Part shown: positions 1 through 35,010 of the stretch, piece by piece
How positions within the stretch are numbered: position 1 is the first letter of the stretch
How the letters are laid out: every line of letters begins with the position of its first letter
Origin: Nanobdellati archaeon
GTDB lineage: Archaea > Nanobdellota > Nanobdellia > Woesearchaeales > JAADFO01
Assembly: GCA_013152815.1 (NCBI GenBank)
Contig: JAADFO010000051.1
Location: forward strand, 1-35,010
Direction: 5' to 3'
Length of the DNA stretch: 35,010 nucleotides
Notes under the pieces: model-generated
What the model saw: the letters and a program-made list of their open reading frames with translations, nothing else
Database searches by the model: none
What the model was told of the DNA's origin: nothing
Position numbers and translations under genes: made by a program

Positions 1-1
1 G

Positions 2-82
2 AACCACCTCTCCAACATGGAGACCTTTGTGAAGCAGCTCTGGGGCTACGCCGAGGAGGATGAGGGTCTTCTGGCTGCTTAG
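2..82 (+). CDS. 3' end of a gene truncated by the window edge (…NHLSNMETFVKQLWGYAEEDEGLLAA*)
   Basis: Open frame from 2 to TAG at 80-82 with host-like codon usage. Confidence 0.6.
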   Translation, partial: NHLSNMETFVKQLWGYAEEDEGLLAA

Positions 83-83
83 A

Positions 84-99
84 CGAAACCTTTATATAT
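84..99 (+). promoter_or_regulatory. Archaeal BRE + TATA promoter
   Basis: CGAAACC-TTTATATAT upstream of the 168 ORF; GAGGTG SD just before the ATG. Confidence 0.7.
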
Positions 100-167
100 C
101 TTAAAAATGCTGATGTCCCTGTACGGTTACTTACAGAAATCAGAAATAAAAAAGAGGTGTCCCTAAA

Positions 168-563
168 ATGATGCATCCTCGTGATTGGATCAGCTTCCTT
201 ATCGGTTCGATACTTGCAGGACTCGGCCTGTTCCCCCTGCTCAACAGCTTCAACGTCGGACCCGCATGGTTCGCCCTGGACAATGTGGTGCCGTTCACCA
301 TCTTCGCCTATATCGCTGCGGGCATGGGCCTTTACCTGCTCATGAACTCGTTCATCGAGATCACCAACTCCAACAAGGTAGGATGGATAAGCTTCCTCAT
401 CGCTCTTGCAGTATTGGCCATCGGCCTGCTCAAGCTCCTGGCAGACTTCAACTTCGTCGGCGCGTGGGCAGACTTCCCCTGGCTCTCGGAGACCGTCTAC
501 TACATCATCTTCACCCTGGAGGGATTGTTCCTGATGGTCGCAGGGTTCGCCATGGAACTGTAG
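168..563 (+). CDS. Small 4-TM membrane protein, hypothetical
   Basis: 131 aa, four hydrophobic segments, SD GAGGTG. Confidence 0.85.
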   Translation: MMHPRDWISFLIGSILAGLGLFPLLNSFNVGPAWFALDNVVPFTIFAYIAAGMGLYLLMNSFIEITNSNKVGWISFLIALAVLAIGLLKLLADFNFVGAWADFPWLSETVYYIIFTLEGLFLMVAGFAMEL

Positions 564-570
564 GGGGAAA

Positions 571-1524
571 ATGTCCTTTTTCGGCCGTCACTACCGTCGC
601 AACAAAGCGTTGACCACGGTCCTGCTCTCTTCTACGCTCAACGCTCTGGTCCATCTCAGAAAAGGGTTCAAGGAATTGGACCTTCTCGAGAAGGATATCA
701 GGAAAGCGAGACCAAGAAGCGAGCGACAGACCGAACTCCTCAGGGAATACATCGTCAGGACACATACGGGCCTGCATCTCTGCGCACACATCCACGACAA
801 CCTCAACACCCTGCTGGTCAGGGAAGACAGGAGCATCACCCACGCCTACAAGGATGTCATCAAGGACCTGGAGCTTGATGAGAGGGAACGTGACGACCAG
901 ATAGACCTGCTCAGGGACCAGCTCACCGGACTGAAGGAACGGCAGGAAGAGCGGCAGGTAGAGAAAAGGATCGACAGGGAGGAACGCCTCGAGAAGGAAG
1001 AGCAGGAGCAGGTGGACCGGCTCTGTGCCTATGAGCAACGGCTCCGCAGGAAGTTCCAGAAGGTCGAGCATGATGAGGAGCTCGCGGCGAAATACCGGCT
1101 CAGGGGAGGGTTCAACAAAGAACTGTTCAAGGAGTTCGACCTCAGGAAGGCAAAGCGCATCGCCCAGGTCATGATCTACCGGGACATCAAGCTGGACGGC
1201 CTGGAGGAAGAGGTTGTCGTGGACGAACGGAACCTCACCAAGAGGCATGTGAAGCTTGCGAAGAAGCTTGAGAAAGAGATCGAGAAGCTCCTCAAGGTCA
1301 TCGGCTACGAGAGCCTGAAGAACGGCGTCCTCATGCTGCGGCTCAAGCAGCGCCTGGAGAAGATGGTACCCATCGTCGGGGAGTATCCTGACTGCAAGTT
1401 CAAGAGACAGTTCCTCAGATACCACCAGTACGCGCAGAAGGCCCTGAAAGAGGTCATGGTGCAGGACAAGCGCCTGAACATGGATAGGGGTCATGCAGGC
1501 AAAAGAGGGAAGCATAGGACGTGA
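571..1524 (+). CDS. Hypothetical charged coiled-coil protein
   Basis: 317 aa, E/K/R-rich helical sequence, 7 bp after the previous gene. Confidence 0.8.
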   Translation: MSFFGRHYRRNKALTTVLLSSTLNALVHLRKGFKELDLLEKDIRKARPRSERQTELLREYIVRTHTGLHLCAHIHDNLNTLLVREDRSITHAYKDVIKDLELDERERDDQIDLLRDQLTGLKERQEERQVEKRIDREERLEKEEQEQVDRLCAYEQRLRRKFQKVEHDEELAAKYRLRGGFNKELFKEFDLRKAKRIAQVMIYRDIKLDGLEEEVVVDERNLTKRHVKLAKKLEKEIEKLLKVIGYESLKNGVLMLRLKQRLEKMVPIVGEYPDCKFKRQFLRYHQYAQKALKEVMVQDKRLNMDRGHAGKRGKHRT

Positions 1525-1574
1525 CATCATCGGTCTGCGAAGGAAGAAAGAAGCGAGCGATAGGGGGATGAAGC

Positions 1575-2171
1575 ATGGCATGGTCAATCCACATGTGGTC
1601 GGCGTTCAAGGACATCGCCAGGAGTCCCTTCATCCTCGGGAATGCCCTGTGGCTCCTCATACCGGTCATCATCCTCTGGATCATCTATGAGATCTACTTC
1701 GACCTCCACAAGAAAGAACCGCTGGGATGGAACTCAGCCCTGGGAAATGGAGTCTCGATGTTCTGGATAGGCATCAACCTCATGACCTTTCTCTTCAACA
1801 AGCATGCGCAGCAGTTCACCTGGGAACGCTTCACCGCTGTCTCGGTCATCATCACCTATTCGCTCTTCATCATCTACATCTCGTTCTTCCACAAGATGGG
1901 CGCGAAGAAGGTGTTCCTCCTGGCATCTCCCACGCCGATCTATTTCATATCGTTCGTGACCATCGTCTGGGCCTACGGCTCCCTTACCATGACCTGGTGG
2001 GTCTTTCTCGACCTGCTCATCCTGTTCCCTCTTATCATAGGATTGGAGATGCTCTTCCGGAAGTATGCTCCCAGCAAGGATGATGCAGACGAGGGCACAG
2101 GAACCCCTGAACTGAGCAGCCTGCCCCAGAACAGCGGACAGGCAAGCCTTCCGGAGGAGTTCAAGTTTTAG
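1575..2171 (+). CDS. Hypothetical multi-pass membrane protein
   Basis: 198 aa, about 5 TM segments, acidic C-terminal tail, GGGGG SD. Confidence 0.8.
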   Translation: MAWSIHMWSAFKDIARSPFILGNALWLLIPVIILWIIYEIYFDLHKKEPLGWNSALGNGVSMFWIGINLMTFLFNKHAQQFTWERFTAVSVIITYSLFIIYISFFHKMGAKKVFLLASPTPIYFISFVTIVWAYGSLTMTWWVFLDLLILFPLIIGLEMLFRKYAPSKDDADEGTGTPELSSLPQNSGQASLPEEFKF

Positions 2172-2199
2172 CCATCGAGCAAGCATTGAGGTGAACCCC

Positions 2200-2910
2200 A
2201 TGGAAATCAAACTGAAGAAAAGACCAAAGAACCCCATCATCATCGAAGGATTCCCTGGCTTCGGCCTTGTGGGGACCATATCGACCGAATTTCTCATAGA
2301 CCATCTGAAGACCGAGCAGATAGGATGGGTCTGGTTCAAGGAACTGCCTGCCATGGTGGCCATCCATGAGGAGAAGCTGGTGGAACCCATCGGGATATTC
2401 TATTCGAAGAAGTTCAACATCGTGCTGTTCCATGTGGTGACGGTCTCCCCGGGGATAGAATGGAAGATCTCAGAGGCCATCCTCACGGTGGGGAAGACAC
2501 TCGGAGCGAAGGAGATCGTCTCCATAGAGGGCGTCGGCCTGGTGGACCAGAACAAGAAGGACCCTGAGACCTATTTCTACAGCGAGGAGAGGAAGACCCG
2601 GGAGAAGCTCAAGGGAATGGGCATGAACCCCCTCAAGGAAGGCATCATCATCGGACCCACAAGTGCTGTGCTGCTACGGAGCAGCATCAAGACGACGGCC
2701 TTCTTCGCCGAGACCAGGTCGAACCTTCCGGACAGCAATGCGGCAGCCAAGATCATCCAGGACCTGGACAAATACCTCGATCTGAAGGTGGACTACCATC
2801 CGCTTCTTGAACAGGCGACCGAGTTCGAGCAGAAGCTCAAGGGTATCCTGCAGCAGTCTAAGAACGCTGCAGAGCTCGCCGAGAGGAAGAAGCTCAGCTA
2901 TGTGGGATAG
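2200..2910 (+). CDS. PAC2 family proteasome assembly chaperone-like protein
   Basis: IIEGFPGFGLVGTI N-terminal motif, GIIIG, PDSNAAA, DLKVDYHPLLEQA; start moved to ATG 2200 behind SD GAGGTGA. Confidence 0.9.
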   Translation: MEIKLKKRPKNPIIIEGFPGFGLVGTISTEFLIDHLKTEQIGWVWFKELPAMVAIHEEKLVEPIGIFYSKKFNIVLFHVVTVSPGIEWKISEAILTVGKTLGAKEIVSIEGVGLVDQNKKDPETYFYSEERKTREKLKGMGMNPLKEGIIIGPTSAVLLRSSIKTTAFFAETRSNLPDSNAAAKIIQDLDKYLDLKVDYHPLLEQATEFEQKLKGILQQSKNAAELAERKKLSYVG

Positions 2911-2964
2911 AAAAGCATAAATATAACCATAAATATCATTATATTAATCCATATAGTGGTTATT

Positions 2965-3558
2965 ATGGGATTGAGAAATTTTATCACGACAAAGGATGTT
3001 GTCCGCAGGATATTCGGAAAGAAAGAGATAGACATCATGAGAAGACAGCTGGAAGGCCTCCCCCTTTCTCAATCAGAGCAGAACCGGATAAGCAGAGACA
3101 TAAAACCAAAATTGAGGGCCATCAAAGGATTGAGTGCATTCTCTGACGAGTTCGGGCTTGGGAAGGACCAGGACAACAGGCGTCTCATCAAGAGGGCTGT
3201 GGAAGAGATCCTTAGGGATGAATTGCAGGGACGCATACAGGCAATCCTGCTCTTCGGGTCATTCGCAGATAAGAGCCGCACAAGAAGGTCGGACATCGAC
3301 ATCTGCGTCGTCTTCAAGAAAGCGCTCTCGCTCGCTGAGATGACAAAGTTCAGGATACGGATGGGCGGAAAGCTGCCAGAAAAGATCGATGTCCAGGTGT
3401 TCCGAGCATTGCCTCAGAGGATCAGGAGGAGCATAGCGAGAAACCACAGGGTCCTTTATAAAGACAACAGCTTCTCTAACCTTGATTTCACGAACCGTCA
3501 CCTGAAGGATGAGGATTATTTCATACGGATCAGAAACATCTTCGGAGCGGAAACATGA
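2965..3558 (+). CDS. mntA: MNT nucleotidyltransferase antitoxin (MntA-like) with an extra N-terminal helical domain
   Basis: LFGSFADKSRTRRSDIDI = GSx10DxD motif; ATGA overlap with the downstream HEPN gene. Confidence 0.85.
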   Translation: MGLRNFITTKDVVRRIFGKKEIDIMRRQLEGLPLSQSEQNRISRDIKPKLRAIKGLSAFSDEFGLGKDQDNRRLIKRAVEEILRDELQGRIQAILLFGSFADKSRTRRSDIDICVVFKKALSLAEMTKFRIRMGGKLPEKIDVQVFRALPQRIRRSIARNHRVLYKDNSFSNLDFTNRHLKDEDYFIRIRNIFGAET

Positions 3559-3965
3559 CGCGGATCAAAGAGAAGTTACAGCAGATCAGGGAGTTTCTGG
3601 CGCAGTTCAGGGGCATACGACCAAAGAGTCTCGAAGAGTATTCCACAAATATCGAGAAGAAGGCAGCCTGTGAACGATTTGTCGAGAAGATCGTCGAGGG
3701 GACCGTCGACGTCGCCTTCCTCGTGATAAAAAGGAAGCGATTCGAGATACCTGAAGATGACATCGACGCGTTCACCATCCTCCTCGACAATCACATCATC
3801 GATAGGACGCTCGCACAAAGGCTCAAACAGGCCAAGGGCATGAGGAACATCATCGTCCACGAATACGGCAAGATTGATGACAGCATCATCTTCCGATCGA
3901 TAACAGATGAGCTTGAGAAGGATGTCAGGTCATTCTTAAAGAGGATTGAACAGCTCGGACTCTGA
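3555..3965 (+). CDS. hepT: HEPN (DUF86) RNase toxin, HepT-like
   Basis: RNIIVHEY = Rx4HxY motif; 136 aa; coupled to the MNT gene. Confidence 0.9.
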   Translation: MTRIKEKLQQIREFLAQFRGIRPKSLEEYSTNIEKKAACERFVEKIVEGTVDVAFLVIKRKRFEIPEDDIDAFTILLDNHIIDRTLAQRLKQAKGMRNIIVHEYGKIDDSIIFRSITDELEKDVRSFLKRIEQLGL

Positions 3966-4492
3966 ACAGGAAGAAGCAATCATCCATGGATTGTCTGAGA
4001 TGCGGGGACTACGCTGTCACATGGCCCAAGCCTCACTTTTTGCTGTATTTCCCTGCGTGGCATGCGTGGACATCGATCCTTTGCTGTTTTTCTCTTCTTC
4101 AACACTCTGGTCTTCTCCAGTATCCTGGTCCAGACTTTTCCATCCTGGCAGGTTCTGGCCGCATTTCAGGCTGAAATGCGGGCGTTTCCTGCTTCCCGCA
4201 GGTTTTGGTTGCCAGGAACCGAAATGCACCCATTCAAACCCTACAAAACAACTGCAACTCTCACTTTTGCTGCACCATTGTCGCTGTTTTCGTTTATTTT
4301 CTATATAGTAAGTTATTAATATAGCTATCTTGTCCATCTATCGTCTCCAAAATAAACATTCGAATATCAATATGTTATCATATATCACCGGCACCATAAT
4401 ATCGTCAATAAGATACTATTATTGCCAGAATCTTCTATTATATACTACAACAACGAAATATTAATATAGTTCGTCTCCTAAAGGTAGTTAAA

Positions 4493-4687
4493 ATGATAAC
4501 CACACCATTCCAGAAAAAGGTGAAGGAATCCTTCCGACTGGCCCGCCAGGATGTTTCCTCACTGAGGCAGAACACCGACGAATGGGTACGTTTCCTCGAC
4601 GGTGAGCGAAGGCAGATGGAAGCCCAGATCAGGGCATTGCAGCGACGTCTGGAAGACCGGGAAGCCGACCGGATACCTGTCCGGTGA
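4493..4687 (+). CDS. Small coiled-coil hypothetical protein (64 aa)
   Basis: Preceded by BRE/TATA CGAAATATTAATATA (4454-4468); amphipathic helical sequence. Confidence 0.7.
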   Translation: MITTPFQKKVKESFRLARQDVSSLRQNTDEWVRFLDGERRQMEAQIRALQRRLEDREADRIPVR

Positions 4688-4710
4688 GGACTGCCAGAGA
4701 GGAGAAGAGC

Positions 4711-4830
4711 ATGTCACTTCTTATCAACAACATGGGACCCCTTCTGCGGACAGCTGAACTTCTCCTGCAGAGCAAACTGGCCAGTTTCAGCAATCGCGAT
4801 CCTATGAGGCGCCACCATGAGACTGCTTGA
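4711..4830 (+). CDS. Possible 39-aa peptide (MSLLINNMGPLLRTAELLLQSKLASFSNRDPMRRHHETA)
   Basis: GAGGAG SD upstream; fills the gap between two + strand genes. Confidence 0.3.
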   Translation: MSLLINNMGPLLRTAELLLQSKLASFSNRDPMRRHHETA

Positions 4831-5314
4831 CCTCAAGAAGGTCTACCAGGAGGCTGCGAACGCCAGCGATCTCTTCTCTGCAGAGCCCAGGACCACCAAC
4901 GAAAAGACGAATATCATCTCTAACACCAACGAGGATTACAGCGACGAGATCATCGACCTTGTCCTCGACAGCATCTATGCGATACAGGATGCTGAGATCA
5001 ACAGGAACATAGTCGCAGAGAGCTATACTCCCCGCAGCATGAGAGCGAACTATCTTTCTGACTATAAGGAGATATACGAACTGCTTGAGGACCAGACGGC
5101 AAATGTCCAGGACATCAGAGATATCGCGCACCAGGTCAGGGGATTGGCTGACCAGGCCAGATCTGACGGAGATGTCCTCGACCAGCTCAAGATGGACAGC
5201 TATGCTGAATATCTTGAAAGGAAAGCAGACGAATACGCCACGCTCTTCAGCGAGGTCTTCAACCTGCAGGAAAACGGATTCCGACCCCGCCTTGGAAGAT
5301 ACATCCAGAATTAG
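4817..5314 (+). CDS. Hypothetical acidic helical protein
   Basis: 165 aa ORF, GAGG SD, host-like codon usage. Confidence 0.75.
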   Translation: MRLLDLKKVYQEAANASDLFSAEPRTTNEKTNIISNTNEDYSDEIIDLVLDSIYAIQDAEINRNIVAESYTPRSMRANYLSDYKEIYELLEDQTANVQDIRDIAHQVRGLADQARSDGDVLDQLKMDSYAEYLERKADEYATLFSEVFNLQENGFRPRLGRYIQN

Positions 5315-5743
5315 CCTTCTCACACAGGGACGTCTCATGTGTCGGTATTTTACCTTACTTCTTCCTCAAAACCCCCTTTCTCATGCACTTCCACCACATC
5401 TGCATCGATGAACCATGGGTTCACGGCAAGACCCCCTCAAACCAATATGTCGGGATGATGCACGACTGGGATGGTAGAATCCCGACCTGTAAAGCATAAT
5501 GCCAGAAAATGCCGAGAAAAGGCCATGGCACGGATTCGGCATCATACCGAATCTTCCCCAAACCTCAAAAAGATGGCAAGGTCCCCCCTGGCCGAACACA
5601 CCCCCGAACCATAGATGCCGGGATCCTGGCTCTGAGGAGTTCTGACAGCAACTTTTAAGCATTCCCCGCTGCTTTATCGACAGCTGTCGGCATAATCCAA
5701 AGATTTATATAGACACCTGACCTAAAGAGAGACAGGTGATAGC

Positions 5744-6235
5744 ATGAAGAACATCATACTCAACGATGTGGAGCCAGGCATCAATCCAGATTCTGAAGAG
5801 CTCTCACGCATCATCATCGAGCGCATAGGCCTGATGCCCAAGAAGAAGGGCTCGACCGAGAAGATGAACCAGGTGTTGCTGCAGCTCTACGAGAAGAGCA
5901 AGGCAGCCAACCGGGAGAAGAACCCCACCCTGGCCATCATGACCGTCGAGGAGATGGCCCTCTACGCAGGCATCACACGGCAGACCATGTACGACTACCT
6001 CAAGAGATGGCTGACCCTCAACATCATCATCAAGAACAGCTTCATCGACAGGAACAACAAGGTGGTCATAGGCTACCGTCTCAACGGCGCGACCCTTGAA
6101 AATGCGTTCGAGAAATGCCAGGTACGGGTGAAGAACAACCTGGAGCAGACCAGGAAGTTCATCGTCGAGCTGCAGCGCATCGTGAAGAACGAGAAGATCA
6201 AGCAAAGCGCAGTCAGCGAGCATATCCCGGACTGA
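5744..6235 (+). CDS. Winged-helix DNA-binding protein
   Basis: MTVEEMALYAGITRQTMYDYLKRW HTH followed by a wing (…VIGYRL); promoter CAAAGATTTATATA 5698-5711; SD AGGTGAT. Confidence 0.8.
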   Translation: MKNIILNDVEPGINPDSEELSRIIIERIGLMPKKKGSTEKMNQVLLQLYEKSKAANREKNPTLAIMTVEEMALYAGITRQTMYDYLKRWLTLNIIIKNSFIDRNNKVVIGYRLNGATLENAFEKCQVRVKNNLEQTRKFIVELQRIVKNEKIKQSAVSEHIPD

Positions 6236-6243
6236 GCTAGGCA

Positions 6244-6279
6244 CCTCTTTCTGTTTTTCTCTTCGACCTTTTTCTCTCC
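6244..6279 (+). terminator. Oligo-T/pyrimidine archaeal terminator
   Basis: CTCTTTCTGTTTTTCTCTTCGACCTTTTTCTCTCC right after the stop codon. Confidence 0.5.
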
Positions 6280-6785
6280 AGCACCATAAGCAGAAGATAG
6301 GCGTTTTGATAGAATCTTTTTGTCATCTTTAGGGAGTTTTCCACCATATCAGGAGAATACATTGAAAATCTATTAAAAATGTCGGCATCATCACCAAACG
6401 ACATTATCCAGAAATCATTATGGTTTGATTACATAATTAACATGTAATACAAGAAGTTATTGAGAAAAAGATAAGACAGACATCATCCCGAACGAAATCG
6501 GCAGAGTGACAGAATTAATAACAGGGACCAGGGGAAAAGTGAGGATTGAAACAGATACACGCACAGGAAAGCAAGGGATGAGGGAAAGCCAGAGGAGGGC
6601 AGGGGACAGAGACGGCCATCTGCAGGCAGAGAACAGAGAAGGATCGAGAGCGGAAAAGGAAAGGAGAACACAAAATCTGCAGAATAACCAAATAACCAGA
6701 ATCTAATGGCGTCTGAGCCAGATCAGGGAGACCTTGGCGCTCAAAGTGAGACTTCTTGCGCTTGAGAGCACCAGCTGCAGGAGGA

Positions 6786-7331
6786 TCATCCCAGCGCCCT
6801 CCCCATGACCTCGTTGATCTCCAGGACGTTCTCCTTGGCCTGGAGACGCCGGAAGGCCTCCTCAAGCGAAAGATAGATGGCAGAACCGTAGAAATTGCGC
6901 TTCACCGGCACCCCTTTCTTCTGGAGGTTCTGGATATAGTTGAGGACGCCCTGTGCGTCGAGGCCTGTCCGTTTCATGATGTCCTGGATATGGACCGGGC
7001 CTTTTTCGGTGAGATAATAGAGCAGAAGTGAGAGTTCCTTCTCGTTCTGGGTCAGGCTCTGGACAGCATATTCCTGCTTCTTGAAGCGTGTCCCCATGTT
7101 CAGGAGCAGGGAGACCTCATCTATGCGCTCGGCCAGCTTCTCCATCTTCTGGTCAGTGCCGAGCAGGTTCTCATAGGAAGACTGGATCTCATTGGTGTTC
7201 TCATTGATGGAAAGAAGATGGTCATCGAAAGCAGCATTGATCTGGGCAAGAGACTCTGCAAAGCGCTTCTCGAGCTCGTCCAGGCGCCTCGCAGTGGAAC
7301 TCCTGAAGATCCGACTCATGAATGGAAACAT
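6786..7331 (-). CDS. Coiled-coil protein with C-terminal HTH
   Basis: N-terminal coiled coil (DDHLLSINENTNEIQ), C-terminal IQDIMKRTGLDAQGVLNYIQNLQKKGVPV HTH; GGGGGTG SD. Confidence 0.8.
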   Translation of the reverse strand: MFPFMSRIFRSSTARRLDELEKRFAESLAQINAAFDDHLLSINENTNEIQSSYENLLGTDQKMEKLAERIDEVSLLLNMGTRFKKQEYAVQSLTQNEKELSLLLYYLTEKGPVHIQDIMKRTGLDAQGVLNYIQNLQKKGVPVKRNFYGSAIYLSLEEAFRRLQAKENVLEINEVMGRALG

Positions 7332-7527
7332 TGACTTTCACACCCCCCGATGTTTATCGCTTCCTTCGGTTCCCTGCCTGACCCTGAAAGGCCTTTGCTG
7401 CAGGAGGGTGGAACAGTGCCGTGACACAGCCGAAGCTAGCTCAACAATGGTCGTCAAGCACGCGTAATTCCCCCCTTATGCACAGACGCTTTACGAAAAA
7501 AGCGGAATCTTAGTCATGGAAGAGCTT

Positions 7528-7543
7528 GTATATATAATTTTCG
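7528..7543 (-). promoter_or_regulatory. BRE + TATA for the 7331 gene, implying a 5' leader of about 170 nt
   Basis: Minus strand reads CGAAAATTATATATAC. Confidence 0.6.
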
Positions 7544-7661
7544 AAGATGGAACATATCGTTCACATCGATGGAACCGTAAGATATATTACTTACAGGAGC
7601 GGGCCTTCTGACCGATGGACATGACAGCCAGGGAAAGCAGAAGAGAGGGATCTCACCGACG

Positions 7662-8285
7662 ATGGGCATGAGCAGGTCAAGCATCGCCATCGCGCTCTCG
7701 AAACTGAAGGTATTCGAGAATCCGCAGACCAGGGAAGAGCAGTATCCGACCGATTCTGAAGTAGCAGCAGACATGCTCTGGAACGCTGCCATGATAGACG
7801 GCATGGAAGGGAAATGCATCGCAGACCTGGGATGCGGGACCGGCATCCTGGGCATAGGCGCGCTGCTCCTTGGAGCAGCAGAAGTCGTCTTTGTGGACCG
7901 TTCGCCAGAAGCCCTGAAAGTGCTCAGAACAAATCTTTCAGGCCTCAGGAAGAACCTTCCGAAAGAGGGGCACACCATCGTCCAGAGCGATGTGGAGCGC
8001 TACGAGGGAGCGGCAGACCTGGTCATCATGAACCCGCCCTTCGGGACCAGGGAGAAGCATGCCGACCGTCGTTTCCTGGAGAAGGCCTTCGACATCAGCC
8101 CTGTCGTGTACAGCATCCACAAGAAGACGACCATCGCCTATCTGGAGCGCTACGCCAGGGCCAGAGGATTCCTTCTGACCCATCGCTGGGACCATGAGCT
8201 TCCCATCAAAGCAACGATGCCTTTCCACCTGAAGAAGAGAAAGCGCATCCAGGTCAGCGTCCTGCGGTTCACAGCAGAGCGATGA
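7662..8285 (+). CDS. METTL5-family N6-adenine RNA methyltransferase
   Basis: EQYPTD, DLGCGTGILG SAM-binding motif, NPPFG catalytic motif, VYSIHK. Confidence 0.92.
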   Translation: MGMSRSSIAIALSKLKVFENPQTREEQYPTDSEVAADMLWNAAMIDGMEGKCIADLGCGTGILGIGALLLGAAEVVFVDRSPEALKVLRTNLSGLRKNLPKEGHTIVQSDVERYEGAADLVIMNPPFGTREKHADRRFLEKAFDISPVVYSIHKKTTIAYLERYARARGFLLTHRWDHELPIKATMPFHLKKRKRIQVSVLRFTAER

Positions 8286-8312
8286 GCAGACAGCAGGAAC
8301 CAGAGACCAACG

Positions 8313-8456
8313 GGCTAAGTCAAGTTTGCGGTGATGGGACTGCTACAAGGCACCCCGTAGGGGGCGACCCCCGCCTTGTCATCGTCGGTCAGGTTTGCAT
8401 CTGCAAACGCTGATCCTGATGACGGATGACGCAGTCCCGCTTAACCTGACTTAGCC
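8313..8456. mobile_element. Non-autonomous MITE, 144 bp, 14-bp TIRs, 9-bp target-site duplication
   Basis: TIRs GGCTAAGTCAAGTT / AACCTGACTTAGCC (13/14 match); AGACCAACG directly repeated at 8304-8312 and 8457-8465. Confidence 0.85.
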
Positions 8457-8463
8457 AGACCAA

Positions 8464-8479
8464 CGAAACCTTTTTAAAT
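8464..8479 (+). promoter_or_regulatory. BRE + TATA of rpoL
   Basis: CGAAACCTTTTTAAAT about 23 bp before ATG 8502 (leaderless-type spacing). Confidence 0.7.
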
Positions 8480-8501
8480 CGCCCAGAACCCCCAGCAGCC
8501 C

Positions 8502-8783
8502 ATGGCTATCGATATCGAAGTCCTCGAATCAACCAAGAAGCGCCTCAGGATCAAAGTGAAAGGGACCGGCCACACGTTCTGCAACGTGCTCGTCGATGAG
8601 CTCTGGAACGATGACCATGTGGAGGTCGCTGCTTACAGCATCAAGCATCCGCTCGTCGGTGTGCCAGAACTCATCATCGAGAGCAAGGGCAAGGAGCCGA
8701 AGAAGATCCTCCAGGACGGCATCAAGAGGCTCAAGCATGCCAATGACAAGGCCAAGAAAGAGTTCGCAAAGATCCTCAAGTAA
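8502..8783 (+). CDS. rpoL: DNA-directed RNA polymerase subunit L (Rpo11)
   Basis: GHTFCNVL…AAYSIKHPL Rpb11/RpoL signature. Confidence 0.95.
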   Translation: MAIDIEVLESTKKRLRIKVKGTGHTFCNVLVDELWNDDHVEVAAYSIKHPLVGVPELIIESKGKEPKKILQDGIKRLKHANDKAKKEFAKILK

Positions 8784-9342
8784 GACCTTCTCTTCTCAGG
8801 ACGGACAGGAGCTCATCAGGATCGCAAGGGATGCCATCTCTTCTTCTTTCACCCATACGCCTCTGACGCTGGACCAGTATCTGCAGGACAGGTTCTCTGA
8901 GAGACAGGGAGGGTTCGTCACGCTCACCAAACAGGGAAACCTCAGGGGATGCATCGGATACACCGAACCCATCTTCCCGCTCCATGAGACAATCCGGCGT
9001 GCAGCCAGAGCAGCGGCCTTCGACGATACGCGTTTCCCGCCCCTGACCGAGGAGGAGTTCAAGAGCGTCAAGGTCGAGGTCTCGGTGCTTTCCGTGCCAG
9101 AGAAGGTGCAGGGCCCTCCTTCCCTGTATCCAAAACAGTTCTCCATCGGCACCCACGGACTCATCATCAAGAGAGGCATGTTCCAGGGCCTCTTACTGCC
9201 CCAGGTCTTCACCGAATACCAGGCAAGCCCAGAGCAGGCATTGGCCATGACCTGCCAGAAGGCAGGACTTCCAGAAGATGCATGGCAGCAGGAAGAGACC
9301 GAACTCTATACGTTCTCAGCCCAGATCTTTACAGAGAAGTAG
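8743..9342 (+). CDS. AMMECR1-domain protein (AmmeMemoRadiSam protein A-like)
   Basis: GFVTL…LRGCIG, AAFDDTRF, EVSVLS, GLLLPQV, CQKAGL; the nearest in-frame ATGs (8737, 8743) lie inside the rpoL 3' end. Confidence 0.88.
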   Translation: MTRPRKSSQRSSSKTFSSQDGQELIRIARDAISSSFTHTPLTLDQYLQDRFSERQGGFVTLTKQGNLRGCIGYTEPIFPLHETIRRAARAAAFDDTRFPPLTEEEFKSVKVEVSVLSVPEKVQGPPSLYPKQFSIGTHGLIIKRGMFQGLLLPQVFTEYQASPEQALAMTCQKAGLPEDAWQQEETELYTFSAQIFTEK

Positions 9343-9370
9343 GGTACTTTTTGTTTGCCCATTTCGAGCT

Positions 9371-9472
9371 TTACGAAATCTTGAATTCAACGGAGGAAGC
9401 GAACCAAAGAAGAAACAACACCAAGGAGAACAAGAATATTACCATTACGAACAAGTTTTCAATGCAGGCCAT
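9371..9472 (-). CDS. Candidate 33-aa single-TM peptide (MACIENLFVMVIFLFSLVLFLLWFASSVEFKIS)
   Basis: ATG with GGTG SD, one clean hydrophobic helix, downstream of and co-oriented with the 10344 gene. Confidence 0.4.
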   Translation of the reverse strand: MACIENLFVMVIFLFSLVLFLLWFASSVEFKIS

Positions 9473-9537
9473 GAAATAACACCATCAAACCCATGTCGGA
9501 GTATTGAACACTTCAGATAAGAAAAAAAGTTGCGCCC

Positions 9538-10344
9538 TTACAGACGCAGAATAACAGAGTACGCTTTTTTCAGAAGCCCGTAGATGTCGTGGAGAAGGAG
9601 ATTGTTCTTCTCAAGGAGACGGTTGTTCTGCTCCAGCAACTTCTGCAGATCGTCCCATCTTGGCTTCGGAGGGATGGGCTTAGGAGGCACAGGGACCGGT
9701 CTTGGTGCATCCCTGATGACCACCCTGAAATAGCCAACCTTGTCCTCAGCAGGATCGACCCTTTTGATGTCTGTCCCCTGCCTCGCTTCAATCGCAGGGA
9801 CAGGATGATAGCGTACATCAGCCCACTTGAACGTCAATGCAAAATTGCCATAGGTCAAGGTATTGCCGTTCTTTACGGTTACGGTCTCAAAGCTACCGCA
9901 TCTGCTCCTTCTGTCTGATGCAGTCTCTTCATCAAGGATCCTGCCACAACGTGTGTTCTTACCCGCATGCATGATCCGCAGGGTGGCCTTCCAGGAAAGA
10001 GGAGGGACAGGCACGCCAATGATGCCCGCTTCATGCTCACCAATGCCTTCAGCCACATATCCCCTATCCGAGGACAAGGATATCAAGGATATGACCTTGA
10101 CCATCAAGACCTCATCGCTGCTCGTGAACTTCCGATAGTCGCCTTCTCTCATCTCAAAGTCATAGCTTTTGTAAGTGTAGCCCTGTGCCGGTTCCTGGAC
10201 CGCTATACTGACCACAGAAGGCAGGATGCCTGCTGCAGTGCCCCCTGCATGGTTCTCCCCAACAACTGCCTGGCCTGCAAAGACTCCCCCGACCAATAAC
10301 ACTCCGATGAACAAACTCATCACTGTCATTACAGCTTTTCTCAT
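9538..10344 (-). CDS. Secreted hypothetical protein with Pro-rich linker and C-terminal coiled coil
   Basis: Start MRKAVMTVMSLFIGVLLVGGVFA (signal peptide) behind GGAGG SD; the longer track ORF overlaps the opposite-strand gene. Confidence 0.75.
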   Translation of the reverse strand: MRKAVMTVMSLFIGVLLVGGVFAGQAVVGENHAGGTAAGILPSVVSIAVQEPAQGYTYKSYDFEMREGDYRKFTSSDEVLMVKVISLISLSSDRGYVAEGIGEHEAGIIGVPVPPLSWKATLRIMHAGKNTRCGRILDEETASDRRSRCGSFETVTVKNGNTLTYGNFALTFKWADVRYHPVPAIEARQGTDIKRVDPAEDKVGYFRVVIRDAPRPVPVPPKPIPPKPRWDDLQKLLEQNNRLLEKNNLLLHDIYGLLKKAYSVILRL

Positions 10345-10467
10345 TGGGGTTTCCTCCGTCCCTTTCGGAACAGATCGCATAAAGCCAATGCCCTTCTTTA
10401 AAGCAGCGAAGACTGCAAACGAGATTGAAGCAAACCCTTTTAAAGCCTGCACCACCCTGGAAAAAGC

Positions 10468-11181
10468 ATGGAACAAGGCAGAGAGGAGACATACCCGACA
10501 GATGCGCACCAGGAGATGGCCGATGCTGAGGGAAAGCTGGAGGATGCTCCGCAGAAGGTCAGGACGCTCCGCCGTTTCTATCAGGGGATAGCTGTCCTGC
10601 TTGTCCTGCTCATGATCTTTTGGATCATCCCTGCATACACCATCAAGATCGACCCGGAACCAAGACAGATCCCCACGGTGCAGGAGGCCAGGCCAGGAAA
10701 CTTCAGCCTCAGTCCCATCAAGGTGAGCTTTCCCACGCCAGACCAGTTCTACGAGTTCGTCCATCCAGAGGACCCGGTCGTCAAGCAGACTGCCGACTAT
10801 GTCATCAGCAGGGCCTGTGAAGGCAGGGAAGGCAGGATATGCAACGCAAAGGCCCTGTTCTACTTTGTGAGAGACAAGTTCGCCTACACGAACGACCCGC
10901 TCAGCTATGAGTATGTCAAGACGCCGAGAGAAAGCCTCAGGAGCCCTGTCGGGGACTGCGACGACGCATCTGTCCTGCTTGCCAGCCTGCTCCGGGCAGA
11001 GGGCATAGACACGAGATTCGTCTTCATACCGGGCCATGTCTATGTCAAGGCATACCTCCCGGATGCGAGAAGGAAGTACCACGACGGCGACTTCTGGGTC
11101 GCTCTGGATGCGACCTGCGAATACTGCGGCTTCGGCGAGATACCCTACAAGAACCAGGATGCCAAGAAAAAGCTGATCTAG
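10468..11181 (+). CDS. Membrane-anchored transglutaminase-like (Cys-His-Asp) protein
   Basis: GDCDDASVLLASLL, GHVYV, WVALDAT; N-terminal TM helix. Confidence 0.9.
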   Translation: MEQGREETYPTDAHQEMADAEGKLEDAPQKVRTLRRFYQGIAVLLVLLMIFWIIPAYTIKIDPEPRQIPTVQEARPGNFSLSPIKVSFPTPDQFYEFVHPEDPVVKQTADYVISRACEGREGRICNAKALFYFVRDKFAYTNDPLSYEYVKTPRESLRSPVGDCDDASVLLASLLRAEGIDTRFVFIPGHVYVKAYLPDARRKYHDGDFWVALDATCEYCGFGEIPYKNQDAKKKLI

Positions 11182-11280
11182 CCCTATTCTGCCGCAGGCA
11201 TCATGCGTAGCTGAAATCCCCCTTCTGCCAGAAAGACCATCGTCTAAAGCTTTTTATGTGCAACTCCATTCACCTTTCCC

Positions 11281-12192
11281 ATGGACAGGAAGGGCTTTCT
11301 CAGGACAAGCATGATGATAGGAGGCCTGCTGCTGCTCAGCCCACAGGAAACCGTCCCCTTGACAGCTTCAAAGACCTCCCAGCAGGGACAGGAATACCTC
11401 TTCAACCCGCTGGAGCTCAGACGGTTCAAGAACCCGGAGGAGATGAAAGCGTATGTCGGGGGGCTGCTTCAGGACAGCAACCATGCAAAGGGCAGGAAAG
11501 GCCAGAAGCTCTCATCTCCTGAAGCCCTCGCCACGCTTGAACATCTGCTCGACAGACACCTCCGACAGGATGAAGAACAACAGCCGGGCATCACCCAGCT
11601 CCCGGAAATCTACCGGCTCCTCTACATCAGCAATGACAGCCTGCCCGATAAACAGCTCATAGGCCCTGTCCTCGGACTGGCAGAGCACATCTTCAGGGAG
11701 TATATCTCCAGGGACCTGGACCAGATCTCTGCTGCAGGGGAAGGAGACATCTCCTTCATGGCATTCCCGCTAAGGGATGCGGACGACCAGAGGAATGGGG
11801 CAGCAGAGCAGGTGATCATCTCCAGCACCAAACAATACCAGTTCCTCGGCGGCAACCTCTACATAGCCCTGCTGCACATCATAGGAGAAGGGTCGCCGAG
11901 CCAGGCGTATGTCAAGAACCTGGACACCGGTGAGGAACTGCTCGTCCATTTCCCACCTGCATGTTTCCGCACCGGACAGGCATACAAGCACCCTGAAACA
12001 GGCCAGAACGACAGGACCAGAGGAAAGGTCCTCATGGCGATCTCGACCCTGCCCAAGACATGGAACACGACCTACCAGGAAAGCCTCAACAGCCAGATCG
12101 ACGAACTTGCAAAGAAGCATCTGCTCATCTATGTCATCAAGGACAGACCGCTGAGAAGGAACCAGCAGACCAGATATGAGCGGCGGACCTGA
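11281..12192 (+). CDS. Hypothetical exported protein with Tat-like N-terminus
   Basis: MDRKGFL followed by a hydrophobic stretch; TATA-like CTTTTTAT upstream. Confidence 0.7.
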   Translation: MDRKGFLRTSMMIGGLLLLSPQETVPLTASKTSQQGQEYLFNPLELRRFKNPEEMKAYVGGLLQDSNHAKGRKGQKLSSPEALATLEHLLDRHLRQDEEQQPGITQLPEIYRLLYISNDSLPDKQLIGPVLGLAEHIFREYISRDLDQISAAGEGDISFMAFPLRDADDQRNGAAEQVIISSTKQYQFLGGNLYIALLHIIGEGSPSQAYVKNLDTGEELLVHFPPACFRTGQAYKHPETGQNDRTRGKVLMAISTLPKTWNTTYQESLNSQIDELAKKHLLIYVIKDRPLRRNQQTRYERRT

Positions 12193-12307
12193 TCCATGCA
12201 TACCGCAACCTTTATAAAGGGCTTCCAGTTCCTGCCATCCTATTCATCAATCCAACCCACAGATAGATTCATCCCGCAGACTACTTCCAAAGTAGGAGGG
12301 TACCATC

Positions 12308-12958
12308 ATGGACAAGAAACAGGCACATGCTGCCCTGAAGAAAGCAAGGGAAACATCCAAGAAGCGGAACTTCTCACAGACTTTTGAGCTCATCATCAAC
12401 CTCAAGGACATCGATTTCAAGAAGCCGGAAGGCCAGCTGGACTTCTTCGTCACCCTGCACCATGGCACCGGCAAGAACAAGAAGGTCTGCGCCCTGGTGG
12501 GAGCAGAGCTGGAGACCGAAGCAGGGAAATACTGTGACAAGGTCATCCTCCAGACAGATTTCGGAAAATATACCAAGAAGGCAGAGCTCAAGAAGATCGC
12601 CAAGGAATACGACTACTTCATCGCGCAAGCGAATATCATGGCCAAGGTGGCCACTGCCTTCGGTAAGGTGCTCGGCCCCAAGGGCAAGATGCCCAACCCC
12701 AAGGCAGGATGCGTCGTCCCGCCCAAGGCCAACCTCGAACCTCTCATCAAGGGGCTCAAGAACATGGTGCGCATCAATACCAAGGTCTCGCCCATGATCC
12801 AAGTTCCCCTGGGCAAGGAGGACATGGACGACGAGAGGATCCTCGACAACCTCATGACGGTCTACGACCAGATCGTCCATCATCTCCCGGGAGAGGAGAA
12901 CAACATCAAGACAGCCTACGTCAAGCTCACCATGGGCACGGCAATCAAGGTGGAATAG
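12308..12958 (+). CDS. rpl1: 50S ribosomal protein uL1
   Basis: KRNFSQTFELIINLK, GKVLGPKGKMPNPK, KLTMG; own promoter CAACCTTTATAAA near 12205. Confidence 0.97.
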   Translation: MDKKQAHAALKKARETSKKRNFSQTFELIINLKDIDFKKPEGQLDFFVTLHHGTGKNKKVCALVGAELETEAGKYCDKVILQTDFGKYTKKAELKKIAKEYDYFIAQANIMAKVATAFGKVLGPKGKMPNPKAGCVVPPKANLEPLIKGLKNMVRINTKVSPMIQVPLGKEDMDDERILDNLMTVYDQIVHHLPGEENNIKTAYVKLTMGTAIKVE

Positions 12959-12959
12959 G

Positions 12960-13826
12960 ATGGAAGGCTACACACCCAAGATAGGCGGAGACCGGAAGAA
13001 GACAGTCCAGCAGCTCACCAAGCTGCTCACATCATCCCCGGTGATCGCTGTCGTCAACCTGGAGAACCTGCCCACCAGACAGCTCCAGAAGATCAGAGCA
13101 AACACCCGCGACAAGATACAGCTCTTCATGACCAAGAAGCGGCTCATGAAACTGGCGTTGAAGGATGCGGACAAGGCCGTCAAGAACATCGGCCAGCTCA
13201 AGGACTATCTTCGTGGCATGCCTGCCCTGCTGTTCACCAAGGACAACCCGTTCACGCTCTTCAAGATGCTGCAGACCAACAAGTCCAACGCCCCTGCAAA
13301 GGCAGGACAGACGGCGCCCTTCGACATCTATGTGGATGAAGGGCCAACGCCCTTCCAGCCAGGACCCATCATCGGAGAGCTCGGGGCCATCGGCATCAAG
13401 ACCGCGGTCGAGAACGGCAAGATCGCCATCAAGGAAAGGTCCCTCGTGGTGAAGGAAGGCGAGGTCATCAAGCAGAACGTCGCCGAACTCCTGACCCGAT
13501 TAGGAGTTGAGCCCATGGAAGTGGGCCTGAACCTCACCGCAGCCTTCGAGAACGGGGAGATCCTCGAACGCAAGGTCCTCGACTTCGACGAGAAGGAATA
13601 CACCGACCGGCTCACCGCGTGCGCTTCCCAGAGCTTCCATCTCATGGTGAACCTTGGCATGGTCACCGAAGGAACCGTCGGGGCCATCATCGGGAAGGCG
13701 GTGCGTGACGCCAGGAACCTTGCCCTGGCAGAGGACATCATCACCAGCGACAATATCGATAGCATCATCGGCAAGGCCGTACGGACGGCCGCCATGCTTC
13801 AACAGGCTACCAGTGAGGAGGTATAA
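12960..13826 (+). CDS. rpl10: 50S ribosomal protein uL10 (archaeal P0)
   Basis: [35 protein letters not shown]. Confidence 0.96.
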
Positions 13827-13830
13827 GAAA

Positions 13831-14142
13831 ATGGAATACATGTATGCTGCCATGCTCCTGCACAAGGCAGGACAGAAGATCGAAGAGACTAACGTGAAAA
13901 AGGTGCTGGAGGCTGCCGGCGTCACAGCAGACGACGCCAAGGTCAAGACGCTCGTGGCCGCGCTCGACGGCGTCAACATCGAAGAGGCCATCGAGAAAGC
14001 ATCCCAGCAGGCGGTCGCCGCCGCACCGGCTGCACCCGCAGCAGCAGGAGACGCTCCCAAAGAAGAGAAGAAAAAGGAGAAGAAAGAGGAGAAGGTGAGC
14101 GAGGAACAGGCAGCTGCAGGTCTTGGCGCGCTTTTCGGCTGA
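13831..14142 (+). CDS. rpl12: 50S ribosomal stalk protein P1 (archaeal L12)
   Basis: [11 protein letters not shown]…Ala-rich hinge…[20 protein letters not shown]. Confidence 0.97.
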
Positions 14143-14155
14143 AACTCCCTGCCTC

Positions 14156-14172
14156 ATTTTTTTATCTTTTTT
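14156..14172 (+). terminator. Oligo-T terminator after rpl12
   Basis: ATTTTTTTATCTTTTTT. Confidence 0.55.
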
Positions 14173-14214
14173 CAATGAGCCCATGATGTGGAAACCCGAC
14201 AACGAACGATAACC

Positions 14215-15180
14215 ATGACTTCTGAATCGACATCGGCACTCTCTCCGGAAGAGCGAAAGACCCGCGAACAGGAAGCTGCTGCCATCAAGGATGCCATCAA
14301 AGGCATCAAGAACAGCCTGAACAGCCTCAACGACGAGAAGGAGAAGCATTTCGAGACCTACCGGAAGGTCCGTGAACAGCTCATGGCCTATCGCAAGAAG
14401 AGCAATGAGCTCAAGAAGAAACGGGACACCTTCACCAAGGAGGTCAAGGAGCTGAAGAAGAAACGGGACGAGATAAACAAGGCTCTCAAGGAGAAGGCAG
14501 ACCAGCTGAAGGCCGCCCAGACCGAACTCGATTCGGTCAAAGGAAAGCTCCATATCAAAGAGTCCCCGATGCAGCTACGGCAACAGATGGAGAGGCTGGA
14601 TGAACGCATCGAGACCGAAGCGCTTCCCTTTGACCAGGAAAAGAAGATCATGAAGCAGATCAATGCCCTGAAGGCGAAGCTCAAGGAGACCGAAAGCCTC
14701 TCCCAGGTCTTCACCTCCATCAGGACCATCGAGAAAGAGATAACCGCGCTCAAGCAGGAAGGCAAGAGCCAGCACCTCGTGGTCCAGAAGAAGGCTGCCG
14801 ACTCACAGGTATACCATGAGGAACTGATCGCACTCTACAAGACCATGGACGAGCTCAGGCCCCGGGAGAAGGAAGAGCACGAAGCGTTCATGAAACTCAA
14901 GGAGCGGTTCAGCACGGACAACAGCCGGCTGAAGGTGGAGATCGCTAAGCTCAAGGACATCCAGAAGCAGCTGGGCAACGCGTTCGAACATGAAGAGAAG
15001 GAGCGCAGGAAGAAGGAGACCCGGAAACTCAAGGACCTTGAGATGGAAGTGGAGGAGAAGATCAAGAAGCGAAAGAAGCTGACCGTCGAAGACATCCTGA
15101 TCTTCCAGAAGACGAGCGAGAAAGAGGAGCAGGACAAAGAGGAAAAGAAAGACGACAACGACAGCCAGGCAGAACAATAG
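14215..15180 (+). CDS. Archaeal long coiled-coil protein (COG1340-like)
   Basis: KRDEINK repeats, IETEALPFDQEKKIMKQI, KKKLTVEDILIFQ. Confidence 0.85.
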   Translation: MTSESTSALSPEERKTREQEAAAIKDAIKGIKNSLNSLNDEKEKHFETYRKVREQLMAYRKKSNELKKKRDTFTKEVKELKKKRDEINKALKEKADQLKAAQTELDSVKGKLHIKESPMQLRQQMERLDERIETEALPFDQEKKIMKQINALKAKLKETESLSQVFTSIRTIEKEITALKQEGKSQHLVVQKKAADSQVYHEELIALYKTMDELRPREKEEHEAFMKLKERFSTDNSRLKVEIAKLKDIQKQLGNAFEHEEKERRKKETRKLKDLEMEVEEKIKKRKKLTVEDILIFQKTSEKEEQDKEEKKDDNDSQAEQ

Positions 15181-15280
15181 ACCTTTTTCCAGAACCGACC
15201 CTTCCGGCCGACGCAGCCCGTACCCGTAGCCTGCACCATCACAAAACATATAAATGCCGCTTTTTCTAAGGACGCTGATA

Positions 15281-15329
15281 ACACAACATATAGTGTTCCA
15301 TGTCAAGATTATAACACAACATGTTGTTT
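15281..15329 (+). promoter_or_regulatory. Tandem NrdR boxes downstream of TATA box ACAAAACATATAAAT (15241-15255)
   Basis: ACACAACATATAGTGT (15281-15296) and ACACAACATGTTGTTT (15314-15329) fit the acaCwAtATaTwGtgt consensus, 33 bp apart, upstream of nrdA. Confidence 0.85.
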
Positions 15330-15400
15330 CCGATAGGAACAGGGAGGTTTTTCCCTATGTTTCATAACAGGAAAGGACATGATGCCGAAGGAGCGATAGC

Positions 15401-18270
15401 ATGAAACAGAAAGTGGTCAAGCGGAACGGAGAGGTCGTCGATTTCGACGGGACAAGGATACAGGAGGCCATCACGGCCGCATTCCGGGCCAGCGGGACCA
15501 AGAAGGACGACCAACAGCTGGAACGGCTCACCCGTCACATCACCGCAGAGATCGAGGAACGTTTCCTGGATTTCCATCCCAACGTGGAGAACATCCAGGA
15601 CCTGGTCGAGAAGCACCTCATGAAGGAGTCGCTCTTCGACGCGGCGAAATCCTACATCCTCTACAGGGCATTGCGCCAGAAGGAACGGGAGAAGAGCAGG
15701 GAAAAGGCCATCAAGAAGGCCAAGCTCGGCAAGCTGACCGTGAAGAAGAAGGACGGCAGCGTCAGCCTGTTCTCCCGGGACAAGATCGGGGCATGCATCC
15801 AACGAGCAGCAAAAGGTCATGAGGATGAAGTGGACACCCACCTCATCATCGACGAGGTCATCAAGAATGTCTATGACGGCATCACCAGCGACGACATCGG
15901 AAAGGCCCTGGTGCTCGCGACCGTCGCCTTCATCGAGAAAGATCCCGCCTACAGCACAGTGGCGGCACGGCTCTATCTCCAGCAGATCCACAGGGAAGTG
16001 CATGGCAGCTCCCTCTCAGAGGACGCCTTCGGCATGGCCTACCGGAAAGCGTTCATCGCTGGCATCGGAAAAGGCGTCGACTCAGGCATGATGGACAAGA
16101 GGATGCTCGACTTTGACCTGGAGAGGCTCTCCCGGGGCCTTGTCCCCGAAAGGGATGACCTGTTCCGATATATAGGCGTGCAGACGCTCTATGAACGCTA
16201 CCTCATGAAGATCGATGATCGACGCATCGAGCTGCCCCAGTCCTTCTGGATGCGGGTCGCTATGGGCCTGGCCCTGAACGAGGAGCAGAAGGAGGAGAAG
16301 GCCCTTGAGTTCTACCGGATGCTCTCTTCATTACGCTTCGTCTGCTCAACGCCGACATTGTTCCATGCCGGTCTCAGCCATCCCCAGCTGAGCTCCTGCT
16401 ATCTCACCACCATCAAGGACGACCTGGGCCACATCTTCAAATGCATCGGCGACAACGCGCAGCTTTCCAAATGGTCGGGAGGACTCGGCAACGACTGGAC
16501 CCCTGTGCGGGCGACCGGGTCGCGGATCAGGAGCACCGGCGTCGAATCCCAGGGTGTCATACCGTTCCTCAAGATAGCCAACGACGTCACGGTGGCCATC
16601 AACCGGAGCGGGAAACGGAGAGGGGCGACCTGCGCCTACCTTGAGACCTGGCACCTGGACATCGAGGACTTCCTTGACCTGCGGAAGAACACCGGCGACG
16701 ACCGCAGACGGACCCATGACATGAACACCGCCAACTGGATACCCGACCTGTTCATGAAACGGGTCATCGACGACGAACCGTTCACCCTGTTCTCCCCTGA
16801 AGAGGTCCCTGACCTCCATGAACTCTACGGCAGGAAGTTCGAGAGACGCTACCGGGAATATGAGGAGATGGCCAGGAACGGCAGGATCAGGAAGCACAAG
16901 GTGATATCGGCGAAGAAGCTCTGGAGGAAGATGCTCACCCGGCTCTTCGAGACAGGACACCCCTGGATGACGTTCAAGGACCCGTCCAACATCCGCTCGC
17001 CCCAGGACCATGCCGGCGTGGTGCACTGCTCCAACCTCTGCACAGAGATCACGCTCAACACCTCGGAGGAAGAGACCGCGGTCTGCAACCTGGGAAGCAT
17101 CAACCTGGCGAAGCACATCAAGGACGGCAGGCTGGACGAGGAGAAGCTCGCCGCGACCGTCAAGGCGGCCATGCGGATGCTCGACAACGTCATCGACCTC
17201 AACTTCTACCCGACCAAGGAAGCCCGCCACTCCAACCTCAGGCACCGTCCCGTCGGCCTGGGCATCATGGGACTCCAGGACGCGTTCTATCTTCAGGGCA
17301 TGGGCTTCGACAGCCCGTCGGCGCTAAGCGCCGCAGGCCATATCATGGAGTTCATCTCTTATCATGCCCTCCTGGCGTCGAGCGACCTTGCCGCGGAACG
17401 CGGGGCGTACGAATCGTTCAAGGGAAGCAAATGGGACAGAGGCCTTCTCCCCCTGGATACGGTCGCGCTTCTCGAAGAGGAGCGGGGGATGAAGGTAGAG
17501 GTGGACCGCACGACGACGCTCGACTGGGAACCGGTCAGGGAAGCCGTCCGGAAGCAGGGCATGCGCAACTCCAACTGCATGGCCATCGCACCGACGGCGA
17601 CCATCTCCACCATCGCAGGATGCTACCCCTGCATCGAGCCCATCTACAAGAACCTCTATGTCAAGTCCAACATCTCCGGCGAGTTCACCATCGTCAACGC
17701 CCATCTCATCAAGGAACTGAAGGAGCTGGGACTTTGGAACGACGGGATGCTCGAACAGCTCAAGTACTACGACGGCAGCATCCAGCTGATCGCGTCCATA
17801 CCCGACAGACTCAAGGAGAAGTACAAGGAGGTCTTCGAGATCGACCCTGAGCTGCTCATCGACATGACCGCGGTCCGGGCGAAATGGATCGACCAGAGCC
17901 AGTCCCACAACGTCTTCATGCAGGGCGTCTCAGGAAAGAAGCTGGACAGCATCTACCTCAAGGCCTGGCGTTCAGGCCTCAAGACCACCTACTACCTGCG
18001 CACCCTCGCAGCGTCGCAGATCGAGAAGTCCACCCTGGACGCCGGAAAGTTCGGCTACACCCAGAAGCGCATCTATGAGCCGGGCAAGGGCCAGGAGCAG
18101 GGACAGGAAGCGGGCACAGAGAAGCGCCCTCTGAAAAAGGCNNNNNNNNNNNNNNNNNNNNNNNNNGTGCGAAGAACGATGAGCCAGAGGACAAGGAAAG
18201 ACCAGAACCCGCGACCCAGGTGAAGAACATCTGCGCCATCATGGACCCGGACTGTGAAGCCTGCCAGTGA
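15401..18270 (+). CDS. nrdA: Class I ribonucleoside-diphosphate reductase alpha subunit with two ATP-cones; frame broken by an assembly gap
   Basis: VVKRNG and VKKKDG cones, TPTLF, SSCYL, SNLCTEI, VCNLGS, APTATIS, KTTYYLR; the C-terminus …ICAIMDPDCEACQ* lies in another frame after the N-run. Confidence 0.95.
18142..18166. other. Assembly gap (25 N)
   Basis: Run of n in the sequence. Confidence 1.
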
Positions 18271-18307
18271 CCTGTCGATGAACAAGAAGAGCAAGAGGCG
18301 AGAGACC

Positions 18308-19306
18308 ATGGGAATCATCAACAATTCCAAGACCGACCCCAACAAGATACTGCCCATGACCTACCACTGGGCGAGGCAGCACTACAAGGACGGCGTAGCC
18401 AACAACTGGACACCGGAAGAGGTGTCCATGCAGAAGGACGTGGAGCAGTGGAAGTCAGACAAGGTCCTGTCCGAGACAGAACGGAGGCTCATCCTCTGGA
18501 ACCTGGGGTTCTTCTCGACAGCCGAGTCATTGACCGCCAACAACATCGTCCTCGCGGTCTACCGGCACGTGACCAACCCGGAAGCGAGACAGTACCTGCT
18601 GCGGCAGGCCTATGAGGAAGCGGTGCACACCGATACGTTCATCTACTGCTGCGACTCGCTGGGGTTGGACCCGGACAAGATCTACACCATGTACCAGACC
18701 GTCCCGTCCATCAGAGGGAAGGATGATTTTGTGGTCGACCTCACGAAGAGCATCTTCGACCCGACCTTTGAGATCGACGGGCAGAAGAATATCCGACGGT
18801 TCATCCATGACCTCATCGGCTACTACGTCATCATGGAGGGAATCTTCTTCTATGCGGGCTTCGCCATGATGCTCGCCCTGAAACGGCAGAACAAGATGGT
18901 AGGGATAGGCGAGCAGTTCGAATACATCATGAGGGACGAGTCCCTGCACCTCGCCTTCGGCTGCGACCTCATCAACACCATCAAGAAAGAAAATCCTGAG
19001 ATCTGGACCAAGGAGTTCCAGGACGAGATCGTTGAGCTCATCAAGAAGAGCGTCGTCCTGGAGAAGGCCTATGCCAAGGACGCCTGCCCGAAAGGGCTTC
19101 TGGGCATCAACGCAGACCAGTTCTGCGACTATGTCGAACATATCACCGACCGGCGGCTGGAACGCATCGACCTCCCGAAACAGTACCACACCGAGAACCC
19201 TTTCCCCTGGATGAGCCAGTCGGTCGACATCTCCAAGGAGAAGAACTTCTTCGAGACAAGGGTGACCGAGTACCAGACAGGAGGATCCCTGGACTGGGAC
19301 GAGTGA
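18308..19306 (+). CDS. nrdB: Ribonucleotide reductase beta subunit, class Ic (R2c) signature
   Basis: FSTAESL (Glu ligand), EEAVHTDTF (Phe at the radical-Tyr position), MEGIFFY, RDESLH, NFFETRVTEY. Confidence 0.93.
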   Translation: MGIINNSKTDPNKILPMTYHWARQHYKDGVANNWTPEEVSMQKDVEQWKSDKVLSETERRLILWNLGFFSTAESLTANNIVLAVYRHVTNPEARQYLLRQAYEEAVHTDTFIYCCDSLGLDPDKIYTMYQTVPSIRGKDDFVVDLTKSIFDPTFEIDGQKNIRRFIHDLIGYYVIMEGIFFYAGFAMMLALKRQNKMVGIGEQFEYIMRDESLHLAFGCDLINTIKKENPEIWTKEFQDEIVELIKKSVVLEKAYAKDACPKGLLGINADQFCDYVEHITDRRLERIDLPKQYHTENPFPWMSQSVDISKEKNFFETRVTEYQTGGSLDWDE

Positions 19307-19369
19307 TGGCGAGATCCGGCAAAGATTTATATCCCTCTTCGCTTCTCTATCAAGAGGAGGTGATAGGAC

Positions 19370-19543
19370 ATGACAAGCATCTGGTGGATCCTGGGGATCA
19401 TCTGTTCGGTCTGGGTCATCTATGACGTCTGGGCAGAACAGAAGAACATGGACAACACCATGAAGATCGTCTGGACAGTGACAGCGTTGCTCTTCAGCAT
19501 CCTGACGGCCATCGTCTATTATTTTGTTGTCAAGAAGAGATAG
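19370..19543 (+). CDS. 57-aa two-TM protein, PLDc_N-like (not in the ORF track)
   Basis: MTSIWWILGIICSVWVIYDVW…KIVWTVTALLFSILTAIVYYFVVKKR; perfect GGAGGTGAT SD and CAAAGATTTATAT promoter. Confidence 0.85.
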   Translation: MTSIWWILGIICSVWVIYDVWAEQKNMDNTMKIVWTVTALLFSILTAIVYYFVVKKR

Positions 19544-19553
19544 AGGAATAGTG

Positions 19554-19630
19554 CTTTTTTCTTTTCTTTTTTCTGCATCTTTCTACAGAGAACAAAGCAC
19601 AGAAAAACACAGAACAGAAGAAATAAAGAA
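19554..19630. terminator. Bidirectional T-tract/A-tract terminator region between convergent genes
   Basis: T-rich tract after the + gene and A-rich tract (T-rich on minus) after rps24e. Confidence 0.5.
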
Positions 19631-20107
19631 TCACTCTTTCTTCGCTTCTTTGGGTGCAGCAGGCTTCTTCTCCTCGGCAGGAGCATCCTTCGCCTTGGGC
19701 TTGGGAGCATCTGCCTTCTTAGCTTCGGGGTCTGACTCCTTGGCCTCTTCCTTTGACGCTTCCTTCGGAGATTCTGCCTTCTTCGCCTCATCTGCCTTTG
19801 CCTTGGCATCGGCCTGGGCCTTCTCGGCCTTGGCGATGCGCTGGGCCAGATGGTCCTGTTCAGCGAGCTTCTTGCTCTCGTCATTGCCATAGACCATGGC
19901 GGTCACATACCCGGCGGTCTTGCCGAAGACCGCGTAGACCTTCTCGATGGACACCTGGGCCGGCTTTGCGCCTGCCGCTTTCGCGACCGCTGAAGAGATG
20001 TCGGTCCGGGAGGGTGTTGCTCCGTCGAAACTGAGACTGAACTTGTACCGGGTGCTGTCGAGCATGATGTTTTCCTTCTTCTCCATTTCTTTGAGTTTCA
20101 TGAGCAT
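19631..20107 (-). CDS. rps24e: 30S ribosomal protein eS24 with a long Ala/Lys/Glu/Pro tail
   Basis: KKEN.ML, GATPSR, IEKVYAVFGK…AMVY; follows rpoE1 with TGATG overlap. Confidence 0.85.
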   Translation of the reverse strand: MLMKLKEMEKKENIMLDSTRYKFSLSFDGATPSRTDISSAVAKAAGAKPAQVSIEKVYAVFGKTAGYVTAMVYGNDESKKLAEQDHLAQRIAKAEKAQADAKAKADEAKKAESPKEASKEEAKESDPEAKKADAPKPKAKDAPAEEKKPAAPKEAKKE

Positions 20108-20727
20108 CACTTCTTCTTGTCTTTCTTGTCCTTCTTGCCTTTCTTGTCCTTCTTGCCTGCGTTCATGTCGCCGGTCTCTTTCTTGCCTGACAGATCCAGA
20201 TCCTCCTCGACCCAGTCGAGACGGCCCAGACCGTTCTGGCGCATGGTAAGCCCGATCTTCGGGTTGGTGATCTCCTTGAAGGACGTGGCGATGATCCTCG
20301 CCCGGCAGATGTCGTTGACCTTGAGGCTCCTCTTGGAATCCTTGCCCAGGAGCACCTTGTCCTTGCCGAAGGAGACGAAGTCGTCCATGGTCTGGGAGAT
20401 GTGGATCATGCCGTCGATGGGTCCTATGTTGATGAACGCTCCGAAGTCAGCGATGTCCCGTATCTTGCCGGGGAGCACTTCCTGGAGTTCAGGCTTGAAC
20501 ATGAGCAGGCTGAAGACCGACTCGAAATAGGATGCGCCGTCGCCGGGGATGATGACCCCTTCCTTGATGTCCTCGACACCCAGGACAGCGACCATGACGC
20601 CCGATGTCTTGTCGATGTATCCCTCGAAGCTCTGCTTGAGGGTCTCCAGGACAGCCTCTTCGGTGGGGAGGTCAAAGTGCTTTGGCGATACGCGTACATG
20701 ATCGGTGAGTTTTGTTCGGTAAAACAT
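20107..20727 (-). CDS. rpoE1: DNA-directed RNA polymerase subunit E' (Rpo7)
   Basis: VRVSPKHF, EGVIIPGDGA, FGAFINIGPIDGMIHISQ, KIGLTMRQNGLG. Confidence 0.96.
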   Translation of the reverse strand: MFYRTKLTDHVRVSPKHFDLPTEEAVLETLKQSFEGYIDKTSGVMVAVLGVEDIKEGVIIPGDGASYFESVFSLLMFKPELQEVLPGKIRDIADFGAFINIGPIDGMIHISQTMDDFVSFGKDKVLLGKDSKRSLKVNDICRARIIATSFKEITNPKIGLTMRQNGLGRLDWVEEDLDLSGKKETGDMNAGKKDKKGKKDKKDKKK

Positions 20728-20757
20728 GCTATCCCTTCATCAGCTCTTATCCTTTCG

Positions 20758-21126
20758 TTATCCTTTCTTCTGCAGGTATCTCTTCTGCCGTATGAAGATC
20801 ACCCTTCTCAGGCGCTGCTTGAGGCCCTTGTCGTTGGTGGCCACATAGGCGTCCTCGGCACGGGCCAGGGAGACCAGGAGATCGTCGGTATGGCCTTCTT
20901 TTGTGGGCAGTATCTCGATCCTGCGCTCTTTTATCAGCCGGAGCGCCATCCTTGCCGGGAGCGCCTGCTTCTGATTGCCCTGGGCGAGCATTTCAAGCTC
21001 GCTGATGGTCTTGTCGACGATGGCGACCGTGTAGGGTTCGTCCATGAGGCGACGGAGCTCTTCGAACACATCCAGCCCGAGCTGGAATATGGCCATCAGG
21101 AAATTCGTGTCCAGGAGGACCAACAT
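20758..21126 (-). CDS. PIN-domain protein (archaeal Fcf1/Utp24-like)
   Basis: VLLDTNFL, TDD, VATNDKGLK; usual position upstream of rpoE1; TATA CAAACATTTATAAA on minus near 21150-21164. Confidence 0.9.
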   Translation of the reverse strand: MLVLLDTNFLMAIFQLGLDVFEELRRLMDEPYTVAIVDKTISELEMLAQGNQKQALPARMALRLIKERRIEILPTKEGHTDDLLVSLARAEDAYVATNDKGLKQRLRRVIFIRQKRYLQKKG

Positions 21127-21318
21127 TATGCACTCAGGGATTTGAAGCCATTTATAAATGTTTGGGGGCGCTCTGCTGTTTCCAGCCAAAAGAGCGGTCA
21201 GCGAGAGAGAAGCACAAAGTCTTCTGAGCACAGGGCAAGAGACCCCGCAGAAGTCATCACCTATCAGTGAGAAATGTTCGAAAGATTTAAATATGGATTC
21301 TGCAGTCTCTGCCCAAGA

Positions 21319-22308
21319 ATGGACCGGAACATCAACTACGTCTTCCCTATCGGACAAGAGAAGCCAAGATTCCTCCCGAAAGGCATCCACCGCTCAAGTA
21401 TGTACAAGGCCCTCGAACTGGAGCTGGAAGGAGGCGTCCACGCGCTCAAGGAGAAGCCAGAGGAAGTGAAAAAGCTCACCGGACAGGTCCACGATGACCT
21501 CCACTCCCTGGTCGACAGGACCTATCAAGAGGCATACATGGCTGCTGCAGGAGCAGAACAGGACAGCCCGGCAATCGGTGAAAGGGATGCTCATGGCAGG
21601 ATAGGAAAGGAAACCTGGCAACAGTACAGGACAGCGCTCGCCCCGTTGCTAGAAAAGAGCGCTCCCCAGACCAGGAAGATGATATTGGCCATGGCCTACA
21701 CCCTGGGTCTCGGTGCAGGCATACAGGCAGAGAAAGACTACGCGGCCAGAACAGGAACCGACCAGACAGTTTACCATACAGACCAGGACGGGCAGCGTAA
21801 CAGCGAAGAGCTCACTGCATTCGACCTGGATACTTTCTACGAAGCGCTCAGGATCCATCTTAAGGAAGATATCATCCTGCCGCTCAAGGAGAAGGATGCG
21901 ACCTATGGGATGAGGAAGGCCCTGCAAAAGGGAAAGCATCTTTGGCGACAGATAAGCGGACAAGAGAAGGCCGCAGAGCATGAGGACATCGTCGCCCATC
22001 TCAGACGACATCTGGAGCTGCCGCTGGACCGGTTCTACGGAGAGAACTGGGAGAACGGATTGGTGCAGAACAGGGAAAGCGTCCCGCTCCAGTATTTCCG
22101 CCTGGATGAGGAGAAGTGGCAGGAGCTCCAGAAGAACATCATCCACGTCATCGGACAGATGCCTGCGAAGAAGCAGGACTATGCAAGCCTCCTCGTCCGC
22201 ACCATCATCTACAGCGTCGCAAACCAGGGCCTGATAGACGGCAACAAGAAGCTCCGGAGCAGACGTCTGCCCAGGCCACGCTACGCATTCAAGGACGCTC
22301 AGGGATAG
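21319..22308 (+). CDS. Hypothetical helical protein
   Basis: Long ORF; start moved to ATG 21319 because a BRE/TATA (CGAAAGATTTAAATA, 21279-21293) lies inside the track's first codons. Confidence 0.75.
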   Translation: MDRNINYVFPIGQEKPRFLPKGIHRSSMYKALELELEGGVHALKEKPEEVKKLTGQVHDDLHSLVDRTYQEAYMAAAGAEQDSPAIGERDAHGRIGKETWQQYRTALAPLLEKSAPQTRKMILAMAYTLGLGAGIQAEKDYAARTGTDQTVYHTDQDGQRNSEELTAFDLDTFYEALRIHLKEDIILPLKEKDATYGMRKALQKGKHLWRQISGQEKAAEHEDIVAHLRRHLELPLDRFYGENWENGLVQNRESVPLQYFRLDEEKWQELQKNIIHVIGQMPAKKQDYASLLVRTIIYSVANQGLIDGNKKLRSRRLPRPRYAFKDAQG

Positions 22309-23639
22309 CACCTCCCCTCGGCAGCATCCTTTCCTTTTCCGTTCCAGGAGACGACGGCGACAGGTCCGACCAGGTCAGAAAGCATGACATCCGCGTCCTC
22401 GTTCTTGAGCCTGAAAAGTCCATCCTCTGCACGCAGAATTTTAGTCTCCTCCGGCTGCAGCACCGCAGTGAGCATCAGGGACAGCTTCCCTGACCGCAGC
22501 CGCCAACCTCTCATGTCCAGAGGACGAGCGTTGAGATTGGTGATTGCGACAGATTCTTTTCCTGCATCGTTCCCTTCCGGGTCTGGACAGACACGCAGGA
22601 AGATGTTCCTGTGGCCTGCCTCGACCTCAGGACGGGCCTTCCCTGTCAGGACAGCATATTCTTCGAGGAAAAGGGATGCGAACCCCGGATCATGGATGAC
22701 CAGAAGATCCTCGTCGTTGCGTCGATTGCCGTTGCGGGTGGGATTGAAGGAGCCGGTGACGACCGTCCTGTTGTCGATGATGAACACCTTATGGTGCATG
22801 TTGGCCGGATTCCGGTCTGCGAAGAGCGGGATGCCTGCATCCCTGAGCAGAGGATAGGCGGCATCCTTCTTCCGTGCTGATTCGTAGATGCCCTGGACAT
22901 CGATGCCCTGCCTGCTGAGATTGATGAGGATGTCAGCCAACGTCCGGGACGTGAAGGAGAAGGTCATGAAGACGATGGACGTGTCGGCCCTGGAAAGCTC
23001 TTCTGCCAGACGTTTTTCACAGCCGTCAGCAGGACAGACATAGGCCTCGAGCATCGAGGAAGGAGCATAGGCAGGCTGCGGGGAGATGACCGTTCCCTGG
23101 ACAGCAGAGAACGCCCTGGCGAAGAGAGCGGCAAGCGACGGGGAATCGAGCATCACCAGATTGTTGCTGTTCGAGAGACCGCCACGCAGCGTGGGATTGT
23201 AGGAACCCAGGGTGACGATCCTGCGGTCGATGATGCAGAGCTTGTGATGCATGAGTCCCGGGCGTCTGACCGGCCGGATGAACCCATAGGTCTCCAATCC
23301 TTTGCTGTTGCGCCGGTCCACCAGGACAGAGACGTTCACCGATGAGGATTTCCGTCTCAGCCAGCCCAGGAGCAGGGGATCATCAAGGTCATAGAAGAGG
23401 CAGGAGATGGTCGACCTTGCTCGGAGGAACATCCTGCCCAGGGCCAGGTCGCACCTTTGCCTGGGACAGAAGACGACAGAGAGGTTGGCTGCCCTGAGCG
23501 AAAGCGGCCCTGTCGTGCTCTCTCCTCTCTCATAGAAGGGCAGGAGCTGACGGGAGGAGACGAGCATTCCCAGAAAAGGCAGGAGGACGAAGAAGAGGAT
23601 GATGAAGATGCGTCTGCCATGCCGGTCAGGAGGGGTCAT
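22299..23639 (-). CDS. Membrane-anchored phospholipase D/nuclease with two HKD motifs and a C-terminal lamin-tail-like domain
   Basis: MHHKLCIID…GSYN, MHHKVFIID…TGSFN; PDPEGND…E.V.ITN…LDMRGWRL. Confidence 0.88.
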   Translation of the reverse strand: MTPPDRHGRRIFIILFFVLLPFLGMLVSSRQLLPFYERGESTTGPLSLRAANLSVVFCPRQRCDLALGRMFLRARSTISCLFYDLDDPLLLGWLRRKSSSVNVSVLVDRRNSKGLETYGFIRPVRRPGLMHHKLCIIDRRIVTLGSYNPTLRGGLSNSNNLVMLDSPSLAALFARAFSAVQGTVISPQPAYAPSSMLEAYVCPADGCEKRLAEELSRADTSIVFMTFSFTSRTLADILINLSRQGIDVQGIYESARKKDAAYPLLRDAGIPLFADRNPANMHHKVFIIDNRTVVTGSFNPTRNGNRRNDEDLLVIHDPGFASLFLEEYAVLTGKARPEVEAGHRNIFLRVCPDPEGNDAGKESVAITNLNARPLDMRGWRLRSGKLSLMLTAVLQPEETKILRAEDGLFRLKNEDADVMLSDLVGPVAVVSWNGKGKDAAEGRCYP

Positions 23640-23717
23640 GACCGTCGGGAGAAAGCAGGATTCATAGTCTCACCGGAAGAGAAGCCGGAAAGCATGCTCC
23701 TGCGCCGCAGAAAGGTC

Positions 23718-24224
23718 TCACTTCCGCAGAGAAGCGTCAAGATGGAGGAGGGCTTTTCCGAAGGCATGGCGGACGCTGGGAAAATCCTTCACCAGAGGAC
23801 CGAGAGGATCCTCTGTCTTCAGAAGGGCAGGAAACAGCACATGATGCCTCTTTGCATAGGCACGAAGCTCATCCATGGTGACCGACCCATAGAGCGCGTG
23901 GGAATTCCTGCACAGGCTGAGACGCCGGAAGGGGCGGTCGAAGAACCGGGAGATCAGCGCATCGATGGTGAGCGGCAGGAGCAGGAACGTCCGCCGTTTC
24001 CGGTACAATGAACAGACAGGGGCAAGGCTCTTCTGGTCCAGGGAGCGAAGCGGATGATAGGTCAGGGTGACCGGCAGGTTCAGGATGCGTCTCAGCAGGG
24101 CGAAGGAGAGCCTGTCGAAGACCACCAGGGTGTCTCCCTTCTGTAGGCCCAACATTCTCAGGGTCTTTTTCACACGCTGCTCCACAGGATGGACTGCCAT
24201 GGAACAGGGAAGGGACAGAAGCAT
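23718..24224 (-). CDS. Hypothetical protein, possibly a degenerate TtcA/PP-loop-family remnant
   Basis: EQRVKKTLR…LQKGDTLVV resembles the TtcA N-terminus but no SGGKDS loop follows; start uncertain. Confidence 0.55.
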   Translation of the reverse strand: MLLSLPCSMAVHPVEQRVKKTLRMLGLQKGDTLVVFDRLSFALLRRILNLPVTLTYHPLRSLDQKSLAPVCSLYRKRRTFLLLPLTIDALISRFFDRPFRRLSLCRNSHALYGSVTMDELRAYAKRHHVLFPALLKTEDPLGPLVKDFPSVRHAFGKALLHLDASLRK

Positions 24225-24299
24225 TACAATGTTTTGTCACCACTATTGAATACTTAATGACAGAAAAGCTTAAATAAGAGTTATACTACCCCTTAGTAG

Positions 24300-24470
24300 A
24301 AATCAACATATACTCTAGGACAGTAAACAATATATAATCCCAATCTATCACCTCTTTTCCTGGGATGGGGTTTCGGCTCCATCCTGGGTTTTTCAACACA
24401 GGACAGGATCACCTCTTTTTCCCAAGCAGGGTCTCTTCGGAGGCCCTGCCTGGGTTTAGCATCACTTCCA
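24300..24470 (+). ncRNA. Candidate small RNA with tandem anti-SD + UUCG hairpin modules
   Basis: ATCACCTCTTTT(T)CC followed by a hairpin at 24347 and 24408; G-U pairs favour the + strand; upstream GAAAAGCTTAAATA promoter-like site. Confidence 0.45.
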
Positions 24471-24544
24471 GCAACAGACATCCTTCTCTGAGAAGTCATG
24501 AAAAAAGTCGCAGTGGAGAAAGCGGAGGATGCAGGGAGAACACA

Positions 24545-26521
24545 TCATCCGGCCTTTGCCGTCGGTCTCTTCCGCCTGCCACGTCTGCTCTGTTCTTTCT
24601 GTTTCCTGCCGCCTTTCCGGACAGGAGCATCCTTGTTCTTTCGCGGAGAGAAGAGCACCAGACCCAGCAAGAGCCCGAGGGAAAGCCCGGTCAGGAGCAC
24701 CCAGACCATCGACAGGGGAATGGACGAGGGGATGAGCCCTTTCTTCTTCTGCTGGCCGAAATACATCTGCAGGTTGCTGAGCTCCAGGGCATACTCTGCA
24801 TAGATGAGAGCAGAGGAGACATCGCTATGCTCCAGGGAGCGTGCGTATTCGTAGTAGCTATAGCCGAGGATGGGGAACAGGCCGGCCTGGTCCTGCTGGA
24901 CGATGACCTGCCGCACCAGGTCGAGCTTCCGTCCCAGGGAACGGTTCAGGTTCTCCTCCTGGAAACCCAGGGCGTTCATCACCACGTCGGCCTCTGCCTT
25001 GGCCTTGGACGCCTTGAAGAGACAGAGCGCATAGTCCCCGTTCATCCTGTCCTGGTCAGCGTGATGGATCTCCTGCTGGGTGTCCTCCAACGGAAGGGGA
25101 AGGAACAGACGGACATAGTCGAGGCGCTCCTGGGCCTCGGCCATCTTCTCGGTGCAGCTCTCCTGAAGCGTTTTTTGGTCCAGGGAGAAGGTCTTGCCGT
25201 CGAGGCCAAAGAAGTGCGACCAGGAGGCGGCAGAGGCCAGCCGCTCGATGGCATAGGAAAGGTCTGCCGCATAGCTCTTGTTCGTGGCGAATGATTCGTT
25301 GGCACGCTCGAAGGACGTACGGGCATCGATGAGACGCTCCTGCACGATCATCATGGTCTGGAGGTCGGTGACGGTCTTCGGGATGCGGGCATCTACCTGG
25401 CCCTCTGCCGACCGGAGACGACGACCGAATTCATCCAGGAGCAGGGAGACGTTCTCCGGACCCATGTCCTGGACGATGAGGTTACGGAACTTCAGGCCCG
25501 CGCCGAAACAGAAGGAAGCAGAGGAATAGAGACGGGAATCCTGGAGGGCGACGAGGCCCTTGCCGAGCAGGTCCAGGCCCTGGTCCTCAAGGGAAGCGTT
25601 CCTGCCGGCAACAGAGCCCGGACGGCCAGGAAGGGAGACAGGAAGGGAGAGTGAACGGCGCATGCCTTCTGCACGGTTGCAGAGATTATGGGCAAGGGTC
25701 TCCATGACCTTCTGATAATCGGGTGAGATGGTGATGTTCTGGGTCGGCCTTTCCTGCCGGATGCCGAAGAACCTGTACAGGGCATCGTCGATCGTTGCTA
25801 CCTCCACCACATCGATGCCTATCTTCCGACCATAGGCGACCAGGTCGAAGGACCTGTTGTCCTCATCGATGTCGCGTTCGCCTTCAGGGATGAAGACCGT
25901 GGACAGCCCGAACTGCTGGGCCACCTGGATCTTCTGCTTCAGGCCGCCCACAGGACCGATAAGGCCGCCGGAGTTGATGGTTCCGGTGATGGACAGTTTC
26001 GGGTCGACGTCATAGTCCTCCAGGGCCGCGACGGTGAGGAGGGTGATGGCAGCACCCGCACTGGGGCCGCCGATGATGCTCGACGAGCTTCTGATGGTGT
26101 AGAAGAAGTCATAGCGGGAGCAGTCGATGGATGCCCGGTTGCAGGCCGTCTCCTTGGCGAACCGGGTGGAGAGCTGGGTGTCCAGCTTGGTCAGCGGAAA
26201 GCTGTCGATGAAGACCCTGCCTGACCCGGGCTTGACCTCGACATTCAGGGAAGCCATGCTTCCGGTGAGTCCGTCAGGACCTTCAGAGACCGCCAGGAGC
26301 TGGATGTCCTTCTGGACGGCCACGACAGACGGGCTGGCGAAAGAGACGAGCAGAAGGAAGGACAGGAAGAAGGCGAAGAGGGAAAAGGAGAGAGGGAGCG
26401 AAAACAGGACAGGAAGGGGACGGTTGCCATGCAGACTGGGCAGACGGGATAGACGCAGCAGACGCGACAGACGGGGCAGACGGGGCAGATGCAGCAGATG
26501 CTCTTTCCGGTGTCTTCTCAT
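24545..26521 (-). CDS. Secreted/membrane-anchored S16 (Lon_C-like) serine protease
   Basis: GSGRVFID, GGPSAG (Ser), TGTINSGGLIGPVGGLKQK (Lys); signal-like N-terminus and C-terminal TM. Confidence 0.9.
   Translation of the reverse strand: MRRHRKEHLLHLPRLPRLSRLLRLSRLPSLHGNRPLPVLFSLPLSFSLFAFFLSFLLLVSFASPSVVAVQKDIQLLAVSEGPDGLTGSMASLNVEVKPGSGRVFIDSFPLTKLDTQLSTRFAKETACNRASIDCSRYDFFYTIRSSSSIIGGPSAGAAITLLTVAALEDYDVDPKLSITGTINSGGLIGPVGGLKQKIQVAQQFGLSTVFIPEGERDIDEDNRSFDLVAYGRKIGIDVVEVATIDDALYRFFGIRQERPTQNITISPDYQKVMETLAHNLCNRAEGMRRSLSLPVSLPGRPGSVAGRNASLEDQGLDLLGKGLVALQDSRLYSSASFCFGAGLKFRNLIVQDMGPENVSLLLDEFGRRLRSAEGQVDARIPKTVTDLQTMMIVQERLIDARTSFERANESFATNKSYAADLSYAIERLASAASWSHFFGLDGKTFSLDQKTLQESCTEKMAEAQERLDYVRLFLPLPLEDTQQEIHHADQDRMNGDYALCLFKASKAKAEADVVMNALGFQEENLNRSLGRKLDLVRQVIVQQDQAGLFPILGYSYYEYARSLEHSDVSSALIYAEYALELSNLQMYFGQQKKKGLIPSSIPLSMVWVLLTGLSLGLLLGLVLFSPRKNKDAPVRKGGRKQKEQSRRGRRKRPTAKAG
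26432..26503. repeat. Degenerate 9-bp tandem repeat x8 (consensus CAGACGGGG)
   Basis: cagactggg cagacggga tagacgcag cagacgcga cagacgggg cagacgggg cagatgcag cagatgctc. Confidence 0.85.
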
Positions 26522-26546
26522 GGTCGTTCCTCACTGTTGTCTCTGC

Positions 26547-27143
26547 TCACTTGCCTGCAGCATAGTAGCCCAGGGTCGAACGCTCAAGCCCCCGACTCAG
26601 GGTGATCCCGAAATAGGTCATCTTGAACACCGATGTGCTGTTGACGATGTCGCAGTTCTCGAGGATGAAGCTGCGCTCCTCGTCTCGCTTGATGATGATC
26701 TGCTTCTTGAGCGTGTCGCAGCGGGTCCCGGAGACCGTCTCTATGCTCTTCAGGACCTGGTCGCCCGGCAGCCTGTTCTTGATCAGGAAATACATCCTCC
26801 TGCCCTCGCGGTCCACCTGGAGATCCAGGCAGCCGAAACCTCTGTCGAACTCGCATTCTCCGGGGCCCATGACGATGGAGTCGTTGACGATGAAGGACTC
26901 CTGGAATTCTGTCGAGAGGTTCTCCACCTTGCTGGTGAGCAGGCGCTGTATCTTCCCGAGGATGTCGTTGATGAGGGTCGTCGACTGTGCGATGGCGGTC
27001 CTGTTGGTCGTGGCATCGATGCCCGGGACATCTCCTGGCAACGAACGTATATCCCTCAGGTACATGACTGCGAGGATAGAGAAGAGTATCACGAAGAGTA
27101 TGATCAGACCCATCACTCCCCGAAAAGACCCCTTTTTCCGCAT
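26547..27143 (-). CDS. Membrane-anchored surface protein, pilin-like
   Basis: MRKKG followed by a hydrophobic helix; Cys pair CEFDRGFGCLD in the extracellular domain. Confidence 0.75.
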   Translation of the reverse strand: MRKKGSFRGVMGLIILFVILFSILAVMYLRDIRSLPGDVPGIDATTNRTAIAQSTTLINDILGKIQRLLTSKVENLSTEFQESFIVNDSIVMGPGECEFDRGFGCLDLQVDREGRRMYFLIKNRLPGDQVLKSIETVSGTRCDTLKKQIIIKRDEERSFILENCDIVNSTSVFKMTYFGITLSRGLERSTLGYYAAGK

Positions 27144-27153
27144 AGAGGACAGG

Positions 27154-29346
27154 TTATTTTTCCTTATTTAAATCTTTTGTGAAGCGGCATTCAGGATAGT
27201 TCGAACAGCCGATGAACTCGCCATAGATGGACTTTCTCACCAGGAGCTTCCCGTCTGCGCATTTTGGGCAGGGCTTGCCGTCCCAGGCCTCCTTGTCCTC
27301 CTCTGAAAGCTTCCGCACGCTGCCGTCGGGATGGATGGGGACAAGCTGGGGTTTCTTTCCCTTCCGTATTATCTGTATCATGGGAAAGCCTGTCTTCTCG
27401 TCCACCTTGTCGGTGGGCCGGATGAGACCGCCTGCAGGAAGCTTGAAGGTGGTCCTGCACTCAGGATAGCCGGAGCAGCCGACGAACCGGCCGAACTTCC
27501 CTTTCTTTATCTGGAGGTTGCCGCCGCAGCTGCACTTCCCCAGGGTCCTGTTCTTGTCGTCCGACGCCCTGTTGGCCGCGTAGAGCTCGGCGCCTATCTC
27601 TTTTGCCTGGGAACGGAAGGTCTTTGAGACATCGGTGATGATCTTCTTCGCCTGCCCGAGGACCTCTTCAGGCGTCTTCTCACCTTTGCGTATCCCTTCG
27701 ATATCCTCCTCGATATTCCGGGTGAGGTCCACATCCATCATCTTCGGGACGAACTTCATGAGGGTCGCGCAGGTCTGCTTCCCCAGCTCGGTCGCCTCCA
27801 GGGCCTTCCCCTGGACATAGCCCCGCTGCTGCAGGGTGTCGATGATGGATGCGCGGGTCGCCTTGGTGCCGAGATTGCGCTTCTCAAGCTCGGTGATGAG
27901 CGATGCAGGGGTGAAGCGTTTGGGCGGCAGGGTCTCCTTCGCGAGCTGGTCTATGGACAGGACAGCCACCTCCTGCCCTTCGGTCACCTTGGGGAGTTCT
28001 GCCTCCTCAAGCTTCACATAGGGCGCGTAATAGACGTGCCAGCCCGGCTCGACAGTCCTCGTCCCCTTGCTGATGAAGGGCTCTTCACCGCAGAGGATAT
28101 GGAGGGTGTTGGTCTCCCGGGTGGCAGGACTGCCGAAGACCGCCATGAAACGCTTGACGATGAGGTCGTAGATCCTGCCGGGATAGCTGTCGAGATGACG
28201 GGGGAGGACGCCTGTCGGATAGATGGAGGGATGTGCCTCGTCGGTCTTCTTGCCTTCGTTGGGCTTGAGACTGCCTGAGGAGAGCAGAAGCTCTGCCTGC
28301 TCCTTGAAATCATCATGTTTTGCGAGGGCTTCGATGATCTTCTGGAAACCGATCTTCGCCGGAAGCTTCTGGGAAGAGGTCCTGGGATAGGAGATGAACT
28401 GCTGGGTGTAGAGTTCCTGGGCCGTCGCGAGGGTGTCCTTGGGAGAGATGCCGAAGAGCCGGTATGCCTCCACCTGCAGAGAGGTCAGGTCGAAAGGGAA
28501 CGGAGGATTCTGCTTGAACCGGCGCTTCTCGACCTTGTCGATCCTGGCCTGCTTGCCTTCGGTGGCTTTGATGACCCGGTCGGCCTCTTTCTTGTCCCAG
28601 AACTTGTCCTTTGCATGCCAGGCGTCCAGTTCGGCCTTCTTCCCATTGCTCACGATGGTCCCCTTGAGCTCCACCTGCCAGTAGGGGACAGGAGTGAAGG
28701 CATCGATCTCAAGCTCCTTGTCGACGACGAGCTTGAGCGCGGGTCCCTGGACCCGTCCTGTGCTGAGGATCTTGAACCGGCCGATGGACTTCACCGACTG
28801 GGTCAGGGCACGGCTCGTGTTGATGCCGTAGTACCAGTCCAGCTCATGGCGGGTAAGGCCTGCATGTGCCTGTCCCCACATCAGGGTCTTCTCCTTATGC
28901 TCATAGGCCTCGACCAGGTCAGGCTTGGTCAGGGTGGAGAACTTCATGCGGTGCGCGTCCTTCCTCTTGAGCGCGTGGACGACGATGTTGGCACCGATGA
29001 CCTCTCCTTCGATGTCATAGTCGGTCGCCACTGTCACCTCGTCGGCGTCCTTGGCGAGTTTCTTGATGGCATCCAGGTAGCGCTTGGAGAACCGGGATGT
29101 CTTGCTTATCTCCGAGGTGGGCTTCCATTCCACGTCAAAGACCGGGAACTCGAAGGACTTGCCCGACTTCTGGGCAAGAGAATACAGATGGCCCACGGCA
29201 CAGGCCACCACGATGTCTCTCTTTCCATGGGTGACCTTGTAGTAGGGGACCTTGTTCAGGGATTCTTTTATGGGCATACCGTCGGCCAGGGCATCTGCTA
29301 TGCGCTTGGAAGCGGCAGGCTTCTCGGTGATGATGAGTTCATACAT
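27154..29346 (-). CDS. topA: DNA topoisomerase I (type IA, archaeal)
   Basis: IITEKP, ATDYDIEGE, STGRVQ, ISYPRT (catalytic Tyr), EAHPSIYPT, GTKATR, C-terminal Zn ribbons. Confidence 0.97.
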   Translation of the reverse strand: MYELIITEKPAASKRIADALADGMPIKESLNKVPYYKVTHGKRDIVVACAVGHLYSLAQKSGKSFEFPVFDVEWKPTSEISKTSRFSKRYLDAIKKLAKDADEVTVATDYDIEGEVIGANIVVHALKRKDAHRMKFSTLTKPDLVEAYEHKEKTLMWGQAHAGLTRHELDWYYGINTSRALTQSVKSIGRFKILSTGRVQGPALKLVVDKELEIDAFTPVPYWQVELKGTIVSNGKKAELDAWHAKDKFWDKKEADRVIKATEGKQARIDKVEKRRFKQNPPFPFDLTSLQVEAYRLFGISPKDTLATAQELYTQQFISYPRTSSQKLPAKIGFQKIIEALAKHDDFKEQAELLLSSGSLKPNEGKKTDEAHPSIYPTGVLPRHLDSYPGRIYDLIVKRFMAVFGSPATRETNTLHILCGEEPFISKGTRTVEPGWHVYYAPYVKLEEAELPKVTEGQEVAVLSIDQLAKETLPPKRFTPASLITELEKRNLGTKATRASIIDTLQQRGYVQGKALEATELGKQTCATLMKFVPKMMDVDLTRNIEEDIEGIRKGEKTPEEVLGQAKKIITDVSKTFRSQAKEIGAELYAANRASDDKNRTLGKCSCGGNLQIKKGKFGRFVGCSGYPECRTTFKLPAGGLIRPTDKVDEKTGFPMIQIIRKGKKPQLVPIHPDGSVRKLSEEDKEAWDGKPCPKCADGKLLVRKSIYGEFIGCSNYPECRFTKDLNKEK

Positions 29347-29403
29347 GCATGCTGAAGAATCAGTGGCCTTTATAAAAAGGTTTTGGAACGAAGGAACGAG
29401 GGC

Positions 29404-30762
29404 CTATCGTCTCAGCGCCCACCATGAGGTCTTCCTCCTGAAGAGCCGGTCCTCCCAGAAAGCCTCACGCAATTCATCCTTCGTGAAGTAGAGCGTTATG
29501 AGGAAGAGCAGCAGGGTCGAGACAAGTATGTCGATGACGACGACGAGAGAGGAAGAGTGGAAAATGGAGATGAGCAGGATGACCAGGAGTGTCGTGCCGA
29601 CCATGTAGGGCAGGGAGCGGAAGTCCTTCATGGCCAGATGATAGGATAGCATGATGTTGGTGACCGCGAGGAGCGCCATGGAGATGCTGTAGAGCCCGAG
29701 GAACGAACCGAGCTGGTAGATCGGACCATAGAGCACATGGGACACGAAATTAGGGATGAGGAGGAAGAGGATGGCCAGCGGGACAGAGCTCAGGAGGACA
29801 TACTTGATGCTGGAACGGAACAGGGCGATGGGGTTCTTGCCGTTGGCATGGAGCTCTGCGACCTTGGGGAAGAAGACCGTGACGATGCCCAGGGAGATGA
29901 AGAAGACCGACTTGGCGATGACCGATGCGGCGGCATAGAATCCCACCTGGGCTTCGGGGTTGGCCATCATGACCGCAGGAAGCCGGGGGAAGAGGTACTT
30001 GACCATGAACACATCAACATTGACCATGAGGCCCAGAGAGAAAGAGAAGATGATGGACTTGATGATGTAGTCTTTTATGTGGAGCCCTCCCAGGTCGACC
30101 TTCTGGGCATTGAGATAGGGCCGGATGGTGCGCTCTGAGAGGAAGAAGACGATGAGGGCCGAGAGGAAGATGCTCAGCAACGCTCCCTCGACACCGAGGC
30201 CGAGACGCTTGAAGAAGAGCAGCTCGAGCAGGATGACGGCCATGATGAGGGTGAAGAGCGAATCGAGCACCTTGTACCAGCCCAGGACCTTGAACTTCTG
30301 AAGGCCGTTGATGATGCTCATGTTGTTCATGAACAGGGAGAATGCCCAGATGGTGAGCCCGGCCAGGATAACATCCCAGAACCCGAGACCCAGGAACAGG
30401 GAGAGAGGATAGGAGAAGACGGCGATGAGCAGGAAGAGTATGCCGCCGACGGTGAACCATCTCCTCTTGGAGGCGACGATGAGGGCCGCTATCTTGCCCT
30501 GCTGGCTCTTCGCCTGGAAATAGGATATGTAGCGTATGATGATGACGCCGACGACCGTCGTTATGAAATAGAAGCTGAAGAAGAGGGCCATGAGCGACCC
30601 GAACTCTCCGTACTGCTCTGGCCCGAGCCGCCTTCCCAGATAGAAGAAGAACACCGAACTGAAGAGGTTTGCGACCAGCGTCATGACAAAGATGATGAGG
30701 ACATTTCCCAACATCCGGTGGTTCTTGTTGAGCCGCCACTTCACATAGTCGATCGGTCGCAT
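29404..30762 (-). CDS. Oligosaccharide flippase (Wzx/RfbX-like, MOP superfamily)
   Basis: About 12-14 TM; RRLGPEQYGEF, NVDVFMVK, VGFYAAAS, FFPKVA. Confidence 0.88.
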   Translation of the reverse strand: MRPIDYVKWRLNKNHRMLGNVLIIFVMTLVANLFSSVFFFYLGRRLGPEQYGEFGSLMALFFSFYFITTVVGVIIIRYISYFQAKSQQGKIAALIVASKRRWFTVGGILFLLIAVFSYPLSLFLGLGFWDVILAGLTIWAFSLFMNNMSIINGLQKFKVLGWYKVLDSLFTLIMAVILLELLFFKRLGLGVEGALLSIFLSALIVFFLSERTIRPYLNAQKVDLGGLHIKDYIIKSIIFSFSLGLMVNVDVFMVKYLFPRLPAVMMANPEAQVGFYAAASVIAKSVFFISLGIVTVFFPKVAELHANGKNPIALFRSSIKYVLLSSVPLAILFLLIPNFVSHVLYGPIYQLGSFLGLYSISMALLAVTNIMLSYHLAMKDFRSLPYMVGTTLLVILLISIFHSSSLVVVIDILVSTLLLFLITLYFTKDELREAFWEDRLFRRKTSWWALRR

Positions 30763-30860
30763 GGGACCGCCAGGGTCAGGAGGAGCTTATAAAGGTTATG
30801 CATGGGCAAACCCGCACGGGCAAAGCATGCAGGGGCAAAAGAAGAGGAAGAAAAAGGGGG

Positions 30861-31328
30861 TCAGGAGCCGATGAGATGCTCATGGACCACAAGATCGTCG
30901 GACAGGTACGTCTCCCGCTTGATATCGTCAAGCACGAAGAAGACCTCTTTCTTCCTGAGCTTGAACTCCTGTTCGATCTTTTCGAGGAACCCGTCCAGCT
31001 CCCGCATGTTGGCGAAGACCATCTCGACCAGGAAGTCATAGCCGTTGTTGATCCTGCGGAGGTTGTTGACAGCAGGATTCTTCTTGAGCCGCTGGAGAAG
31101 CGCCGCCTTCTGCTCTGGATGCACCTTGAGGACCATCAGGGCAGAGTACAGCCCCATACGCTCGAAGGCGAGCAGGACGGTGAATTTCCTGATGAGCCGG
31201 CCGTCCAGCTGGCGTATCTTGTCAAAGATGGTAGATATGGGTATGTGGGTGTTCCGGCTCATGGTGGTGAGCTTGGACCTTGCGTTGGCTCTCAGTCGCT
31301 GCAATATCTTATATTCCGCTGGGTTCAT
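30861..31328 (-). CDS. Lrp/AsnC family regulator
   Basis: KILQRLRANAR HTH, IRKFTVLL, C-terminal RAM-like domain; GGAGG SD before ATG 31328. Confidence 0.9.
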   Translation of the reverse strand: MNPAEYKILQRLRANARSKLTTMSRNTHIPISTIFDKIRQLDGRLIRKFTVLLAFERMGLYSALMVLKVHPEQKAALLQRLKKNPAVNNLRRINNGYDFLVEMVFANMRELDGFLEKIEQEFKLRKKEVFFVLDDIKRETYLSDDLVVHEHLIGS

Positions 31329-31559
31329 GGTCGTTCCTCCGAACATCTGTTCATGGCAGGGCCTTCCGGAAACATTACGTCATCTCTGGAAGCAATTTCC
31401 CTGCACCCTCCTCGCTATCTGAGGATAGAAGATCACCGGTTTTTTCACCAAGCATAAGAACGGCGGGAAGGATATAAGCCTTTCGTTTGTTCCGTATATT
31501 GCCTGTTGTTTGGAAAATAAACGAAATATTTATAAAAAACCGAACATTTGTTCTGGAAC

Positions 31560-32030
31560 ATGGATGACACTGACAGGAAGATCGTCAAGGCGCTGCAGGA
31601 AGATTCCTCCGGTTCCATGAGACAGATATCCCGCATCACCGGAGTGGCGCTGACGACGGTCCATTCCCGGCTCAGGGCTCTGAAAGAGAAGGGAGTGATA
31701 CGGAGATATACCCTGGACATAGACCATGACAAGCTCGGCTACCATGTCCTGGCCATCGTGAACGTGACCATCGGCTATGACTTCGTGAGGAAGACCGGCA
31801 CGACACAGAATGAGCTGGTGCAGCTGTTCATGCAGGAGGACGAGGTGGAAGAGGCATTCTCGGTGACCGGAGAGACCGACATCATCCTCAAGGTCAGGGC
31901 AAGGGGCATCGATGACCTCAACAACTACCTGATAGGCCAGGTAAGGAAGCTGCCCGGCGTGACCAAGACCGTCACCCAGGTGGTGCTGTATGAGGGGAGG
32001 AAACAATCGATAAACAAGCCTTCTGCATAG
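31560..32030 (+). CDS. Lrp/AsnC family regulator
   Basis: MDDTDRKIVKALQED…RLRALKEKGVIRRY…DKLGY…VTGETD; TATA CGAAATATTTATAAA about 25 bp upstream. Confidence 0.93.
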   Translation: MDDTDRKIVKALQEDSSGSMRQISRITGVALTTVHSRLRALKEKGVIRRYTLDIDHDKLGYHVLAIVNVTIGYDFVRKTGTTQNELVQLFMQEDEVEEAFSVTGETDIILKVRARGIDDLNNYLIGQVRKLPGVTKTVTQVVLYEGRKQSINKPSA

Positions 32031-32126
32031 CCGGCATCACAGAGATAACAGGAACCAGAAGCACAAGAATTGCTAGTTATTTCTTCTTATGACCAAATTT
32101 CTTGGCATACCTTTTATGACCAATCA

Positions 32127-32382
32127 AATCAGAAATCTCGCCGCTCGGAGCTATCCCCTGCCTAAAGGCCAGGGGTATGAACGCTCCTCGCATCAATAGG
32201 CGAGATTTCTGGTGTTACATTGGGTTTGCGCGCTGAAGCACGGGGTATCAAACCCAACATAACAATCAGAAATTCCGCCGCTCGGAGCTAGGTTAAGACC
32301 AAAGGTTTGCGTGCCAGAAACGCACAAGCAGTTCCGGGCATCCCCGACCTAAAGTGCGGGGTATGAAACCCAACGCAACAAT
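32127..32382. repeat. Cluster of hairpin repeats resembling IS200/IS605 ends or REPs (3 copies) plus a 27-bp direct repeat
   Basis: CCCCTGCCTAAAGGCCAGGGGTATGAA, GCGCGCTGAAGCACGGGGTATCAAACCC, TCCCCGACCTAAAGTGCGGGGTATGAAACCC; AATCAGAAAT..CGCCGCTCGGAGCTA at 32127 and 32264. Confidence 0.8.
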
Positions 32383-32413
32383 AAGTAAAAAAACATTTCT
32401 TCTTTTTTAGGAA

Positions 32414-32743
32414 TTAATATTTAAATCTTCTCTCATAATCTTTATGGCTCATCCATTCTAAAATAATTGATAAAATTTTAATCTCTCCATTTGCCACAGA
32501 ATAGATCAATCTCCAACCTTTCGGCAAATCATATTTCCAAAGATTATCAATTCCATATTTCTCAATGTAAACTTTCGGGATTAATCTTTTTTGTATCCTG
32601 ATCCCGCTAAAACCATTTTCTTCCAAATCCTCAAAAGCCCGACAAATCCATTTATACAATTTTTTGTCTTCGGTTTTAGAATCTTTTAACTCTTCAAAAT
32701 TCTTCTGAACTTTTTCATCTGCAAACTTTATTTCTGATTTCAG
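32414..32743 (-). CDS. RelE/ParE-like putative toxin (109 aa if it starts at CTG)
   Basis: NLWKYDLPKGWRLIYSV…HKDYERRF; frame open upstream of the track start to a CTG overlapping the partner's TGA. Confidence 0.75.
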   Translation of the reverse strand: MKSEIKFADEKVQKNFEELKDSKTEDKKLYKWICRAFEDLEENGFSGIRIQKRLIPKVYIEKYGIDNLWKYDLPKGWRLIYSVANGEIKILSIILEWMSHKDYERRFKY

Positions 32744-33024
32744 TTTCTCCAGCTCAGATTAGGTTTAGATAAATACTTTTTTACTAACTCCGGATTCCAA
32801 ATCCAAACAATCCACCCTTCTTTATCTCGAGCTATTTTTCCAGATTCTAAAAGGTAGTCAAAAATAACACAAAAAGTTTGATAAATCATTTTTTTGGGCA
32901 GAGCTTCCCAAAGAGCTTTTTTCTTGTATTCTCCCGAGTTTTCTCTAATAAAATCCTCCATCCTCAGAATAGTATCTAATTGGGGATAATGTAAAATATT
33001 TTTTTCTAACATCGCTTGCGGCAT
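32740..33024 (-). CDS. Small wHTH-like protein, putative antitoxin/regulator
   Basis: HYPQLDTIL…LWEALPKKMIYQTF…DYLLESGKI; overlaps the toxin start; own TATA and operator. Confidence 0.75.
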   Translation of the reverse strand: MPQAMLEKNILHYPQLDTILRMEDFIRENSGEYKKKALWEALPKKMIYQTFCVIFDYLLESGKIARDKEGWIVWIWNPELVKKYLSKPNLSWRN

Positions 33025-33025
33025 G

Positions 33026-33060
33026 GTTATACATACTTGTATAACTATATAAAACTTTCG
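33026..33060 (-). promoter_or_regulatory. BRE/TATA plus palindromic operator of the TA-like cassette
   Basis: Minus strand CGAAAGTTTTATATA; perfect inverted repeat GTTATACA-TACT-TGTATAAC (33026-33045) between TATA and ATG. Confidence 0.75.
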
Positions 33061-33087
33061 TTTTTGAGTTTTTGGAAAATGACCTCC

Positions 33088-33118
33088 TCCCCGACCTAAA
33101 GTGCGGGGTATGAAACCC
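33088..33118. repeat. Fourth hairpin repeat, identical over 31 bp to 32341-32371
   Basis: TCCCCGACCTAAAGTGCGGGGTATGAAACCC. Confidence 0.9.
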
Positions 33119-33135
33119 CAGCACGAATCAGAATA

Positions 33136-34353
33136 TCAAACAGCTTCCAGCTCCAATAACGCGGAAACATTCAAATGACTGGTAAACAAGACATTCGTAC
33201 CCTCCAAACTATACTCGCCATCGATATTCTCATTGAAAACAATCACCTGTTCCGGCCTAAACAGCTCTATGAACTTTCTCATGGACTTTGTCGGTTTCGA
33301 ATTAAGGAGCTTTGATTTCACTTCAATACCCGTTATCTTCTCACCAGCCACGACGACAAAATCCATCTCATAGCGATTATTAAGGTTCCAGAACCTCAAC
33401 TCTCTGCCACCTCGCTTCAGTTCATTCCCGATAAAACTTTCGTACACCTCGCCCTTATCTGACCTCAGATACAATGGGTTGAAATTCTTTGTGATGCTGT
33501 TCTTCATGCCCAAATCCTGAAAGATCGCCTTGGAAGACCTGATGACCTCCTTGCGCTTATTCTTAAGAAAAGGCCGAACCAACGCCAACACATAGGTCTT
33601 CTCAAGAACATTGAGTATCTCATTGACCTTATTCCGGTTTATATCTGTGTTTAACGAAATGTTCGTCTTTTTCAAGATCTTCGCATCCTGCAAAGCAACC
33701 AATTGCATGACCTGCTCAAACGCAAAACTATTCTTGTACATGAGAACATCCCGTATCTCTTTATACAGGTACGTCTGAACAAGCTGCTTCAGGTCAGCCT
33801 GCTTATCCTCAGAGGTGATAATCGCAGGATAACCACCATATAAAAGATATTCCTCAAACAGGTCATGCAGCTGCGCCAAATCAGCCAGCTTTCTTACTTT
33901 CCTCAAAAGCACCGCCTTACTCTTGCTCTTATACGCAATAAATTCTTTGAAAGAAACAGGATACATCTCGATAATGTTGACACGCCCGACCAGAAACTGC
34001 AATGAACGTATGGTCAGCTCAGGATGAGAAGAACCCGTGATGAACAACTTGGTCTTCTGGGTGTCATAAATATATTTCAACTGCTTGCCACCCTCACGAG
34101 CATACTGGAATTCATCGATGAACAGAACCTTATTGGGTACAACATATTGCTCAACGAAGAGCTTAATGTTCATGTTGAAGAGGTTAAGTATCTCAGTGTC
34201 CTCAAAAGTGATGAACTGCGCATCTGCTGTCATCTCATACAGTTGCTTGAGAATGGTAGTCTTGCCGACCTGCCTCGAACCAACAAGAGCAGTTATTTTC
34301 TTTGCATACCGTTCCTTTTCAAGACGCGTAAATAAATCCCGTTTTATCAGCAT
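33136..34353 (-). CDS. AAA_14 ATPase with C-terminal DUF4143/PD-(D/E)xK-like domain
   Basis: GSRQVGKT Walker A, LFIDEFQ Walker B, TGSS, LVGR, YGGYP, EMDFV…IEVK; start ATG 34353 about 25 bp behind AAAAGCTTATAAATA. Confidence 0.9.
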   Translation of the reverse strand: MLIKRDLFTRLEKERYAKKITALVGSRQVGKTTILKQLYEMTADAQFITFEDTEILNLFNMNIKLFVEQYVVPNKVLFIDEFQYAREGGKQLKYIYDTQKTKLFITGSSHPELTIRSLQFLVGRVNIIEMYPVSFKEFIAYKSKSKAVLLRKVRKLADLAQLHDLFEEYLLYGGYPAIITSEDKQADLKQLVQTYLYKEIRDVLMYKNSFAFEQVMQLVALQDAKILKKTNISLNTDINRNKVNEILNVLEKTYVLALVRPFLKNKRKEVIRSSKAIFQDLGMKNSITKNFNPLYLRSDKGEVYESFIGNELKRGGRELRFWNLNNRYEMDFVVVAGEKITGIEVKSKLLNSKPTKSMRKFIELFRPEQVIVFNENIDGEYSLEGTNVLFTSHLNVSALLELEAV

Positions 34354-34539
34354 AATAGGCAAGATAATGTTATTATTTATAAGCTTTTTGTGAATTCCCG
34401 AGGAATCTGCACAGATACTGTGCAGAATCCTGAAGATTTTGTACATTATTCTTATGAGAAAACACGCAGGAGCAGATTAACCCCCATCTAGTGGTTACAG
34501 CCGAAAAGCATATAAATCAACAGTGCAACAAGAAAGAAC

Positions 34540-35010
34540 ATGCAGAACATGCTCACACCAGCACAACAAGCACAATACCAGAAAACATTCTACACACTCG
34601 CTAAATACATGACCGCACAACAACAGCTCACACAACAAAGAAGATTCCTACAGGACTGGGTACAAAACACAAACAAAACCATCGCCCACAACCAACAAAA
34701 ACAAGAAAACATAGAAAACATACTAACAAGATCAGACAGAATAGGCCAAGAGAGACTGACAAAAGAACAAGCACAAACAATAATCGAATCACCCGCATTC
34801 AAAGACTACACTTCATTTGCAAACGAAATAACCACACTAGAAAAAGAAAAAGAAAAAATCTACCGATTACAGGCAAAGAAAGGCGAGCACGACAGCTACG
34901 AACGACTCATCAACAAAATAGAAGACAAGATCAACACAATCTCAACACACAGAAACGCAGCAGAAGAAAAACTAGACCAACAACTCCTCCAATACACCAC
35001 CCCCAAAAAA
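34540..35010 (+). CDS. Hypothetical Gln/Thr/Lys-rich helical protein, truncated at the window end
   Basis: Frame MQNMLTPAQQAQYQKTF… open to the end; promoter CGAAAAGCATATAAAT at 34502-34517. Confidence 0.7.
   Translation, partial: MQNMLTPAQQAQYQKTFYTLAKYMTAQQQLTQQRRFLQDWVQNTNKTIAHNQQKQENIENILTRSDRIGQERLTKEQAQTIIESPAFKDYTSFANEITTLEKEKEKIYRLQAKKGEHDSYERLINKIEDKINTISTHRNAAEEKLDQQLLQYTTPKK

Follow-up and report, generated by a model that had tools for sequence, protein, structure and literature searches.

As described in PMC3119063, the PATEs of Haloquadratum walsbyi (terminal-only HqIRS46, ISHwa23) have no genes and no terminal inverted repeats, carry similar palindromes near their termini and a conserved terminal target oligonucleotide, and are found inserted beside or in other elements. 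Their 52-bp terminal-only forms, in which the two ends are fused, arise by deletion between duplicated palindromes. In the IS608 paradigm, as set out in PMC3201880, a guide of four bases lies 5' of each sub-terminal hairpin, the left cleavage site is located 5' of its hairpin and outside the element, and the right site is located 3' of its hairpin and inside the element. Pairing is crossed for the first two bases, so that the first guide base pairs with cleavage base 2 and the second with cleavage base 1. REP sequences and BIMEs, which are associated with RAYT (TnpAREP), are intergenic hairpins that are dispersed or grouped in small clusters and have the same motif at both sides, and integrons (IntI, attC) can have a TA-like unit placed between two hairpin-forming sites.

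The stretch of DNA analysed here (the window, 35,010 nt) is part of the genome of a Nanobdellati archaeon (G000; assembly 90.8% complete) and includes a pair of small genes bracketed by identical hairpin repeats. Counterparts of the above features are seen at this locus, but it differs from each of the four systems. Relative to the H. walsbyi PATEs of PMC3119063, the family is found in a different host group and has a different sequence, both of its ends are folded into long stems, and one of its right-end types finishes in the TGAT of the target, which gives the appearance of a 4-5 bp target duplication and allows tandem stacking. IS608 as described in PMC3201880, and the IS200 elements of genome G003 and others of the order, share the hairpin and guide anatomy, whereas the units in the window are without tnpA or tnpB, their assembly holds no intact cognate transposase, and several left ends break the guide rule. 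Unlike REPs, the family has ~20 copies rather than hundreds, its paired hairpins are direct and not inverted, no RAYT gene is present in G000, and the transposases whose ends match are placed with IS200 by their scores and fall below the RAYT cut-off. Unlike integrons, the sites form no array and have no linked integrase; they are complete mobile elements in their own right, and the cargo is also found in their absence. The reading favoured here, with a probability of roughly 0.8, is that the repeats are the hairpin ends of three PATEs likely inserted separately on either side of a mobile TA-like gene pair.

Hairpin repeats and elements in the window

The repeats described in the initial annotation were all recovered. 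The 31-mer at 32341..32371 on the plus strand, a right-end-type arm fused to a left-end-type arm at the loop, recurs without change and in the same orientation at 33088..33118, with a spacing of 747 bp. Further, diverged copies of the hairpin were found at 32154 and 32225, as were the two larger stems that enclose them and the 27-bp direct repeat at 32127/32264 (93% identity). The DNA between the identical repeats is AT-rich (31% GC, as compared with 53% for the genome). The AAA_14/DUF4143 gene (33136..34356, minus strand), which belongs to the same AT-rich accessory stretch and lies outside the repeats, ends with its stop at 33136, at a distance of 6 nt from the last element. The AAT reported at a near-constant distance from GGGGTA is located 17, 16, 16 and 15 nt after it in the four copies, but that of the first copy is read here as coincidental, since it is internal and absent from the equivalent copies on contigs C15 and C43. 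The reading strand also required revision, as the informative strand of the hairpins is the minus strand.

The four hairpins are assigned to three gene-less, IS200/IS605-derived elements (PATEs) on the minus strand, located at 32128-32264, 32265-32380 and 33079-33126. As judged by folds and repeats, these units of 48-137 nt are non-coding and lack terminal inverted repeats, but contain near-terminal palindromes. Element a (32128..32264, minus strand) appears to be a full two-hairpin PATE, with the guide GATA at the left end and the guide CATA and the terminus TGAT at the right end. It folds into two long stems (z -8.1), matches copies on C15, C20 and C24 at 76-92%, and has relatives of 133 nt in genome G029. 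The target of element a, TGAT at 32265-32268, is also the terminal TGAT at the right terminus of element b, and the tandem of a and b would have formed because the one served as the target of the other. Element b (32265..32380, minus strand), which holds the first 31-mer, is interpreted as a core-deleted PATE with a single hairpin and the guide CATA; this guide matches TGAT at the right end and mismatches the left-end target TTAT. Element b shares 90% identity over 107 nt with a unit that stands alone on C12. Element c (33079..33126, minus strand), interpreted as a terminal-only PATE, holds the second 31-mer and is 48 nt in length, or 52 nt with its TGAT target at 33127-33130. On the minus strand it consists of this target, 14 nt, the guide CATA, the hairpin and 10 nt that include the terminal TCAT. 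The left end of element c fits the guide, and the right-end TCAT is mismatched at guide position 1. Its stand-alone relative is a unit on C71 (87% over 54 nt). A fused left/right anatomy like that in the window was also seen, again without genes, in loci L128, L129 and L148.

The assignment to PATEs is based on the inclusion of each hairpin in a complete unit with two termini, on the near-identical units that stand alone elsewhere, on ends that match an intact IS200 in related genomes, and on the covariation of guide and end tetranucleotides. A DDE-type MITE with a 5-bp target duplication was also considered and was ruled out, given that terminal inverted repeats are missing and the ends match IS200. 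The apparent target duplication would be explained by the identity of the target motif and the right-end motif.

In the mechanism proposed, a Y1 TnpA supplied in trans would peel off the minus strand, cutting at the tetranucleotide specified by the four guide bases that precede the hairpin on its 5' side (TGAT in the case of CATA), and the excised circle would be pasted 3' of another TGAT. As one end type finishes in TGAT, every copy would provide a new target, giving tandems such as that of a and b. The single-hairpin units b and c would likely have formed by deletion between similar left and right hairpins, leaving the lopsided 31-mer. The gene pair would have come by a route independent of the hairpin, into AT-rich accessory DNA that gathers insertions.

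Ahead of the element cluster, positions 30861-32030 include two divergent Lrp/AsnC regulators. This arrangement had no orthologous counterpart in G001-G003, and no orthologous empty site was found in these genomes, in which the best Lrp matches are 30-36% identical and have no neighbours in common with the window.

Relationship to IS200/IS605 elements

The initial view of the hairpins as IS200/IS605-type ends, with a cleavage motif at a fixed distance, was borne out: positions 33080-33108 in element c agree in 27/29 nt with an intact G003 IS200 at its right end. The transposase of this IS200 scores 83 bits, against an NCBIfam IS200/IS605 cut-off of 55 bits. The two transposases with matching ends that were tested both exceed that cut-off, and they score 31 and 45 bits for RAYT, against a cut-off of 80. 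A second element of G003 (L040) has TGAT upstream of a similar left hairpin, and L041, apparently the other half of this element, has a GATA-guided right end with the terminal TCAT.

The right-end motif was identified in 29 of 401 genomes of the order, a tally that includes the unpublished G134, the locus of which is omitted from all later counts. Of the 17 loci with 500 nt or more available, 10 have a tnpA match immediately upstream. An intact cognate transposase was not found in the 90.8%-complete G000 assembly, the only Y1 gene of which has a stop and different hairpins, and no TnpB domain was detected in G000. The single tyrosine recombinase gene in G000 (PF00589, on C1) has no hairpin match within its 3-kb locus.

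A separate, broken IS200-type element with an in-frame stop is located on C11 of G000 (L001:640-1310). Its right end fits the guide rule (GATG/TCAC), and it adjoins a small, TA-like AbrB-like/RelE-like pair (names assigned by eye). The IS200 on C11 and that in L033 of G029 were ruled out as cognate partners of the family by their different hairpins.

As compared across loci, the guide and cleavage tetranucleotides covary as in IS608. There, guide base 4 pairs with cleavage base 4, which agrees with the AAAG/TTAC pair given in PMC3201880. In the 29 loci examined, the fourth cleavage base of the GA-guided right ends, which the search pattern leaves free, complements guide base 4 in 23/23 cases that include non-independent kin (GAAG/TCAC 12, GATA/TCAT 9, GAAA/TCAT 1 and GAAT/TCAA 1). 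The remaining six loci are five left/right hybrids, that of the window among them, and one register shift. In a sister subfamily (G003, G011, G029, G038 and G046), most of the copies shown have AATA or AAAA guides and TTAT at both ends; relative to the window type, CATA with TGAT, guide base 1 has changed to A together with a change from TGAT to TTAT. CATA-guided left ends are preceded by TGAT in 16 of 18 cases, with metagenome loci excluded. For the GATA-guided left ends in G000, the rule holds in one of five cases and fails in the other four, including element a. The clean covariation of guide and cleavage motifs may be useful when similar repeats are annotated.

A first metagenome scan for the units returned 0 loci. 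Five loci were recovered in a second scan, none of them near tnpA or the gene pair; as these had been picked on the target motif, their use would have been circular and they were left out of the guide counts. The single viral match to the pattern looks like chance.

Distribution of the hairpin family

An nhmmer profile built from 16 seed copies was run on G000 and on the reversed genome. It gave 15 matches at E<1e-8 and several weaker ones in G000, as compared with a best E of 0.88 in the reversed genome, and the repeat family is therefore real beyond chance. Curation led to 21 loci in G000, plus one lone end on C46. Many of the copies are at gene 3' ends, and the neighbouring genes (34 flanking ORFs scanned) are mostly ordinary ones (metK, rpl3, LemA, MFS, radical SAM), with ParE-like and nucleotidyltransferase genes among the others. 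Related units were detected by BLAST in 6 of 60 other genomes. The pattern matched 11 times on 11 contigs in G029 and nine times on eight contigs in G003 and, with one copy per contig nearly throughout, the copies in these genomes enclose no short cassette. A second bracketed unit of cassette size was not found in G000, where the next same-strand pairs are ~4 kb apart around DNA of host GC. The bracketing of the gene pair by repeats is in itself not far beyond chance: for 21 random loci, a pair on the same strand and no more than 750 bp apart is expected to occur at least once with P = 0.10.

One 133-nt copy in G029 interrupts an ORF, and its removal, with one target motif kept, restores an open frame (149+150 aa). 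This was the case for 1 of the 7 parsed copies in G029, the remaining six having no long frame across the joint. Because of the interrupted ORF, the gene-less copies, initially annotated as empty sites, are on sequence grounds judged to be complete mobile elements.

The initial annotation had proposed a dedicated integron-like platform, with the hairpins as recombination sites that shuffle cassettes and the gene-less copies as empty sites. Such a platform could account for identical, same-orientation repeats that hug a self-contained AT-rich unit, and for an enrichment of copies beside accessory genes, the ParE-like and nucleotidyltransferase genes included. However, it now appears extremely unlikely, as there is no array, the copies occur singly at dispersed places in three genomes, gene-less units are able to insert into an ORF, the sole tyrosine recombinase (C1) is without a hairpin in its 3-kb locus, and the cargo has its own promoter and is site-free in 80/80 homologous loci (the best 80 of 151). 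Copies that are scattered genome-wide, mostly between ordinary genes and without relation to cassette boundaries, are largely what the annotation itself had named as contrary to its proposal.

The part of the proposal that survives is that the copies are enriched beside AT-rich accessory DNA and that the locus has the geometry of an accidental composite. Seven of the 21 elements lie within 300 bp of AT-rich islands (binomial 1e-5), of which there are 32 that, with margins, cover 3.9% of the genome. This enrichment fits target bias or co-acquisition, and a role in capture predicts the same. IS200/605 elements and TA pairs are described as co-occurring in the variable regions of Acidianus in PMC3119797.

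The placement of many copies at gene 3' ends would also be expected if the hairpins had been kept as RNA elements, i.e. as terminators, stabilisers or HgcC-like small RNAs, after DNA processing was lost. A weak Rfam match to HgcC (33066-33196, minus strand; 25.9 bits vs a cut-off of 50) and the PATE-derived RNAs reported in Halobacterium (PMC4615843) agree with this explanation, but the same report ties HgcC to an IS200/IS605 right-end hairpin, so that the match restates the origin of the sequence. As the 31-mers were not called as terminators, the covariation concerns cleavage motifs and the copies are not at orthologous sites, the explanation is very unlikely, though the hairpins may have a secondary RNA role. 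A sigma-70 promoter scan was disregarded, being inapplicable to an archaeon.

Two single left-type hairpins in G000 (C28:26988-27052 and C60:26586-26645) have the target motif on both sides, and have apparently lost the first stem-loop cleanly. In G029, L021:1500-1880 is a conglomerate in which a TGAT-type element is followed ~30 nt later by a TTAT-type element and then by a hairpin of a different IS200 type.

Origin of the identical 31-mer

The 31-mer is lopsided. Its first 14 nt agree fully with the right-end arm of the consensus and its last 17 nt depart by a single change from the left-end arm, so that the two consensus arms joined together have one mismatch to it. As judged from this composition, the 31-mer would be a fused left-end/right-end hairpin, like the core-deleted 52-bp PATEs of Haloquadratum. 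Both terminus combinations have full-length parents in the genome, on C20 for element b and on C33 for element c, and the flanks of b and c outside the 31 bp differ on both sides. Chimeras of extant copies come within one mismatch of the 31-mer in only 1 of 88 pairwise combinations, and the 31-mer in b is unchanged while the flank of this element has drifted by ~9%. The exact identity of the two 31-mers is the weakest step in the separate-insertion reading, which has to invoke either local conversion or a solo lineage common to both copies (30/31 in C71).

The same identity, despite the drifted flank of b, could also be explained if c contributes the left end and b the right end of an accidental composite (32265-33126, 862 nt) with the gene pair as cargo, or if the pair was captured by recombination via the 31-bp hairpin. 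The outer ends, TGAT at 33127-33130 (left of c) and TGAT at 32265-32268 (right of b), fit the guide CATA, and the inner ends, TCAT at 33079-33082 and TTAT at 32381-32384, do not. If the pair were excised through the repeat, by a 747-bp deletion, a unit resembling that on C12 would remain, and according to PMC10055086 TnpA moves cargo between left and right ends and can pick a right boundary that is farther away. Against a composite, every copy has both of its own termini, and both combinations exist as full-length parents. The TCAT mismatch also occurs in the C33 element and is thus a family trait, the four TGAT sites inside the module would offer nearer cut sites, and no second copy was found at another site or in another genome among those searched. 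On balance, an accidental composite or recombinational capture is considered unlikely. The broader idea that gene-less IS200 hairpins are portable capture sites in DPANN archaea, with a TnpA acting in trans to move the pair as a single-strand circle of 862 nt, is more doubtful still. If it were true, PATEs would be natural builders of cargo transposons, and a composite that was shown to move would amount to a naturally occurring IS200-type unit that carries cargo, by which TA pairs could spread among DPANN archaea.

Under the preferred reading, in which the PATEs were inserted separately, the locus warns against inferring a cassette system as a matter of course from identical hairpins on either side of a gene pair. 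It also illustrates in detail how PATEs occur in a genome of Woesearchaeota type, with autonomous relatives identified. Among the titles listed in a literature search, none dealt with PATEs of DPANN archaea or with IS200 composites that naturally carry TA genes, the term 'PATEs' also matching 'Patescibacteria'.

The enclosed gene pair

The gene at 32414..32743 (minus strand) encodes a RelE/YoeB-fold toxin-like protein. Its Pfam YoeB/ParE matches are below the cut-off, and the RelE-like assignment made previously was supported by predicted structural similarity to PfiAT, YoeB and RelE (Foldseek E 2e-4 to 9e-4). The ORF is corrected here to 109 codons, with CTG at the position where 10/10 of the close homologues shown have ATG. 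Its partner, located at 32740..33024 (minus strand; 94 aa), is a predicted winged-helix protein and a likely antitoxin or regulator. The winged helix assigned initially is retained on the basis of the structural model and the top Foldseek rows, but the matches are weak (best E 0.02), and no Pfam or NCBIfam match was found for this protein. PDB sequence searches returned nothing significant.

The promoter and palindromic operator that had been ascribed to the pair are visible in the sequence at 33026..33060 on the minus strand, as a BRE/TATA-like promoter (33046-33060) and an operator-like palindrome with 7-bp arms (33026-33045), and are conserved in the hairpin-free homologous loci shown. With overlapping small genes, a RelE fold, a predicted DNA-binding partner and an operator-like site, the pair matches the layout predicted for a type II TA system of the RelE family, and a homologue of the winged-helix gene is directly upstream of the toxin gene in most homologous loci. 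The pair represents a fast-moving TA-like family without a name. Homologues are largely from records titled Woesearchaeota, Pacearchaeota or Nanoarchaeota. Without a Pfam or NCBIfam family above the cut-off, the pair of winged-helix and RelE-fold genes is shared by distant DPANN genomes at identities as high as 99%, and it is also present in some records labelled as bacteria.

Mobility of the gene pair

For the comparison of homologous loci, the best 80 of 151 relatives were kept, with identities of 59-99%. The hairpin brackets the pair in 0/80 of these best-ranked loci, two of which have one weak, distant match, and nucleotide similarity among the loci ends at the promoter and at the toxin stop. 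As many of the 80 genomes may lack the hairpin family, 12 more toxin-family loci were checked in G000, G001, G003 and G029, and 0/12 are bracketed by the hairpin. One public read run contained 0.05 of the words and gave contigs at ~32409-33067 plus low-depth scraps, which derive from other organisms and include no joints.

A model-free scan detected direct repeats scoring at least 40 around the pair in 5 of 69 usable loci, as compared with 4 of 119 shifted controls. These repeats are unrelated sequences and not the hairpin of the window. Their presence could be taken in favour of capture, though the excess over the shifted control is modest. In L054, L049, L087 and L045, direct repeats of 43-101 bp that consist of unrelated local sequence flank the pair, often abutting the toxin stop, and the flanking repeat in L054 looks like the 3' end of what is presumably rtcB (named from a motif). 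This suggests homology-assisted insertion of a very mobile pair.

L200 in G003, which holds a distant homologue of the pair, has remnants of IS ends only upstream of the promoter. Just upstream of this promoter, L200:860-1060 includes a TCAT-targeted, GATA-guided hairpin and an inverted remnant of an IS200 left end. In three loci labelled as Thermoplasmata/Methanomassiliicoccales (L106, L107 and L113), a different, GC-richer repeat of up to 137 nt (L106) is present on both sides of the pair and is possibly another mobile repeat family.
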